A stretch of DNA of 64,000 nucleotides from an uncultured delta proteobacterium (GTDB lineage: Bacteria; Myxococcota_A; Polyangia; Polyangiales; Polyangiaceae), in the NCBI GenBank assembly GCA_963696385.1, contig CAVOKF010000004.1, positions 960,001 through 1,024,000 on the forward strand. Reading direction: 5' to 3'. Below, one piece after another: positions 1 through 64,000 of this stretch (positions within the stretch are counted from its first letter, which is position 1; each line of letters opens with the position of its first letter). The position numbers were made by a program, and so were the translations under genes. The notes beneath the pieces were generated by a model that ran no database searches, was not told the origin of the DNA, and saw only the letters and a list, made by a program, of their open reading frames with translations.

Positions 1-447
1 CACAGGCTCGCCCACGAGCTTCAGCGGCTCGGAGTCCCGCTCATTCCGCGCATGATCTCGGAGCTCGCCCACTCCGTCACCGGCATCGACATCCATCCGG
101 GAGCCATGATCGGTCCGCGGTTTTTCATCGACCACGGGACCGGCGTCGTGATCGGCGAGACCTGCATCATCGGCGAGCGCGTGCGCCTCTACCAGGGCGT
201 CACTCTGGGAGCCAAAAGCTTCCCGACCGACGACCATGGGCACCCCGTCAAGGGGATCCCGCGCCACCCCATCGTCGAAGACGACGTCATCATCTACGCC
301 GGAGCGACGGTCCTGGGTCGGATCACGGTCGGACGTGGATCGAGCGTCGGGGGCAACGTCTGGCTCACCCATAGCATCGCGCCGGGCACGCACGTGAGCC
401 AAGCCCAGCTCCGTCATGAGGTCTTCAACGACGGGGCCGGAATCTAG
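1..447 (+). CDS. cysE: Serine O-acetyltransferase (CysE/EpsC type), 5' end lies outside the window
   Basis: Frame open from base 1 (HRLAHEL...); motifs [34 protein letters not shown] and hexapeptide repeats. Confidence 0.9.
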
Positions 448-606
448 CGAGCTCGCCTCGAGCCCGCGCGAGGCCCTCCCCTTTCCCGCCTGCCTTGCGC
501 CTGGAGTGTCGACGGCGGCGGCTGCCTGGCCCGTACGTTTGAGCCAAAAGGCATGCAGGGCACCCGCGGCGAGCGCGCGAGCCCGCGACGTAGACAGCAC
601 GTGGCC

Positions 607-1347
607 TTAGCTGGCGCGCTCGATCGCGGCCCGGTAGTGCTCGCGCGCATCACCGATCACAGGATCGCCGTGCGCGGGCAGGACGTTGGCAAAATCGATG
701 CCCAGGATGCCCCGAAGGTCCTCTTTTGGAGGCTTGCCATCCTTCACCCATGCGGGACCGACGTTGTACGCGCGGACGAACCCCAGCAAGGGCATGATCA
801 TCCGGCCCAGCCAGTTGAAGTAGGCGTCGGTCTTGGCCCAGTGCTGGAGGCAGTCGCCCGCCACCACCGTCCCGCGGTGACGATCGAGGACAAGCAGGGC
901 TTCGGGCGGGCTCGAACGGATCGTGTAAAGGCGGGCTCCGGCCACCGGCAGCTCGGTGTCCGCTCCCATCGCGACGTCGGGTTCGAGGTACACGTCCTTT
1001 GCGCTTGCGTCGAAGCCGGCAGTGTACCGCTGGCCCGCGACCGCCCACACCTTCGCCTTGTAGCGTTCACGGTAGAACGGATCGTCCATCCCGTGACCGC
1101 CGGCGAGCCGGACGACGTCGGTGACCTTGCCGAGCGCGTCGAGGGAAGCGAGGCCCGCTTCGTCGAGACGGACGCTGTTCACGAGGACGATCCGCTCACC
1201 CTCGCGCAAGATCGCCATGTTGCGGCTGAATGCGACAGGCGGCATGGTCATTCGCACAGTGCCCGTGACGAAATAGATGTTCGGCAAAACCTCGCGGATC
1301 GCGCCATGGGGCAGCGCGGGCGGGTGGGGGCGAACCACGAGAGCCAT
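607..1347 (-). CDS. Hypothetical protein, metallo-beta-lactamase-like fold (DUF4336-like)
   Basis: 246 aa ORF; HGMDDPFY, AGDCLQ and C-terminal LPAHGDP motifs resemble degenerate MBL-fold proteins. Confidence 0.6.
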   Translation of the reverse strand: MALVVRPHPPALPHGAIREVLPNIYFVTGTVRMTMPPVAFSRNMAILREGERIVLVNSVRLDEAGLASLDALGKVTDVVRLAGGHGMDDPFYRERYKAKVWAVAGQRYTAGFDASAKDVYLEPDVAMGADTELPVAGARLYTIRSSPPEALLVLDRHRGTVVAGDCLQHWAKTDAYFNWLGRMIMPLLGFVRAYNVGPAWVKDGKPPKEDLRGILGIDFANVLPAHGDPVIGDAREHYRAAIERAS

Positions 1348-1575
1348 GGGACATCGTTCTACCGGCGGTCTGCATCGAGGGAAAGAACGACAGCGTTAGG
1401 CGACCCGGCCCCGGGCCGGTGAGCCTGGGTGGCTTTTCCGGAAACGAGCGGCCTCTTCGTACTGCGGCATGTGCGCGCTGGCCTCGAAGCACGGCTCTCG
1501 CACGCGTAAAGGCGATCGCGAAAGGTGCCCGGTGACTCGGGTCGCGCCTTTTTTTTTGGATCGCGAGCCCGCGAA

Positions 1576-1602
1576 TGTCGGATCCCGGCCCGCCGAAACG
1601 TC
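1576..1602 (+). promoter_or_regulatory. Putative ECF41/42-type promoter (TGTCGG-N17-CGTC) for the SDR-SRPBCC-YCII-ECF operon
   Basis: TGTC(G) -35-like and CGTC -10-like elements ~25 nt upstream of the first gene of an operon that ends in an ECF42-like sigma factor. Confidence 0.5.
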
Positions 1603-1626
1603 GCGTCGATGAAAGGCAGGTCCGTC

Positions 1627-2343
1627 ATGAAGATCCAAGGAAGCATCGCTCTCGTCACTGGTTCCAACCGTGGCCTCGGAAAGGCCCTTGTTTGCGCGCT
1701 CTTGGAGGCCGGCGCGGCCAAAGTGTATGCGGCGGCTCGGGACGTGAGCCAGGTCACCTCGTCCGATCCGCGAGTCGTCGCGCTCGCGCTCGACACGTCG
1801 AAACCCGAGCAGATCGCGGCGGCCGCCCGGGCGGCTGAGGACGTCACGCTCCTCATCAACAACGCGGGCGTCTCCGCTTCGGCGAACGTCCTCACGGCGA
1901 GCCAGGCGGCGATGGAGACCGACTTCCGCACCAACGTCTTCGGGACGCTCGCGGTGGTGAAGGGCTTTCTGCCCGTGCTCGAGCGCGCGCCCGGGGGCGC
2001 GACGATCGTGAACGTTCTGTCGCTCGCTTCGCTCGGCAGCTTCCCGGCGCTCGGTGGCTACTCGGCGTCCAAGGCGGCTTCGTACTCGATCACGCAGGCG
2101 CTCCGTCCCGAGCTCCGGGGAAAGCACATCGAGATCCTCGCGGCGTTCCCGGGCCCGATCGACACCGACATGGTCAAGGATCTGCCGATTCCGAAGACGA
2201 GCCCGGCCGACGTCGCGAGCGCTGTGCTCGCCGGGGTCGCGCGCGGCGAGGAGGACATCTTTCCCGACCCGATGGCGCAACAGATGGGCGCGCTCTGGAA
2301 CAAGAGCCCCAAAGAGTACGAGCGCGCGTTCGCGAGCCTGTGA
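1627..2343 (+). CDS. Short-chain dehydrogenase/reductase (SDR)
   Basis: TGSNRGLG, NNAG, YSASK motifs; ATG at 1627 after gaaaggcagg. Confidence 0.9.
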   Translation: MKIQGSIALVTGSNRGLGKALVCALLEAGAAKVYAAARDVSQVTSSDPRVVALALDTSKPEQIAAAARAAEDVTLLINNAGVSASANVLTASQAAMETDFRTNVFGTLAVVKGFLPVLERAPGGATIVNVLSLASLGSFPALGGYSASKAASYSITQALRPELRGKHIEILAAFPGPIDTDMVKDLPIPKTSPADVASAVLAGVARGEEDIFPDPMAQQMGALWNKSPKEYERAFASL

Positions 2344-2377
2344 GACCCCGAGGACGAGCTACCGAAAGGAGACGACC

Positions 2378-2896
2378 ATGAAGACGAAACATTTCACGGC
2401 GACCATCCGGGTCGACGCAACGCCGCAAGAAGCCTTCGACGCCATCAACGATGTTCGCGGTTGGTGGTCGGGGCAGATCGAGGGCCGTACGGACGTGCTC
2501 GGCGCCGAGTTCACGTACCGCTACAAGAAGCTCCACCGCACCACGCAGAAAATCACCGAGCTCGTGCCGGGCAAGAAGATCGTGTGGCACGTCACCGACA
2601 GCCACATCGACTTCGTCCGCGACACGAGTGAATGGGACGGCACCGACATCGTGTTCGAGATCGCGAAGAAGGGCGACGAGACCGAGATCCGATTCACGCA
2701 CGTCGGCCTGGTGCCCACCATCGAGTGCTACGATGGCTGCTCGGGCGCATGGGGCTTCTACGTAAACGAAAGCCTTCGCAGCTTCATCGCGGAGGGCAAG
2801 GGGCAGCCCAACCCGGACGAGCGTCGCCCGCGTCTTGCGAAGACGAGTCCGGCCAAGAGTGGCGGCGAGCCGCGCGCGCACGAATTGCGGAGGTGA
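2378..2896 (+). CDS. SRPBCC/AHSA1-domain protein
   Basis: RBS gaaagga; WWSG, EWDGTDIVFEI, FTHVGLVP..ECY...W signatures. Confidence 0.85.
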   Translation: MKTKHFTATIRVDATPQEAFDAINDVRGWWSGQIEGRTDVLGAEFTYRYKKLHRTTQKITELVPGKKIVWHVTDSHIDFVRDTSEWDGTDIVFEIAKKGDETEIRFTHVGLVPTIECYDGCSGAWGFYVNESLRSFIAEGKGQPNPDERRPRLAKTSPAKSGGEPRAHELRR

Positions 2897-2900
2897 GCTC

Positions 2901-3614
2901 GTGCCTGATTACCTGGTGATGACACAGGAAGACGAGCACGCCCACGCGTCGCAGTCGCCGAAGGCGATGTCGGAGCTCATCGAACAGAGCGCCGCGTATG
3001 CCGAGGAGCTGCGCCGCGCGGGGCGGCTCACGGATAGCGGACGCCTTCGCCCCAGCAAGGAGGGCAAGCGCGTGCGTCGGGCGGGCGACCGGCTCGAGGT
3101 CCGCGACGGGCCTTTCTCCCAGGAGGGCAAGGCCCTCGGTGGCTACTACTGGGTTCAGGCGAGTCGCTTCGACGAAGCGACAGAGCTCGCTTGGCGGGCG
3201 CCCGTACTCCGGGGCGACGAGATCGACGTGCGCCCGGTGATGAAGGGCATGTGCCCGAAGGACAAGGAGGCGAAGCCGGGCAAGATCTTCGCCTGTGCGG
3301 TGCTCGGGAGCGCCAAGACGGAAGAGGCGTGGGTCGAGGTGATGGACCGGATCGATGCGCAGACCCAGGGTCGATTCCCGGAAGCGTCGTTTCTCGGGGG
3401 CCTTCGCCTCGAGCCACCGAGGAGCGGACGGCGCATCGCGACGAGCGGCGAGAGGCGCACAACGTTCGACGGACCGTTCCTCGAGAGCAAGGAGGTCATC
3501 GGCGGACTGTTCTGGGTGCGCATGACGAGCATCGACGACGCGGTGCGGTGGGCCGGCGAGACGCCCTTCGTCGTGCAAGGGGCGCTGGAGATTCGCGAGC
3601 TGTGGCGGACCTGA
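2901..3614 (+). CDS. Tandem-domain YCII (DGPF) family protein
   Basis: Two DGPF motifs (VRDGPFSQEGKALGGYY; FDGPFLESKEVIGG), each followed by EI(D/R)xR; GTG after ggaggtg. Confidence 0.85.
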   Translation: MPDYLVMTQEDEHAHASQSPKAMSELIEQSAAYAEELRRAGRLTDSGRLRPSKEGKRVRRAGDRLEVRDGPFSQEGKALGGYYWVQASRFDEATELAWRAPVLRGDEIDVRPVMKGMCPKDKEAKPGKIFACAVLGSAKTEEAWVEVMDRIDAQTQGRFPEASFLGGLRLEPPRSGRRIATSGERRTTFDGPFLESKEVIGGLFWVRMTSIDDAVRWAGETPFVVQGALEIRELWRT

Positions 3615-4825
3615 CGGCGATCGTCGACGACACGGTGCGCACCGAGCGCGGGCGCATCGTCGGGGGCCTGTTGCGCCTGTGCGGGAGCCTCGACGCTGCG
3701 GAGGAGGCATTCCAGGAGGCGGCACTCGCCGCGGTGCAAGCGTGGCGCGAAGAGGTCCCTTCGAACCCCGGCGCCTGGCTGATGACGGCCGCGAAGAACA
3801 GCGCGAAGGATGCGCGACGCCGACGCGCTGTGGCCGAAGCCAAGGCGCCGCTCCTCGTCGAGGACGACATGGATCCACGAGAGACCATCGACACCGTGAG
3901 CGACGATACCCTCCGGCTCATCTTCACCTGCTGTCATCCCGAGCTGTCGACCGACAACCGGGTCGCGCTCACGCTGAAGGTGGTCGCTGGGTTCTCGACC
4001 GAGGAAATCGCGCGGGCGTTCGTCTGCTCGGAGCCCACGGTGTCGCAGCGGATCTTGCGCGCGAAGCAGACCCTCGACGAGAAGAAGGTCGGGTACGTGA
4101 TTCCGGAGCGCAACGATCTCGCGGAGCGCGTGGCGGCGGTAGTGGGCGTCGTGTACGCGATGTTCAACGAGGGGCACACCGGGCGGAGCGGCCCGCTGAT
4201 GCGGCTCGACCTCCAGGCGGAGGCGCTGCGCCTGGCGCGGCTCATCTGCGACCTCGTGCCGCGCGAGCCCGAAGCCTTCGGCGCGCTGGCGATCATGGCG
4301 TTCGGCGCTGCGCGTGCGCAAACGCGCGTCGACGACGAGGGGCTGCCGATTCTGCTCGCCGCGCAGGATCGATCGCGGTGGAACCGAGAGCTCGTGCGCG
4401 AAGGGCTGATGGCGCTTCGGCGCGCGCGCTCGCTCGGAGGACGAGGTCCGTACGTCTTGCAGGCCGAGATCGCGGCGGTGCACGTGACGGCGCCCCGCTG
4501 GGAAAGCACCGACTGGGCGAGCATCGTCCTTGCGTACGATGCGCTCAGGGAAGTCTCCCCTTCACCGGTCGTGGCGCTGAACCGAGCGGTCGCCGTCTCG
4601 ATGCTCGCCGGCCCCTCCGCGGGCCTCGCCGCGTTGAAGGCGATCGAGCGGCCGCTCGCGGACTACCACCTCTTCTACGCCACGCGCGCTGACCTGCTCG
4701 AGCGCACGGGAGGCGACCCACGACCCGACCTGGAGAGAGCGATCTCGCTCGCGACCAACGATGGCGAGAAGCGGCTGCTCGAGCGACGGCTCCGCGATCG
4801 CGTCGCGCGCACTCAGCCCTCCTGA
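3602..4825 (+). CDS. ECF sigma factor, ECF42-like, with C-terminal DUF6596/TPR extension
   Basis: DAAEEAFQEA, PSNPGAWL, LRLIFTCCHPEL, YAMFNEG, GPYVLQAEIAAVH, SPVVALNRAVA; overlaps the YCII gene. Confidence 0.9.
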   Translation: MADLTAIVDDTVRTERGRIVGGLLRLCGSLDAAEEAFQEAALAAVQAWREEVPSNPGAWLMTAAKNSAKDARRRRAVAEAKAPLLVEDDMDPRETIDTVSDDTLRLIFTCCHPELSTDNRVALTLKVVAGFSTEEIARAFVCSEPTVSQRILRAKQTLDEKKVGYVIPERNDLAERVAAVVGVVYAMFNEGHTGRSGPLMRLDLQAEALRLARLICDLVPREPEAFGALAIMAFGAARAQTRVDDEGLPILLAAQDRSRWNRELVREGLMALRRARSLGGRGPYVLQAEIAAVHVTAPRWESTDWASIVLAYDALREVSPSPVVALNRAVAVSMLAGPSAGLAALKAIERPLADYHLFYATRADLLERTGGDPRPDLERAISLATNDGEKRLLERRLRDRVARTQPS

Positions 4826-4875
4826 GATCGGCGCACCGTGCACCCGTAGATGGTGCGACGGCCGCGGGCGCCATG

Positions 4876-5817
4876 TCACCGCCCGAGGCCGCCGGGATGC
4901 ACCGATCCCCGCGCCATCTGCTGGCCACGGATCCCGCCCTCATCGAGCTCTGCGTCCAACCGCTGAGCGGACAGACTGCTCGCGGATTTGCCGGTCTGCT
5001 TCGACGTCCGACCGGTCGCCCCCGTCCGCAGGTCTTGTTGGAGGCGCTCGGCCGTGCGCAAGTGAGCCTCGACCTGGGGCAGGGCGGATTGCAGCGCGGC
5101 CTTGAAGTCAGTATTCTGGACGTGGTTCACGGAGTGGTTCAGAAATGCGAGTGCCTTCTTATGGGCCTGCACCTGGTCGTCGATGTACTGACGATCAAAC
5201 TCGTCAGAATGCAAAGATTGCAAGGAGCGCAATGCGGCGATTTTGCTCGTGGCATTGTCATTGATGCGGTCGCTTACGACGTTGGTGTAAGGAACAATCT
5301 GCGCCTGCAAGAGCACGGCAGTGTCGTGGGTCAGCATCGTGCGGTGGGCGCTCACCAACAGTTGCGCGAACCACTTGACTTGCGCCGACGCCGCGGTGGT
5401 TTCTGCCAATTGACCCTCTTGAATCTCGTTCTGGTGAATCGCTGAAACGACCGCGGCAATTTGCGCATCGTCCAGAGGCCAAGCATCGAGTGCGGCGGCT
5501 CCCATCGGCTCTGGGACGCCGTTCTTCGAGGTCCACGATTCCGAGTATCCGGAAAGTTTCGATTGATCGTAAGCCGATTGCGGGCATTGCGAGGACCCCG
5601 ACTGAGAGTAAGCCGGCGCGCCGGACGGCCGAACCGCAGCCGGCGTCTGCGGCTGAGTACCCGTCGCGTTCGTGCCCAGCGCATCGGGATCCCGGGTCGG
5701 CGGAGCGACACCCGCATTCGAAGGCATGTTGGGCTGTGGCGGGCGGGCGCAAGCGACGAGGCCGCACAGGACGGCGAGAGCCGAGAAGCGCGACAGCAAA
5801 CGCACGAGATGGCTCAT
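4876..5817 (-). CDS. DUF4142-domain lipoprotein
   Basis: Lipobox LVAC; DAQIAAVV...NEI..GQLA, FDRQYIDDQVQAHKKAL and LPQVEAHL..A ferritin-like DUF4142 pattern. Confidence 0.8.
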   Translation of the reverse strand: MSHLVRLLSRFSALAVLCGLVACARPPQPNMPSNAGVAPPTRDPDALGTNATGTQPQTPAAVRPSGAPAYSQSGSSQCPQSAYDQSKLSGYSESWTSKNGVPEPMGAAALDAWPLDDAQIAAVVSAIHQNEIQEGQLAETTAASAQVKWFAQLLVSAHRTMLTHDTAVLLQAQIVPYTNVVSDRINDNATSKIAALRSLQSLHSDEFDRQYIDDQVQAHKKALAFLNHSVNHVQNTDFKAALQSALPQVEAHLRTAERLQQDLRTGATGRTSKQTGKSASSLSAQRLDAELDEGGIRGQQMARGSVHPGGLGR

Positions 5818-6137
5818 GGTAACCTCCAGGCTACCGATCCATTGCAATGTGGATACCCGACCATGGACTTCACAACCGGGTGCGCGGGGCAGCGTTGCAA
5901 CGATGTGGCGAACCTGTCTCACGGCACCGTGCCCCGACGCCTCAAAGCGACAGAAAAGCGCTTTTTGCCGCAGCTCAGCGAAATGTTCGCGTCGGGCTCG
6001 AGAGATCCGCGCTCCAATGCGTCGCTCCCTTGCCCGTTTGGGCAAAGAGTTGGATCGTCTTGCGGTCGAAGGCAGGCAGGTCGTCTGGCCCGCGGCGGGT
6101 AACGAGCCCCCAGTCAACGACCCCCTCCAGCGACGAA

Positions 6138-6153
6138 CGGCATGCCGATTGCT
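6138..6153 (+). promoter_or_regulatory. Sigma54 -24/-12 promoter (DUF6496)
   Basis: CGGCATGCCGATTGCT. Confidence 0.7.
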
Positions 6154-6201
6154 CCGTTGCGCGAGCTGCTGCACGAGACTTCGCAGCAGAAGGGAATTTC
6201 T

Positions 6202-6448
6202 ATGTCCGCAAAGAAGGCCAAGGCGAAAAAGTCGCGGCACTACGGACCGCGCGCGTCGGCAGAAAGTCGCGAACGCGATGCACGAGCTCAAAGAAGGGCC
6301 GTTGCGGTCCGGCCGCTCGCGCAAGCGCGTGACCAGCCGCAAGCGGGCCGTCGCAATCGGTCTCTCAGCAGCGCGTCGCGAAGGCGACAAGGTGCCGCGA
6401 AAGGCGGCGAACGAGTCCGGCCAGAAGACCGCAAAGAAGGAGCCGTAG
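6202..6448 (+). pseudogene. DUF6496-family small basic protein, split by a 1-nt frameshift near 6258
   Basis: MSAKKAKAKKSRHYGPRAS continues in another frame as QKVANAMHELKEGPLRSGRSRKRVTSRKRAVAIGLSAARREG. Confidence 0.7.
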
Positions 6449-6569
6449 CTTCCGTAACGGATACGCTCGTCCCAGGCTCACGGCACGATAACTGCCCTGC
6501 AAGAGCGTCAAAAGGGCTCGGCCGCCGAGGCGCGGCATTCAGGACAGTCCTAAACCATGAGGTGCTTCA

Positions 6570-7055
6570 ATGGTGCATTCAATCACGTCGTTGACGGGCA
6601 TCGTCGTCTTGTCGGCCTCGCTTGCGGCTTGCCATCAGCAGGCCGGACAGACCGAGATGCAAAAGGAAATACAAGCCAACGAGCAAGCCAGCAGCGCCCG
6701 AAGCGAAGCGGAGCAGCATTCGCAGAACGCGCGGGCCGCGGCAGACGACCAAATTGCCACGGCTCGCATGGACTTCGTGAAAGCGCGAGAGAATTACCTT
6801 CACGCGAAGCGTGAAGATTTGGTGAGCCTTGATGGTCGAGTGATGCGTCTCCAATCCAAAGCGCGCAGCTCGAACGCAAAAGCTAGGGCAGCGCTCGAGC
6901 CACAGCTGTCGACGATTCAAGCGCAGCGAGACGAATTCGTCGAGCAGTTGCGTGCGCTCGAGTCGGCCGCACCCGATGTCTGGGATGTCGGGAAGGACAA
7001 CCTCGACAAAGAGTGGGCGTCGCTTAAAGCCGACGTCGACAAGACCAACGACTGA
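6570..7055 (+). CDS. Coiled-coil lipoprotein, hypothetical
   Basis: Lipobox LAAC, helical body; sigma54 box at 6481 and gagg RBS. Confidence 0.7.
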   Translation: MVHSITSLTGIVVLSASLAACHQQAGQTEMQKEIQANEQASSARSEAEQHSQNARAAADDQIATARMDFVKARENYLHAKREDLVSLDGRVMRLQSKARSSNAKARAALEPQLSTIQAQRDEFVEQLRALESAAPDVWDVGKDNLDKEWASLKADVDKTND

Positions 7056-7153
7056 CATTTCGGTCCGTTTCGGCTCCATCGATCCGACCCAGATCGTGGC
7101 CGCGGAGCCCGCGGCGCCGATCGAAACGATCCCCCAAGGAAAAGAGGACTTTC

Positions 7154-7699
7154 ATGAAAAAGGCAGTCATTGGCGTGGTCTCGACTCGCGAGACGGCAGA
7201 GCTCATCGCCCAGCGTCTCCTCGATGCGGGGTTCGCGAGGGAGGACATCTCAGTGCTGTTTCCGGACAAGCAATCCACCACTGCGTTCGCGCACGAGCGG
7301 CACACCAAGGCGCCCGAAGGCATCGCCACCGGAGTCGGAGCCGGCGGTGTCGTGGGCGGCACGCTCGGCCTTCTCGCAGGCATCGGCGCGTTGGCCATTC
7401 CCGGCCTCGGCTTCTTCATCGCCGCGGGTCCGATCATGGCGACGCTCAGCGGGTTGGCGGCCGGAGCTACGGTCGGCGGATTGACGGGGGCGCTCGTCGG
7501 GATGGGTATTCCGGAATACGAAGCGAAAATATATGAAACGAAATTGAGGTCGGACAACATCCTTATGGCGGTGCATACCGATGACGGCGCGGACCGGAGT
7601 TGCGCTGCCGAGGTCTTCAAGAGCTCGGGTGTGACGGATGTGGCGACCCAAACGGAGTCGGCGGCCCCTGCAAGGACATTGCGTCCATCGGATGCGTAA
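7154..7699 (+). CDS. General stress / YflT-like membrane protein
   Basis: GAGGVVGGTLGLLAGIGALAIPGLGFFIAAGP, GALVGMGIPEYEAK; RBS agagga. Confidence 0.8.
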   Translation: MKKAVIGVVSTRETAELIAQRLLDAGFAREDISVLFPDKQSTTAFAHERHTKAPEGIATGVGAGGVVGGTLGLLAGIGALAIPGLGFFIAAGPIMATLSGLAAGATVGGLTGALVGMGIPEYEAKIYETKLRSDNILMAVHTDDGADRSCAAEVFKSSGVTDVATQTESAAPARTLRPSDA

Positions 7700-7863
7700 C
7701 GCGCGACCGCTCGGGTCCAATTGTGCGAAAAAGCAGGAGATCGACGACGCTTGCGGGAGCGAATCGACGTGTCGTGAGCATCCCACAGCAAGCCAGGCGG
7801 ATGCCCGGGCAACGTAGGCACCCCGAGTGCACCACTCGCCAAGGTTGGCTGGGCCAGCGGCGA

Positions 7864-11712
<3,849 letters not shown>

Positions 11713-11927
11713 TCGATTGAGGCGCTCAGTAACAAAGGCCTCCACGTAGAGGGTAGATGCCGCTCTCGCCCTTGCAACGGGAACGTGCGGTCGCGTCCGG
11801 TGGTCCGAGCGGGATCTCGGAGAGTCCGGCCTCGCGCGGAAGGCGGCTCGAGCAACGAAGAGCAGACCGAGCTCGAGCGAGACACTCGTTGTCAAAGGCG
11901 CAATTCATTCCTAAAGCTTTGTTCGTC

Positions 11928-14900
11928 ATGGTGGCGTCGGCCGACGTCGGGCTGCACGGCAGCCACGCAGCAGCTTCCTTTCTCGTGGGCGGAGGCGAGA
12001 CCGGTGCGCTGATGCGATCCATGGACTGGCGGCAGACGCGCCTCGGGCCGCCGAGGGAGTGGCCGCAGAGCCTGCGGACAACCCTCGGCATCTGCCTCTC
12101 GTCGCGCTTTCCCATCGCGATCTACTGGGGGCCCGAGTTCGTGATGCTCTACAACGACAGCCTGCTGCCGATGGTGGGCGCGAACAAACACCCCCAGGCC
12201 ATGGGAAAGCCCGCCTTCGAAGTGCTCCCGGAGATCCGGCAGATCATCGAGCCGCTCCTCGTGCACGTGCGCAACACAGGCGAGGCCACGTGGTCCGAGG
12301 ACCTGATGCTACCGCTCGTGCGCGGCGAGGCTCCCGAGGAAGGGTACTTCACGTTCACGTACAGTCCGATCCGCGACGAGTCGGGCGGAGTCGGCGGTGT
12401 GCTCTGCGCCGTCCTCGAGACGACCGAGAAGGTCATCGAGGAGCGGCGCCTGCGCCTGCTCAGCGCGCTCGCGGACACGACGCACGCCCGGACGAAAGAG
12501 GACGCTTGCGCATACGCGGCGGGGCAGATCGCGCGCTTCGACCATGACGTACCCTTTGCCCTTGTCTATCTGCTCGACGAGTGCGCGCGCGTAGCTCGGC
12601 TCGCCGGCGCGGCGAACGTCGAGAAAGGCACCCGCCGATCGCCGCCATCCATCCCCTTCGGCGACGAATCGCCGTGGCCGTTCGAGGTGCTCGGCACCGC
12701 AGCTGCGCCCAACGGACAGGGCGGCCCGCGGTTCGTCGACCTCGACCTTGAGATTGCCGGAGCGCGGTCGGCGGTCGTCCTGCCCCTCGAGCGCTCGGGC
12801 GGAGGGCGGCCGCTCGGCTTCATCGTCCTCGGTATCAGCCCGCTCCTGCGGCGGGCGAGCGTCTCGTACGGCCGGTTCCACAATCTGCTCGCCGCTAGCC
12901 TGTCGCAGGCCGTGAGCAACGCAGCGGCGTACGAGGAGGAGCGCGAGCGCGCCGAGTCGCTCGCCGAGCTTGATCGCGCCAAGACGACCTTCTTCAGCAA
13001 TGTGAGCCACGAGTTCCGGACGCCGCTCACGCTCATGCTCGCGCCCATCCAGGACCTGCTCGCGAGCCCGCAGGGCGCGGTCGTTGATCGGCAGGCCGTG
13101 GAACTGCTGCACCGCAACGGGCTGCGGCTCCTGAAGCTCGTCAACACGCTGCTCGAGTTCTCGCGCATCGAGGCCGGGCGCACCGAGGCCGTCTACGAGC
13201 CCGTCGATCTCTCGGCGCTCACCGCCGATCTGGCGAGCACCTTCCGCGCGGCGATCGAGCGCGGGGGGATCGCGCTCACGGTCGACTGCCCGCCTCTGCC
13301 CGAGGCGATCTTCGTCGACGGAGACATGTGGGAGAAGATCGTCCTAAACCTGCTGTCGAACGCATTCAAGTTCACATTCGAGGGATCGATCCGAGTGAGC
13401 CTGCGGATGGACGAGGACGGCGCGATCCTGGAGGTCGCCGACACGGGAACGGGCATCCCTGAGCACGAGCTTGCTCGGCTCTTCGAACGCTTCCACCGCA
13501 TCGAGGGCGCGCGGTCGCGCAGCCACGAGGGATCCGGCATCGGCCTCGCGCTCATCCAGGAGCTCGTGCGCCTGCATGGCGGCCACATCGGCGTCACGAG
13601 CCGTGTCGGCACCGGCACGACGTTCCGCGTGCGAATCCCGCGCGGCTCGGCGCACCTTCCTGCCGCGCTCATCCGCGCGAAGCGAACCCGCGCTTCGTCG
13701 GCCATCGGCGCACGGGCATTCGTCGAGGAGGCCTCGCGTTGGGTCGACCCCACGCTCGATGCGCCCACACGGGCTGCTCACCTCGCGGAACACACAGATG
13801 CCGGGGAACGTATCGTCTTTGCCGACGACAACGCCGACATGCGCGAGTACGTCGCGCGCATCCTGCGCGAGCGGTGGACCGTCGAGGCCGTCGGCGACGG
13901 CGCCGCAGCCCTCGAGAGCATCCGGCGCGCGCCGCCGGCCCTGGTCCTCTGCGACGTGATGATGCCCCGGCTCGACGGTGTCTCGCTCGTCAAGGCGCTC
14001 CGCGCCGATGCTGCGCTCAGGGCGACGCCCATCATCATGCTCTCGGCGCGCGCCGGGGAGGAGGAAACGGCCAAGGCGCTCGACACGGGCGCCAACGACT
14101 ACATCGCCAAGCCGTTCTCGGCGCGCGAGCTCGTGGTGCGCGTTGCCTCGACCCTCGCCGGGGCGCGGGCGGCCCGGGAGATGGCTGCCCTCGAGGAGAG
14201 GCAACGAGCCAACTCGTATCGTCACTTCATGCAGGCGCCTTTCCCGGTGGCCGTGCTCAAGGGGCCTTCGCACGTCATCGATTCTCGCGAACCCCGAGAT
14301 CCTGCGCGCATGGGGCAAGGGGCCCGAGGTCATCGGCCGGACGTTCGCGGCGGCGGTGCCCGAGCTCGAGGGGCAGCCGTTCCTCGGATACTTGGACGAG
14401 GTGTTCTCTACCGGCGTCGCTCACGAGGGGCGCTACGAGAAGGTGCGGCTGCCCACCGGCGCGGACGGCACGATGGAGACGCGATACTACAACTTTGTCT
14501 ACGCGCCGCTACGCGACACATCCAGTGCGATCGAGGGCATCCTCGTTGCCGCCTTCGACGTGAGCGAGCAGGTGCGCGCGAACCGTGCGAAGGACGAGTT
14601 TCTCGCGACGATGAGCCACGAGCTCCGTACGCCGCTCAACGCCATCGTGGGCTGGTCGCATCTGCTGCGCGTCGGCCACGTTTCACCGGAGCAGACGCCG
14701 AAAGTGCTCGACACGATCGAGCGAAACGCAAGGATGCAGTCGCGCCTCATCGAGGACATCCTCGATCTCGCACGGATCGAGCAGGGCAAACTCGTGCTCT
14801 CGGTCGCGTCCGTCGAGATGGTGCGCGTCGTCGAAGCGGCGCTCGACGCCGTCCGCCCGGCGGCGGAGGCCAAGGGCATCCGACTCCAGCCGGTGCTCGA

Positions 14901-15753
14901 CTCGCAGGCGACGATCGTCGGCGACGCGGACCGGCTGCAGCAGGTGGTTTGGAACCTCGTGTCGAACGCGATCAAGTTCACGCCCAAGGGCGGGTGCGTG
15001 CAGGTGTGGCTGCGGCGACAGGAGTCGCATGTCGAGCTGATGGTCGTCGACGACGGACAAGGGGTCGCGCCCGACTTCCTGCCGCACGTCTTCGACCGAT
15101 TCCGCCAGGGACAGGCCTCGCCGTCGCGCGCGGTTGGCGGCCTCGGTCTTGGACTGGTCATCGTGCGATCCATCGTCGAGCTCCACGGCGGTACGGTGAC
15201 CGCCGAGAGCGAGGGGCCCGGCAAAGGAGCGACCTTCGTCGTCGCGCTGCCCACAGCTACCCTGCACGCGGATCGATCCACGCCGCGGCCCGCTGACGAC
15301 CGGGGTGGAGAAAGCCTTGCGCTCGAGCCTTCGCCAGCCTTGTCCGGGCTGCGCGTCGTAGTGGTCGACGACGAGCCCGAGGGACGCGACCTCCTCCAGT
15401 TCGTCCTCGAGCAATGCCGGTCCGAAGTCACTGTCACCCGGAACGCGGAGGAAGCCCTCGCAGCGGTGAGTGGGGGTAGCTTCGACGTCTTGATCAGCGA
15501 CATCGGGATGCCCAAGCGCGACGGATATTCGCTTATCGCCGCCGTGCGCGCGCTCCCGGCGGCGAAAGGTGGGCTCATCCCGGCGGTCGCGCTCACCGCT
15601 TACGCGAGCGCCGAGGATCGCACGCGCGCTCTGCGCGCGGGCTTCGACATGCACCTGCCCAAGCCCGTCCAGCCCGGGGAGCTCGTCGTCATCGTCGCCC
15701 GCCTCATCGAGGGCGTTCGCCGGCGGTCCGCGCCGGTCCACCCCAGCGCGTAA
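11928..15753 (+). pseudogene. Paralogous double-kinase hybrid sensor, divergently transcribed, with a 1-nt frameshift near 14281
   Basis: Same domain order as 7864-11712; reading ...GPSHVI continues as LANPEILRAW... in the 13978-15753 frame. Confidence 0.85.
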
Positions 15754-16123
15754 ACCCTGCCTTTCGCCCAGCGTACGGAGTCGCGGCGACCTCCTGTGAC
15801 GTGCTGGCGGACCCGCCTCCGTCGCACTGGCTCCAGCACACCTCTCGGCAGTAGAAACGGCGATGGCGCGGTGACCGAACCGCGCTTGCAGCAGGTTTAC
15901 CGAGCTGCGAGAGCCATGCCCTGCGCGCGTAGCAAGAAGCGTGGATGTTCACTCGAGTGGGCCGAACCGTCATTCGCAACGGCGACCCCATTTCCCGGGG
16001 GCGTGGCACGATTGTGGCAAGTGTGGCTGGACGACTGACCGACGCCAGCGCGTAAAGGCACTCACGGCATTGTGAAGTGCGCGTAAAGGCGGGGCGGCCG
16101 AATCCAAACCATGAGGGCTTCAC

Positions 16124-17611
16124 ATGCTAATTCGGACTATTGGGATCGCGCTTCCTACGGCATTCCTTCTCTCTGCGTGCAGCAGCAGCTCGAACAACAC
16201 CACAGAGGTGGCAGGCGATTCGGGCGTGACGCCTGACGCGGGCGACGCGGCGGCTGTGCCGGACGCAGGCAATGAGGCGGCGACCGATGCGTCGGCCGAC
16301 GCCCTAGCGATCGACGCTGGCGACGCGACCCTCGTGGGGTTGGACGCCAGCGAAGCGGACGCGTCGGGCGATGCTCTGAGCGGCGACACCGGGGCGTCCA
16401 CCGACTCCGCGGCGAGCGATTCGGGAGAGGCAGGAGCGTCGCCTGCCAACGCCGTGTACACGATGTCGAATGCCACCGCAGACAACAACGTCTTCGGCTT
16501 TCTCCGCGCATCGAATGGGAGCCTGACACCGATGACCGTGGACTTTCCGACGGGGGGCACGGGCTCCGGGATCAGTCTGGGCGAGCAGGGCGCGCTCGCG
16601 TACGACCAGGGCGCCAACCGAATCTACGCGGTCAATGCCGGCGATGGCACGTTCTCCATTTTTCCGGTGAACCTCGATGGGACGTTGGGCGCGGCCGTAA
16701 AGATCGCTGCAGCCGACACGATGCTGCTTGGGCCCAAAAGCGTCACATTCTGGGGCAATACCGTCTACGTTCTTTATGAAGGCAACGCCACGACGCCCTC
16801 GATGATTGCGGGGTATACCGTGAGCGCGACGAGCGAGGCCGGTAGCGTGTCGGCGAGTCCGATTCCGGGCACCGTCCTACGGCTCAGCAGCACGACCCAG
16901 AGCGTCGACCCGGCCCAGGTGCAGTTCACGCCGGACGGCAACTGGCTCGTCGTGACTGAAAAACAGTCGGGCGCCAACGGTAGCGTGACTGGCCCCGGCA
17001 GTATCGACACGTTCGCAGTGAGCAGCACCGGCGTCGCCACCGAAAAAGGGTTTTACACAACGGCCAGTGCCGGGCCCGACGCGGGCCCGCAATTGACTCC
17101 CTATGGCTTCGCCTTCTCGGAAGGATACTTGGTGGTGTCCGAAGCGGGGTCGACCGGCGTCGCGTCGTATGCCGTCATCGGAGGGGCGATCAGCCCGGCC
17201 GCGCCCGGCGCCAGCGGTTCGCAATTCTTGCCCACCGACGGCGCCCCCTGCTGGGTCGCGACCACTGCCGATCGGGCCTATGTGGCCAACGCGAAAGGCT
17301 CTGACATCAGTGGGTTCACCGTGAGCTCTACCACCGGAGATCTCACCGACATCGGCACCGCGACGAATGCCGTCGTCGCCACGACGGGACAGACCAGCAC
17401 GACGGAGGCGGGCACCGTCGTCAATGGCCCGAACGACGAAAGCATTACCTCCGATGGACAGTTCCTGTATGTCCTAAACTCGGGGGTAGCGTCGATCGGA
17501 ATTTTTCAAATCCAGACTAGCGGAACGCTCACGCGCGTCGGTGCGACGGATTACGCGCCTCCCGCCGAAAGCGCGCTGCCCGTGGGCGCGACGGGCCTCG
17601 TCGTGCGCTGA
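16124..17611 (+). CDS. Lipoprotein with Asp/Ala/Gly-rich linker and lactonase-like beta-propeller
   Basis: Lipobox LSAC; AVYTMSN, PTGGTG, YAVNAG, FTPDG.WLVVTEK, APCWV, SDGQFLYVLN. Confidence 0.8.
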   Translation: MLIRTIGIALPTAFLLSACSSSSNNTTEVAGDSGVTPDAGDAAAVPDAGNEAATDASADALAIDAGDATLVGLDASEADASGDALSGDTGASTDSAASDSGEAGASPANAVYTMSNATADNNVFGFLRASNGSLTPMTVDFPTGGTGSGISLGEQGALAYDQGANRIYAVNAGDGTFSIFPVNLDGTLGAAVKIAAADTMLLGPKSVTFWGNTVYVLYEGNATTPSMIAGYTVSATSEAGSVSASPIPGTVLRLSSTTQSVDPAQVQFTPDGNWLVVTEKQSGANGSVTGPGSIDTFAVSSTGVATEKGFYTTASAGPDAGPQLTPYGFAFSEGYLVVSEAGSTGVASYAVIGGAISPAAPGASGSQFLPTDGAPCWVATTADRAYVANAKGSDISGFTVSSTTGDLTDIGTATNAVVATTGQTSTTEAGTVVNGPNDESITSDGQFLYVLNSGVASIGIFQIQTSGTLTRVGATDYAPPAESALPVGATGLVVR

Positions 17612-17616
17612 GCAGA

Positions 17617-17690
17617 ATGCTGGACCCGACGGGCCACGTGACCACCTGGAATCCTGGTGTCGAGAAGATCAAGGGAGCCGGCGGTTGGGA
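17617..17690 (+). pseudogene. Short PAS-domain remnant
   Basis: MLDPTGHVTTWNPGVEKIKG resembles the LDPxGxVxxWNxGAExIKG PAS start; the similarity then ends. Confidence 0.5.
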
Positions 17691-18038
17691 CGCTTCCAGG
17701 CACTCGCGCTCTCGCGCCCATCGGTCGCGGCCACGACGCGCACGCGCCGATGCGGCGAATGCGACGGTCCCGAGCCACGGCCACGACGCCGCTGGGGATC
17801 GGGATGGGACACATGTGCGTTTTCGCTCGTCCGTTCGGCGCGACGTCACACGCACAACTGGGCCACGGGGGTGTGGCCGGTTTGCCGAATCGCATGGGCC
17901 CGTGCGAATACCGCGCCTTAGCATCGTCGTGTCCGTGCGGCCCAGGAGCCTCGTCCGGCTTGCCTATTTGAGGTTGCGCGTGGGCGACCCTCGATACCGA
18001 ACGCCAAGAGCCCCGGTGGCACGATCCTTGAAAGTTCG

Positions 18039-18197
18039 ATGCTGTTTACGATTCTACTCATTGTCCTCGTCCTTGCACTGGTCGGCACGGTCCCGGCGTG
18101 GCCATATAGCCGTGGCTGGGGATATTATCCCAGTGGCGGCGTCGGTGTCGTATTGCTGGTTCTGCTCGTCCTGTTGCTTTCCGGCTATCGCCTGTGA
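18039..18197 (+). CDS. DUF3309-family small membrane protein (52 aa, not in the ORF track)
   Basis: MLFTILLIVLVLALVGTVPAWPYSRGWGYYPSGGVGVVLLVLLVLLLSGYRL; PxWPYSRGWGYYPSGG signature. Confidence 0.9.
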   Translation: MLFTILLIVLVLALVGTVPAWPYSRGWGYYPSGGVGVVLLVLLVLLLSGYRL

Positions 18198-18304
18198 CGG
18201 TCGAGCGGGGTCTGGCATGCAACGCCAAGGCGGCACGTTACGCCGAGGCATCGCGACGCAAGCGGCACGAAGCGGCGGGGGTGCAGACTGGGCGGAAGCG
18301 GTGG

Positions 18305-18545
18305 AAGGGCTATCTTGCCGTCGGGACCTTCGTGACGGTCGTGATCACCGCGCTCACGGTTCCCGTGGTGAAGGGGATCTCCGCCATCCGCAAATGGGAA
18401 CGCTGGCACGTCTGCGTACAACCAAAGAAGCCTCTACGCTGGTGCTGGATCGGCCTCGCCCATTGGAGTTCGTGAGCCCTGTTTACGGTTGCCGCCGGCC
18501 GCGCCGTAGATCTGGCCACTCGCAAACCTTGTTGGAACCCGTAGA
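18305..18545 (+). pseudogene. Degenerate fragment paralogous to the membrane protein at 23785-24882
   Basis: GYLAVGTFVTVVITALTVPVVKGISAIRKWERWHVCVQPK vs GYPIAIGYFLAFVITAVTVPVVKVISTIHKWEDCHVYVQPK. Confidence 0.75.
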
Positions 18546-18638
18546 CGGAAGTTCGCCATCGCCGGTCTAGACGCAGCGGTCGTGCATGACGCGTCGGCTG
18601 CCCATTCCATTCCCAAAGCCAGCATTTCTTCGGAGTGC

Positions 18639-19754
18639 CTACCATCCCAAAGTCGACCGGAGCACGGCCACGAGCGCCGCCGCCATGCGACGGTGGCTCG
18701 CAAGGCTCGGGTGATAGTCGGCCCCGAACCCATCGGCCTTGACGATCTCGTCGAATGCAAAATAGAAAACGTGGCTATCGCCCGCGAGCCTGCGCTGATC
18801 GACGGCGGCTCGTATGTATCCTGCAGCCTTCGTTCGATTCTTCGCTCCCGGCGGGTAGGCGTCCGTCAGCATGGGGCTGACGGCACAGACGATGGCTGCG
18901 TGCGGGTAGACCGTACCCAGCATGCGCAAGAGGCCGACGTAGGCTTGCTCGAACGCCGCACCCGGATCTCCCTTTGCAAAATCGTTCACGCCAAGATGGA
19001 CCACGACGGCGTCCGGAGCGGGGCCGCGGAAGCCCCACTGGCTGGTCGGGTCGTCGGCCAAGATTCGCCTGAACCGCACGGGCATCTGATCCCGGGTCGA
19101 TCCGTCGTGGTCTCGGTAGACCCCAATGCCCGAGTACGAGATGACGGAGCGCTGCGCTCCGAATGCTGCAGCGGTCAATGCCCCGTAGGCGCTTGCTTCG
19201 TCTTCCGTAGCCGCGCTGAAGTGCTCCTTCGGACCTTTTGCGAGATCGCCGTACCCGCACGTGACCGAGTCGCCGACGAACTCGATCCGGCGCGTTCTGG
19301 CCGGCTCCGGCGTTTTGAGTAGGACTCCTTCTTGCGGGACGAAGCCGAGAAACTGCACGATTCCGACGTTCGATTCGGTGCGCTTGGTGAGTAAGACGGT
19401 GTGGCGGCCCGGACCAAGGCCCCGGGCCAAGACGTAACGCTCGGTCGTCCGGTTCGTAGCCAGCGAAGCCGGCACGCCCCCATCGATCGCCACCGCGAAA
19501 ACATTGGCCCCTTCGTCCCGAAGGCGCACGTCGACTCCCACCCCCGTGAAGGCTGTCTCAATGGCGGTTGCAGGCCAGCCAAAACGGGGTCCCGCCGGAT
19601 CGCGCGCGTCGAAACGTCCGATGGGACGGGCAAGCGCCATCAGGCTTGCCCCGGCGCGCGAAACGGGTCCCCCGTCACCGGATCCCGGGGGCAAGGCGGA
19701 TGCGGTCGACCACGCCAGAGTGATTGCGACGGCCCATGAGAAACACGTCGGCAC
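18639..19754 (-). CDS. Secreted SGNH/GDSL hydrolase (CE2-like esterase); start approximate
   Basis: IEFVGDSVTCGYG, SYSGIG, LGVND, DYHPS motifs; signal-like N-terminus. Confidence 0.85.
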   Translation of the reverse strand: MPTCFSWAVAITLAWSTASALPPGSGDGGPVSRAGASLMALARPIGRFDARDPAGPRFGWPATAIETAFTGVGVDVRLRDEGANVFAVAIDGGVPASLATNRTTERYVLARGLGPGRHTVLLTKRTESNVGIVQFLGFVPQEGVLLKTPEPARTRRIEFVGDSVTCGYGDLAKGPKEHFSAATEDEASAYGALTAAAFGAQRSVISYSGIGVYRDHDGSTRDQMPVRFRRILADDPTSQWGFRGPAPDAVVVHLGVNDFAKGDPGAAFEQAYVGLLRMLGTVYPHAAIVCAVSPMLTDAYPPGAKNRTKAAGYIRAAVDQRRLAGDSHVFYFAFDEIVKADGFGADYHPSLASHRRMAAALVAVLRSTLGW

Positions 19755-19833
19755 GGTCGAGCGGTCGCCATGAATCTGGCGGGCGGTGCCGGACACCGTT
19801 TTCCGTCGCGTCCCGCTAAGCGCCTCTCCTACC

Positions 19834-19980
19834 GCACGCCCGGCCGAAACGACCTTCAACGCGTCCTCCTGCGCTCCTCCGCTACGAGACCCCCAGTGCA
19901 TTTGAAGCATGCCCGGCCGAAACGACCTTCAACGCGTCCTCCTGCGCTCCTCCGCTACGAGACACCCAGTGCATTTGAAG
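19834..19980. repeat. Tandem duplication of a 73-bp unit
   Basis: gcccggccgaaacgaccttcaacgcgtcctcctgcgctcctccgctacgagac(c/a)cccagtgcatttgaag starts at 19838 and again at 19911. Confidence 0.95.
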
Positions 19981-20440
19981 ATTGCCTTGAAAGAGAAGGA
20001 CGTTGCAGAAGCCTTACTGCGGAGGATCGGGCCCACTTCGATTGGGCCGCGACGGAGAGTGACCTGACAGCCCGCTCGACGAGCGCATCCGACGACGAAG
20101 TCTGCCCACGAGCCGAGCGGCGACCGGGGGGGTGCCGCCGGACTCGGCGCGCGGGCAGGCTTCGGTGACGGAAACCCATCTGAAGCAGCTTCTGCGGCTC
20201 GTGGATGGTGACCTGGGTCTTCGTTACTCGATTGCCGTTCACTGCTCTGCCTTTCATGCCGCTTGCATTTCACGGATCCACCGAACTCGCTGCACGGGCC
20301 GTGCCGCAGTAGGGCTGATTTTCCCTCCCACTCGCATCTCCTTCGTCGAAGGCGCGGCCTAGCGCGGCCGAGATCGCGTTGCGACGGCCTCGCTGGCCTG
20401 CCTTTTGCGAAGAGGTACGCACGCGCTCTCGGAGGTTGAT

Positions 20441-20506
20441 ATGAAATACGGTCTCGCGTGGTTGGTCGGCGTTCCACCCATCCTTATCGTCGCCTGGTTT
20501 TTCTAA
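20441..20506 (+). CDS. 21-aa hydrophobic micropeptide upstream of kup
   Basis: ggagg RBS, sigma54 box at 20394; MKYGLAWLVGVPPILIVAWFF. Confidence 0.6.
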   Translation: MKYGLAWLVGVPPILIVAWFF

Positions 20507-20510
20507 GGCA

Positions 20511-22388
20511 TTGCTGAAAAGGGAAGACCCCATCGGCCGCGGGTGGGTCACCGCGCTCGGCGCGGTCGGGGTGGTATTCGGAAACATCGGTACGAGCCCT
20601 CTCTATACGTTGCAGGTCGCAGCCAAGGTGGATGAGGGAGGACGGCTGGATCGCCCCGATACGCTCGGGGTCGTGTCGCTGATCCTATGGGCGCTCATCC
20701 TGGCTGTCTCGGTCAAGTACGTGGGTTTTGTCATGCGCGCCGACAATCGAGGCGAGGGCGGCATCTTGGCGCTCCTTTCGCTTCTGCCCCGACGTTCTCG
20801 CACATCGATTGGAATCATGGCGCTCTTGGTCGTGGCGGGCGCGGCACTCTTGTTTGGCGACGGAATGATCACTCCCGCCATTTCGGTTCTCAGCGCTCTC
20901 GAAGGCCTCGAAATCGCCGCACCGGGCATGAGGCCGTTGATCGTTCCACTGACATGCGGCGTTCTGTTCGGGCTTTTTGCGATTCAGGGTCGCGGCACGG
21001 CACGCGTGGGATCGCTCTTCGGGCCGGTGATGGTGGCCTGGTTCGTCACCGTGGGAGCACTTGGGCTGAAGGAGGTTCTCAGGGCTCCAGGTATTCTTAC
21101 GGCGATCTCGCCCCATTGGGGTGCCCTGTACTTTGCTCACCACGGGCTGCGCGGGCTTTCCATCCTCGGGGTCGTGGTGCTGGCGATCACGGGGGCCGAA
21201 GCCCTCTATGCGGACATGGGCCACTTCGGCGCGAGCCCCATTCGCTTGTCCTGGTTCGGTTTGGTTTTTCCATCGCTTGCATTTTCGTATCTCGGGCAAG
21301 CGGCGCTCGTCCTGCGCGAACCGGAGGCGTTGGCTCATCCGTTCTTTTCGATGGTTCCGACCGGCGTCTTCACGGTCGGGCTCGTCGCCCTTGCCGCAAT
21401 GGCCACGACGATCGCGTCGCAGGCGCTGATTAGTGGAGTGTTCTCGCTGACCCATCAAGCCGTGCAGCTCGGGTACTTTCCTCGCGTTACGGTCCGCCAC
21501 ACTTCGCGCGAGGCCGAAGGACAAATCTACGTTCCGCTCATGAACTGGGGGCTCATGGTCACGTGCATTGCCCTGGTCTTGGGGTTCCGAGAATCGTCGC
21601 ATCTGGCGTCGGCGTACGGCATCGCGGTCAGCGGAACGATGGCCATCACCTCTGTGGTGTTTTACGACGTGACACGGTCGGCCTGGAAGTGGCCGCCGGT
21701 GCGGTCCGTGCCGTTGCTTTGTCTCTTTCTCGCTTTCGATCTGCCTTTTTTCTTCGCCAATCTGACCAAGGTCATCGACGGGGGATACGTCCCGATCCTC
21801 GTCGGCACGGTGTTTTTCTTGATCATGGTGAACTGGCGCCGCGGGCGCACACTCTTGGCTGAGTACATGCGCCGGCGCTGCGTGCCGTTCGACGAGTTTC
21901 TTGCCCGCCTGCCCGAGAGCGGTGTGGTGCGTGTGCCGGGGACGGCCGTCTACCTGACGGCGACCGAGGGAGTCCCGCATGTCTTGTCGATTCAGGCGTC
22001 TCGCACCCGATCGCTCATGGATCATGTCATCGTCCTGAGAGTCGTCGTCGAGCACGAGCCGCAGGCTCCAGAGGACCAACGCGACGAGGTCGAGCCGTTC
22101 GATCGCCATGGGTTCGTGCGCGTCAGCATTCGGTTCGGCTACATGGAAAACCCCGAGGTGCCTCCCGCGCTGACCCGAGCGCTCGAGCGTCATGGAGTCT
22201 GCCAGGCGCTCGGCGACGCGACGTATTACATCGGACGCGAGACCTTCGTCGCGGGCAACGGCGGAAAGATGACACCGACGGCCGAGCGGCTGTTTGCCTT
22301 TCTCTGGCGGAACGCGAGAAGCGCCGTCGGTCATTTCGGGTTGCCGCCGGACCGCGTCATCGAATTCGGAACGCGCATCGATCTCTGA
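20511..22388 (+). CDS. kup: KUP/HAK/KT potassium uptake transporter
   Basis: GVVFGNIGTSPLY, RADNRGEGG, GDGMITPAISVLSALEG, GAEALYADMGHF, GQIYVP, FGYME. Confidence 0.95.
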   Translation: MLKREDPIGRGWVTALGAVGVVFGNIGTSPLYTLQVAAKVDEGGRLDRPDTLGVVSLILWALILAVSVKYVGFVMRADNRGEGGILALLSLLPRRSRTSIGIMALLVVAGAALLFGDGMITPAISVLSALEGLEIAAPGMRPLIVPLTCGVLFGLFAIQGRGTARVGSLFGPVMVAWFVTVGALGLKEVLRAPGILTAISPHWGALYFAHHGLRGLSILGVVVLAITGAEALYADMGHFGASPIRLSWFGLVFPSLAFSYLGQAALVLREPEALAHPFFSMVPTGVFTVGLVALAAMATTIASQALISGVFSLTHQAVQLGYFPRVTVRHTSREAEGQIYVPLMNWGLMVTCIALVLGFRESSHLASAYGIAVSGTMAITSVVFYDVTRSAWKWPPVRSVPLLCLFLAFDLPFFFANLTKVIDGGYVPILVGTVFFLIMVNWRRGRTLLAEYMRRRCVPFDEFLARLPESGVVRVPGTAVYLTATEGVPHVLSIQASRTRSLMDHVIVLRVVVEHEPQAPEDQRDEVEPFDRHGFVRVSIRFGYMENPEVPPALTRALERHGVCQALGDATYYIGRETFVAGNGGKMTPTAERLFAFLWRNARSAVGHFGLPPDRVIEFGTRIDL

Positions 22389-22496
22389 CCGACCCCGCGG
22401 GGGCCTCTTGCCGTTGAAGGCCCCCGCATTAGGCGCGGCTCGACGTCGACGTCGACGGCGGAGCCCCGCTCAGCGACGGGCGCGAGACGCACTGCG

Positions 22497-22607
22497 CGAC
22501 GAGCCCTGGCCGCCGGATTCGATGCGTCTATCTCGAAACCGGTAGACGCAGGCGAGCTCGTCACGGTAGTCGCCAAACTCGCGGCGGACGAACGGCGATC
22601 CTCGTAA
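22497..22607 (+). pseudogene. C-terminal receiver-domain remnant of a hybrid kinase
   Basis: RALAAGFDASISKPVDAGELVTVVAKL* matches the C-termini of the two hybrid kinases in this window. Confidence 0.65.
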
Positions 22608-22668
22608 CTCCTCGCCCGCCATGATGGCGTCACCGAGCCCGGGGTTCATCCCTTGGCCGCCAACGGGG

Positions 22669-23094
22669 CTATGGGGATGACCGGCGCCACATCAGGACGC
22701 TGCCATCCGGGACCGCCCCTGGACAGTAGTGGTGGACAAGCAGAAGCAGTTTGTCGAGATCGATCGGTTTGGGAAGGCAAGCGCGAACAAACAGGGGCCC
22801 GGCCGCCGCCCCCGGCTGCGTGACGCTCGTGACGAGGATCGTGGGAATATGGGCCAACGACTCCTCGCCTAATTGCCACTCACGAAACGAGGGGCCGTCC
22901 ATTCCCGGCATGTTCAAGTCAAGCAGGATGAGCTTGGGGTGGAACCGTGCAAGCCACTGGAGTGCCGAGGCGCCGTCCGGCGCCGTTGCAATCGAATAAC
23001 CCGCACTCTCGAGGGCAGTCTGAATAACGGCCAAGAAGTTCTCGTCGTCGTCGATAACAAGAACGGAACTCTCTTTTTGGGCGCACGCAAGCAT
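22669..23094 (-). CDS. Stand-alone response regulator receiver protein; start uncertain
   Basis: VLVIDDD, ILLDLNMPGMDG, LPKP. Confidence 0.85.
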   Translation of the reverse strand: MLACAQKESSVLVIDDDENFLAVIQTALESAGYSIATAPDGASALQWLARFHPKLILLDLNMPGMDGPSFREWQLGEESLAHIPTILVTSVTQPGAAAGPLFVRACLPKPIDLDKLLLLVHHYCPGAVPDGSVLMWRRSSP

Positions 23095-23250
23095 TGCACC
23101 GGCGCCCTTGTTTCCAGTCATGACAAACCCAAACCTTGCGACCAAGGGAAAAAATGAAGGCCCTCTGGAGCACCCGCCCAAGTCGGAAGGACGTGGCTGC
23201 AATACCCCATAGGAAGCTTATGCGGAATCGGCCCAGGCCATTCATGTCTT

Positions 23251-23550
23251 TTACTCGTTAGTTGTTTGTCGAGCCTCGCCCTTCAGCTCCTGCGCTTTGC
23301 CCTCGGCTTGCAACAGCTCATCATCGATGACTGCGCCGGCTCGATTCTTGATGGCTCGGACGACCTGTTCGACCTTGCCCTTCGAGCGTTCCGCGGCCTT
23401 CGCCGCTTCTTCGCGTGCCCTTCCTTCGAGTTCTTGTGCTTTCCCCTCGGCCTCCATCCGCTCGTTGCCGATGACCTTGCCGATGCCTTGTTTGAATCGA
23501 CCAACAACTTGCTGCGCCACACCTGCGCCCTTGTCTTTCTGGTTGCTCAT
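23251..23550 (-). CDS. csbD: CsbD-family general stress protein (two repeats)
   Basis: GRFKQGIGKVIGNERMEAEGKAQELEG and a second similar repeat; ggagga RBS; sigma54 box at 23581-23596. Confidence 0.85.
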   Translation of the reverse strand: MSNQKDKGAGVAQQVVGRFKQGIGKVIGNERMEAEGKAQELEGRAREEAAKAAERSKGKVEQVVRAIKNRAGAVIDDELLQAEGKAQELKGEARQTTNE

Positions 23551-23580
23551 GGGCTCCTCCGGATCCATCCAAACGGAGAT

Positions 23581-23596
23581 TGCAATGCACATGCCA
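23581..23596 (-). promoter_or_regulatory. Sigma54 -24/-12 promoter (csbD)
   Basis: TGGCATGTGCATTGCA. Confidence 0.8.
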
Positions 23597-23756
23597 GACA
23601 CCATGAAGTGAGTTGCCGTGCTGCCGCATCTGTCACGCATGCCACTCGATGCCACTCGTCCGATGCATCGGCTCATCCCTGATCCTCCTCGTCCTCTGAA
23701 CAATGGACTGACGGGGCGATACGCGCCCGGTGCCGCGCCCGGGCTGTGGGGGGGGA

Positions 23757-23772
23757 TGGCACGCGCATTGCG
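23757..23772 (+). promoter_or_regulatory. Sigma54 -24/-12 promoter, leaderless geometry
   Basis: TGGCACGCGCATTGCG; ATG 14 nt after the conserved C. Confidence 0.8.
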
Positions 23773-23784
23773 ATTCTGTCACGA

Positions 23785-24882
23785 ATGGCGATTCTCAGCG
23801 CGCTACTCAGCCTAGTGATGCGGGAGCTCAGCACGATCGTGCAAGCGATCTTCGGCTGGTCGGTCACGGCGCTTTTCGGCAAGCTCGCCGCGAAGAAGCA
23901 GACGGGGCTCAGCGTGGCCCTCGCATTGTCCGTCGTCTGGCCCTTCCTGCTGCTGGGCTGCTTTCTGCCCGGCGCAGCCGCATGGGCGATCGCGCTCGTG
24001 CCCATCCACAAATGGCTGGGGGATGTGGCGCTTCGGATCATTTGGGTCACGCTCGCGGTTCTCGTCCCGAGCGCCGTGGGAGCCATCACGCGCTGGATTA
24101 CGCCGGCAGACAAGCTCCGAGGCGGACTCGTTTTCACGCTGCTTGGCGGCTACCCGATCGCCATCGGGTACTTCTTGGCGTTTGTGATCACCGCAGTGAC
24201 GGTCCCGGTGGTGAAAGTGATATCCACCATCCACAAATGGGAGGACTGTCACGTCTACGTGCAACCGAAGGAGGGGCGATACCTCGCGGTGCTCGAAGCA
24301 CTCGTTAAGGCGTGCGACCGGGCCGGCGCTCGCGTGGCCCGGGAAGACGTGCCGCGACCGATGGCGCTTGCGACCCTGATCGTGCAAAAACTCGCCAAGC
24401 CGTTTCTCGAGCCAATCGTTGCGTCGAGGCCCCAGCGGTTGCGCGGCGAAAGGCTCGAGATCTATCTCTACCCGGCAGACTTGCTTCTGCGAGGTGCCCC
24501 ACACACCGTTGCACACGTGCGTGCCGCGATGACGCGCACGAACCTGGAGGAGGACGCGTATCTCGTCACGGAGCCCGAGGCGCAAAAGATCCAAGACGAG
24601 ATCCAACAACTGTGGAGCGAACAAGGAAAAGGTCAACACTCGGGTCGCGAGCGCGCCACCAGCATTTTTCAGGATCTTTCGCGTCGTCTGGATCGTGCGC
24701 CTATCCCCTTCGACGAGTGGACGACGTTGGAGGTGGCGCTCCGTCGCCTCGAGCGGACTCTCTCCGGTAAGCCTGATCTGCTTGCCGCAGGGTCGGATGG
24801 CCACAGCGGTGCCTTCGCGCGGCGTGGCTCGATCGACGGAACCATCCAACAGCCGTCGCTAGCATCCCGACAACCGCCATGA
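23785..24882 (+). CDS. Hypothetical multi-pass membrane protein
   Basis: Several hydrophobic helices followed by a soluble domain; sigma54 box TGGCACGCGCATTGC just upstream. Confidence 0.7.
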   Translation: MAILSALLSLVMRELSTIVQAIFGWSVTALFGKLAAKKQTGLSVALALSVVWPFLLLGCFLPGAAAWAIALVPIHKWLGDVALRIIWVTLAVLVPSAVGAITRWITPADKLRGGLVFTLLGGYPIAIGYFLAFVITAVTVPVVKVISTIHKWEDCHVYVQPKEGRYLAVLEALVKACDRAGARVAREDVPRPMALATLIVQKLAKPFLEPIVASRPQRLRGERLEIYLYPADLLLRGAPHTVAHVRAAMTRTNLEEDAYLVTEPEAQKIQDEIQQLWSEQGKGQHSGRERATSIFQDLSRRLDRAPIPFDEWTTLEVALRRLERTLSGKPDLLAAGSDGHSGAFARRGSIDGTIQQPSLASRQPP

Positions 24883-25064
24883 CGAGGTTTCCTTGGGCAC
24901 AACACCGGGCGGTCTCGACCGCGCGGCGGCGCTCGCGAGTGCCAGTGTGCACGAAGCTTGCCGGTTCCGCTGTGACGCGAAAATGGACACGTTGGATGCT
25001 TCGTGGGCGGCCACTTCTGGCTCACGCTTTGCACTGCCGTCGGTCTCGATTGAAGGAGGGCGTC

Positions 25065-26183
25065 ATGGACGAAACGTACGAAACGAACCGCAGAATCCGC
25101 TACGCCGTGATCGGTCTCGGCAACATCGCGCAGGTGGCCATTTTGCCCGCCTTCGAGCACGCCAAACACAACTCGGAACTGGTCGCACTCGTCTCGTCGA
25201 ATCCGGAGAAGCTCACGGTGCTCGCGAAGAAGTACGAGATCGAGCACACCGGAAGTTACGACTCCGTCGAGGCGGTGCTTCGCGAATCCAAAGCCGATGC
25301 CGTCTATATTGCTCTTCCGAACGCGATGCATCGCTCCATGACCGAGCGCGTCGCCGCCGTTGGCGTGCACGTGCTTTGCGAAAAACCCATGGCCATGACC
25401 GTGGAAGACTGCGAGGCCATGGTTGCGGCGACGCGCGCCGAAAACGTCAAGCTCATGATCGCCTATCGCCTGCACTTCGAAAAGGCGAACCTCACGGCAA
25501 TCGAGCGCGTCCGAAAGGGCGAAATCGGCGAGCCACGCCTGTTCACGTCGACGTTCTGCCAGCAGGTCCGAGAGGGCGACGTTCGGACGCGCGCCCGCGC
25601 CGGGGGCGGTGCGGCATACGACATGGGTGTATATTGCATCAACGCCGCGCGCAATCTGTTCCGGGAAGAGCCCACGCAAGTCCTCGCAATCCAAGTGCGT
25701 GACTCGGGCGATCGTTTCCAGGGAGTGGACGAAGCCACGACGGCGATCCTGCGCTTTTCCGGCGGACGAGTTGCGCAGTTTACGGCGAGCCAAGGGGCTG
25801 CCGACGTTGCCGAATACCGCGTTGTCGGCACCAAGGGCGACATCCGACTCGATCCAGCCTACGGCTACCGGTCGGAGCTCAGGGAGTACGTGACGGTCGG
25901 CGAAAGGACCGATCACACGTCGTATTCGAATCGCGACCAATTTGCGCCCGAGCTCATTCACTTTTCGAACGCGATTCTCACGGACACCGAGCCAGAACCT
26001 TCAGGGGAAGAGGGGCTCTGCGACGTGCGCGTGCTTCGCGCCATCGAAGCGTCCGCGCGCACCGGTCAGCGTGTGAGCTTGGCGCCCTACGAGCGCGACG
26101 ATCGACCGAGCCTGCGGCTCGAGACGAGATTGCCTCCTGTCGGCAAGGTGCGACCGGTCGACGCGCCCTCGCCGAGCAAGTAA
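25065..26183 (+). CDS. Gfo/Idh/MocA-family oxidoreductase (GFOR-like)
   Basis: YAVIGLGNIA, VYIALPN, HVLCEKPMA, LMIAYRLHF, YDMGVYCIN; aggaggg RBS. Confidence 0.9.
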   Translation: MDETYETNRRIRYAVIGLGNIAQVAILPAFEHAKHNSELVALVSSNPEKLTVLAKKYEIEHTGSYDSVEAVLRESKADAVYIALPNAMHRSMTERVAAVGVHVLCEKPMAMTVEDCEAMVAATRAENVKLMIAYRLHFEKANLTAIERVRKGEIGEPRLFTSTFCQQVREGDVRTRARAGGGAAYDMGVYCINAARNLFREEPTQVLAIQVRDSGDRFQGVDEATTAILRFSGGRVAQFTASQGAADVAEYRVVGTKGDIRLDPAYGYRSELREYVTVGERTDHTSYSNRDQFAPELIHFSNAILTDTEPEPSGEEGLCDVRVLRAIEASARTGQRVSLAPYERDDRPSLRLETRLPPVGKVRPVDAPSPSK

Positions 26184-26254
26184 GCCGGCCTAAAGCCGGC
26201 CTAACGGAGGCGGCGCGAGCGAGCCGGTGCGGCAGATTCACGAATGCATCTACG

Positions 26255-26536
26255 ACAACGGTCGCGACGACGATTTGCGGGATGGAATCGGTCGACAAGC
26301 TCCGCGCCAACCTGAAGATCGCACAGGGCTTCGAGGCGATGAGCGCGGACCGCATGCAGCAGCTGCGCGACCGATGCCGCTCGACGGCGGCCCACGGGCG
26401 TTTCGAGCTCTGCAAAGTGTCGCTCGCGTTCGACAATCCTGAGGCGCGCGAGGCGCACGGATTTCCAATCGATCCGACGCAGAAGGAAGTCAAGGAGCTG
26501 CTCGATCACTCAACCGGCGCGGACAAACCGCTCTGA
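26255..26536 (+). pseudogene. Aldo/keto reductase C-terminal remnant
   Basis: VATTICGMESVDKLRANLKIA.GF..M...GRFE..K resembles AKR C-termini; N-terminal barrel absent. Confidence 0.55.
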
Positions 26537-27493
26537 CGTACGCGAGGGCTTTGCGTTAGGCGGGTTGGCCCTCTTCACGTCCTTCGAAGCATTCGCAGCG
26601 CGCACGCCCTTCTTTTCTTCAATGCTCTTTTTCAAGAGCGACAACAGATCGACGACATTGGTTCGCTGCGGCCGGCGCCGAGGGGCAAGGTCGACTTTTC
26701 CGGTCGTTGCCTTCTTTTCGATGAGCGCGAGCAGCTCGTCACGATAGGTGTCCTTGTATTTGTCAGGCTCCCATTCTGCGCGCATCGATTCGACGAGGTC
26801 CTCGGCCATGGCGAGCTCGCGCGCAGTCGTCTTCGCCTGCGGGGGGGCCCCGTTGGACAAGCCTGCGCCACTCGCGGCGCGAAGCTCGTGAGCGAAGCGC
26901 AGTATCTCGAGGCGGAGCGTCTTCTTCTCTGGGTAAAGCGCGCATATTCTTTGCCGCGTCCGGAATACGAACATGCCGATCGCCGCCACTCGTTTCCTTT
27001 CGAGTGCATCGCAAAAGAGCGCGTACGCCTTTTCACCGTGCTTTCCAGGCGAAACGAAATAAGGCGTCTCGAAGAAGGCGGGTGAGATCGCGCTCAAGTC
27101 GACGAAGTCTTGAAGATCGATCGTCTGGGTCGCCTCGACGTTCGCCGCCTTGAAATCGTCGTCGTCGACGACCACGTACTGGCCTGGGGCGTATTCGTAC
27201 CCACGCACGATGTCTGCCCAGGCGACCGCTTTTCCTGTCGATGCGTTCACGCGTTCATATTTGATCGGCGATTGATCGTGCCTGTCGAGCTGGTGAAAGT
27301 GCAACTCACTTTGCTGCTCCGCCGTGTGCAACGTCACAGGGATTTGCAGGAGTCCGAAACTGATCGAGCCCGACCACAGCGCGCGTCTCGTCTCGCTTTC
27401 TGCCTTCCCCGTCGCGTCCCGCGATGCCGCTCCTTTCGCCCGGCGACCCGTCTTGGGGCGGGAACCGTTTTCTCGTGCCTGTTGGTCTGCCAT
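26510..27493 (-). CDS. ku: Ku non-homologous end-joining protein
   Basis: RALWSGSISFGLLQIPV, IVRGYEY, FETPYF, EKAYAL, YKDTYRDEL, NVVDLLSLLKKS. Confidence 0.95.
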   Translation of the reverse strand: MADQQARENGSRPKTGRRAKGAASRDATGKAESETRRALWSGSISFGLLQIPVTLHTAEQQSELHFHQLDRHDQSPIKYERVNASTGKAVAWADIVRGYEYAPGQYVVVDDDDFKAANVEATQTIDLQDFVDLSAISPAFFETPYFVSPGKHGEKAYALFCDALERKRVAAIGMFVFRTRQRICALYPEKKTLRLEILRFAHELRAASGAGLSNGAPPQAKTTARELAMAEDLVESMRAEWEPDKYKDTYRDELLALIEKKATTGKVDLAPRRRPQRTNVVDLLSLLKKSIEEKKGVRAANASKDVKRANPPNAKPSRTSERFVRAG

Positions 27494-27859
27494 CGGAAGC
27501 GTCTCCTCGGGATTCCCTGGGTCATAGCGGGAGCATCTGCCGTTTCCCTCTTTTTTTAGCATGGTCACCGTTACGCGAATCGCATCAACAAGGATGAATG
27601 CGGCGAAAAGGGACAGATGAGGCATTTTTGAACACACCCCATTGGCCACGACATTCTCGACGTCAACGGGCACGCGTGCGACGGCTTATCCCACCAGGCG
27701 CCCTTGCCCCCGCGCACGCGGTTCGATGGGGCGGCACATTTGGAGCGACTCGTTCGCCGGCCGTTGGCGATGCCGCAAGACCCGGCGGGATGGGCCTGAC
27801 TGAAGAGTCGGCCTGAGTGCCGCGATCGTATCGGTCTTTTTTATGCTTTAGCGATCGTC

Positions 27860-28342
27860 GTGTGGCGAACGGCGACCGGCCTCTTGTTGACTTGCCCCCT
27901 CTTGGCGTGTGGCGGGTCCGTGCCTCATCCCCCGTATGCCACTCAAGCGACGGCCTCACTTACAGCGATTTCCTTGGGTCCTCCGCCAGGAAGAATCGAG
28001 GTCGTTCCGAAACGGCCTGCCCGAGCGGACGCGTGGGTCGACGGTGAATGGGTTCTGCGCCACGGACGCTGGTATTGGCTTCTGGGCCGCTGGGTTCAGA
28101 CACCGGTGGGCGCCCGATACGCGCCCTGGGTCGTGGTTCGCGCGTTGGATGGGACGCCTTTTTATGCACCCAGCTTCTGGCAGGACTCAAAGGGCAGGGC
28201 TTTGCCGCCGCCCCCTGCGTTGGCGTACGCGAAAGCCAACGGGCAGGCCGTATTCGACCCCGAAGGAGAAGCCGTGCCCACCGGACGGAACGTCGAGACG
28301 ATTCCCCAGCCCGCAGGCCCGAGTGACTCCTCGCCTCGATGA
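27860..28342 (+). CDS. Lipoprotein with YXWGXW-like Trp-rich repeat
   Basis: LLAC lipobox; PPPGRIEVVP..P...AWVDGEW...RWYW..GRW. Confidence 0.7.
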   Translation: MWRTATGLLLTCPLLACGGSVPHPPYATQATASLTAISLGPPPGRIEVVPKRPARADAWVDGEWVLRHGRWYWLLGRWVQTPVGARYAPWVVVRALDGTPFYAPSFWQDSKGRALPPPPALAYAKANGQAVFDPEGEAVPTGRNVETIPQPAGPSDSSPR

Positions 28343-28398
28343 TCCGCGACCTCGGCACGCGCGAGGCACTCGGTCGGCCCGCGACGGCATATTGTGGC

Positions 28399-28920
28399 TC
28401 AGCGCCGACCCTTTCGTTTGGATCGGGGGCACACGTTGTTGCAGGCGCCTCGCGGGTTCAGATTCTCAGGCCCGGCTCGCCGATTGGGCGAAGACGCGGC
28501 AAGGACCTTGCGGAGCTCGACCCTGTGGATGACCCACCGGCGAACCGGCACCGAGACGACCCAATGGACGAGGCTGAGCCCCGTGGAGCGAAGCGCCTCG
28601 GACCAAAACGAGGGTCGCTCCGATTGGAGCCCCCGACCGGGACGGCCCCAGAGGCTGACGATTCGCTGCCATCGGTCACGGCGGCGGCCCGCACGCGCCA
28701 TGGCGATGCTGTGGGCGGCGACTCCAACGACGGCAGTAGCGACCATGCCAACGGCGACGACCCCGCTGACGATCGCGATGTGACGCATGTGAAGTCGAAT
28801 CTGGTGGCCGATGTGGAGTGCGTCGTGTCGCCGCCTGTCGAGCTCTTCGACGGTGTGAAAGAGCTTCGCGCGGACTCGATTGGCCTCCCGGGCGAGGTCG
28901 TTGCGGGATTGATCCTTCAT
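28399..28920 (-). CDS. Hypothetical membrane-anchored protein (DUF3618-like partner of the holin-like gene)
   Basis: ATGA overlap with the upstream gene; LAREANRVRAKLFHTVEELDRR followed by a TM segment. Confidence 0.55.
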   Translation of the reverse strand: MKDQSRNDLAREANRVRAKLFHTVEELDRRRHDALHIGHQIRLHMRHIAIVSGVVAVGMVATAVVGVAAHSIAMARAGRRRDRWQRIVSLWGRPGRGLQSERPSFWSEALRSTGLSLVHWVVSVPVRRWVIHRVELRKVLAASSPNRRAGPENLNPRGACNNVCPRSKRKGRR

Positions 28921-29321
28921 GCGAGTCGCTCCTTGAGCTCTTTGTAGTCGGACTCAAGTCGAGATCGAGTTGCGCCCAACGGGCGCTTCGGCAGCGCCTT
29001 CCATCCCACGATGCCCGCGGTGAGGGAAAGCAGCAGAAGGGTACTGCCCATGACGCACGCAGCCAGCCAGCTGACCGCGAATGCAAGTGCGACCATGACC
29101 AGGAACATCGTGACCGCCAGGACCCCGGTTATCGCCGCCAGTCCCAGAGCGATCCCGGCCATTTTCGCCTGAGCGATCTCTTCGCAAAGTTCCTCGCGTG
29201 CCAGTGCCACTTCCAGCTGCACGAGCTGGCGTGCCTCGTCGAGCGCCACACGGATCAGTTGAGTGGCGCGCTCTGCGTCGGGAGAAGCGGCAGCCGCTTG
29301 GTCTTCGATGTCATCGGTCAT
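28917..29321 (-). CDS. Phage_holin_3_6 / YqjE-like membrane protein
   Basis: LVQLEVALAREEL..E...AG, two TM helices, P..TRSRLESD...LKE. Confidence 0.8.
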   Translation of the reverse strand: MTDDIEDQAAAASPDAERATQLIRVALDEARQLVQLEVALAREELCEEIAQAKMAGIALGLAAITGVLAVTMFLVMVALAFAVSWLAACVMGSTLLLLSLTAGIVGWKALPKRPLGATRSRLESDYKELKERLA

Positions 29322-29482
29322 TGGCCTCGCCTTTCGCTCGTGCCGTTCGGCCGCGCCGTCACGCGCGCGACCGAGCCACGGGGGTAGGGTCGATTTGTCG
29401 AATCGCATTCCGCCGATCCCTGAAGGTCGCGCCGGGGCGCGATCTCACTTGCGGAAAACGCGAATCGGCGCGCACCCCCGGC

Positions 29483-30073
29483 TCATCGCGTTGCTTGTTC
29501 ATCCGGATCCGTCGCAGTCAGGGCGGTCGAAGGTCGCACGCCCGTGGACTGCAAAGCATCGCTCGCGATCCGGAGCAACACGACACCGAACGCGATGAGC
29601 CCCAGGGCAATGAGCGCCCGGGCAATGACTACCGCCGCCGACACGGTTGGAGCCATCGACCCGTCGGAGGGAGCCGCGGTCAAGCCGATGGAGACCGCGA
29701 TCGCGACTGTGACGAGCGCGAGAGCCGCGCTCGACAACCTGATGGCGCACTGCAAACGACGCATCCCGTCCGACGCCGCCGCCCAACCGTTGGATGGAAG
29801 CGCCCGTCGCCAAAAACGCGCGCGCGGGGCCTCCGAATGGGGAGTCTCGGGCGCTCCACTTGAGATGGACGACGACGCGTTGGCCAGTGGCGGCGACGAC
29901 GAGGCCGAGCGCCCCGCGACGAGCGGCGGCGGTCGCGTAGAGACGGGGCCTTTCGGCGGAGGACGGGGAACCGGAGGAAGTCGGATGTTGAGCCGTTGTT
30001 CCTCGGCGAAACCACGGCGCGAGTCGGCGCCATGGGGCGGGTTCCTCGCCGAATCGATGGGGCCTTCGTTCAT
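29483..30073 (-). CDS. Hypothetical protein (Pro-rich N-terminus, two C-terminal TM helices)
   Basis: Open frame with a sigma54 box at 30087-30102 immediately upstream. Confidence 0.55.
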   Translation of the reverse strand: MNEGPIDSARNPPHGADSRRGFAEEQRLNIRLPPVPRPPPKGPVSTRPPPLVAGRSASSSPPLANASSSISSGAPETPHSEAPRARFWRRALPSNGWAAASDGMRRLQCAIRLSSAALALVTVAIAVSIGLTAAPSDGSMAPTVSAAVVIARALIALGLIAFGVVLLRIASDALQSTGVRPSTALTATDPDEQATR

Positions 30074-30370
30074 GCTCGGATTCAACAGCAATTGGCAGGC
30101 CAAGCATGTACCGTCACGGGCTGACCGGCCCTCTCGGCGGTCCCCCCCTAAGCGTAAGCGCAGCCGTCGCTTGAGCCCGCTTTTTTTGCGGGGGGGCACC
30201 GATGCGCCACAGGCCACGAGGATCGACCATAGGCCGGCCGCCCTAGCCCGTTTCTTCTCGCGTCCGTCGGCAAACGGTCGAAGTCCTGGGTCTATCTCGA
30301 CCGTTCACGTGGGCTTACGGCACGGGTGCTGCACGTGCACTCTTCGAGTTCAAGAAAGGAAGAACTTGCC

Positions 30371-30535
30371 ATGTTGTACTGGGCTGCTGTGTTTTTCGTC
30401 ATCGCGATCGGCGCCGCGATTCTCGGTTTCGGAGGCCTCGCGGCGGGAGCCGCAAGCATCGCGAAAATCCTGTTCGTCGTGTTCCTGATCCTTACAGCCG
30501 TTTCCCTGCTCGTCGGGCGGCGGACGGTCGTCTGA
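30371..30535 (+). CDS. DUF1328 (YtjA-like) small membrane protein
   Basis: [35 protein letters not shown]; aagga RBS; sigma54 box at 30318. Confidence 0.92.
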
Positions 30536-30773
30536 AGGAGAAGCCACCGTCGGCGGCGACATCCCGCACCTAACCGTTGAGAGACGGCCTGGTTGGAGCG
30601 AGGCGTTTGCCGTGGGAAGGACCGTGCGCAGGACGCGGTTTAGCTGGCGAGCGAGAACTTCGGCGCGCAAAGCTCCATGAGAAAGCGCGCGCATACCAAG
30701 TTCATCTTATCGGCGAAAAAGCGTTTTCCGTGCGATCGGCGAAGGCCCGTGACCGCCCGCCAATGGAGGACCG

Positions 30774-31052
30774 ATGGTCTCTGCAGATGACATTCTGGCC
30801 TGCACGGCGATAGGCGTCGCCGCCAGCCTCGGAGGGATGATATGGCCGTTTCGCCGAGGCTTGGTCGGCGTGTTGCTGAACGTCGTCGTGGCGGTCGCCG
30901 GCGCCCTAACCTTGGGTCTGCTGAGTGGTGCGTTGCTGCCTCGCCCCCAGGCGGGCACGACAAGCCTGCCCTTTGCCGCGCTCGGCGCGATCGTCGCCCT
31001 TCTGCTCGCCCACGCGCTATGGAATCGGCAGGTCCGCCAACCCGGAGGCTGA
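30774..31052 (+). CDS. GlsB/YeaQ/YmgE-like small membrane protein
   Basis: ggagga RBS; three hydrophobic segments, NVVVAVAGA, AALGAIVAL. Confidence 0.55.
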   Translation: MVSADDILACTAIGVAASLGGMIWPFRRGLVGVLLNVVVAVAGALTLGLLSGALLPRPQAGTTSLPFAALGAIVALLLAHALWNRQVRQPGG

Positions 31053-31069
31053 GCGCTCCTCTCTCATCG

Positions 31070-31085
31070 CGGCACGCGTATTGCT
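31070..31085 (+). promoter_or_regulatory. Sigma54 -24/-12 promoter, leaderless geometry
   Basis: CGGCACGCGTATTGCT; ATG 14 nt after the conserved C. Confidence 0.75.
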
Positions 31086-31097
31086 CGCTGTGCGCGT

Positions 31098-31451
31098 ATG
31101 AATACCGCACAGGCAGAAAAGCGACCGAAGGATCCGCATTCAAACGGCCGCGCGCGCATCGACAGCCGCGAGTTTGCGCGGCGCGCCAAAGCCGCAGTCG
31201 CCCGATTGCCCTCGACTCTCGACAAGGAGATCCAGGAGAGCCCTTACACTGTGCTCGGCGCGGCGTTCGGCGTCGGAGCGGCAGTGGGCGTGTTGCTGAG
31301 CTCTCGAATCTTGCGAACCGTTCTCGCGAGTGCGGTGTCGTATGCGGCCATCGAGTTCGGGCGGTGGTACCTGGGCGATGCGTTGGAGTCGAGTTGGGGG
31401 GAGGTCGACTCGATTCGGGCAGCGATCGACGAGCGCCCTCGAGAACGCTGA
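31098..31451 (+). CDS. DUF883/ElaB-YqjD-like tail-anchored protein
   Basis: IQESPYTVLGAAFGVGAAVGVLL. Confidence 0.6.
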   Translation: MNTAQAEKRPKDPHSNGRARIDSREFARRAKAAVARLPSTLDKEIQESPYTVLGAAFGVGAAVGVLLSSRILRTVLASAVSYAAIEFGRWYLGDALESSWGEVDSIRAAIDERPRER

Positions 31452-31500
31452 CGGGCCTTATGGAAAAAGGCGGCCGTCTTTCTCAGCACGCGGCGGGTCC

Positions 31501-31990
31501 TCACAATCGCGTCTGGTGTTGGACGAGTTGGGCGTAGACGCCGCCGCGCGCGACGAGTTCGTCGTGCGTCCCAGCCTCAGCCCTTCGGCCACCGTCGACT
31601 ACGTCGATCCGGTCGGCGTTGCGCACGGTGGTCAGCCGATGAGCGATGATGAGGAAAGTCCGCGCCCGCATGACGGTCGCCAGGGCTCGCTGGACGATTG
31701 CCTCGCTCTGTGTCGAGTGCACTCGTGGCCTCGTCGAGAATGAGGACGGTCGGATTTTTGAGCAACGCGCGCGCGATCGACAGCCGCTGCTGCTGTCCGC
31801 CCGACAGGTTGACGCCCCGCTCTCCGATGCGAGTGGCAAGCCCGAATTGCGTAACGAGGAGATCGAAAGCGGACCGGGCTCGCCACGTGTCGCCAGATGG
31901 ATCGGAGGTTGCACATCCGGGTGGGTGTGGAGGAGGACCTCAAAAATCTCGACCGCCCGGGCGGGGCTGATGCCGCTCGCACGTCGCCAC
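31501..31990 (-). pseudogene. MsbA-like ABC transporter ATPase remnant (several frameshifts, N-terminus lost)
   Basis: [38 protein letters not shown] and [13 protein letters not shown]...GTHDELV..GGVYAQL lie in different frames. Confidence 0.85.
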
Positions 31991-32049
31991 TCTCTGGTCC
32001 GGTCCGTAGGCGCGTAAACCCCATCCATCATCGTGAAAGGAAACGTTCG

Positions 32050-32454
32050 ATGAGCTCTATTTCGTCAACCACGGAACATATGGCCGACCGCGCGAAAAGC
32101 GCGGTGAAAGTGGCTCGCGGTTCGCTGGTCGAACTGGGAACGCAAGTGCTTCGTCTCATGAACAATCTGAGAGAGCGCGAGTCGTACGGTTTGCTTTTGC
32201 GCGGCCTCGGACGGCGCCGCGCACCGAGCCCTCTCTCGTCCGTCTTGTGGTTCGTCGCGGGCGCGGCCGCTGCCGGAGGCGCGGCGGTCTTCTTCGGGCC
32301 TCAAGGGCGCCCCTTGCGCGAGAGGATCGGAACCGCCGTGAGCAGTGCTCAGAACCAGGTCACCGCTTACCTTCGTGATACCGAAGCCAAATTGACCCAC
32401 GAAGGGGCCAGGAAAGCCGATAACGAGCCGCTCCACTTCGAAACGGGCCGGTGA
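32050..32454 (+). CDS. YtxH-like small protein
   Basis: gaaagg RBS; FVAGAAAAGGAAVFFGPQGRPLRERI. Confidence 0.55.
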   Translation: MSSISSTTEHMADRAKSAVKVARGSLVELGTQVLRLMNNLRERESYGLLLRGLGRRRAPSPLSSVLWFVAGAAAAGGAAVFFGPQGRPLRERIGTAVSSAQNQVTAYLRDTEAKLTHEGARKADNEPLHFETGR

Positions 32455-32509
32455 CGCCGCCCCCGAGCGCGTTCGCCCACGACCTCGGGGCCTCAGGAAG
32501 CGGTCGCGT

Positions 32510-33778
32510 GTGAGCCGCCCAGGTGGGGCACGTCGTGTGGCAAGCGTGCTCGTTGCGGCGTCGCCGGCCATCTCGGCATCCGCAGGTGGGCAGAACCTGC
32601 TCAACTCGAGCGAGAAACCTTCAACCGCAGCGACGAAGTTGCCTCCAACCGACGGCAAGGACGAGTTTACGCTCGTCCCCGCGGCTGGGGGCAGCACCGA
32701 CATTGGCGTTGCAGTCGGGTACTTCACCGCTTTCACGCGCATTCAAAAGCGGTATATCCCCTACGTCTGGAACCTCGAAAGTGCCGGTCTCGTCTCTTTC
32801 GGTCTCAAGAACGGCAGCGTCGATTTGCCGTACATCGATGTCTACGGCAAGCTCACCGTACCGCGTTTTTTGGAACGTCCGATCGAACTGGAGGTCCGTC
32901 CGTCGTTTACGGACGAGCAAGCGCTGTACTATTACGGCATGGGCAATGTCTCGAGCGACATCGCTCCTCGAGGACAATCGACGACGTATTTCGAATACGG
33001 GCGCATTCATCCGTCTTTTCTCGCCGATGTGAGATTCGCGATCCGCGATCACATCGGCGCGATCACCGGCTTTCGCTATACCGGCAGCTCGCTCGATATT
33101 CCCGCGAGCTCGAGCCTGGCTCAGGCTTTGGTGAGCGGGAGCCCCGAGGTCCGAAGGCTCATCGGTCCAACCGCTCCGAACCTGGTAGCCTTGTTCATTT
33201 ACGGGCTGCAGCTCGATACCCGCGACAGCGAGGTGACCCCGCATTCCGGTACGTTCGACGAGGCAAAGTTCAAGTGGAGCCCCGGCGGCAACGGCATCTT
33301 GCCCTTCCGTTATGGCGAAGCCAGTCTCAACATGCGGGGATACGTGCCGATCGCGAAGCGGGTGACCCTGGCGGGACGGGTCATCGGGGACGTCCTTTTC
33401 GGAAGCCCTCCCTTCGCGGAACGGCCCCGTTTCGAAGACACCTATTTCGGCGGCAACATCCGCGGAGTGCCGGCTCAGCGGTACTACGGGAAGGTGAAGA
33501 TCATCGCGAACATCGAGGCCCGGGCGCGCGTTTTCGACTTCCACGCCTGGTCCAAGCCCATGTCGCTCGGCTTCGCAGCCTTCTTGGACAGCGGGCGTGT
33601 CTAGGCAGACACGAGCGCGCACCCCGAGCTCGACGGAACCGCCGTGGGGCTGAAATACGGGCTGGGCGCAGGCCTTCGGCTCACCTCGGGGACCGCATTC
33701 GTGCTCCGAGCGGATCTAGCCTGGTCACCGGACGCCATGCCCATCGGTGCCTATGTGACGGCCGGCGAGATGTTCTGA
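32510..33778 (+). pseudogene. Omp85/BamA-TamA-family beta-barrel interrupted by an in-frame TAG at 33602-33604
   Basis: LDTRDSEVTPHSG, IRGVPAQRYYG, FLDSGRV*; the same frame continues 57 codons to ...GLRL...TAGEMF* (C-terminal Phe). Confidence 0.85.
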
Positions 33779-33948
33779 CCGAGCGTCGAAGCGATGCCGA
33801 CGGGGATCCTCGCGGAGGGCCATGCCAAGGCCGAACCGAGGGCTTCCATCAATGCGGGAGCTCGGCCTCGCAAGGACGGCGAGCGCAAAGGTCCCGGTTC
33901 GCCGGCACGGATGCCGACATCTCCGGCCCGCGCCTGGTATTCGTGCGC

Positions 33949-36900
33949 TCAGTATCGCGTCTGCCAAAGCACGTCGAAAATCGTGGTTCCGGCATCGCCC
34001 AGCGTGGACGCGAGAGACCACTTCGAAAGAAAGCGCCAACCCAGCGTAAGAAGCGTGTGGTCGGGATTCACGCCCGGCGGCGGTTGGCCCAGAACTACGG
34101 CAATCTGGACCGAGATGTCCCGGGCGATTTGGACCTCGACTTCGGGCTTCGGAGTTTCGGCTTGCGACGTGTCGACGTTTGCGGACACCGCACCCAACCC
34201 CAGCTGGTTGAGCATGTGATTGAGCGGCTGTGCCGCCTCTCCGCCAGCGGTAGCGATCGCGCTCGTGGTCGGATCGGCGGAAGGCGATTGCACTTGCTGT
34301 CCGGTCGCCGTTCCGAACATCAACAGTTCGACGATCTCCTGCTGAGGCAAGGTCGGCTCGGAGGTCAATGTGACCTTGCCCGTTTTCAGCGGCCCCACGA
34401 AGTTGGCGTACACGATTGTCCCGTCCGGAGCCGTCCACCCGGCCTTGACGACGACCTCGGGGTTGGAGGGGTCCGAGACCATCGTGACGGTGCCGTTCTC
34501 GACCGAAAAGTTGCGGCCCTGGACCGAGATCATGCCGCCCTTTTTGAGGTGAATCTGCCCCTCCACGTCGGTCGCCACTCCGGTCTTGACCTTCAAGCGA
34601 CCGTCGAGATCGATCTGGATGTCGGTCCCTCGTACCACTCGCACGTCGCTCAGGTCCGTCGCGATCGTCAGGGACGACGACGCGGCTTGCTTGGGCCCAT
34701 CGGACCTTTTTATCGGATCGATGGGAAGCAGGACGAACGTGGCGGGATGCCCTTGGTGCGCGCCGATGCGAACTGCACCGTCCATGGGCCCGAGAGACAG
34801 CGCATGGGTCGTGGAGCTGTCGGGAAGCACGACGCGCAACTGAGGCACGTTCACGCGAACGCTCGTCGCGCCATTTTGGCCATCCACGGCGGATTCGCTG
34901 ATTTCGAACCGTCCGTCGATCGTGCCGATTTCGGTGCCGTCCACATTGAGCGGAACCGCCGAACGGCTGGGGATCACAATCGTGCCCTTCGCGGACTGTA
35001 GGTTCGTTCCCGCCATGCGGGCCGACGCCGTCGCTTGGAAAGCGCCGGTAACCCCGGAAGCCTTAAGCTCGTCGAGCGTGATCGTTCCATCGGGAGAGAA
35101 GCGAACATTCGCCGAGATATCGTGGAATTCGCCGCCGCCCGCCACCGCTTCGAGCTTGCCTGCGCGGAGCGCGAGCGAGCCCGAGAGCGTGGCGCCACGA
35201 GTCTTCGGGTCGAGCGCGACGCGAGCCTCGCCGTCGAGGCGCCCATCGAGCTCGGCGAGCGAGGATTGGACGAAAGGCCAAAGGGCCGCGATTCGAAAAT
35301 TCTTGGACGACAGGCTCATAGCGAGGGGCTTTGAAGGATCGAGGGCGGGCGCGACATTCGCGCCCCAGTCGATCGCGCCGTGCGCCTTTGCGTCGGCGAA
35401 GCCGTCCGTTTGGTCGACGTGGATCACGGCGTCGAGCTGGCGACCGCCCGCCGCGAGCTCAATGCGTCCCGATTTGTACGGGACCGTTGCCACTTTGAGG
35501 CGGTCGATAGCGAGTGTTGCGAACGCTCGAGCGTCCTGATGCAAGTTGTCGATGGTGCAATCTCCGTCGAGTTGCCCCGATACCCCCTTGTCGTCCAGGA
35601 ACGCGATGGTTTGCAGCGGGAATTCGGAAAAATGCGCTTTCGCGGAGGCGCTCCACGGCGGTGCGGCCGCGCCTTCGATGAATGCGGCGATCGGGGCTTG
35701 CCAGTTCGTTTCGACGTCGAGTGTGTCGTGCCCACGGAAACGGCCTTTGAGCACGGCGATCGCTTCGTGGCCGTCGTAGTGGGCATGAACGTCGAAATCG
35801 ATCGGCGCCGTGCGGCTCGACAAGCGCGAGCCCTTCAAGGTGGCTGTCAAATCCAAGGTCGGTGCCAGGATGGTTCCGTGAAACGTGACGTTCGCCTGGA
35901 GCCTGCCGTCGACGATGTCTTGCTTGAGCCCATCCGGCCATGTTCCAAGGTCGCGCTCGGGGACGGCCCAACGGAGGTCGAAAGGCGTGTCGCGCAGATC
36001 GGTCGACAGACGGCCGGTTCGCACAAACGCGTCCTCGTAGGGGAAGTTCGCCGACCGGACCTCCAAATCGGCCAACGCGCCCGTCCTGTCCCGAGCCTCG
36101 GTCGACAGCTCGAGAACACCCGTGTGGCCGTCGAGACTCGCGTCGGCCTCGAAGTCGACCCCTTGGAGATGCCAGCGCGGCGCCGGCAGAACGACTACGC
36201 CGTCGATCGCGCGCTCCTTCGATGTCCGGGGCGCGAGCTGCAGATTCGTCGTCGTCATCGAAATGCCGACGTCGGGCGTCAAGGCGCCACCCGGATCGCG
36301 GGCCCCGTGCGCTTTGAAGGTGACCTCGCCATGAGCCTCGAGCGGTATGTCCTCGGACGGGACGAGCGCCGCCGCTTCGGCGAGATCGACATGGCCCTCG
36401 ATTCCGAACCACCCGGAAGCCTCTTTCCAGGACGAGCGAGTCAGAGGGCCCGCTCCTGCGAACGCGACCTTCCGGGCGTCGATGTCCACCGACCCGACCC
36501 TGACGGCTTGCGCGTGCGCCTTGCCCGTCAGCCTGCGACCTTCGAGCTCGAGATCGAGATGCGCAGCGGCATCGTTGACACTCGCAATCGCTGCCCGGCT
36601 CAACGTGAAGCTCGCGCGCCCGGTCGCGCCATCCGTTCGGGCGGTCACGTCGGCATCGAACGCCAGGGTCCCGTTGCGGAGCGTCTTCTCGACGTGCAGC
36701 AATCGACCGACCCGCGCCAAGTCGACCCCCTCGGTCGCGGCCTCGACTCGCATCCGCCGGGGGGATGTCGACCACGTCGCCGTCACGGGTTGTCCGATCC
36801 CTTCGACGCGTGCGCCTTGGACGCGAATGTCGCTCCCGTCGATGCTCACGTCCTGCGCCATCACGATGGCGCGCTCACCCGACCGCGCCAGCACGACGCG

Positions 36901-38700
36901 CGGCGTGCGAACCGACACGCCGCTCTTTAGCGATAGGTCTGCACTCGCGTCGACGTCCGGCACGTCCTGGCCGCGAACCGACGCGGTGACGTGAGGGGCG
37001 CTCGCCCGGCCCGTGGCCGTCACGTCGGCGCGGCCGAGATGCCGCCCGGCGATCGCCACTCCTTGAGTGTGGAGGACGAGGTCGATCCGCGGGCCAGACG
37101 CTGCTCCGCGGAGCCCAGCATCCAAGACTGCCGTGTCGACGCGCGTCGATCCCTCGACGATGTTGGCGGCGCGAGCGTGCACGACGCCATGGACGAGCGA
37201 CCGCCCGAGGTCGAGTCCCCCGTTTGCCCGAACGTGCACCGCACCTCGTAGGAGGTGCTTGAGCTGCGGCACCCGATCCAGATCCGGGACGTCGGAGCTC
37301 AGATCGAAGTCGAGTATGGACGACGGGCCCATGGCGGAGGCGGCTAGCGCGAGACGCGTCGGTGCAGCGGGCTCGTCGACGACCACGTCGGCGTGCGCGG
37401 CAAGCGTGTTGGGATTCGTACGCCGGGCCGTCGCCGTGATCGATACGGGCGGTGCGTCGTAGGCGCCTAGGCTTCCGCCGCGAAGGCGGACGCCGAGGTC
37501 CACGTCGAAGGTGCCGTCGGACTTCGCGGCCCCACGGGCGACCCCGTCAAGACCGAGACGCGACTTCGGCGCCAAAGCGGCAAACTCGTGGACGTCGATG
37601 TCAGCCGCCTCGAAGGACACCTGCGCGCGCTTCTCGTTCCCTAGGGACGTGCGGGCCTTCGCGGTGAGGCGAGCATTTCCCAACGCCGCGATCAGTGTTG
37701 CGTCGACGTCGGGAAGAATGCCATGCACCTCGGCGTGAATCGTGCCCGCTCGGTCGATCGGGGAAGCGGCCCATAGCGCGCGGATGCCTTCGGGATCGAT
37801 CCTCGATACGTCGACCGTGGCATCCACCTTGTCTTGTGTGAGGGTCGCGTGGATCCCATGTGGCATGCCGGCCACGAGCCCTTGCCAGTCGACCCACGCG
37901 TCCATTTTCGCCTTCGGGTCCGACGGTTCTCGAACGTGGCCGTGCAGCGTCCCGGTGACGTCGGCGTCCATGGCCAGGCGGCGAGCGGCTATCGTGGCGC
38001 GCGATACGTCCCCCTCGAGGACGTCGGGCGCGTAGGTGAGAGTCCCGGCAAAGTCGTCCATGGCGATGTCGAGCGAGGGGGCTCCCGCCATCTGCCCGTG
38101 CGCCCACGCGTGCCGCAGGGCGAGAGATCCGATGACGAGGCGCAGGCCGCGTGCGCTCGGAGCCGCCGGGGTGCTCGGGGTGCTCGGCGTTTTGGAAGCG
38201 AATGCATCGAGCAGATCGAGCTCGCCCGTGGAATCGGTATCCAAACGGACGTCGAGCTCATCGACACCGACCTGCTTCAAGTCGATCGTGAGGGGGTCCT
38301 TGGTATCGAGCCACGCCGACCGCATGGCGGCGAGGGTGGCGACCGTGACGCGAACGCCGCGCGCCACAAGCACGGGACGACCCGTCGGATCGTCGATCGT
38401 CACGTCCGTGCGCGCGAGACCCAAGACCCCGAGGGCACCCAGTCGGTCGACATGGACGCGCCCCTGGAGCAAAGGTCCGAGAACCCCATTCACCTCCGCG
38501 GCGACGACATTGCGAACACATGGCGTGTCGAGTTGGGTGATCAAACCGACCCCGGCGCTCAGGGCGAACAGGACCGCGGCGCCGACGAACGCTCCGAGCC
38601 ACCGAACAATGCGGATCGGGCTCACGCGATGCGGGTGCCGTTCGGCTGCAGGCAAAGCCCGCCCCGACTCGACACGGCGCGATACGGCCGACGTCGACAT
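33949..38700 (-). CDS. tamB: Translocation/assembly module TamB-like protein
   Basis: 1583 aa, N-terminal TM anchor, beta-rich body, DUF490-like C-terminus (LTSEPTLPQQEIVELLMFG, ...WQTRY); coupled to TamA. Confidence 0.85.
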   Translation of the reverse strand: MSTSAVSRRVESGRALPAAERHPHRVSPIRIVRWLGAFVGAAVLFALSAGVGLITQLDTPCVRNVVAAEVNGVLGPLLQGRVHVDRLGALGVLGLARTDVTIDDPTGRPVLVARGVRVTVATLAAMRSAWLDTKDPLTIDLKQVGVDELDVRLDTDSTGELDLLDAFASKTPSTPSTPAAPSARGLRLVIGSLALRHAWAHGQMAGAPSLDIAMDDFAGTLTYAPDVLEGDVSRATIAARRLAMDADVTGTLHGHVREPSDPKAKMDAWVDWQGLVAGMPHGIHATLTQDKVDATVDVSRIDPEGIRALWAASPIDRAGTIHAEVHGILPDVDATLIAALGNARLTAKARTSLGNEKRAQVSFEAADIDVHEFAALAPKSRLGLDGVARGAAKSDGTFDVDLGVRLRGGSLGAYDAPPVSITATARRTNPNTLAAHADVVVDEPAAPTRLALAASAMGPSSILDFDLSSDVPDLDRVPQLKHLLRGAVHVRANGGLDLGRSLVHGVVHARAANIVEGSTRVDTAVLDAGLRGAASGPRIDLVLHTQGVAIAGRHLGRADVTATGRASAPHVTASVRGQDVPDVDASADLSLKSGVSVRTPRVVLARSGERAIVMAQDVSIDGSDIRVQGARVEGIGQPVTATWSTSPRRMRVEAATEGVDLARVGRLLHVEKTLRNGTLAFDADVTARTDGATGRASFTLSRAAIASVNDAAAHLDLELEGRRLTGKAHAQAVRVGSVDIDARKVAFAGAGPLTRSSWKEASGWFGIEGHVDLAEAAALVPSEDIPLEAHGEVTFKAHGARDPGGALTPDVGISMTTTNLQLAPRTSKERAIDGVVVLPAPRWHLQGVDFEADASLDGHTGVLELSTEARDRTGALADLEVRSANFPYEDAFVRTGRLSTDLRDTPFDLRWAVPERDLGTWPDGLKQDIVDGRLQANVTFHGTILAPTLDLTATLKGSRLSSRTAPIDFDVHAHYDGHEAIAVLKGRFRGHDTLDVETNWQAPIAAFIEGAAAPPWSASAKAHFSEFPLQTIAFLDDKGVSGQLDGDCTIDNLHQDARAFATLAIDRLKVATVPYKSGRIELAAGGRQLDAVIHVDQTDGFADAKAHGAIDWGANVAPALDPSKPLAMSLSSKNFRIAALWPFVQSSLAELDGRLDGEARVALDPKTRGATLSGSLALRAGKLEAVAGGGEFHDISANVRFSPDGTITLDELKASGVTGAFQATASARMAGTNLQSAKGTIVIPSRSAVPLNVDGTEIGTIDGRFEISESAVDGQNGATSVRVNVPQLRVVLPDSSTTHALSLGPMDGAVRIGAHQGHPATFVLLPIDPIKRSDGPKQAASSSLTIATDLSDVRVVRGTDIQIDLDGRLKVKTGVATDVEGQIHLKKGGMISVQGRNFSVENGTVTMVSDPSNPEVVVKAGWTAPDGTIVYANFVGPLKTGKVTLTSEPTLPQQEIVELLMFGTATGQQVQSPSADPTTSAIATAGGEAAQPLNHMLNQLGLGAVSANVDTSQAETPKPEVEVQIARDISVQIAVVLGQPPPGVNPDHTLLTLGWRFLSKWSLASTLGDAGTTIFDVLWQTRY

Positions 38701-40940
38701 CAGAAGGCCTGGCCGATCCCGAAGGCCAGCGCGATCGGTTGTCCAAAAATTCTAGGTTGAATGCCGCCGGTGGGTTGCTTGTCCGGCGAATCGGCATATG
38801 CCGCTTCGGTCTCGTTTTTGAAACCGATCACTTGCAGGGGCGGAACGCGGTAGCCGATGTCGAGTCGAATCGGGCCTACCGGGGTGTCGTATGCGGCGCC
38901 CACGCCGCAGGACAGGTGAAGATGGCTGAAGCGAATGTCGTTTTCTCGAGGCGATACGTCGCTCATATCACAAAAGAGAGCGCCCGACAGCGGCCCGGAG
39001 ATGTCCAAGCGAACAGCATTTTGGAATTCCCAAAGCGTGAAGCCTCCCACGGGCAAAAAACACGATTGCGCAGAAGCCATCGAGCTCGGCGTGAAGTCCG
39101 CCGGGTTGCAATTGAATTGAACCTGCTGCGCGGCAGTGCCCGGGTTGAGAAACGGCACCACGCCGTGCGGCGAGACACCGAGAAGCGGATAGCCTCGATT
39201 CGTCGCGGGCCCACCGGAGAAAAAGCCTCGGAAGTACATCGTCTCGACGTCACGTTCCAGGTTGAGACGGGCCGGCGACGCCCCGCCCGCCGCGATCGTG
39301 GCCGACCGGTCCAGCTCTGAAGCCCACTGTTTGCCGTAGTTCGATGCCCAGAGAAAGCCCACGGAGGCTCGCGTCGCAAACGTCACGCCACGCGCGATGG
39401 GAACGTACGTTCGGACTTCCGGCTGCACCCGCACATCCGTCGCCGTTCCCCCGAAAACGCCACCCGCGGCCTGAAGTACATTGCCTAGATAAATGCCCTT
39501 GTGAGGACGGACTGCACTGTCGCGAAGGTCCAGATGGACGGTCAGCTCGGGAAAAGAAATGAACAGGGTCCGAATATCCGGATCGAGCGGGTAAAGGTAC
39601 GAGAATGGGTCCTCCACCTGAAGGGTGTAGTCGAGGGCCACGTAGAGCTTCTTCCATAGGGTCCGATCGACGCCGGCCACGAGCTTGACTTCGCGAAACC
39701 CCGGGACCGGTGAATTCGGCGGCGGATCCACCTCCACGAGCATCGGGAAGACGTTGAACTCCGGACGAATGAAGCCTGTCGTCCGCGCTTCGATGAAGCC
39801 GGGCTGTCGGAGCTCGGTCTTCAACCACTCTTCGGGAATCGGGTGAAAGGTCCCGCTCCAATTGTCCACGCGGTACGGGTAGAAGACGAGCCCGGGTTTG
39901 AACTGGACGCTGAAGTCGCGAAGTCCGCCGAGGAAGTCGTGATCTTCCCACCCGGCGACACCATGCAGGTCGGTCTTGATCTCGTCGAGCTCGAGTCCTC
40001 CACCCAGCTTGAGCTCGCGCAGACGCGTGGGTTCCACCTTGACGGTCAACGGAACGACCGCGTCGGCCGGCGGCGGATTCGAAAGCGACGGAACGATGCG
40101 GACCGCCGACAATACCTGCAGGTCCAACAGCGCTTGGGTCGCCGAGTCCACCTGGGCCGTCGAGTAGACGGCTCCCGGTTGGATATCCATGGCGCGCCGC
40201 AGAGGGGCTTCGGGAATCTCCGCCTTTCGGGGCCCGTTGCCGTCCGGATCGAGCCCCTCGATCGCAATCGCCCCGAAGACCGCAGGAGGTCCGGGAACGA
40301 CTTTGAATCCGTAATCGGCGGCGTGCGCGCCAATATCGACCTCGGCCTGGGCATCGACCTTCGCGTAGGCGTAGCCCCGATCCGTGAGCGCTCTGGTGAC
40401 GGCGGTTTTGGAGTCCTTGAACTTGGCCTCGTCGAATCGGTCGCGGTAAGCGAGCGCATCCCGTCCCGCTTGTCGAACGGCGTCCGCAATCCGCGGCGGC
40501 AGTCCGTCGAGGCCCACGATCGTGACATTTCGGTTGAGAGTCGCCGGGCCCTCGTCGACCACGATCTGCACCCGAACGTGCTTGGAATTGACTTGGAAGA
40601 CCCGCGCGACCCGCGCGTGCGCATCGAAAAAACCCTTCGATCGATAGAACCGCTCGACGCGCGCCATATCGCGTTGCAGCGTGGCCTCGTCGTACGTCGA
40701 GTAGTCGTACGCAATGCCCTGAAACAGGAATAAAAACTTCGCCGACGCTGCTGTCGCGATTTGGTCTTCGGTCTGGCTCGCTTCAATCCCTTTCGCGTCG
40801 AGAATGGAAACGGAGTCTACGGCCGAACGACCGGGCGGAATTTTGCTGCACGCCACCGTCACGAGAAGACTCATAACGGCCGATCCCCGTGCCACCGGAG
40901 CGAAGCGGGTTCGACGGATTGCTTGTAGGGGTCCAATCAT
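38700..40940 (-). CDS. tamA: TamA/BamA-family POTRA + Omp85 lipoprotein; start approximate
   Basis: VAC lipobox, YRSKGFFDA and LTDRGYAYA POTRA motifs, FFSGG..TNRGY, YDTPVGPIRLDIGYR, GIGQAF. Confidence 0.85.
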   Translation of the reverse strand: MIGPLQAIRRTRFAPVARGSAVMSLLVTVACSKIPPGRSAVDSVSILDAKGIEASQTEDQIATAASAKFLFLFQGIAYDYSTYDEATLQRDMARVERFYRSKGFFDAHARVARVFQVNSKHVRVQIVVDEGPATLNRNVTIVGLDGLPPRIADAVRQAGRDALAYRDRFDEAKFKDSKTAVTRALTDRGYAYAKVDAQAEVDIGAHAADYGFKVVPGPPAVFGAIAIEGLDPDGNGPRKAEIPEAPLRRAMDIQPGAVYSTAQVDSATQALLDLQVLSAVRIVPSLSNPPPADAVVPLTVKVEPTRLRELKLGGGLELDEIKTDLHGVAGWEDHDFLGGLRDFSVQFKPGLVFYPYRVDNWSGTFHPIPEEWLKTELRQPGFIEARTTGFIRPEFNVFPMLVEVDPPPNSPVPGFREVKLVAGVDRTLWKKLYVALDYTLQVEDPFSYLYPLDPDIRTLFISFPELTVHLDLRDSAVRPHKGIYLGNVLQAAGGVFGGTATDVRVQPEVRTYVPIARGVTFATRASVGFLWASNYGKQWASELDRSATIAAGGASPARLNLERDVETMYFRGFFSGGPATNRGYPLLGVSPHGVVPFLNPGTAAQQVQFNCNPADFTPSSMASAQSCFLPVGGFTLWEFQNAVRLDISGPLSGALFCDMSDVSPRENDIRFSHLHLSCGVGAAYDTPVGPIRLDIGYRVPPLQVIGFKNETEAAYADSPDKQPTGGIQPRIFGQPIALAFGIGQAF

Positions 40941-41358
40941 CCATCGCGGGAAGCGCGTGCAGGCGTCCATCGGAACTCGAAGTCTCGGCACTCGTTGTGG
41001 CTGAACCGAAGTTGGCAACGGAACGTGGTGGGACGCCGGCTCGGGGACGAGACGAAGCGCTCGACGCGAGACAAGCCCTCTCGGTTTCGGCGCCCCGACG
41101 TGCCACAGCCTCGAACAAGCACTCGGCGTGCCAGGCGCCGTAACGAGTGGCTGCAACGCCGTCGGTGCGACGGCTGTCGGCGTAGCCGCGGCCCACGGAG
41201 AGCACCGGACACCGTGAGCTCCACGCAGAGCACCGGATGTCCCGAGCCGAATGGCACCGACATGCGGTTTCGGTCGGACGGCATGTCCCGTGCGAGCCCG
41301 TGGCTTCGTCTGCGCCGCCAAGGGCTGAACCGACCTCGACGCCTCAACGGAAAATGCA

Positions 41359-41601
41359 ATGACCCGAAATTGGATCGTCCTCATCGGACTCGTCGTCGCT
41401 TTCGCCGCGCTCGTGACCAGTCACGTCACACTGACGATCCACCTCGCTCGTAGCAGGCCGCGATGGCGCGCCCCCGTCGCATTCTTCGTCGCCCCCCTCA
41501 CCCCATGGTGGGGCTGGCACGAACGCGCGCGCATCCGAGCCGTCGTGTGGGTCTTGGCCGCGGTCGGCTACGCGGTCACCTGGGTGTTGGCCCGTCGCTG
41601 A
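41359..41601 (+). CDS. Small membrane protein, hypothetical
   Basis: 80 aa with three hydrophobic segments. Confidence 0.55.
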   Translation: MTRNWIVLIGLVVAFAALVTSHVTLTIHLARSRPRWRAPVAFFVAPLTPWWGWHERARIRAVVWVLAAVGYAVTWVLARR

Positions 41602-41798
41602 GCTCGTGGACGATCTGGAAAACGGTGGGCGCTCTGTCGTTCTGGTTCGGGTCTTGCTCTACGATTCGGCGGGGATTCTGTCTCCGCGGCCACGCCATCG
41701 CTTTTTCACGTCCTCCAGGGCAAGGCTGTCTTTGCCATTCCCGGACCGATCAAGACGTGTCCGACAGCCCCGTCACCTGTCTCCCTCTCGAGGTCGCC

Positions 41799-42065
41799 AT
41801 GAACCGCAGCGCTCTCTTTGCGATCGTTTTTCTCGCGCCGTCTCTCGGTGTCATTGGCGCCACAGGTGCGGCGGCAATCGACAGGCCCCACGTGCGGCAG
41901 CCCGGGCAGCCCGCGCCGAACCCATGGCCCCCGCCGAATCCGGTTCCCACGCCCCCGGCGCCGACCCCTACCCCGCCGGCTCCCACCCCGACGCCTCCAC
42001 AGCCGGGGCCCGCGCCGACTCCTCCGACCCCCGGGCCCACTCCCACTCCCCCGCCGCCTCCTTAG
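41799..42065 (+). CDS. Small secreted Pro/Thr-rich protein
   Basis: gagg RBS; signal peptide, then PTPP/PAP repeats up to the stop. Confidence 0.6.
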   Translation: MNRSALFAIVFLAPSLGVIGATGAAAIDRPHVRQPGQPAPNPWPPPNPVPTPPAPTPTPPAPTPTPPQPGPAPTPPTPGPTPTPPPPP

Positions 42066-42150
42066 TACACCGCCGGACTCCTTCCGACACGCCGTCGCCG
42101 CATCGATGAAGCCGGGCCGCAGCCCGCCCCCCCGAGGGTCCGCGTCGGAG

Positions 42151-44310
42151 TCAGCCTTGCTTCGCGACGCCGGACGGGGGGGCGAGCGTGATCCTCGGAC
42201 CCTGGGCCTCGCGGGCGAACAGCTTGAGCGACCGCGCCTCCAACCGCGTCGCGGCGTGGGGACCGAGCGTCCCGGTCGCGTTGTCGTCGTTGGTGTCGAG
42301 AAGCAGTGTCCAAACGGGAGCTGCCAAGTCGGTTGCCGGCGCCGTGAAGTCGAGCGGTTCGTGTCCCGCATTGATGATCAGCAACAGGTCGTCGTCGACG
42401 ATGGGGTCACCCCATTCGTCGACCTCGTCGATGCCGAGCCCCGCCACCTGCATCTGCAGAGCGCGCGTATAGGCCGTATTCCAATCCTGGTCGGTCATCT
42501 CCTCGCCGTCGTAGCGGAACCACATGATGTCCCGGATGTCGGCGCCGTGGAGAGCGCGGCCTTTGAAGAACTTCGCGCGGTGAAGGGCGGGATGACTCAG
42601 CCGCACCTGGACGACCTTTCGCGTAAAGGCGAGGAAAGCCTTCCGTTCGTCGTCGAGTTGCCAGTCGTACCAACTCGTCTCGTTGTCTTGACAATAGGCG
42701 TTGTTGTTTCCGTTCTGCGTTCTACCGATCTCGTCTCCACCGCAGATCATCGGTGTTCCTTGTGACAAGAGCAGGGTGGCAAGCATGTTGCGCTGCTGTC
42801 GCGCCCGAAGCCTCAAGACGGGGTCGAGTTGCGTCGGCCCCTCGGCCCCGCAGTTCCACGACGCGTTGTCGTTCGATCCGTCCTTGCCTTCTTCGCCGTT
42901 GGCCTCGTTGTGCTTGTGGTCGTACGAAACGAGATCGCGCAGGGTGAAGCCGTCGTGAGAGACGAAGAAGTTGATGCTCGAATAGGGACGTCGCCCATCG
43001 TTCTCGTACAGGTCGCTGCTCCCGCTCAGTCGGTAGGCGAGCTCACCCGATAGACCGCCGTCTCCTCTCCAGAAGGCGCGCATGGCGTCTCTGTACTTTC
43101 CGTTCCATTCCGTCCACCGAATCGGAAAATTGCCGACCTGGTAGCCGCCCTCGCCGACGTCCCAGGGCTCGGCAATCAGCTTGAGCTGGCTCAACACGGG
43201 GTCTTGGTGGATGATCGTAAAAAAGCTCGAGAGCTGATCCACGTCCTGCAGGGATCGGGCGAGCGTCGACGCCAGATCGAAGCGGAACCCATCGACGTGC
43301 ATTTCGATCGCCCAGTACCGTAGCGAATCCATGATGAGCTGCAGCGTCTGCGGATGGCGAACGTTCAGGCTGTTTCCCGTCCCTGTGTAATCAAAATAAT
43401 AGCGTCGCTGGTCGTCCAACCGATAGTACGTGGGGTTGTCGATGCCCTTGAACGAAATGGTCGGCCCGCGGTGATTGCCTTCGGCCGTATGGTTGTAGAC
43501 GACGTCGAGAATCACTTCGATGCCGTTCCGATGGAGTTCTTTGACCATCTGCTTGAACTCGCGGACGCCCTCGCCCGGAATGTCGACCGTGCGGTATCGG
43601 CTCTCGGGCGCGAAGAATGCGATGCTGTTGTAGCCCCAGTAGTTGCGCAGTCCTCGATCCAGTAGCGTTTTGTCGTCGACGAATGCGTGCACGGGCAAAA
43701 GCTCGACGGCGTTGATTCCGAGCTCCTTGAGGTGTCGGATGACGGGTTGGCTCGCGACGCCCGCGAACTTGCCACGAATCCGCTCGGGGACTTCGGGGTG
43801 GCGCATCGTCAGGCCCCGAACATGGGTTTCGTAAATGATGGTCCGGTGGAACGGGATGTTCGGCCGCGCGTCGTTCTCCCAATCGAAAGACGAATCGATG
43901 ACGACTGCGCGGGGCGCTCCGAGGGCGTCTCGCTCGCCCTTGGTCAGATCCGCGTCGTCGCCGCCCGGCTCGTGGGCGAACAACCCGTCGTCCCAGCGCT
44001 CGTGTCCGTCGACCGCCTTTGCGTACGGGTCCAGCAGCAACACCCGGTCGTTGAAGCGCAGACCGTGGACCGGGTCGTAGGGGCCCTTCACCCGGTAGCC
44101 GTAGCGCGTCCCTGGACGCACGCCTGCCACGTGCGCATGCCAGACGAACGCGGTGCGTTCGCGAAGCGCCAAGCGCGTTTGGTCGCCGGAGTCGTCGAAC
44201 AGGCAAAGCTCGACCCCCGTTGCAGCCTCGGAGAAGAGGGCGAAGTTCGTGCCTTTTGCGTCCGGCGTGGCGCCCAGAGGATACGGAAGACCGGGAACCG
44301 TCTTGGGCAT
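42151..44310 (-). CDS. glgX: Glycogen debranching enzyme / isoamylase (GH13)
   Basis: [63 protein letters not shown]. Confidence 0.97.
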
Positions 44311-44321
44311 GCGGGTAAAGA

Positions 44322-44337
44322 AGCATCGGACGTGCCG
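44322..44337 (-). promoter_or_regulatory. Sigma54 -24/-12 promoter of glgX, leaderless geometry
   Basis: CGGCACGTCCGATGCT; ATG 13 nt after the conserved C, no RBS. Confidence 0.7.
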
Positions 44338-44358
44338 GGTTGGCTTGAGTCGACCGCG

Positions 44359-46181
44359 CTACGAGCGGCCCGCCGTGTGCAGCCATGCCACCGGAAAGTC
44401 GCCGAGGGTCGCCACGCCTCAGTGTCAGGCTGCTGGAAGCGCATCGCGAATCGGACGGCCGCCTCGCTAGGGTGCTCCAGAAGAAGCACTTCGCGCACGA
44501 ATTGGAAGATCGACGGATCGAGGGTCGGGTTGCGACGATACGCCGTCTCGGTGGCCGCAACGATGCGCGACTCGTCGCTCTCTTCGCGCGTGCCATCGGC
44601 CCGCACGTAGGTCCGATAGACATCGAGCGCGGCGATCGTCTCCTGAATCGCCCGCAAGAGACTGGACAAGGTGAAGGCGCAGGCGTGCCGCGACGACTCC
44701 GCGACGCGCTTCAGGGCATGGCCCAGCAGGTGGACTTCGCCGGAAAAGGTCTCCGACATCACGTCGACTTTCGATTGGTACGCGACACGCGGATAGTCCC
44801 GCTCGCCCCCGGCGAAGCGCTGGTACAGATCGTCGAACGCCGCCGCCGCCTCGGGATCGACCCATAGCGCATTGATCGCCGCCAGAAAGTCGTACCCATT
44901 GGTGCCCGAAATGGCCCACGAACGCGGGAGACCCTCGCCGGCTGCCAAGATTTTCTCGGCGACGACGTACGATGGCAGGCCGTCGTCCTCGCGGCGCCGA
45001 GCGACCGCCTGGCGGATGCCCTGCTGGAGCGCCTGAAAATAGGCTTGAGGGTCGTACAGGCCATCGGTGTGATCGAGACGCAAGCCCGTCACCCGACCCT
45101 CGGCGATGAGTTCGAACACCAGGCCATGGGCCGCGGAAAAGACGGCGGGGGCCTCCATGCGGATCGCCGCCAGGTCATTGACGTCGAAGAACCGCCGGTA
45201 GTTCGTTTCCTCCGTCGCAACCCGCCAGAAACTGAGGCGGTAGTTCTGCTCTGCGAGGAAGCGCTCGAGCCCGTCCGGGCTCGACATGACGGCATGAATC
45301 GCTTCGGCGACGGCAGTCGCGACCTGCCGACTCGCGAGACAGACATCGGCCAGCCGGCGTTGGATGACCTCCTTTTCCCGCGCCCGTTCGCGACGCTCGA
45401 ACGCATCCACGGTGGATGCGTCGGGCAGGTGTCGTATCGCTGTCAGGATGCTTTCGACCTCGCGCCGGGCAGGGTTCTCGTCGCCGAGAGCCAGGCGTCC
45501 GGCGGCGCGATCGAGGATCATGGCGTAGCTGCGGGGAGATGCCGGAAAGCGCCGATCGCCATAGGTGACCCAAAGGCGGCCGCAGTCCCGCACGAGAGCG
45601 ATTTTGCCGTCGTCGACTTCTTCCCCGAACGGACGGCGGAGCACGGGCAGCAGGACCTTGCCCCGAAGGACTCGCTCGGGGGATTCCCATTCGATATCGA
45701 AGAAGTCGGCGAATGCCGAACTCGGTCCGCTCTCGAGGACGTCGTTCCACCACGGATTCTCGCCCGTGCCGACGCCTACGTGGTTCGGCACAAAGTCCAT
45801 GATGTGGCCCATGCCCGACGCCATCACCGCATCGCTCCAGATGCGAAATTCGTCGGCGGTCCCGAGCTCGGGGTTGAGCGTGGCGTGGTCCACGACGTCG
45901 TAGCCGTGCAGCGAGCCGCGCTGCGCGCGGAGAACGGGTGACGCGTAGACGGGGCCTACGCCCAGCTTCGCGAGATAGTCTGCGACGGCCGCGGCGTCTC
46001 GAAACCCGAAGTTGCCGTGCAGCTGAAGACGGTAGGTCGACGTCGGGACGCCGCGAACCGCCTTGGGGCCACGAGGGCCCACAGCCGTCCGAGCAAGGAG
46101 CTGCAACGAGCGCGGACCGACCTGCGCGCGGGCGCCCAGAGGGCCGGTGGTTCCGGCAGGGAGGCGAAGGACGGAATCCAT
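44359..46181 (-). pseudogene. treY: Malto-oligosyltrehalose synthase with a large internal deletion of the C-terminal part
   Basis: STYRLQL, HGYDVVD, DFVPNH, NYRRFFDVNDL, GLRLDHTDGLYDP, VAEKIL; sequence stops at RFQQ and is followed ~15 nt later, in another frame, by the terminal LGDFPVAWL...*. Confidence 0.85.
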
Positions 46182-46220
46182 GGCGTGCGAAGCAGAGGCA
46201 AAAGGAGTTGCCTGTACGGC

Positions 46221-47120
46221 TCAGGCGACTCGGCTCGAACCGGGTGCGCTCGCGATCGTCAGCGGTTCCGACTCGCGAGCCCATGGCCATGGCTGGCTCG
46301 GCCGCCCAGACCCTGCGACGACTTCATCGGTCCACACCCGGAAGCTCGTGAGCAGGCTCGGCCCAAACGACGTACTGATGGCTACGTCCGCGGCGTCACG
46401 CCCTCTTGCGATGAGTATGCGCCCGACGCGCGGCGTGTTGTGCCGTGCGTCGAACGTGTACCACCTACCGTCCAGGTAAGCCTCGAACCAGCCGGAAAAG
46501 TCCATAGGCGCGTCCGAAGCTGGCACGTCGATGTCTCCGAGGTAACCGGTGCAGTAGCGTGCCGGAATGTTCATCGACCGGCAGAACGCGATGGCCAAGT
46601 GAGCAAAGTCGCGGCACACGCCCGCCCTCTCTCGATACACGTCCCACGCCGTCTTCGTCGATCGCGCATGTTCGTATCCGAACTGAATGTGGCCATGAAC
46701 GAAGTCGCAAATGGCCTGCACGCGTGGCCAACCGGTGGGCGTATTCGCGAAAAGCTGCCACGCAATGGGCGCCAGCACATCCGTCTCGCAATACCGGCTG
46801 GCGAGCAGAAAGCGGATGGCGTCGTGCGGAAGAGCTTCGATCGACGCCTGAGGAACACCCCACGCGACGGGGTCCGGCCGTCCGTCGTCATCGACCAGTG
46901 CGTCGGTGAACACGCGGAATTCGCCCGGCGGCGCCAAAACGCGTGTGCAGTCATTTCCAAAGGAGTCTCGATAGCCCGTGAGCGTACACGACGGTTGCGT
47001 GCACACCCTATCCGAAACAAGAATATCCGCAGCCCGGGAAGGGTGGATGCTGAGCATGAAGATCATGGGTATCGGCTGGGGACAGCTGTAGATCAATTCA
47101 TAACCGACGCGAATGTGCAT
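46221..47120 (-). CDS. Transglutaminase-like family protein
   Basis: SRYCETD, GVCRDFAHL, IPARYCTGYL, DFSGWFEAYL, FDARHN, GRDAADV. Confidence 0.9.
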   Translation of the reverse strand: MHIRVGYELIYSCPQPIPMIFMLSIHPSRAADILVSDRVCTQPSCTLTGYRDSFGNDCTRVLAPPGEFRVFTDALVDDDGRPDPVAWGVPQASIEALPHDAIRFLLASRYCETDVLAPIAWQLFANTPTGWPRVQAICDFVHGHIQFGYEHARSTKTAWDVYRERAGVCRDFAHLAIAFCRSMNIPARYCTGYLGDIDVPASDAPMDFSGWFEAYLDGRWYTFDARHNTPRVGRILIARGRDAADVAISTSFGPSLLTSFRVWTDEVVAGSGRPSQPWPWARESEPLTIASAPGSSRVA

Positions 47121-47165
47121 GGCGGACCGGCTTTCCTCTTTCGCTCGCTCTCGGATGGTCGGACG

Positions 47166-47648
47166 TCAGAACGTTCCCAGGGCGATCATTCCGTAGCCGC
47201 CTCCGAGCTTCGCCGCCCCAATGCGGAGTGTGGGTCGACGATCGGCCGTTCTCACGACCCGCTCATGGATGGGCAGGAGAAAGCCCCCGACGACGGTCAC
47301 GGCGCCAATCGCCTGAAATACCCCGTCCGCAATCACGAGAACCTTGGCCGTATTCTCCGAGTCGCACGAGGCGGCCGGCGCACAACCTGGGCGCTGAGCC
47401 AGGTCGATCCAGGGCCCGGCAAGCGGCACATAAAGAGTTCGGTCGGGATGGAAGCCGCTCGTGGCACCGACCACAACCGCCGGCACGTAGGAAAGAGCGA
47501 AGATGCCGACGCCGCTGCTGACCATGGCCATGTTCGGTCCCGTCGCCGCCGTCGTATCCACGGTTGCCGGCTGCGCCGCGGCATCGCCGGGTCGAACGGT
47601 CCAAATCGCAAACGCGAGCGCAAAGCCCGTTGCCGTCGAGAGTTTCAT
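47166..47648 (-). CDS. Secreted/membrane hypothetical protein with a Cys pair
   Basis: aaggag RBS, sigma54 box at 47677; signal peptide; YVPLAGPWIDL, C-terminal GTF. Confidence 0.65.
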   Translation of the reverse strand: MKLSTATGFALAFAIWTVRPGDAAAQPATVDTTAATGPNMAMVSSGVGIFALSYVPAVVVGATSGFHPDRTLYVPLAGPWIDLAQRPGCAPAASCDSENTAKVLVIADGVFQAIGAVTVVGGFLLPIHERVVRTADRRPTLRIGAAKLGGGYGMIALGTF

Positions 47649-47899
47649 GATGTCTGCTCCTTGCCCGAAGCCGTTTTGCAATCGTCGATCCAGCCGGCCA
47701 CCATGCAGACGATCCCAAGTCCGAAGCGAGTCGGCAGCCGCCGGTTGCCAAGCGCGGCACTTTCCGAACCGTGGTCGCCTGACACACTGTGGTGCGCACC
47801 TGCATCTGCGCGCGCCGGTGTGCCAGGACGTGGCGATCCCCCAGCCGAACCGGTGGCTCCCACGAGAACACCCCCCGTTGCTCGGATGCGTGGTCCCGA

Positions 47900-49239
47900 A
47901 GAGGTGCCGGCTCGGGCGGAGTCGGGCGTTCGTCTTCACGAGACACCGGAGAACCTCGGCTACGCTCCACGCTTGCGCGATGCACCCACGAGGCACAAAC
48001 GGGGCTTCTGCGTCGAAGGTCTCGCTAATCGAGCCAAAATCGAGCCAACGCCCGCCTCTCTCAGGTGTGCCGCAAACCCTTCGATCATGTGCCGGGCCGT
48101 CGCGCGGTCACCGCCGACTCTGAGCCACGCGTCTACGAAGGGCCCGATGAGCCACGCCCACACGGTACCCTGGTGGTACGCGAGATCGCGCGCGCGAAGG
48201 TCTCCAAAGTATTTGGGTTGGTACGCGGGATGGTCCGGGGCCAGCGTTCGCAACCCGAAGGGGGTCCAGAGCTGTCGGTGCACCTCGGACACGACCCGTT
48301 GCCAGCGCGTCGGGTCCAGGATGGGATGGGGAAGAGCGACGGCGAGGATCTGGTTCGGCCGCAAGGACTCGTCGTCGCCGTGTTCTCCGTCCACGAGGTC
48401 GCGAAGGTAGCCTCGTTTTTCGTCCCAGAAACGCCGGTTGAACGAAGCCTGCGCCTGATCGGCGAGACTTGCATAGCGCTCGGCGCGGCCCGTCTCTCGT
48501 TGATCCAACCACGAGACGAGCAGGCGAAGCGCGTCGAACCAGAGTGCGTTGATCTCGACGGCCTTGCCTCGCCTGGGAGTGACGACGAGGTCGCCGACTT
48601 TTGCATCCATCCAAGTCAGCGCGTACCCCTCGGCGCCCTGTGAGAGCAGTCCGTTCGCCGGGTCTACATGGATGGAGTAGCGCGTCCCTCGGATGTGGCG
48701 CTCGACGATGTCGATCAATTGGGGCAATAGGAGGGTCAACGTCGCCTGGTCTTGTGGTAGGCAATGCGGCGGCGAGCAAGCGCGTGCGTCGTTCGCCTTC
48801 GGCCGTGCGCGCTCGTGCGGGCGGCAACGCGTCGATGACTTGCCAGGTCTCCGTCGACGCCACGAACGTGGCCCTCGTGCCCCTGGAGAGCGTGAGCCGA
48901 AAGAAGCCCGGACTGTAGAGTTCGCCCATCGAGTCGTAGCCTCGAACGAGCTCCGCGTGGTACCGGACGTCGCGCACCCGTTTCTTGTCGATCGTGAAGG
49001 CGCTGGAGTCGTGGTCGATGCGCATTCGCAACGGCGGATAGCCGTCGGCCGACACGTCGTACCAATCGTCGACGACCGTAAGCGCGTAGGGATCGGAGGC
49101 CGGCGCATCGAGCGCCCCGGCGTGCGACCAGCCACTCGCGGGTGATGAAGGGGCTCGTGGGGTCCTCCGTCCCAGCGAGCTCCTGCAGTACCCGAGACGG
49201 GCTCGACGAGGGGGCCACTTCGATGAGGGGAACGCTCAT
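47900..49239 (-). pseudogene. Amylo-alpha-1,6-glucosidase (GDE family), frameshifted and internally deleted
   Basis: Fragments REWLV, ELVRGYD...LYSPG.F, LTWMDAK, TPRRGKAVEINALW, LRPNQI, YHQGTVWAWL and RGCIAQAWSVAE lie in different frames. Confidence 0.85.
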
Positions 49240-49241
49240 CT

Positions 49242-49529
49242 CTAGCGGCGATCGTGATCGCGGGCGATCTCTCGCGGGCGGTGGGCGTAGGCCACCCAAC
49301 GGCCACCGTGCTGGTGATACCAACGACCGTGAACGTCGTAGACGTAGCCATCGTGGAACCGATAGCGAGGATACGCCTCAATCCCGGGCGGGGCCGCCTC
49401 CACGTACATTCCGTCGTATCCGTCAATGCTCGCGGTTCCGGCACACGCCGACGAGACGATCAGCACGCCGACCCCGGACGCCATGCACACCCCGCGGCGA
49501 AGTTTCTCGATGCTCCACGATCTGTCCAT
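49242..49529 (-). CDS. Small lipoprotein with Tyr/Trp-rich motif
   Basis: aggagg RBS, sigma54 box at 49556; SSAC; PPGIEAYP...GRWYHQHGGRW. Confidence 0.65.
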   Translation of the reverse strand: MDRSWSIEKLRRGVCMASGVGVLIVSSACAGTASIDGYDGMYVEAAPPGIEAYPRYRFHDGYVYDVHGRWYHQHGGRWVAYAHRPREIARDHDRR

Positions 49530-49747
49530 AGGGACCTCCTGTAAACAGGATGCCGTGCAATCCCGAGGCCAGGGTTCCGATCGAAACGGCCAAAAGGGCG
49601 AATCGCCACACCGGCCGCAACGCTGCCACAGTCGGGGCGGCCACAGCCTCCGACGCTCAGCGCTCGCAACTCGAGAGAGCAAACCCTTGACGGTCGAACG
49701 GGGACCCCCCCGACGGTCGCGGTACACCTCCTGCTTGGCTCGCCTCG

Positions 49748-51540
49748 GTGCCCTCTCGAATCGAGGACTACGCCCTGGTCGGCGACTGTCAGGCCGCCGG
49801 GCTGGTCGACCGCCAGGGCTCGATGGATTGGCTCTGCTTGCCGCGTTTCGACTCGGACGCGTGCTTTGCCGCGCTGCTGGGCGGCCCGGAGCACGGTCGC
49901 TGGCTCGTCGCCTCTCGCGAAGAGGTGCGGCGTACGACCCGCCGCTACCGAGATGGCTCCCTGGTCTTGGATACCACGGTCGAGACAGAGGCAGGTGCCG
50001 TCAGGGTAACCGATTGCATGCTGCTCGGGGCCGACACCCCGACGGTCGTCCGCCTCGTGAGCGGGGTGCGCGGTCGCGTGGCGATGCGAACCGAGCTGGT
50101 CTTGCGCTTCGATTACGGCTCGATCGTACCGTGGGTGCGCAAGCAGGGGGAAAACGGTGTGTATGCCGTTGCCGGACCGGATGCGGTCTACGTGCAGAGC
50201 GATGTCCCCCTTCGGGGCGAGAACATGACGACCGTCGCCGACTTCGAGGTCGGTCCCGAGCAGTCCGTCTCGTTCGTGTTGCGCTGGCAACCTTCCCATC
50301 TCGGTGCACCCTCCGATGTGGATGCGCATGCGGCGGTCACCGCATGCGAGCTCGATTGGCGACTATGGTCGGCCCAGTGTACCTACGAGGGCGAGTGGCG
50401 CGACATCGTGTTGCGGTCGCTCGTGACGCTGAAGGCCCTGACGCATGCCGTCACGGGCGCGATTGCCGCTGCGCCGACGACGTCGCTTCCTGAAGCGATC
50501 GGGGGAGTCCGAAACTGGGACTATCGCTACTGCTGGGTGCGCGATGCCACGTTCACGCTACTCGCCTTCGCGCACAACGGGTTCATCGAGGAAGCGCGAC
50601 AATGGCGGGAATGGCTGCTTCGCGCGGTCGCGGGTGACCCGTCCAAGCTCCAGATCATGTACGCGATCGACGGACGACGTCGAATCGAAGAGCGAGAAAT
50701 TTCGTGGTTGCCAGGCTACGAGAATTCGTCCCCGGTACGCGTCGGCAACGGGGCATTTCAGCAACGACAACTCGACGTATATGGCGAGGTCATGGACGCC
50801 CTCCATCAATGCCACCGGTGGGGGATCGGCAGCGAGCCGAACGCCTGGGCTTTGCGCCGAAAGATGCTCGAGGTTCTCGAAAGCGGCTGGGAGCGGCCCG
50901 ATGAAGGCATCTGGGAAGTGCGCGGTCCGCAGCGGCAGTTCACTCATTCGAAGGTGATGGCCTGGGTCGCGTTCGATCGAGGCATTCGGCGCGTCGAGGC
51001 CGCCGGGGGGGCGGACCGATCGAGCGCTGGCGAATTGTGCGCGAGCGCATCCATGACGACGTATGCCGCCAGGGCTACGACGCCGAGGTCGGCTCGTTCG
51101 TGCAGTTTTACGGCTCCAAAGACGTCGATGCGAGCTTGCTCATGATCCCGCTGGTGGGCTTCTTACCCCCCTCCGACCGACGCGTGCAGGCCACGGTGCG
51201 AACCATCGAAAACCGTCTGCTCGACCAAGGCCTGGTGAGAAGGTATACGCCCCGGCGCTCGGTGGATGGTCTGCCCGAACGCGAAGGTGCGTTTCTACCG
51301 TGCAGCTTTTGGCTCGCCGACAACTGGTCGCTGCAAGGTCGGCACGACGAGGCACGCGCGATGTTCGAGCGGCTGGTCGGCCTTTGCAACGACGTCGGTC
51401 TGCTGGCGGAGGAATACGACGTCCGGTCAGGCCGATTGGTTGGCAACTTCCCTCAAGCCTTTTCTCACGTGTCTCTCGTGAACACGGCGCTCAACCTGAG
51501 CACGCATCACGCGAGTCCTGCCCGCCAACGTCGGGGTTGA
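49748..51540 (+). pseudogene. Glycoside hydrolase family 15 (trehalase/glucoamylase-like), frameshifted at a G7 run near 51005-51011
   Basis: RIEDYALVGD, PTTSLPE, RNWDYRYCWVRD, QLDVYGE, PDEGIWEVR; second frame EGAFLPCSFW, GLLAEEYD, GNFPQAFSH. Confidence 0.9.
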
Positions 51541-51655
51541 CGATGGGTGCCGTCCTTTCGTTGGGGCGCTGGGCGCCCGGATCTCACCGGCACGCGGTTC
51601 GCACCCGCGTGAACCGATGTACGACGCCAAACCGCGGGGCCTCCCCGCCGTGCCC

Positions 51656-51910
51656 ATGAACAGGACGAACGGGACCCGTCGTTCGGACGGAACTTCCGAT
51701 TCGCCGCTCGCCGCGGAGTCGACGATCGGTGCTCGCTCCCCGCCGCCGCACGATCCGAGTGTCGAGGAGCTTCGCGTCTGGGACACGATAGGCCTCAATC
51801 CGGCGACGAGAATTGCCGATGTCTACCGTCTGATCGAACCGCTCGGCATCGGAGCGATGGGTACGGTGATGCTCGCGCAGGATGAAAGCCCGGGTCGGAG
51901 CGTAGGTTGA
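51656..51910 (+). pseudogene. Ser/Thr protein kinase N-terminal remnant
   Basis: YRLIEPLGIGAMGTVMLAQD..GRSV* is a subdomain I P-loop truncated before the VAxK lysine. Confidence 0.75.
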
Positions 51911-51954
51911 GAGCGGTGACGGTCCCGCAGCCCGCGGAGCCAAGGAGACGTCCT

Positions 51955-52086
51955 GTGAACACGTTCCCCCGTTTTGGATTCGTCGTTGCCTACGTGAATG
52001 ACTTCGGCGTGCTCGACCCGGACGGGCAGGCGCGCTACGTCCTCGAGCTGTCCGCGACCCGGCCAAGCCGCGAGACAAACGCCTGA
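51955..52086 (+). pseudogene. Probable VOC/glyoxalase-family gene with the middle deleted
   Basis: aaggag RBS; VNTFPRFGFVVAYVND joined directly to FGVLDPDGQARYVLEL. Confidence 0.45.
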
Positions 52087-52142
52087 CCCGGGCGCTCCGA
52101 TCGGGCTCGACACCGCGGCACCCCGGGTGTGAGCTTTGGCCT

Positions 52143-52934
52143 ATGGACCTAGAGCTTGAGGGCAAGCGCGCCGTCGTCAGCGGTTCGACGGCGGGTATCG
52201 GCTACGCCATCGCCGCGGCGCTCGCGAGAGAGGGCGCGGCGGTCGTCGTCAACGGGCGGACCGCGGCGCGGGTGGACCAAGCGGTGAAGCGCCTGCGCGC
52301 CGATCATGCCGGTGCCACCGTCGAGGGCGTGGCCTGCGACCTCGGGAAGGGCGCCGGCGCCGACCGGCTTTTCGAGGCCGTGGCGGATGCCGACATCCTC
52401 GTCAACAACTTGGGCATCTTCGAGCCCAAAAGCTTCGCCGAGATCCCGGACGAAGACTGGATGCGCTTCTTCGAGGTCAACGTGGTGAGCGGGGTCCGCC
52501 TGAGCCGCCGCTACCTACCGGGCATGCTGGCGCGCAAGTGGGGCCGCATCGTGTTCATCTCGAGCGAGTCGGCGGTGCAAATCCCGGCCGAGATGATCCA
52601 CTACGGGGTCACGAAGACGGCCCAGGCTCTCGCTCGTGGGCTGGCCGAGTCGGTCGCCGGCACGGGAGTGACGGTCAACAGCGTCCTGCCCGGTCCAACG
52701 GCGTCGGAAGGGGTCTCGACGTTCGTAGCCGGCATGAGCCGCACGCGCGGCGTCGACGCGGCGACCGTCGAGCGGGAGTTCTTCCAGACCGTTCGGCCGT
52801 CGTCGCTCATCCGGCGCTTCGCCACGCCCGACGAGGTGGCGTCGATGGTCGTCTACGTGTGCAGCGGCCTGGCCTCCGCGACGACCGGATCGGCGTTGCG
52901 CGTCGACGGCGGCGTGGTGAGGGCGATCTTCTAG
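52143..52934 (+). CDS. SDR family oxidoreductase
   Basis: SGSTAGIG, NNLG, YGVTK, PGPT, LRVDGG. Confidence 0.9.
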   Translation: MDLELEGKRAVVSGSTAGIGYAIAAALAREGAAVVVNGRTAARVDQAVKRLRADHAGATVEGVACDLGKGAGADRLFEAVADADILVNNLGIFEPKSFAEIPDEDWMRFFEVNVVSGVRLSRRYLPGMLARKWGRIVFISSESAVQIPAEMIHYGVTKTAQALARGLAESVAGTGVTVNSVLPGPTASEGVSTFVAGMSRTRGVDAATVEREFFQTVRPSSLIRRFATPDEVASMVVYVCSGLASATTGSALRVDGGVVRAIF

Positions 52935-53090
52935 AGTCCAGCGGACTACCCGCTCCCTTCGGTCGTCTTCCACGGAGCCACCCCGAGCCGGTGTGCGTGC
53001 ACGCACGCCCGCACGTGCGGGCCGTTCGATCGCACGTTCGCCCGACGCAGATTTCCCGGTGTTTTTGCGAGATCGACCGATCGGAACGAT

Positions 53091-53106
53091 TGGCCCCGAC
53101 CTTGCG
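53091..53106 (+). promoter_or_regulatory. Sigma54 -24/-12 promoter
   Basis: TGGCCCCGACCTTGCG; the duplicate copy near 57516 has GC changed to GA. Confidence 0.65.
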
Positions 53107-53149
53107 ATAGCCGTGCCTCGAAGGCGCGAACGGCGCCGGGAGGACAGTC

Positions 53150-54004
53150 ATGCGAAAAGCGTTGGTCTTTGTGGGGATAACGGCGATGGGTTTGGGGGGG
53201 TGCGCCACGACGTTGCGAGCTCCCGTGCCGCCGATTCATTCGGACGCCGAGGCCGGAGCCGGCTCCCCGGCAGGGTTTGGATGCACCGTCGAAGGGGCGC
53301 CCCGCGTCGTGGCAAACCAGGTCGATCGCTCCGCCGGCGTCGTCGCCGAAGCCGATGACTCGCGTGTGTGGCTGCACTTCTCGATGGATCGTGGCGCGAA
53401 GCCTCGGGCTCTGGCGGTCGATCCGCTGTCGCTCGACGCGGCGGAGGGCGGCGAGTCCTCGTTGCCCGGTCTCGCGAACGCCGGCACCCGCGCGGAGGGT
53501 CTCGCCGCCGAGATCACGCCGGTGCGCTGGCAATCGACGGGCCCGTGGGCCGCCGACACGGGTCACGTTCGTCCCGCCGTCGCGCAGGTCCACGAGGCAT
53601 CCACGTTGCACGCGTTGCAGCTGCGGCTTCGGAGCGCGCTGTCGGCCGCCCCGGTTTCGTCGATGTCCGGCGATGCTCGGGCCACCCATCCGGTCGTCGC
53701 CCGCTTGGACTCGGAGAGCTCGGCGGCGGTGTGGAGCGAAGGGTCGATTTACAGGGGTCTCGACGTTCATGTCCAAAGGATGGACCGGCACGGCCGCCCG
53801 ATCGGATCTCCGGTGACGCTGGCGACCGACGGCCGCGCCTTCGGCACGCCGACGGTGGCCGTCGGCCCCTCCGGTCGGGGCGTCGTCGCGTTTTTGCAGG
53901 AGACCGACCAAGGCTTCGATCTCGCCGCCGCGTCCATTGATTGCCATGTCTCCGCGTCGCGCGACGCGCCGGCCGAATGGGCCATGCAGACGGCGCGCCG
54001 ATAA
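53150..54004 (+). CDS. Hypothetical lipoprotein
   Basis: ggagga RBS, LGGC lipobox, sigma54 box TGGCCCCGACCTTGC at 53091. Confidence 0.7.
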   Translation: MRKALVFVGITAMGLGGCATTLRAPVPPIHSDAEAGAGSPAGFGCTVEGAPRVVANQVDRSAGVVAEADDSRVWLHFSMDRGAKPRALAVDPLSLDAAEGGESSLPGLANAGTRAEGLAAEITPVRWQSTGPWAADTGHVRPAVAQVHEASTLHALQLRLRSALSAAPVSSMSGDARATHPVVARLDSESSAAVWSEGSIYRGLDVHVQRMDRHGRPIGSPVTLATDGRAFGTPTVAVGPSGRGVVAFLQETDQGFDLAAASIDCHVSASRDAPAEWAMQTARR

Positions 54005-54177
54005 CGCCGGCCGGCGATGGGCTCGTCGGTTCCGAATCGAAAGCGTCGAACGCCCGCGATCCAGAGACGCACTCGAAGGCCATAGGAAAGTGCGTACTGG
54101 CGCACCAACGGTCTTCGCCCTGCTCTCACGGGTTGTCACATGGTTCTTACAGGCGCGAAGTGCGCCGGGAGGTCGAG

Positions 54178-55014
54178 ATGCAAGCAGGGTTGGCGTACGT
54201 GGAAAAATCGAAGCTTGGGCCCTTGTCCGGGACGTGGCGAGACGCCGATGGTTTCGGCATCGAGGCCGCGACGCGCCGCGCGATCGTGGCGGCGCCCCCG
54301 AGTTCCGGTCGGCTTCGACCCGGAGGGCTACCCGGGGACTTGCACCTGGTTACCCATGAGGTCTACTCAAGCCTGATCGTGGTGAGCTTCTCGTTGGGTC
54401 TCCTGAGATCGCTCAGCCCCGCGGAACTCGAGGTCGCCCGGTGGGCAAGCAACGGCCACTCGAACGCCGACATTGCCCGCAGGCGGCAAACCTCCAGACA
54501 CACGGTGGCGAGGCAAATGGCCAGCGTATTGTCCAAGCTCGGCATCGAAGCCCGATTGGGGCTTGCCACGATCCCCGAGCTCTGCGCCTGGTCGCCCACC
54601 CGTTCGGGGCCTGACGCGCCGGAGGATTCGCCCGACCGCTCCTTTCTGTGGGCCAAGGGCATGGAGGTCGAGGCACCCGAGGCGTTCCGCATCTGGCGCG
54701 AGATCGTAGCGGGCCAATGGAGCACCCTCGCCGGCGTCGATGCCGCGGGCACGCGCCACGCCGTCATGAGCCGAGTATCTGCGAATCCGGTCGACTGGCT
54801 CGCGCTGAGCAAGCTGCATGGGGCCGCGCTCGCTCTGTTGGCGCGCGGCGACGCGCCCAAGGTCGTTGCGATGAAACTCGGCCTGGCCCCCTCGACCGTG
54901 TCGTCCGCCTTGGGCTCGGCCCGCCGGCGACTGGGCTTTGAGTCGTCGAGTCAGCTCCTTCGGGCCTACTGCGCGCTCGGGGTCGATCGCGAGACGTACT
55001 TTCGCTCGGAATAG
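54178..55014 (+). CDS. Transcriptional regulator with two LuxR-type HTH domains
   Basis: LSPAELEVARWASNGHSNADIA...TVARQM...KLG and ALLARGDAPKVVAMKLGLAPSTVSSAL..ARRRLG; ggagg RBS. Confidence 0.8.
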   Translation: MQAGLAYVEKSKLGPLSGTWRDADGFGIEAATRRAIVAAPPSSGRLRPGGLPGDLHLVTHEVYSSLIVVSFSLGLLRSLSPAELEVARWASNGHSNADIARRRQTSRHTVARQMASVLSKLGIEARLGLATIPELCAWSPTRSGPDAPEDSPDRSFLWAKGMEVEAPEAFRIWREIVAGQWSTLAGVDAAGTRHAVMSRVSANPVDWLALSKLHGAALALLARGDAPKVVAMKLGLAPSTVSSALGSARRRLGFESSSQLLRAYCALGVDRETYFRSE

Positions 55015-55069
55015 AGTGACTGTTGGGCGAGGCCGGATAAGGCCATGGTGGCTCCCGCACGGCGCGGCC

Positions 55070-55558
55070 GTGACGTTCGGCGAGGCGCTGGACGCGATGA
55101 TCACGCTCAAGAGCGAAGGCAAGATCCGCCACCTGGGCCTGAGTAACGTGACGCTCGCGCAGATCCAGGAGGCGCTCCGCAAGACGCCGATCGTCACGGT
55201 CGAGAACCTGTACAACGCGGCAGCGAGCGGCGAGAAGCTGGGCCAGAGCTTTCTCGGCAACACGGCGGGGCAGGAGGAGATCGTCGCGTTCTGCACCGAG
55301 CAGGGGATCGCGTACCTGCCGTACTTCCCGCTGAACGTTCCGGGGCCAAGCCCCGTCGAGCGCCCGGTCATCCGGAAGATCGCCGCCTCCCGCGGCGTGT
55401 CCGAAACGCAGGTCGCGATCGCCTGGCTGCTCGCTCGCTCGCCCGTGATACTGCCCATCCCCGGCACGAGCTCCGTGGCGCACCTGGAAGACAACTGGGC
55501 GGCACGCAAGCTCGCGCTGACCCGTGACGAGATCGCCGCGATCACCGAAGCGCGCTAG
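55070..55558 (+). pseudogene. Aldo/keto reductase, N-terminal half missing
   Basis: EGKIRHLGLSNV, QVAIAWLL, LPIPGTSSVAHLEDN; catalytic N-terminal region absent. Confidence 0.75.
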
Positions 55559-55593
55559 CACCGAGCTCGCTCCCGCAAAAAAAAAGGGACAAG

Positions 55594-57060
55594 CTATTGC
55601 GAGGGCTCGCCGCCGATACCGTGTTTCTTCATCAGGCGATACAGGGCGAACCGATTCGCGACGCCCAGAGCGCGCGCTGCCTTTCCGACGCTCCCACCGA
55701 CCGCAGCGAGTGCGGATCGGATATCGTCGGCCGAAGGCTCCACCACGACACGCGTTGGCGTGGCCGGGGTGGCGGCCGTCCCCGCGGGAGGCTGGCTCGG
55801 CCCCTCACCCGGGGCGACGATTTCGCTGCCGGTCGCTTTCGAGATGCCCTTCCAGAGCAGCGCCTCGAGTTGCCGAGTGTTGGCCGGCAACGGCTGTCGC
55901 AGGACGTAATCGATGAAGCTCGGCGCGAAGCAGGCATCGGGCCGCCCCGCCGAGTCGCGGGCGACGAAGCGACCGGCTACCTCGGGACTTTGCTGGGCCG
56001 CGCGCACGAGCAAGTGCCGAGCGAGCAAGGCAATGTCTTCGCGCCGGGATGCCAGCGGGCTCAACTCGACGAGCGACGCGAGCCGAGCGAGCACGTCGTG
56101 CTTGAGCGTCGAAGGGTCGCGGTTGGTCGCTCCGATCAGGCGAAAGTTCGAACGGCGCGTCGTCGCTTCGCCCAGGCGCTGGTATTCGCCTCCGCTGTCG
56201 AGCACCCGAAGCAGGTGCGCCTGTTGTTCGGCGGGCAGCTCTCCGATTTCGTCGAGAAAGAGCGTCCCGCCGTCCGCCTGGCCGATGAGGCCGGGCCGCT
56301 CGGGCAGCCCCGCGTTCGGATAGTTTCGCGCGCTCCCAAAGAGCTCCGCATCGACGAGACCAGGCGGCAACGTGGCGGCGTTGCGCGCCACGAACGCTCT
56401 CGAGGCGCGCGCCGATAGGCCGTGAATGGCGCGCGCGGCAAGCTCCTTGCCCGTTCCGCTCTCGCCGACGAGAAGCGCGTGGGTCGCCGATTTGGCGACG
56501 AAAGCGAGCCGTTCACGCAGATGCCAGGTCGCCGGCGATTCTCCCAGAATGCCGTGAGCATCCGGCTCGCCGAAGTCGCCCCAGGAGTCCCTCGGAAAGT
56601 AGCGACCCATCGGAATCAACGCCGCTCGTCGCGTGCAGAGAAGCAGGATTTGACGGCGCAGGTACATCGTGTCGCCGGGACGAACGAAGGCCCTCTCGCA
56701 CGGAAGGCCGTTGACTCGCAGCTCGCACCGGCCCACACTCTCGACGACCAAGCCGTCGCCCTGCGCGGTGAGCACGAGCTGCCGACGCGACAGCCCGGCT
56801 CCGGCGAGCCCGGGGCCCGACCCCAGGGCGCCCGGTCGTTGGCGGCAGAAGCGTAGCCGCGCCTCGTCGGTATCGCCTTCCCCGCGGCCGAGCACCTGCG
56901 GGGGCCCGGAGGGCAGGATCACCGCGACTTCGCCGACGCGATGCGGCTCCTCCGCGGACCATGCCAGAGCAAGCACGGTAACCTGGCCGGGGTCTGCGCC
57001 TTCGCCGCCAGGCCCCGAGCGCATATCGCTGGAAACGGGAAGAGTGGTGACACCAGGCAT
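55594..57060 (-). CDS. Sigma54-type enhancer-binding AAA+ protein (FHA-like N-terminus, Fis-like HTH) lacking GAFTGA
   Basis: GESGTGKEL, ELFG, GGTLFLDEIGEL, ATNRD, P.NTRQL; loop 1 reads SARNYPNAG. Confidence 0.88.
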   Translation of the reverse strand: MPGVTTLPVSSDMRSGPGGEGADPGQVTVLALAWSAEEPHRVGEVAVILPSGPPQVLGRGEGDTDEARLRFCRQRPGALGSGPGLAGAGLSRRQLVLTAQGDGLVVESVGRCELRVNGLPCERAFVRPGDTMYLRRQILLLCTRRAALIPMGRYFPRDSWGDFGEPDAHGILGESPATWHLRERLAFVAKSATHALLVGESGTGKELAARAIHGLSARASRAFVARNAATLPPGLVDAELFGSARNYPNAGLPERPGLIGQADGGTLFLDEIGELPAEQQAHLLRVLDSGGEYQRLGEATTRRSNFRLIGATNRDPSTLKHDVLARLASLVELSPLASRREDIALLARHLLVRAAQQSPEVAGRFVARDSAGRPDACFAPSFIDYVLRQPLPANTRQLEALLWKGISKATGSEIVAPGEGPSQPPAGTAATPATPTRVVVEPSADDIRSALAAVGGSVGKAARALGVANRFALYRLMKKHGIGGEPSQ

Positions 57061-57303
57061 GGGACGCGAGGGGCAAGACGGGGAGCCATGGCCGCCGTGG
57101 ATGACCTGCCATGGAGCGGGCGCGGGGATCTTGCTCCTTCAATCCTAGCTCACCCGCGATTCTCGTTGGCGCTCGTTGCGCGCTCGGACGGCCGCTTTCC
57201 GGGGCCCCCGGTCGCAGCCCGGAGTCGCTCGGAATGGGCGGCTCCAACGAGGCAGCACGTAGTTTCGGCGACGGTCGGCGGGCGTCGCCTTCAGCGGTTT
57301 CGA

Positions 57304-57376
57304 CGTCGAGATTTCGGCAGGCACCCTCGCCGTCTCCTAGTTTCGGCGTCGCGATCTCGGCAGGCACCCTCGCCGT
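57304..57376. repeat. 30-bp direct repeat, period 43
   Basis: cgtcg(a/c)gat(t/c)tcggcaggcaccctcgccgt at 57304 and 57347. Confidence 0.85.
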
Positions 57377-57417
57377 GGCGGGCCGAATGGCCACGAGGGC
57401 AAGACACCGGGCCCGGC

Positions 57418-57819
57418 GTGCGTGCACGCACGCCCGCACGTGCGAGCCGTTCGATCGCACGGTTGCCCGACGCAGATTTCCCGGTGTTTCCGCGCGATCG
57501 ACGGACCGGAGCGATTGGCCCCGACCTTGAGATGGCCGTCCTCGAAGGCGCGAACGGCGCCGGGAGGACAATCATGGGAAAAGCCTTGGTCTTTGTGGGG
57601 ACAACCGCGATGGGTTTGGGGGGTGCGCCACCGCCTTGCGAGTTCCCGCGCCGCCCGTTCATCCGGACGCCGAGGCCGGCTTCGCGGCGGGGTTTGGATG
57701 CACGGTAGAAGAAGCGCCGCGCATCGTGGCCCACCGGGTCGATCGCTCCGCCGGACTCGTCGCCGAAGCCGACGACTCGCGCGTGTGGCTGCACTTCTCG
57801 ATGGATCGTGGCGCGAAGC
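57418..57819 (+). pseudogene. Duplicated promoter and 5' part of the 53150 lipoprotein gene, frameshifted and truncated next to the IS
   Basis: Aligns with ~52993-53402 (gtgcgtgcacgcacgcccgcacgtgcg ... atggatcgtggcgcgaagc). Confidence 0.9.
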
Positions 57820-57944
57820 AAATTGACTCTGAACCGGTGGCGTGGGCAAGGGTTTTCGCGCAGAGAGTTTTCTTTTTTTCGTTTCGGAGTGAGCTGGGTT
57901 CTTAGAATTCAATGGACGTTTCCCTTCTCGGCGCTTGAGGGCGC

Positions 57945-58125
57945 CGGAGCACGGTGACAGTAAGGGGAGCGCTCCGAACGCGCGGCTTGGCGAGCTACCT
58001 CTCGATTGACTCTTCACGTGCATCGGGCAGCGAAGTTCGCGTCCAAGGCCCGAGACGTAGATTTGGATTCGAAGCGGTGGAACGAGACGCAATTTTTCGC
58101 ACGAAGTACAGTCACGTCTCCACCG
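57945..58125 (-). ncRNA. Predicted bridge/seekRNA (target-binding and donor-binding loops)
   Basis: Guide-like matches at 58092-58100, 58061-58067 and 58005-58013, enclosed by stems GAGACGU/ACGUCUC and GCACG-UGA/UCA-C-CGUGC; RNA boundaries inferred. Confidence 0.65.
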
Positions 58126-58232
58126 GAGCGGAGATCGCAAGAGCTTCTACCAATTTGTCGCGTTCAACGTTCCTCCAGATGGGGTGCTCTTAGGCTACGC
58201 GCTCAAGGCGCATCGGAGACGGTCGTGACGAT

Positions 58233-59384
58233 TCATGTCATGGCGACGTCCTCCGAAATCTTGTTGCGGCGAGGAGCCCGCCGTTGGAGTTTCTTGGCGG
58301 AGCGTTCGAGCGCCTCCGCATTCGCGTTTTTCGAACGAGCCTCTCTGCGAGTGCCCTTTGCGCTCGCCTTGGCCTGTCCCACCGGATCGTAAGCGGTGCC
58401 GTCGCGCCACATCGCCCAGAGGACGCCGGCGAGTTTTCGTGCGATGGCGATGGCGGCGATTCTCTTGCCTCGCGTCTTGGCGATGCGGTCGCCCCACTGG
58501 CGAATCGGGTCGTCCATGTCGCGTGACCTGAGGATGAGCCACGCCGCTTGGACGAGCATTTTTCTCGCATACGTGTTGCCCTGCTTGGTGATCGAGCCCA
58601 GGCGCCGCTTTTCAGGTCCGCCTGTCGTCAACTCCGACGGCACCAAACCAAGGTACGCTCCGACTGCCTGCGCATTGCGAAAGCGCTTCGCCTCGTCGAT
58701 CACCGAAACGAAGGTGGACGCCACGATAAGGCCGACGCCAGGAGCGGTGGCGAGAAGTTTCGTGATGGGCTCACGCATCGCCATCTCCGAAAGCGTCCGT
58801 TCGACCTGGGTGAGCTCTTCTTCGACTCCGACGAGCACGGCAAGGAGCGGCGCGATGAGCGTGCTCGTCGCGTCGTCGAGCGAGCTCTCGCGAACCTTGT
58901 TCACAAAGTTCTCGGTTGTGCATGTGGGAAGGAGCACGCCTGCCGCGCGCCCGAGCCCGCGTATCGTCGTCACATACTGCGCACGTGTTTCGACCAGCGC
59001 GCCGCGCACGCTCAACTGCGCGCGCAGGGCTCGGCGGGCGGGAGACAGAATGTGCGCCTCGGGGATCCGTCCTTGGTCTACGGCACGTGCGGCCGCCTCA
59101 GCATCGAGAGCATCGTTTTTGCGCTTGTGATGCGCGACGCCCATCGCACGCACCCGCGTCGTATCGATCATCTTCGCATCGTGCCCCCACGACGTGAGGG
59201 TATCGTGCACGTGCCATCCTTCACGCGACGCATCAAACGCAATCCGCGCAGGTGGACAGTCGGGGCCGATTCGCGACTTGAGTTGGTCCAGCCTCTTCAC
59301 AGAGGTCCGATCGATGACCTCTCCGTTCCGTATCTCGCAATACGCAATGTGGCGCGCTCCAAGATCCAATCCTATGCTCCGCAT
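58233..59384 (-). CDS. IS110-family DEDD recombinase/transposase
   Basis: IGLDLG, KNDALDA, PGVG, AYLGLVP, ITKQGN..AR..LV..AW, AIARKLA..LWAMWRDG. Confidence 0.95.
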   Translation of the reverse strand: MRSIGLDLGARHIAYCEIRNGEVIDRTSVKRLDQLKSRIGPDCPPARIAFDASREGWHVHDTLTSWGHDAKMIDTTRVRAMGVAHHKRKNDALDAEAAARAVDQGRIPEAHILSPARRALRAQLSVRGALVETRAQYVTTIRGLGRAAGVLLPTCTTENFVNKVRESSLDDATSTLIAPLLAVLVGVEEELTQVERTLSEMAMREPITKLLATAPGVGLIVASTFVSVIDEAKRFRNAQAVGAYLGLVPSELTTGGPEKRRLGSITKQGNTYARKMLVQAAWLILRSRDMDDPIRQWGDRIAKTRGKRIAAIAIARKLAGVLWAMWRDGTAYDPVGQAKASAKGTRREARSKNANAEALERSAKKLQRRAPRRNKISEDVAMT

Positions 59385-59598
59385 GATCGATCTCCCTTCG
59401 GCCCCCACTTCGCTTTGTGCCTTTGAGCACGCCGGGGTGTCGGATGGATAATCCAGCGGGAGGTCGGTCGCTATTTTCGATGACCGACGACCGGCACGGG
59501 GGCTGCTCTCGAGACGCCCCGCGATCGATCTCGAGGCTGCGGCACCCGTGCCGCGCGGCGTGCCTGGCGGTCCAGGACGCGCCGCCACCGGTTCATCT

Positions 59599-59705
59599 AA
59601 TCTTTCGCCGATTCAGTGATAACGAACGCCCCTAAGACGCGATATGTTTCCGCGCCCGCTTCCGCGGCTCTTCGTTGACCGATACCCTTTCGACTGGCTA
59701 CTCGC
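59599..59705 (-). repeat. ~110-bp repeat, copy 1 (cut by the IS at its AT core)
   Basis: Reverse complement aligns closely with 63129-63234. Confidence 0.9.
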
Positions 59706-59719
59706 TCGGGGGCAGGAAC

Positions 59720-60718
59720 ATGCTCGGACATACTCGTCTCGCCGGGTTTACTCTCTGTAGCGTTGGCATCCTGGCCTGCGGCACCCATTCGGGTACCCGC
59801 GATGCGGGCGCGGCTTGCCAGACCGTCGGACCTCCTCCGACGTCGCAGCTCCCACACGTAACCGTCTCCGGCGCGACTGCGATGGCGATTCTGCAGGCCC
59901 TGGACGCGATATGCGCGTCGCAGACGCCGCCAGTATCGCCGGGCGCGGCCTATTCGCTTCCGAGCCTCGATTGCAGCGATATTGCCGTGCCCGGAGACTC
60001 CGGGTTCGAGTGTCTGCTCGCGCTTGGAGCCGACGGTGGCTCGCAGATTGACGTGAGCGACATCACGGCATCCGCCGCGGGGGCCACGGACGCGGGCGAG
60101 GACACCGACGCGGGCGGAACCATGCTCGCGCAGAACCTGTTCAATGCGCTCGCGGCGACGGTGTCCATGCCCTGCGTCGATCCGCATGGCGTGCATGTGC
60201 AGCTTCAGAACGTGTCGGTGACCGCAAGTGGAATCCAGTTCGACGACGCCTCGAACTACGCAACCTTTGAGGCGCCGAATATTCAGGTTCGCGGGCCTGA
60301 CGCGCAAAGTCTCATCAGCGCGTTCGCCGCCGCGGGGCTCGACGACTGCGACCCGACGCGCAACCTCTTCATCGTCTGCAATACCCAGGGCGGCGCTCCG
60401 GGCTGCGGTCACGAATGGATGACCCTTGCGACCGTGGGCGCGTCCATATTGGAGCCGGCCTGCGGTCCGGGCGGGGGCACGCAGGCCGAACCGCCGTTTG
60501 ATGCCCCGACGTCGCTCGCGATCTGGAACGCCATCATAAAGGCCGCCTCCGACGCCGGGTTTCAGCCGATGAACGGCACTATCGCGCAAACCACCGTCAT
60601 CAACGCCGACTATTTTACGTGGGACGGCACGACCCTGGCCTTCTTGCTCGTTGCCGACGACCCCACTCTGCCGCCCTCGCCCCCGGGCTTCGCCAGCGAC
60701 GGCGGCGCGGACGAATAG
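59720..60718 (+). CDS. Cys-containing hypothetical lipoprotein
   Basis: ILAC lipobox, about 10 Cys, agga RBS. Confidence 0.7.
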   Translation: MLGHTRLAGFTLCSVGILACGTHSGTRDAGAACQTVGPPPTSQLPHVTVSGATAMAILQALDAICASQTPPVSPGAAYSLPSLDCSDIAVPGDSGFECLLALGADGGSQIDVSDITASAAGATDAGEDTDAGGTMLAQNLFNALAATVSMPCVDPHGVHVQLQNVSVTASGIQFDDASNYATFEAPNIQVRGPDAQSLISAFAAAGLDDCDPTRNLFIVCNTQGGAPGCGHEWMTLATVGASILEPACGPGGGTQAEPPFDAPTSLAIWNAIIKAASDAGFQPMNGTIAQTTVINADYFTWDGTTLAFLLVADDPTLPPSPPGFASDGGADE

Positions 60719-60826
60719 CGACCGCCAGCACGTGCGATGAAATTCACATCGCGACGAGCGCGGCTCCGGTACAGGCCATAGGGATCACGAGGAGGGGTTG
60801 CGAGTCCATTATAGATATACAACTAG

Positions 60827-61310
60827 CCCCAACCCGACAATGTTGAGGCGAGTCTAACTGACAAAAGAAGACTGGAAGGGCGGTTTCGTGCGTGCTTTGT
60901 TTCGAGTTGCGAGAAACGAAACGTCACGACGAAAGGCCACTTCCAGTGCGGATAGGAAAGCGCGGCTTTGAGGCTCGGGTCAAGGGCGACTTGACCCTCC
61001 GTTTCGGACACGAGAGGCTCACGTCGCACGCGGGACTGGAGTTGGTCCGCCGGTTTCTTGCAAAGGGTCGGCTTGTTCGGCGCCCTTCGCGAGAGCGAGG
61101 GCAAACTCGCCGTGGGCGGGGACTTCTCCTTCGGTAGGTGGTGCTCGCGGTGGTGGCGATGCTGCTCGTCGGCGCGAAGCGACTGAGACACCTGGCCTTC
61201 CTCGGCAGCGACCCGCTCTTTTTGCGATTCGCCGGTATGTCGCGAGCTCCGACGGAGCGTTCCCTCGGTCGAGCGTTGACGAGGATGGGATGGCGCACGG
61301 CGAATAGGTG
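60827..61310 (+). mobile_element. IS1380-like transposase remnant (5' part, frameshifted); left end approximate
   Basis: ERLTSHAGLELV, LLVGAKRLRHL..L.SDPLFLRFAGM...P.ERSL.R motifs split over two frames. Confidence 0.7.
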
Positions 61311-61330
61311 AAGCAAAGCCTGGCGGACGA

Positions 61331-61424
61331 CGAAGAGCCGCGGAAACCACCGCGGTCCCATATAACGCCTTTGGGGCGAGTCCGTTGTCACTGCAACAGC
61401 GAACCGATTTGGCTACTCGCCAGC
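61331..61424 (+). repeat. Repeat copy 2 (diverged, 5'-truncated)
   Basis: gaagagccgcggaaaccaccgcgg...ccgttgtcac...gatttggctactcgcc. Confidence 0.8.
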
Positions 61425-61479
61425 GCTCTTGGGCGAATAACAGCCCCGTTCCTATGCGAACAACGCCCGCCTTTGTCCC

Positions 61480-62673
61480 TCACTGGTTGCCTGCGGCCAG
61501 CGCCGCGATTTCAGCACCGGACAGAGCTCGTGAATACCACCGGATTTCGTCCAGGTCCCCAGCGAAGTACGTATCATCATACGCAGCTCGGGACGCATTG
61601 TGGGCAAAGCACAGCGAGCCGTTGTTGTTTGAGATGTCCCCCGACGCTACTTGAGAGGCATCAAAAAGCCCGTCAATGTAGATGTTCTCGTTGGCGCCGT
61701 CGTAAGTTGCGGCAACATAGTGCCAGGTATTGAATGACAACGCAGTGGCGGAGATGAGGTTGGCTCCTGGACTCGTCAACTCAAACAAGTAAAAGACAAT
61801 TTTGCCGTTGGCGTTGATCCCTGTGAACTTATCTTCAAGCCCGTTGACCCACTTATTAATGAGGATTGTATTATCAGCAGAGGGGGCTGCCGGGATGTTG
61901 ATCCAGAACGCGATCGTGTAACCGGCCGCCAGGTTCAGCGTGGTGGACGTGGGTATCAAGACGTCCCCGGTCGTGCCGTTGAATGAGAACGCTTGCCCGA
62001 ATTTCCCGGTCACGAACGTGACGCCTCCATCGCCACCCTGGAGGGTCCCATTGTTCGGGCCCACGCTGTCGTTCGCGTTCCCTTCGCCATGCCACAAGCT
62101 GACGAGGCCCTGGGTCAGGGTATCGGCGTCGGCTGCATCCCCGTCCCCGGCTTCGCTATCTGGCTCCTCGATGACGTCCGGGTATGGTGCACAACAATCG
62201 AGTGCATCCGGCTCGACGTCCGGTACCGTCCCGTCCTCAGCGTCTGGTTCTGCGTCCTGTACCGTCCCATCCTTGGCGTCTGGTTCCGCGTCCGCTTCCA
62301 CGTCTGGTTGAGCGTCCGAGACAGTTGCATCCTTGCCCCCGTCCCCGGCGTCCAGTTCACTCGAGGACGAGCTTGAAGTGCTCGTCGAGCTTGAACTCGA
62401 ACCATCGGATGCGTCCGGCTCGGATCCGTCAGACGCGTCGACGGATCCGTCGGACGCGTCCGTGCCCGCGTCCAATTCACTCGAAGACGAGCTTGAAGTG
62501 CTCGACGATGTTGAGCTCGAGGATGGTTCGCTTGAGCTTGAAGAGCTCTCGGGGGAAGCGTCGGACGGCCCCGTCGAAGAGCTTCCACAAGCGGACAGAG
62601 CCGCAAAATGTCCGGTTACGACCGCAAATGCGCCGATTCTGAACCACTCTCGCTTCAAGACATACCTCCGCAT
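61480..62673 (-). CDS. Lipoprotein with Ser/Asp-rich linker and C-terminal LamG (concanavalin-like) domain
   Basis: LSAC lipobox; repeated SSSSSELDAG; GLVSLWHGEGNANDS, WHYVAATYDG, FAGDLDEIRWYSRALS. Confidence 0.85.
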   Translation of the reverse strand: MRRYVLKREWFRIGAFAVVTGHFAALSACGSSSTGPSDASPESSSSSSEPSSSSTSSSTSSSSSSELDAGTDASDGSVDASDGSEPDASDGSSSSSTSTSSSSSSELDAGDGGKDATVSDAQPDVEADAEPDAKDGTVQDAEPDAEDGTVPDVEPDALDCCAPYPDVIEEPDSEAGDGDAADADTLTQGLVSLWHGEGNANDSVGPNNGTLQGGDGGVTFVTGKFGQAFSFNGTTGDVLIPTSTTLNLAAGYTIAFWINIPAAPSADNTILINKWVNGLEDKFTGINANGKIVFYLFELTSPGANLISATALSFNTWHYVAATYDGANENIYIDGLFDASQVASGDISNNNGSLCFAHNASRAAYDDTYFAGDLDEIRWYSRALSGAEIAALAAGNQ

Positions 62674-62955
62674 TCATCGACGTGGAGAGCCGACAGTGGT
62701 GCCAAGAGGCGCACAAAGTGGACCAAGCTCGAGTGGCACGCGCTGCAACAAAAAGTTCAACAGGCTCGGATAAATCATGCCAACTCAGCTTTGACACGGT
62801 CTGGGAGAGGATCTGGAAGAGCTCCTAATGTGGCACGCGAAGCTACATGTGGCGCATGGCGCTACTTTGTGGCTTCGCGTACCACACACGTAGGTGGCGC
62901 GGCAGTGTCCGGTCTCAGGTGCTTGATCGGCTCCCTCCGCGCCTGTACTTCGGGC

Positions 62956-63162
62956 ATGAACCCGTTTCGTGCGCTTCCCGACGACGCCCCGGCCACCATC
63001 CCCGCGCCACCGCCGTCCGAGGCTCTGTGCAGCCATTCTGGACCGATCGCCTCGATCCGGACTTGCGTGGTCTGCGGCAAGCCCATCAAGGGCCGCGCGG
63101 AAAAACGGTCGTGCTCTGGCCGTTGCCGGCGAGTAGCCAGTCGAAAGGGTATCGGTCAATGA
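62956..63162 (+). CDS. Small Zn-ribbon protein (CxxC...CSxxCR)
   Basis: CVVCGKPI..RAEKRSCSGRCR; its 3' end overlaps repeat copy 3. Confidence 0.5.
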   Translation: MNPFRALPDDAPATIPAPPPSEALCSHSGPIASIRTCVVCGKPIKGRAEKRSCSGRCRRVASRKGIGQ

Positions 63163-63246
63163 AGAGCCGCGGAAGCCACCGCGGAAACATATCGCGTCTT
63201 AGGGGCTTCCGTTGTCACCGAGCGGCGAAAGATTTGGCCAGCCCGG
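63126..63246 (+). repeat. Repeat copy 3 (intact, contains an empty IS target)
   Basis: ggcgagtagccagtcgaaagggtatcggtcaa...catatcgcgtcttagggg...gttgtcac...gcgaaagatttggcc. Confidence 0.9.
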
Positions 63247-63301
63247 GACGCGAACGCGCGGGCGCTTGATCTTTCCCTCAACGGGTCCGATGCTAGCCGC
63301 C

Positions 63302-63502
63302 ATGACTGGCAGCCCAGTTCCGTCGTATGAGCACGAGGACTCACCCGAGGTGGCGGCCCTGCGTAAGCGCATCCGTGGCGAGCCGCTCTCAGCGGCGGAA
63401 GACGCCCTCCTCGCGTCCGCGACGCGCAAGCCGTCCGGGCCCGGTGTACTGCACGCCGAGGTGATGGCCGAGCTCGCCGAGCGCGAACGCCGCGGCGAAT
63501 GA
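63302..63502 (+). CDS. Putative antitoxin
   Basis: 66 aa, C-terminal GVLHAEVMAEL, ATGA overlap with the next ORF. Confidence 0.5.
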   Translation: MTGSPVPSYEHEDSPEVAALRKRIRGEPLSAAEDALLASATRKPSGPGVLHAEVMAELAERERRGE

Positions 63503-63717
63503 TTGTAGTTTGGGACGAGTCCGCCCTCGAGAGCTGGCGCCGCTTGTCGCTGAGCGATGCGAGGGCGGTCGCCGAGGCTGTCGAGCGATGGGCGCAGACG
63601 GGACAGGGTCTCGTCGTAGCCGTCGACGGGGAGTTCCAGCTCTTCGTCGGTCAACACGTCGTCGTGATGCTCGTGGCCCGCGATACGCTCTACATCGACC
63701 GCGTGCGCCGGGCTTAG
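63499..63717 (+). CDS. Putative RelE/ParE-like toxin
   Basis: 72 aa; IVVWDESALESWRRL...AVERWA..G...FQLFVG.HVVV...TLYI.RV pattern. Confidence 0.5.
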   Translation: MIVVWDESALESWRRLSLSDARAVAEAVERWAQTGQGLVVAVDGEFQLFVGQHVVVMLVARDTLYIDRVRRA

Positions 63718-64000
63718 GCCCTCAGCAGCTCCGGGGGAGCCCTGCCGCCATCCGCCGGAAGCAGTATCGGCTTCGTGAATGGTCAGTCGGCGTGTCTCAG
63801 CGCGTCCAACTTCCGCTCGGAGGCTCGCGCCGAATCGCGTTGATCAGTCGCCCGGCGAGGCGAAACGGGCGGCCCGAGCTGCTGCCCATTACGCTTGAAG
63901 GATGTGGTGCGAGCGATCCGCGCGGCGGTGCCCATGGCGCGCGGTTCGTGCAGGAGGCATCGCCGTCCTCTTGGCACTCGTTGCCTTGGCTGTTTCCGGC

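Follow-up and report, generated by a model that had tools for sequence, protein, structure and literature searches.

RNA-guided recombinases of the IS110 and IS1111 groups are under development as programmable genome-insertion tools, and structural and mechanistic work to date has dealt mostly with IS621-like enzymes, which belong to the IS110 group. IS621 is described as using one bridge RNA with two internal loops, a target loop followed by a donor loop. In each loop, one strand reads the top strand of the DNA and the other reads the bottom strand, and a CT core common to donor and target is repeated at both junctions (PMC11208160, PMC11208158). In the IS1111 elements that use seekRNAs, such as ISEc11, ISPa11, ISKpn4, and ISPst6, the description is of a DEDD transposase with a GL-P----S/TG motif, subterminal inverted repeats, a long non-coding region 3′ of tnp, and guides ordered so that the RNA stretch matching the top strand by complementarity comes 5′ of the one for the bottom strand. 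These elements insert site-specifically and without duplication into foldable repeats, the target of ISPa11 being a REP (Siddiquee et al. 2024, PMC11187229).

The locus discussed here shares all of these IS1111 features. It lies on the minus strand of a 64,000-nt stretch of DNA (the window) and is a genuine, ordinary but intact IS1111-type member of the IS110 family in a soil myxobacterium genome (Polyangiaceae, Myxococcota). Unlike the experimentally studied IS1111 elements (PMC11187229), it has a myxobacterial host. Very probably, it encodes a DEDD transposase guided by a two-loop RNA, which comes from the stretch separating the stop codon from the right end and carries its target guides at 58157-58150 and 58101-58096. 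A preliminary description of the locus had assigned it to the IS1111 type, with the guide RNA 3′ of tnp and the target loop before the donor loop, and comparison with 36 relatives bears this out.

The transposase gene (59384-58233, minus strand) encodes 383 aa, compared with 330-350 aa stated for IS1111 (PMC11187229), and comprises a DEDD RuvC-like domain, a PF02371 domain, and the motif GLVPSELTTG. Profile matches reach 34.3 bits for PF01548 and 67.8 bits for PF02371, and the model NF033542, named 'IS110 family RNA-guided transposase', scores 216.9 bits against a cut-off of 140. Across 32 relatives, residues D7, E55, D91, and D94 never vary. In addition, GLVPSELTTG fits GL-P----S(t)G, the C-terminal motif of IS1111 (Siddiquee et al. 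2024, PMC11187229), and G246, L247, P249, and G255 are invariant in the protein alignment A1. In a plasmid search, the closest named elements belonged to the ISAzs32 and ISMno22 families (~32% identity), and every named element stayed below 35%. The IS621 and ISCro4 chains match over the C-terminal domain only (E 1.3e-8 and 2.5e-10, respectively).

The whole insertion sequence spans 57825..59603 (minus strand, ~1779 bp), from AGATTAGATG... to ...GGTTCAGAGT(C). The sequence identity of five full copies in the genome begins and ends at these limits, and the junctions of the relatives concur. The C at 57825 can be counted to either the element or the target. The left subterminal inverted repeat, GAACCGGTGGCG (59594-59583, minus strand), is kept in relatives and is preceded by a 9-nt extension, AGATTAGAT (59603-59595, minus strand), compared with 7 nt in IS1111 elements (PMC11187229). 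The right one, CGCCACCGGTTC (57842-57831, minus strand), is followed by AGAGTC. Both repeats, which are also found in relatives, pair over 12 of 12 bp, within the 7-17 bp of IS1111. As read on the minus strand, the left junction is gcgaaag-at-tagatGAACCGGTGGCG and the right junction is CGCCACCGGTTC-agagtcaatttgct; there is no direct repeat on either side of the element, as is expected of site-specific insertion without target duplication. The non-coding region is 407 nt long 3′ of tnp (58232-57826) versus 219 nt 5′ of it (59603-59385). If the ends were joined in a circular intermediate, TTGCCC (57844..57849, minus strand) would be a weak candidate −35 box, with CAGATT across the joint: TTGCCC-18-CAGATT has 4/6 and 3/6 box matches, an 18-nt spacer, and a poor −10, and the identical rule yields a junction promoter in just 4 of 29 relatives. 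A promoter scan returned nothing promoter-like on the element's own strand and a single match on the opposite one.

The genome contains the five full copies (99% identity) plus fragments, every one of which has the left junction GGCGAA-AGATTAGATG; a tblastn search of the same genome (E 1e-5) found no further IS110-family transposases. The left flank of the window copy is a host repeat of ~100-115 bp (59604..59705, minus strand) that starts with GCGAGTAG... and ends in GGCGAA. Dozens of copies of this repeat occur genome-wide, and its terminal hairpin, AATCGG-CGAA-CCGATT, is the insertion target, read as GGCGAA|CCGATTTGG. The preliminary description had named as target a local repeat ending ...GGCGAA..GATTTGG, and a genome census of the repeat confirms this; what was meant is probably the unoccupied copy at 63170..63238 of the window (plus strand; C4:1023229 is window 63229), which ends GGCGAA-AGATTTGGCC. 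One point of one repeat family takes 6 left and 13 right junctions. At the right ends, GGTTCAGAGTC has 16 matches in the genome, with the continuation CGATTTG in nine, CCATTTGG in three, and GATTTGG in one, and AATTTGC in the window copy alone. Targeting by a guide RNA accounts for the clustering of five full copies, fragments, and relics at one repeat family.

A repeated, hairpin-forming target located after genes, often in same-orientation series with a spacing of 2-4 kb, is also found in the IS1111-attC group (ISKpn4, ISPst6, ISPa25), which inserts into integron attC sites. Unlike in that group, the target here is not an attC. Such an identity was ruled out, as an integron integrase was not found: in this 96%-complete genome, 13 TIGR02249 matches reach at best 68.5 bits versus a cut-off of 265. 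Furthermore, attC-type ends follow the consensus RYYYAAC/GTTRRRY, and such ends were not seen in the repeat.

The right-target guide, CAAAUUGG (58157-58150, minus strand), lies 5′ of the left guide and complements CC(G/A)ATTTG of the top strand. The guide's 3′ G has as its partner the C of GAGTC, with which the donor right end terminates; this recalls the handshake guides of IS621 (PMC11208160, PMC11208158). When each relative's own right flank was reverse-complemented and sought in its non-coding region, the guide matched 8/8 in 23 of 33 elements and 7/8 in another six. The mean score was 7.30 against the own flank versus 3.96 against those of others, a difference that none of 10,000 permutations equalled and that holds with 29 non-redundant rows. 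Scores of 4 or less were obtained in four of the 33 rows, including those of the window copy and L039, in which the guide is missed by the fixed 8-nt frame. The right junction of the window copy, GAGTC-AATTTGC, is displaced by one base relative to its own guide.

The left-target guide (58101-58092, minus strand) consists of a variable UGCGAA (58101-58096) and a near-invariant AAAU (58095-58092), and corresponds to the GCGAAAAAU of the preliminary description. The role proposed there for GCGAA(AAAU) was upheld: the last five variable nucleotides equal the left flank at 5/5 positions in 22 of 29 relatives, at 4/5 in five, and at 3/5 in two, with a mean of 4.69 for own versus 1.85 for foreign flanks and a total reached in 0 of 10,000 permutations. 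In L052, the left flank does not match its own guide. Thus, as compared across the sequences of the relatives, both target guides covary with the flanks, the very behavior by which the preliminary description proposed to judge them. At least 26 distinct right guides (33 elements) and 21 distinct left guides (29 elements) are accompanied by readable flanks. Two short RNA segments therefore match opposite target strands and change with the target, and the top-strand match (58157-58150) lies 5′ of the bottom-strand match (58101-58096), which is the IS1111 seekRNA order (Siddiquee et al. 2024, PMC11187229).

These guides are within internal loops of a conserved fold, as indicated by both covariation and RNAalifold. 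The core of the bridge/seekRNA (58189-57992, minus strand) is closed by GAGC (58189-58186) with GCUC (57995-57992) and was aligned in 37 sequences, the element and its 36 relatives (alignment A2), with 39 proposed pairs. In this alignment, 93.5% of the cells are paired, versus 26-43% in slid controls, and double-sided changes occur in 19 pairs versus 9.0 ± 1.6 in shuffles (0 of 500 as high). RNAalifold independently recovers the same helices apart from the donor-loop outer stem, which is paired in only 81.5% of cells. In the target loop, the outer stem joins 58176-58159 to 58091-58079 (minus strand; columns 17-35 with 117-129), with 18 C-G and 16 A-U sequences at its column pair 31/121. The inner hairpin (58147-58103, minus strand) has GAAG/CUUC at its base (columns 48-51 with 100-103), with column pair 50/101 being C-G in 16 sequences, A-U in nine, G-C in seven, and U-A in three. 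The donor-loop inner stem-loop (58058-58016, minus strand) pairs ACGU (58058-58055) with ACGU (58019-58016) and CGGGC with GCCCG; here, column pair 150/196 has 33 G-C and four A-U sequences, and 159/185 has 20 A-U and 14 G-C. The target-loop module (58176-58079) measures 98 nt, near the 82-96-nt peak described for IS1111 seekRNAs (PMC11187229).

A fold of this region had been called for in the preliminary description, and the outcome depends on how it is sought: the alignment with homologs yields the covarying two-loop structure, whereas single-sequence folds of 57822-58232 and 57940-58135 are no better than shuffles (z −0.58 and 0.00), and Rfam gave zero matches at E up to 1 over 57500-59900. 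These unremarkable single folds would suit a conserved 3′ region that works as DNA, as a transposase-binding or recombination site, with the flank matches being target sequence copied into the element. Nevertheless, such a reading is extremely improbable. Nine helices are kept by compensatory changes, which DNA-binding sites would not need; the guides, separated by 50 nt, flank a hairpin on its two sides, and each reads a different strand; contigs from RNA libraries cover the region; and experiments on IS1111 relatives have shown that an RNA of this type is both needed and bound (Siddiquee et al. 2024, PMC11187229).

The internal arrangement of the RNA differs from that first proposed, in which GCGAAAAAU and UCCAAAU shared one loop closed by GAGACGU/ACGUCUC, the donor guide sat in a GCACG/CGUGC stem, and target and donor had an AT core in common. 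The underlying strings were all located on the minus strand: GCGAAAAAT at 58100-58092, TCCAAAT at 58067-58061, and AGAGTCAAT at 58013-58005 and again at 57830-57822, as well as GAGACGT (58120-58114), ACGTCTC (58058-58052), GCACG (58021-58017), and CGTGC (57953-57949). With both strands of the non-coding region offering ~820 positions, chance would be expected to give ~0.003 matches of 9/9, ~0.09 of 8/9, and ~0.05 of 7/7. Only the AGAGTCAAT match is thus clearly beyond chance by itself, and the others required comparative evidence. Some observations do agree with the earlier arrangement: the reverse complement of AUCCAAAUCU is AGATTTGGAT, which matches 8 nt of five unoccupied repeats ending GGCGAA-AGATTTGG and the 7-nt GATTTGG in the common right flank; L125 has a similar 7-nt match; and AT is found at both junctions of the window copy.

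Comparative data nonetheless already contradict this arrangement, which can be regarded as highly improbable. As a right-target guide, UCCAAAU fails, since its best match to the right junctions averages 3.70 of 7 for own versus 3.69 for foreign junctions over 33 relatives, and L139 has an identical loop but a different target, its right junction being CAGTACGG; the guide that does covary, at 58157-58150, had been missed. Moreover, the UCCAAAU loop sits between covarying donor-loop helices. Neither of the two proposed stems is conserved, other covarying helices being found instead: ACGUCUC pairs with 58019-58016, as column pair 150/196 indicates, and the GCACG stem needs a base that only the window copy has (58020 is C there and A in seven other aligned copies), with a 3′ partner in sequence that is unconserved among relatives. 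The AT core likewise finds no support: the right junctions of relatives read GAGTC-A/C/G followed by variable bases without AT, and GAGTC-CGAT is what the genome's other copies show.

In the donor loop of the two-loop RNA, the 3′ strand is GAAGAGUCAAU (58015-58005, minus strand), which contains the left-donor guide AGAGUC(A) (58013-58008) in the same sense as the right end. The preliminary description had recognized AGAGUC(A) as this guide, and in 34 of 34 elements it includes the terminal 6 nt of the right end; the two change together in L055 (GAGTT with AGAGUU) and L126 (GACTC with AGACUC). The 9/9 match to the element's own end reported at the outset holds for the window copy but not for other copies, whose right ends continue differently after GGTTCAGAGTC. 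The 5′ strand, AAUCCAAAUCU (58069-58059, minus strand), is placed by the alignment and the covarying helices and includes UCCAAAU. This strand probably serves as the right-donor guide by complementing AGATT in the left end; the right-donor guide that the preliminary description had sought without success would then be the very loop that it named right-target guide. The complementarity is interrupted and weak (alignment score 5.15 versus 3.91 for shuffled ends), and five or fewer of 500 shuffles reach the observed score in just 4 of 17 distinct pairs. Clean covariation with the left-end variants TAGAT, TGGAT, GGGAT, and TCGAT was not found. Such interruption recalls the discontiguous RDG-RD pairing of IS621; by contrast, the RNA is encoded at the right end here and at the left end in IS621, and the order of strands inside the loops is reversed (PMC11208160, PMC11208158).

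Unlike IS621 (PMC11208160, PMC11208158), the element shows no CT-like core common to donor and target and repeated at both junctions. Among relatives, the base after GAGTC is mostly A, with C in five rows and G in two, and the next bases vary; it is A in the window copy and C in its other copies. The left junction is always flank-AGAT, and no shared donor/target core of two or more bases was found. A shared AT, GAT, or AGAT core fits this genome only and fails in relatives; the fit seen here stems from GATT, which by chance is common to the left end (AGATT) and the right half-site (CGATT). A core C common to donor and target was also rejected, because no C is ever present between the flank and AGAT at left junctions.

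Unoccupied repeats vary at the same place, with GGCGAA-A-GATTTGG in five copies and GGCGAA-C-GATTTGG in two versus CC in ~30, and two repeat copies terminate in ...CGGTTCAGAGTC. Empty sites of the L039/L042 element were sought in G165, and none was found. Tentatively, and with more doubt than confidence, it may be proposed that the clade recombines without a multi-base core, sharing at most one base pair; that the invariant 3′ G of the guide is a handshake with the terminal C of the donor; that the A, C, and CC variants of the unoccupied repeat are excision scars marking where strands cross; and that the abundantly transcribed host repeat may descend from the right ends of such elements.

The window copy itself is peculiar at its right side, and one may ask whether it is crippled or stranded, an immobile member of a family that is RNA-guided, with a right junction one base short and set against a gene fragment and not the normal end of the repeat. 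Its junction GAGTC-AATTTGC is unique among the 16 right ends, its right flank is paralogous to C4:1013283-1013402, outside the repeat, and it has private substitutions at 59565, 59554, 59433, 58808, 58221, and 58020. Immobility is nevertheless unlikely, given that an intact ORF encodes a transposase identical to a 53-member protein cluster, that both target guides and all helices are the same as in the other copies, and that a guide RNA from any copy could work in trans, as has been reported for that of ISEc11 (Siddiquee et al. 2024, PMC11187229).

RNA-library assemblies provide a weak hint that the RNA is produced. Metatranscriptome contigs from three of four runs cover the region from 57825 or 57973 to 58380 or 58498, although they are assembled contigs devoid of strand, ends, and amounts, and may stem from DNA carry-over. 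Over the guide region, they stop at 57980 and 57973. Their word depths of 64, 17, and 70 in the non-coding region versus 2-4 in the 5′ part of tnp, with other parts of the element uncovered, are not readable as expression levels. The contigs have T>C at 58152, that is, CAAAUCGG, the perfect complement of CCGATTTG, and their right junction reads GAGTC-CGATTTGG.

In the mechanism that these observations suggest, the RNA would be made from the 3′ non-coding region, and the transposase would bind it. In the target loop, the 5′ strand, CAAAUUGG (58157-58150), would read the right half-site C-CGATTTG by pairing with its top strand, and the 3′ strand, UGCGAA (58101-58096) with the invariant AAAU after it, would pair with the bottom strand of GCGAA, the left half-site, so that both guides would jointly specify the terminal hairpin GGCGAA|CCGATTTGG of the host repeat. 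The donor loop would read the joined ends of the element, with AGAGUC(A) of its 3′ strand matching the right end and AAUCCAAAUCU of its 5′ strand probably reading AGATT... of the left end in an interrupted fashion. Insertion leaves AGAT... immediately 3′ of GGCGAA and ...GAGT(C) immediately 5′ of (C)CGATTTGG, with no duplication. Strand exchange would proceed without a shared core of two or more bases, and both target strands would read at most one common base pair, that after GAGTC (A in most relatives, C here).

An element of this kind is biologically expected and does not represent a new kind of system. Its value lies in the clade to which it belongs. Many distinct right and left guides are found in this clade, which therefore constitutes a natural reprogramming series. 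In one IS1111-type system, the clade fixes how positions of the RNA read positions of the DNA, and suggests that a multi-base core is not needed.

The element on the minus strand of the window (59603-57825) encodes a 383-aa transposase (ORF 59384-58233) that carries PF01548 and PF02371 domains and matches NF033542, 'IS110 family RNA-guided transposase', at 216.9 bits (cut-off 140). Every defining feature of the IS1111 group that was tested is present, in agreement with the class named in the preliminary description. The closest named plasmid elements are in the ISAzs32 and ISMno22 families (~32%), and the match to PDB chains of ISCro4 and IS621 is limited to the C-terminal domain. There is no Rfam match within 57500-59900 of the window. 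Of 8000 scored candidates, at least 1427 are relatives of the transposase at E <= 1e-30, and loci from genome contigs, metagenome contigs and same-family genomes were compared; the non-coding region was matched in 7 of 201 same-family genomes, the window's own included. As for neighboring genes, a lipoprotein-like ORF (59720-60718, plus strand; signal peptide with Cys) without an NCBIfam match adjoins the element, and for a 397-aa ORF (61480-62673, minus strand), the one match is TafC-like and faint, at 32 bits against a cut-off of 410.

The genome (8 contigs, 6.94 Mb, 66% G+C), of which the window spans C4:960001-1024000, contains five full copies of the element at ~99% identity, three 5′-truncated copies, one left-end fragment and several decayed right-end relics. 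Identity among copies sets the start at AGATTAGATGAACC (59603) and the stop at GGTTCAGAGTC (57825). All six left junctions read GGCGAA-AGATTAGATG, while the 16 matches to GGTTCAGAGTC continue into CGATTTG (9), CCATTTGG (3), GATTTGG (1), a nested relic (1), unrelated sequence (1) or, only in the window copy, AATTTGC. The right flank of the window copy is paralogous to C4:1013283-1013402, outside the repeat that serves as target. Every relative has a left junction of the form flank-AGAT-(T/G)(A/G/C)GATGAACCGG, and the right one is CCGGT(T/A)CAGAGTC followed by A in most, C in the window's subfamily or G in two elements, and then by variable sequence. An AT core had been proposed; no core of two or more bases, AT or other, is common to both junctions among these relatives. 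Among the individual copies, two relics (C7:2659-2960 and C6:502-809) lack an upstream transposase and consist solely of the guide-RNA region plus the right end; their target loop is whole, and ~58021 to ~57950, donor guide included, is deleted. Immediately behind the full copy C6:22284-24198, with right junction GAGTC-ATTGAATTC, lies another right end, a partial one made up of the last 95 bp from a diverged relative.

The strings on which the earlier guide assignment was built, namely GCGAAAAAT (58100-58092), TCCAAAT (58067-58061), AGAGTCAAT (58013-58005 and 57830-57822) and the stem halves, all occur on the minus strand at these positions. The first was correctly taken as the left-target guide. 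This guide is a variable stretch of 5-7 nt immediately 5′ of the nearly invariant AAAUUGCG (UGCGAA, 58101-58096, minus strand, in the window copy), and its last 5 nt agree with the final 5 of the left flank at 5/5 positions in 22 of 29 elements, 4/5 in five and 3/5 in two, after exclusion of the 8 of 37 without a readable left flank. The mean match is 4.69 for self and 1.85 for non-self pairs, and the observed sum was reached in 0 of 10,000 permutations. The AAAU behind the guide is a family constant that resembles the first bases of the element, AGAT; two truncated copies (C6:93159-93731 and C6:113588-114105) have G for the first A of this invariant motif (58095).

When the right flank of each relative was reverse-complemented and sought in the non-coding region of that relative, the right-target guide appeared at one constant place, just behind the conserved GAUGA(A/C)CG(C/U)G and ~50 nt 5′ of the left guide. 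It has 8 nt, of which 7 are complementary to the flank and the 3′ G to the final base of GAGTC. With the alignment frame fixed, 33 elements scored 8/8 (23), 7/8 (6), 6 (1, locus L142) or at most 4 (3). In these three lowest rows, the frame either misses the guide shown by the scan (window copy and L039) or is shifted from it by one base (L159). Matches average 7.30 for self and 3.96 for non-self pairs, a level attained in 0 of 10,000 permutations, and the result was kept with 29 non-redundant rows. Across relatives, flanks covary with both target guides. In the window copy, the complement CCAATTTG of this guide (CAAAUUGG, 58157-58150, minus strand) agrees with the common right junction GAGT-CCGATTTG at 7/8 positions, the odd one being a G:U pair. 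A T>C change at 58152 in contigs from three metatranscriptome runs turns the guide into CAAAUCGG, a perfect complement, and those in two of the contig sets (X15 and X16) continue into ...GAGTC-CGATTTGGTGG. The top-strand match lies 5′ of the bottom-strand match, which, according to Siddiquee et al. (PMC11187229), is the order of IS1111 seekRNAs and the reverse of that in IS110/IS621.

In the donor loop, the guide proposed earlier is right for AGAGUC(A): in all 34 elements, the almost invariant 3′ strand, GAAGAGUCAAU (58015-58005), includes the 6 nt that terminate the right end, and both sides change together in L055 (right end GAGTT, guide AGAGUU) and L126 (GACTC, AGACUC). The 9/9 match of AGAGUCAAU to the element's own end is true of the window copy alone and fails at all other right ends, because the AATTTGC continuation is unique to that copy. 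The 5′ strand, AAUCCAAAUCU (58069-58059, minus strand), contains UCCAAAU, which had been read as the right-target guide. This role is not borne out, as its best 7-mer match to right junctions averages 3.70 for the own and 3.69 for other elements, and in L139 the identical loop goes with another target, CAGTACGG. Its complement AGATTTGGAT matches GATTTGG in the genome, the likely explanation being that AGATT... at the left end and CGATT... in the right half-site have GATT in common. Judged by its position, the strand is probably the right-donor guide. Complementarity to the AGATT with which the left end begins extends over 5 contiguous nt in the window and 7 in L045 and L126; L033 and L125 show 9 nt, interrupted by one bulge. 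The overall fit is weak (5.15 versus 3.91 for shuffled ends): only 4 of the 17 distinct pairs have a score that no more than 5 of 500 shuffles attain, and no tracking of left-end variants was found. Such a weak fit is unsurprising because, according to Durrant et al. (PMC11208160), RDG-RD pairing in IS621 is discontiguous.

Within the non-coding region, conservation spans 58095-57990 and reappears at the right end. A structure of 39 pairs in 9 helices was proposed on an alignment of 37 sequences. Pairing of 58189-58186 with 57995-57992 closes it. The target loop has an outer stem in two parts (58176-58159 with 58091-58079) and, between both target guides, an inner hairpin; the donor loop has an outer stem (58073-58070 with 58004-58001) and a three-part inner stem-loop (58058-58016). 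Support for these helices is strong: 93.5% of cells are paired, compared with only 26-43% when partners are slid by 1-3 columns, and 19 pairs change on both sides, a number that none of 500 shuffles reached (9.0 +/- 1.6). Covariation is clearest in column pairs 31/121 (C-G 18, A-U 16), 50/101 (four pair types) and 159/185 (A-U 20, G-C 14). Without the structure as input, RNAalifold returned the same helices minus the donor outer stem, the weakest one (81.5% paired). Neither stem of the preliminary description was recovered in this fold: ACGUCUC pairs with 58019-58016, and GAGACGU lies within the inner hairpin of the target loop; for GCACG/CGUGC, base 58020 is C in the window copy only, and the 3′ partner falls in a stretch that is unconserved among relatives.

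Peat, soil and wetland metagenomes from 14 studies contain the stretch. In metatranscriptome contigs (four runs), the non-coding region and the 3′ part of the transposase gene lie on one contig in each of X15 (57825-58498), X16 (57980-58380) and X17 (57973-58450). Two of these end at 57980 and 57973, 12-19 nt beyond the closing stem; the 14 loose letters past 57973 are presumably adapter sequence. These stops give a weak hint of a defined RNA 3′ end, in contigs that show neither strand nor level and may reflect DNA carry-over.

The left flank of the element is a host repeat of ~100-115 bp starting with GCGAGTAG..., present in dozens of copies in the genome, often clustered and in one orientation. 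This target had been named correctly. Its empty copies mostly end GGCGAA-CC-GATTTG (33 matches, ~30 within the repeat as judged from upstream sequence); five others end GGCGAA-A-GATTTGG, among them window 63229, and two GGCGAA-C-GATTTGG. Window copies lie at 59604-59705, 61300-61412 and 63130-63238 (GCGAGTAGTAAGCCC...GGAAACATATCGCGTCTTAGGGGCG...GGCGAACCGATTTG), and others, for instance, at C4:38211, 42722, 46451, 48600 and 52915. The GGCGAA-CC-GATTTG end folds as a hairpin, AATCGG-CGAA-CCGATT. The genome lacks an integron integrase (best 68.5 bits; cut-off 265), which rules out an attC array, and the repeat family has no Rfam match. It often begins at TAG/TAA stop codons, same-orientation series 2-4 kb apart are common, and word depth over it in RNA-library contigs is very high (up to 1024, X15).

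The left junction is always flank plus AGAT, and on the right side the right-target guide pairs with the flank and with the C that ends GAGTC. Two crossover points are compatible with the junctions. The element could be AGAT...GAGT, inserted between the left half-site and a C supplied by the target. Alternatively, it could be AGAT...GAGTC in a target without that C, the 3′ G of the guide then being a handshake with the donor. The empty sites favor a target-supplied C: ~30 empty repeat copies have CC and two a single C, and in the genome holding locus L049, 27 of 40 empty sites read ACCGC-C-AGGACGCC, with 8 of 40 lacking the C. For an element ending in GAGTC, or for a one-base overlap, speak the donor guide, which reads AGAGUC-A, and the base behind GAGTC, mostly A like the element's first base; the A- and single-C repeat variants could then be excision scars.

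Repeat copies C4:1135715 and C6:110899 end ...GGGGCGTCCACTG(T/C)CGGTTCAGAGTC-CCATTTGG, that is, with the right terminus of the element itself where ...TGAATCGGCGAA is usual. Repeat and element may be related, because ACGAAGAG...GCGCGGAAAC-like stretches are common to the repeat and the last 90 bp of the element. Directly behind CCGATTT, several repeat copies (C2:131504, C4:1137905, C4:1027412, C6:129212, C4:38211 and C7:1399174) share (C)GAACA(A/G)ATCCAAAGCGCACGTCGCCCGCGCGGCG..., which looks like the end of another element using the same landing site. The element described here is a real, intact and readable representative of an already known kind, the IS1111 group.

Follow-up and report, generated by a model that had tools for sequence, protein, structure and literature searches.

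Much gene capture, that of resistance and virulence genes among it, is attributed to rolling-circle insertion sequences (ISs) of the IS91/ISCR group. To our knowledge, the ends and non-autonomous derivatives of these elements are poorly defined beyond a few proteobacterial examples. As described in PMC13181058, members of the IS91 family have no terminal inverted repeats (TIRs), produce no target-site duplication (TSD), and are guided by a tetranucleotide; short mini-ISs composed of ter and ori are mobilized in trans. In Pseudomonas syringae pv. phaseolicola, right-end miniatures of IS801 are 229, 360, or 679 nt long, are bounded by a tetranucleotide, and are reported to account for 26% of events (PMC3189936; Bardaji et al. 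2011).

The IS1111 family is described in PMC11187229 as possessing a DEDD transposase, subterminal inverted repeats (sTIRs) of 11-13 bp, and a long non-coding region (NCR) downstream of tnp, and as inserting site-specifically without generating a TSD. Targets named in that source include the inverted repeats of the Tn21 family (IS4321/IS5075), attC sites (the IS1111-attC group), and REPs (ISPa11).

The window analyzed here is a 64,000-nt stretch of contig C4 in the genome of an uncultured soil myxobacterium of the Polyangiaceae (window coordinates are C4 coordinates minus 960000). It contains three copies of a ~110-nt repeat, placed by three rounds of nhmmer (Table 1). The best explanation, to which we give a probability of roughly 0.78, is that this repeat is the cognate 3' end-module of IS-B, an IS91/ISCR-like rolling-circle (Y2 HUH) element, and that it is present here mostly as solo copies.

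Table 1. Features of the repeat-bearing region, in window coordinates.
Feature	Position	Strand	Basis or remark
Displaced tail end of copy 1, last 7 nt (CAATTTG)	57820-57826	minus	Far side of IS-A, right-end junction
IS-A, IS110 family, IS1111-type	57827-59604	minus	Copy boundaries, ±5 nt by GATT repeat assignment
Candidate seekRNA guide region	58059-58103	minus	IS-A downstream NCR, sequence match
IS-A transposase gene, 383 aa	58236-59384	minus	Pfam DEDD_Tnp_IS110 and Transposase_20
Copy 1, solo end-module	59598-59705	minus	nhmmer, model 2-108, E 3e-28; head at 59705
Putative lipoprotein cargo gene	59720-60718	plus	ORF; lipobox ILAC read from translation
Two short ORFs, different frames	60892-61308	plus	Cut off at copy 2 head
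Copy 2, solo end-module, diverged subfamily	61299-61411	plus	nhmmer, model 1-109, E 1.6e-23
Inverted head fragment, 10 nt	61412-61421	minus	Immediately after copy 2 tail
Laminin_G_3/concanavalin-like putative lipoprotein cargo gene	61480-62673	minus	Pfam PF13385, E 9.5e-24
Small Zn-ribbon ORF	62956-63162	plus	ORF; last 34 nt and stop codon inside copy 3
Copy 3, solo end-module	63128-63236	plus	nhmmer; variant tail GGCGAAAGATTTG

Copies 1 and 3 form the inverted repeat that the initial annotation had described, with 93-nt arms (59613-59705 and 63129-63221) that are 91% complementary and 3423 nt apart. Copy 1 is interrupted by an IS110-family element, as was also stated there; its tail is split, with the last bases lying beyond the IS. 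Reading of the junction places the true module at 59605-59705, and the bases from 59598/59599 to 59604 belong to the start of the inserted IS, although the HMM aligned them as tail. The existence of copy 2 was recognized correctly, but the range given for it, 61331-61424, missed the first 32 nt and added 10-13 nt foreign to the copy. Copy 2 is 99% identical to a copy at C4:1027309, past the window end. Copy 3 keeps its variant tail, as originally reported, and we read this tail as an IS-A site that is either unoccupied or vacated. The tail-side flank of copy 3, a TA-like gene pair, is duplicated beside another module at C6:107811 (99.3% identity over 300 nt).

Throughout the 6.9-Mb genome, the three nhmmer rounds returned 92 family matches, 39 of which are full length, amounting to ~0.13% of the DNA. 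Their number, sharp ends, and unrelated flanks are far beyond chance. The repeat is a discrete, multi-copy, non-coding element of mobile type, as first proposed, and not merely a local duplication. The family consensus starts with GGCGAGTAG and ends with CCGATTTG. A purine precedes the head in 60/64 cases, and the tetranucleotide flanking the tail is degenerate, G-R-N-N (N-N-Y-C on the other strand), with G in 39 and R in 41 of the 43 distinct tail flanks. The family contains mosaic subfamilies with 1-2-nt indels. Identical copies are found at several loci, suggesting recent spread. Approximately nine in ten copies are solo and have no transposase gene; the three in the window are among them.

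Family copies cluster in IS-rich accessory regions. The repeat explains why assemblies break in these regions, and the genome contigs do break at modules. The modules lie at joints between unrelated DNA blocks, and homology stops exactly at the module ends. Against insertion of solos as units, no paralogous empty site was found, all six collinear flank pairs still hold the element, and in three comparisons of filled and unfilled head-side junctions the interrupted sequence is not taken up again past the tail. The stop codons of the repeat itself explain the many small ORFs that end in it.

Two familiar classes of dispersed repeat were rejected. The initial annotation had inferred a new MITE or a cassette-recombination site, and neither a TSD nor a linked recombinase was found. 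No TIR was present among 64 heads and 38 tails, and the 5' and 3' flanks were unmatched in the 31 copies with both ends; a DDE-type MITE is excluded by this lack of a family TIR or fixed-length target duplication. The TIR initially reported is unique to copy 2. It corresponds to the 11-nt direct repeat TGGCTACTCGC (61410-61420), which is made up of the last tail bases of copy 2 and the inverted head fragment, and which is also observed at the head of copy 1 (59695-59705). No other joint of a tail to an inverted head occurs in the genome, and the family ends differ. A REP/RAYT system or an IS200/IS605-derived PATE was also rejected: PF01797 (Y1_Tnp) had no match in the 96%-complete genome, and the control matched in 6/14 genomes.

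The IS-B transposase has eight matches in the genome, two of them full length and open. It scores above cut-off for Pfam Y2_Tnp and Zn_Tnp_IS91. Its best NCBIfam match is ISCR clade Ia (282.8 bits, strict cut-off 925), and it reaches 97 bits against the IS91 equivalog (cut-off 125), indicating a distinct clade. As IS91/ISCR elements are described, they share with IS-B a Y2 HUH transposase with a Zn-binding N-terminus, non-identical ends, tetranucleotide-guided cleavage, and the absence of a TSD. Their short-ended mini-IS, which works in trans, and the one-ended capture that mobilizes adjacent DNA can be likened to IS-B and its module. In contrast, the flanking tetranucleotide is NNYC here and CTTG/GTTC in the described elements, and in the IS-B lineage a conserved G.TC precedes the 110-nt module.

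Within this genome, the ori-side termini of IS-B adjoin a module in 7/7 cases. Seventeen IS-B-type loci were compared, two from this genome and 15 from 12 congeners (52-100% amino acid identity). In all 17, what comes after the stop codon is GTGCGC(C)TTGGA..G.TC and then AA(A/T)T.GG, ~110 nt of module, CTAC.C.CC, and unrelated flank. This G.TC separates the module from the conserved block next to the transposase. End motifs are at least 80% conserved in the 13/17 loci that could be anchored and aligned, and module length is 110-111 nt in 5/9 relatives fitted by regular expression. The module therefore accompanies the IS-B transposase lineage across genomes with its length and end motifs conserved.

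Cognate modules also occupy extra sites in four other genomes: one in G008 and three each in G012, G006, and G044, with five further modules of a 76% subfamily in G006. These have the same two boundaries, a degenerate flanking tetranucleotide, and mostly no transposase alongside. On the transposase-sense strand, the extra copies in G006, G008, and G012 are preceded by GCTC, ACTC, GACC, AACC, ATCC, or GGCC. Counting against the link to IS-B, another genome, G003, has at least 20 modules and no IS-B match at E<=1e-40, although its assembly is in 330 contigs. The position 3' of the transposase in 17/17 relatives, together with the extra sites in four genomes, points to the repeat as a cognate rolling-circle IS end-module with an identifiable parent family. 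The view of the initial annotation that the element is new and unnamed is therefore not supported.

The module could instead be an independent, dispersed, MITE-like element of other parentage that is merely a preferred target of IS-B, whose own end would be the conserved ...TTTGGAT.T followed by a GTTC target. The sense-strand junction of IS-B, ...GGAT.T, GTTC, AAATCGG, reads as a canonical ori followed by GTTC, and the canonical IS91 rule (oriIS, then target tetranucleotide) would place the IS terminus before the module. Moreover, IS-B copies that are 98-99% identical adjoin modules that are 80-91% identical, the module being the less similar in 14/15 pairs, and IS-B adjoins modules of several subfamilies. 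Solos have a sharp inner boundary that falls exactly where IS-B joins the module, and they do not keep GTTC there. Landing of IS-B by pre-existing modules, or recombination between modules, fits this discordance better than simple co-inheritance. The module head has no significant similarity to the ori-proximal 150 nt of IS-B (16-248 of 300 shuffles score equally). An independent origin is nevertheless improbable. A module-like block follows the transposase in every relative down to 52% amino acid identity, co-diverging with it, and a mere target is not expected to track a transposase between species. Cognate solos were also present in 4/4 other genomes checked. A hybrid account absorbs most of this alternative: the module would be the recognition site of the transposase, and hence a partner to it as well as a landing pad.

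The initial annotation also considered that gene cassettes might be bounded by a site for site-specific recombination, whether attC-like, dif/Xer-like, or of another tyrosine recombinase. Such a site is very unlikely, even with the exact breaks in homology at module ends, the cassette-like cargo (TA pairs, small enzymes), 32 genomic matches to tyrosine recombinases, and a same-orientation run at 1.6-2.6-kb spacing (C4:1021299, 1023128, 1025696, and 1027309). Orientation within clusters is mixed, head and tail are not complementary, and the whole-module DNA fold is not above shuffles (z -1.4 / -1.1), with no overall hairpin or imperfect palindrome and no consistent covariation across copies. 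No recombinase is systematically adjacent among 80 annotated neighboring proteins, and the module is tied physically and evolutionarily to a Y2 HUH transposase. The core-site motifs of attC are RYYYAAC/GTTRRRY. These were looked for by eye only, and an integron attC was rejected on complementarity, fold (z -1.4), mixed orientation, and the lack of an integrase among the same 80 proteins. The proposed 11-6-11 core proved to be where an IS4-family element inserts and makes its 10-bp duplication, and no recombinase is consistently linked to the module; a dif/Xer site was likewise rejected on these grounds. The ccgcgg..ccgcgg motif noted in the interior is present, but neither its conservation nor its compensation is consistent from copy to copy. 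As candidates for the subterminal palindromes of IS91/ISCR-type ends, stems of 3-4 bp precede the tail, some with compensated variants, and clearer hairpins are observed in the modules of some relatives (GGTTGTCACG...CGTGACAG in L051/L059/L072).

A duplicated structured RNA gene or regulatory element (sRNA, riboswitch-like leader, terminator, or promoter module) would account for the mostly intergenic location, where 37/46 near-full copies overlap called genes by no more than 30 nt, and for the gene that starts 15 nt outside the copy 1 head. This is hardly credible, as no module match was found in Rfam at E<=10 (two chance hits fell elsewhere in the region), the fold is no better than shuffles, orientation is unbiased towards neighboring genes, and subfamilies are mosaic with small indels.

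If the repeat is the end-module of IS-B, the solos would be non-autonomous mini rolling-circle units, or one-ended or abortive products of cleavage at the internal G.TC that is conserved. The IS-B transposase may mobilize them in trans, as IS801 makes and moves its right-end miniatures. Because the transposase would recognize solos, they may also serve as a landing place for IS-B itself. They could further act as breakpoints where neighboring genes are acquired or exchanged.

The IS801 miniatures appear to be the closest precedent. As described in PMC3189936, they too are a transposase-distal end of an IS91-family element, free of transposase, with no TSD or TIR and with a tetranucleotide at the inner border that is related to the cleavage/target site of the family. 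They are moved in trans and are tied to accessory genes and recombination joints, traits that solo modules share, their mobility being presumed. Unlike these miniatures, the module is one precise ~110-nt unit with length and ends conserved over the whole transposase lineage, and it is amplified to ~90 copies. The miniatures keep an internal tetranucleotide, whereas that at the inner border of the module varies (G-R-N-N) and is not inherited.

A bolder reading is possible, although we consider it unlikely. A Polyangiaceae-genus clade of IS91/ISCR-like elements would have a detachable, precisely bounded ~110-nt module that transposes itself, acts as a homing site for its transposase-bearing partner, and seeds 'cassette' arrays by one-ended transposition. 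Module and IS-B origins would stand back-to-back and share a single tetranucleotide. The module would then be a safe harbor exploited by at least five other mobile elements, one of them an IS1111-type element whose guiding seekRNA is programmed against the module tail. If true, this would be integron-like gene shuffling by an HUH nuclease rather than a recombinase. A fixed-length end module in a whole lineage, with solos in at least five genomes, is in any case clean natural material for what a Y2 HUH transposase recognizes and where it cuts (the conserved junction of G.TC and AAAT.GG). The solo ends are also material for how accessory-gene mosaics are built.

The element in copy 1, IS-A, has the features of the IS1111 family: a DEDD transposase (NCBIfam NF033542, 'IS110 family RNA-guided transposase', 216.9 bits, cut-off 140), a perfect 13-bp sTIR TGAACCGGTGGCG, non-coding regions of 216 nt upstream and 414 nt downstream, and site-specific insertion without a TSD. 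Its left termini adjoin the module tail at one fixed position in 6/6 copies, which bears out the view that the repeat is a landing site for an RNA-guided IS. Right termini are followed by tail remnants resembling (T)CCGATTTG in 11/12 cases genome-wide. Like its described relatives, IS-A enters one point in a repeated mobile-element end; that target, a rolling-circle IS end-module, was not found among those named for IS1111-family elements in the parts of PMC11187229 drawn on here. The terminal extensions are seemingly 8 and 4 nt (7 and 6 with the GATT core), compared with the usual 7 and 3.

A seekRNA guide pair is predicted in the downstream NCR of IS-A. The candidate guide GCGAAAAATT, read by eye from the right-end sequence, matches 9/10 positions of the target top strand GCGAAAGATT. 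Approximately 30 nt further on, CCAAATCT matches 8/8 positions on the bottom strand of AGATTTGG, which spans the insertion point. IS-A thus adds a naturally occurring example of an RNA-guided DEDD IS aimed at the end of another transposon, with a readable candidate guide.

That the repeat attracts IS insertions is strongly supported: besides IS-A (6/6) and the IS91-type element (7/7), IS-C (IS4-type) has 10/18 termini in modules, with a 10-bp TSD. IS-D (IS4-family) has 5/13 termini at modules, likewise with a 10-bp duplication, and both IS-C and IS-D enter at one register of the module. A group-II-intron-like insert lies at a module in 3/4 cases, and insert F in 5/7. IS-C and IS-D resemble IS4-family elements that land in short repeats. 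The 10 bp in mid-module, ATCGCGTCTT/ATAACCCGTT, match the target preference of both. Their insertions outside modules share a loose ..TA(A/G)..N8..T consensus, so that these elements prefer a target sequence and do not recognize the module itself. With a specific IS-A target in the tail and an IS4-type target in the middle, modules accumulate ISs.

The initial annotation had inferred that the repeat frames surface-protein cassettes, possibly invertible ones. Modules do lie at seams between unrelated DNA, but elsewhere in the genome the cargo beside them is composed of TA pairs, defense genes, and small enzymes, not surface proteins in particular. The lipoprotein gene beside copy 1 had no Pfam or NCBIfam match. 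The Laminin_G_3 product has Ser/Asp-rich repeats and internal repeats D2 and D4. The two short ORFs that end at copy 2 are possibly the N-terminal remnant of an IS1380-family transposase, as initially proposed; the match is weak (NCBIfam IS1380, E 4.8e-4, 18.9 bits, cut-off 180), Pfam returned nothing, and the genome contains no paralog. The Zn-ribbon ORF resembles DUF2116 weakly (E 7e-4, below cut-off), and its 3' end is supplied by the copy 3 module.

The three repeat copies in the window belong to a family of ~110-nt modules. The tests support their identification as solo end-modules, i.e., modules without a transposase gene beside them, of an IS91/ISCR-like rolling-circle element, which are unusually precise, abundant, and heavily colonised. 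Three nhmmer rounds over the whole genome (6.94 Mb, 8 contigs) yielded 92 matches, including 39 at full length, so the repeat seen in the initial annotation is confirmed in a family far bigger than its three copies. The inverted repeat described between copies 1 and 3 is also confirmed (93 nt, 91%, spacing 3423 nt). Copy 2 exists, but the range first assigned to it is displaced by ~30 nt relative to the nhmmer range.

Both module ends are sharp when the copies are aligned with 40-nt flanks. The head, or start, lies at (G/A)GCGAGTAG, and the tail, or end, at ...GGCGAACCGATTTG, with the variant tails GGCGAAAGATTTG and ...GCGCCGTCCCAATTG. Outside both ends, the flanks are unrelated between copies. 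Modules cluster throughout contig C2, at 38-81 kb and 1019-1161 kb of C4, at 1-130 kb of C6, and at both ends of C7. Tail-only fragments are also found, with GAACCGATTTG occurring 10 times outside the 92 matches vs. 1.3 expected. The 46 near-full modules have no orientation bias relative to neighbouring genes, and 37 of them overlap called genes by at most 30 nt. About seven upstream ORFs end in a TAG supplied by the module itself.

Features of the window and of related module sites. Bare coordinates are those of the window; those prefixed with C are contig coordinates of this genome (C4 coordinates minus 960000 give window coordinates).
Feature	Position	Strand	Remarks
Copy 1	59598-59705	(-)	nhmmer
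Copy 2	61299-61411	(+)	nhmmer
Copy 3	63128-63236	(+)	nhmmer
IS-A	~57827-59604	(-)	IS110-family RNA-guided transposase element; cuts copy 1
Putative lipoprotein gene	between heads of copies 1 and 3		start 15 nt from copy 1's head
IS1380-like remnant	ends abruptly at copy 2's head		weakly supported (NCBIfam)
Laminin_G_3 putative lipoprotein gene	between heads of copies 1 and 3, after copy 2		
Small Zn-ribbon ORF			lies between heads of copies 1 and 3; last 34 nt and stop codon come from copy 3
Cargo between modules	past window		TA-like pair; alpha/beta hydrolase; ParE-family gene beside small unassigned ORF; FMN reductase; Phd/YefM antitoxin gene
IS-C (IS4 family)	one register in module		10/18 termini at module; 10-bp duplication ATCGCGTCTT/ATAACCCGTT; NCBIfam 183 bits, cut-off 115
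IS-D (related to IS-C)	register as IS-C		5/13 at module
Group-II-intron-like insert	module position 92		3/4 at module
Insert F	module position 66		5/7 at module
Tandem-duplication modules	C2_74011, C2_103537, C4_46564, C4_81332, C6_60042, C7_1383982		
G003 locus L032	C7:1354703-1357110		stretch in this genome compared with the locus
G003 locus L033	C2:131497-132551		as above
G003 locus L039	C2:139331-142359		as above

The parent element, IS-B, encodes a protein of 567-585 aa (578-585 aa in the open copies) with Zn_Tnp_IS91 and Y2_Tnp (Pfam). In NCBIfam, it matches ISCR clade Ia best (283 bits, under that model's strict cut-off), and IS91 gives 97 bits vs. 125. IS-B starts directly after a module tail in 7 of 7 copies, with the sense-strand junction ...TTTGGAT.T/GTTC/AAATCGG. 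The family canon, as given in PMC13181058, is oriIS followed by GTTC, and because the junction matches this order, the module was first read as a mere target of IS-B. Against this stands a block of identical architecture 3' of the transposase stop codon in 17 of 17 loci. Two of these loci belong to this genome and the other 15 to 12 congeners; aa identity ranges over 52-100%. After the stop codon, each locus has GTGCGC(C)TTGGA..G.TC, AA(A/T)T.GG, ~110 nt, and ...CTAC.C.CC, followed by unrelated flank; on the opposite strand, this block is the module, read tail to head. Thirteen of the 17 loci were anchored and aligned, and the motifs stand at 80% or more there. Block length is 110-111 nt in 5/9 relatives, those where the regular expression fitted. 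Overall, 17 of 30 congeners have transposase relatives, a tally that takes in the unpublished genome G010, on which no other result rests. The initial annotation was right that the repeat is of a mobile type and is parasitised by an RNA-guided IS, and wrong that it has no known parent.

Cognate modules are also present at extra sites, away from the starting transposase locus and with the same two boundaries, in G008 (1), G012 (3), G006 (3, plus 5 of a 76% subfamily), and G044 (3). On the transposase-sense strand, the tetranucleotides before the inner border of the copies read in G006, G008, and G012 are GCTC/ACTC/GACC/AACC/ATCC/GGCC. The tail flank in this genome, G(39/43)-R(41/43)-N-N, is their mirror, and by these flank statistics the tail is the likelier end to be joined to a target tetranucleotide. 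IS801 offers the closest precedent, and for it PMC3189936 describes right-end fragments bounded by a tetranucleotide; fragments of 229, 360, and 679 nt made up 26% of the trapped transposition events (PMC3189936). The module sequence type of this genome is recognisable only here, in G003, in G044, and in one public Polyangiaceae MAG; the contig pattern scan, in which one other organism was found, used an exact 5'-half pattern that misses diverged subfamilies such as that of G044.

Within this genome, modules do not co-diverge with the adjoining IS-B. Copies of IS-B that are 98-99% identical sit beside modules that are only 80-91% identical, and the module is the less similar of the two in 14 of 15 pairs. 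Solos have no GTTC at the inner border. In the proposed mechanism, the module would be the cognate recognition and cleavage unit of the IS-B transposase. It could exist alone and probably move alone, and IS-B would land, or be recombined, beside it. This reading fits both the cross-genome linkage and the local discordance between module and IS-B.

A comparison of the module head region with the ori-proximal part of IS-B gave no significant similarity. Six collinear flank pairs all have the element still inside, and no paralogous empty site was found among them. Three repeats are cut exactly at a module head, with no continuation found past the tail; these sites are joints of the sort expected from one-ended rolling-circle events, adjacent deletions, or inter-module recombination. 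An IS21 istB fragment is cut by a module, and no nucleotide paralog was found for comparison. G003, a different species-level genome, has kilobase stretches 99.4-100% identical to this genome precisely in module-rich accessory regions, and one such stretch terminates exactly at a module head. It seems that module-rich mobile DNA has been exchanged between the two lineages very recently. The pair L033 and C2:132551 was rejected as a simple insertion, even though the divergence falls exactly at the head.

The palindromic architecture first proposed is not a feature of the family. The 64 heads and 38 tails checked for flank signal have neither terminal inverted repeats nor a target duplication; the sole signal is a purine just outside (60/64 heads, 37/38 tails). 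Terminal inverted repeats are seen only at copy 2, the sole such joint in the genome. There, TGGCTACTCGC, which lies at 59695-59705 in the head of copy 1, recurs at 61410-61420, where the tail of copy 2 contributes its final bases and a 10-nt inverted head fragment the rest. The two 11-nt direct repeats thus flank 59706-61409. Going by this single case, a unit with copy 2 at its end may have been joined into a minus-strand module head. Folded as single-stranded DNA, copy 3 scores no better than shuffled sequence on either strand (z -1.40 and -1.07), RNAalifold finds no consistent covarying helix among 42 unique copies, and in one copy the CCGCGG pair varies in the manner of a direct repeat. 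Rfam has no family for the module; a scan of 57500-64000 at E<=10 gave two chance hits elsewhere. The suggested tyrosine-recombinase core is likewise wrong. The genome has 32 tyrosine-recombinase and 4 resolvase matches and no Y1 HUH transposase. Across the 80 annotated proteins that neighbour modules, none of these recombinases or resolvases is systematically present.

IS-A carries Pfam DEDD_Tnp_IS110 and Transposase_20 and matches NCBIfam NF033542 at 216.9 bits vs. a cut-off of 140. All six left termini in the genome adjoin a module tail at the identical base, and the displaced remnant of the tail, (T)CCGATTTG, follows 11 of 12 right termini. The 13-bp subterminal inverted repeat of the element, TGAACCGGTGGCG, is perfect, and the non-coding region 3' of the transposase gene is 414 nt long; these two traits are described as IS1111-type hallmarks in PMC11187229. 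Within this region, CCAAATCT is complementary to AGATTTGG, which spans the insertion point, and GCGAAAAATT, ~30 nt upstream of CCAAATCT, is by eye 9/10 identical to the target top strand. The two form a plausible candidate seekRNA guide pair, matched post hoc. A bridge-RNA-style k-mer search of the upstream leader gave no match at the insertion point.

The IS-A junction allows two readings. IS-A may have entered at GGCGAA^CCGATTTG, in which case solo GGCGAAAGATTTG tails, copy 3 included, would be excision scars formed via two GATT repeats. Alternatively, GATT would be a common core and GGCGAAAGATTTG, as first proposed, the native empty target. Two modules (C4:1135637-1135719 and C6:110897-110975) are hybrid in their 3' part, where GGGGCGTCCACTGTCGGTTCAGAGTCCCATTTGG corresponds to the final ~25 nt of the IS-A right end; this suggests that an IS-A-like insertion was deleted internally or that both ends have a common ancestry.

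The description of the repeat as an IS magnet holds generally, with 6/6 left termini of IS-A, 7/7 copies of IS-B, and the IS-C, IS-D, and other insertions tabulated here. IS-C sites outside modules have a loose TA(A/G)-N8-T pattern in common, so its association with modules is read as a target-sequence preference. Six modules have a tandem duplication of ~10-12 bp at the IS4-type insertion register (11 bp in clean cases, ATCGCGTCTTA twice; the rest are close variants), and these look like excision scars of IS4-type elements. The modules at C2:79536, C7:1394722, and C7:1380611 are head-only stubs of ~25 nt, each followed by a related CAGG-starting sequence that is identical, CAGGCAAGGCTGGTCTGAAAGGAAT, in two of the three, pointing to a further insert type with a fixed module position. 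Those at C6:22243, C6:105676, C7:1370155, and C7:1434086 are cut at position 17 by one common sequence ending ...GCCCGGGGCTACTCG. It contains an inverted head-like CGAGTAG beside a GC-rich hairpin and may be another element with the same head motif.

Copies 1-3 are all solos, and the same-orientation run of modules extends past the window to C4:1025696 and 1027309. The tail-side flank of copy 3 is repeated beside another module on C6 (99.3% over 300 nt). At 63290-63717 (+), two small ORFs of 70 and 72 aa overlap stop to start at 63499 in a toxin-antitoxin-like layout. The pair has no Pfam or NCBIfam match and is duplicated at 99-100% identity at C6:107857-108674, beside another module. Just upstream of the IS-A/module cluster, a sigma-54 activator gene (AAA+ enhancer-binding protein, 488 aa; 55594-57060, (-)) marks the edge of ordinary chromosomal genes.

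The stretch is present in 20 public runs from 14 studies. The four runs examined are short-read contigs, all ending at modules, and no contig bridges any copy. Read depth, summed across all organisms in a sample, is ~25-30 times flank in the bins of copies 1 and 3 in run X1 and ~7-20 times in the other three runs; the bin of copy 2 is lower in all four. Opposite-strand joints at 59677/8-61328/9 have sides of 31-32 nt inside the repeat and are read as assembly-graph artefacts. The Laminin_G_3 gene contains direct repeats at 62204-62520 (-), of 56 nt (88%) and 36 nt (75%), which specify low-complexity repeats rich in Ser/Asp/Glu in the N-terminal portion of this putative lipoprotein. Contig variants from two runs skip 147 (one run) or go back 70 (two) in this region, hinting at length polymorphism.
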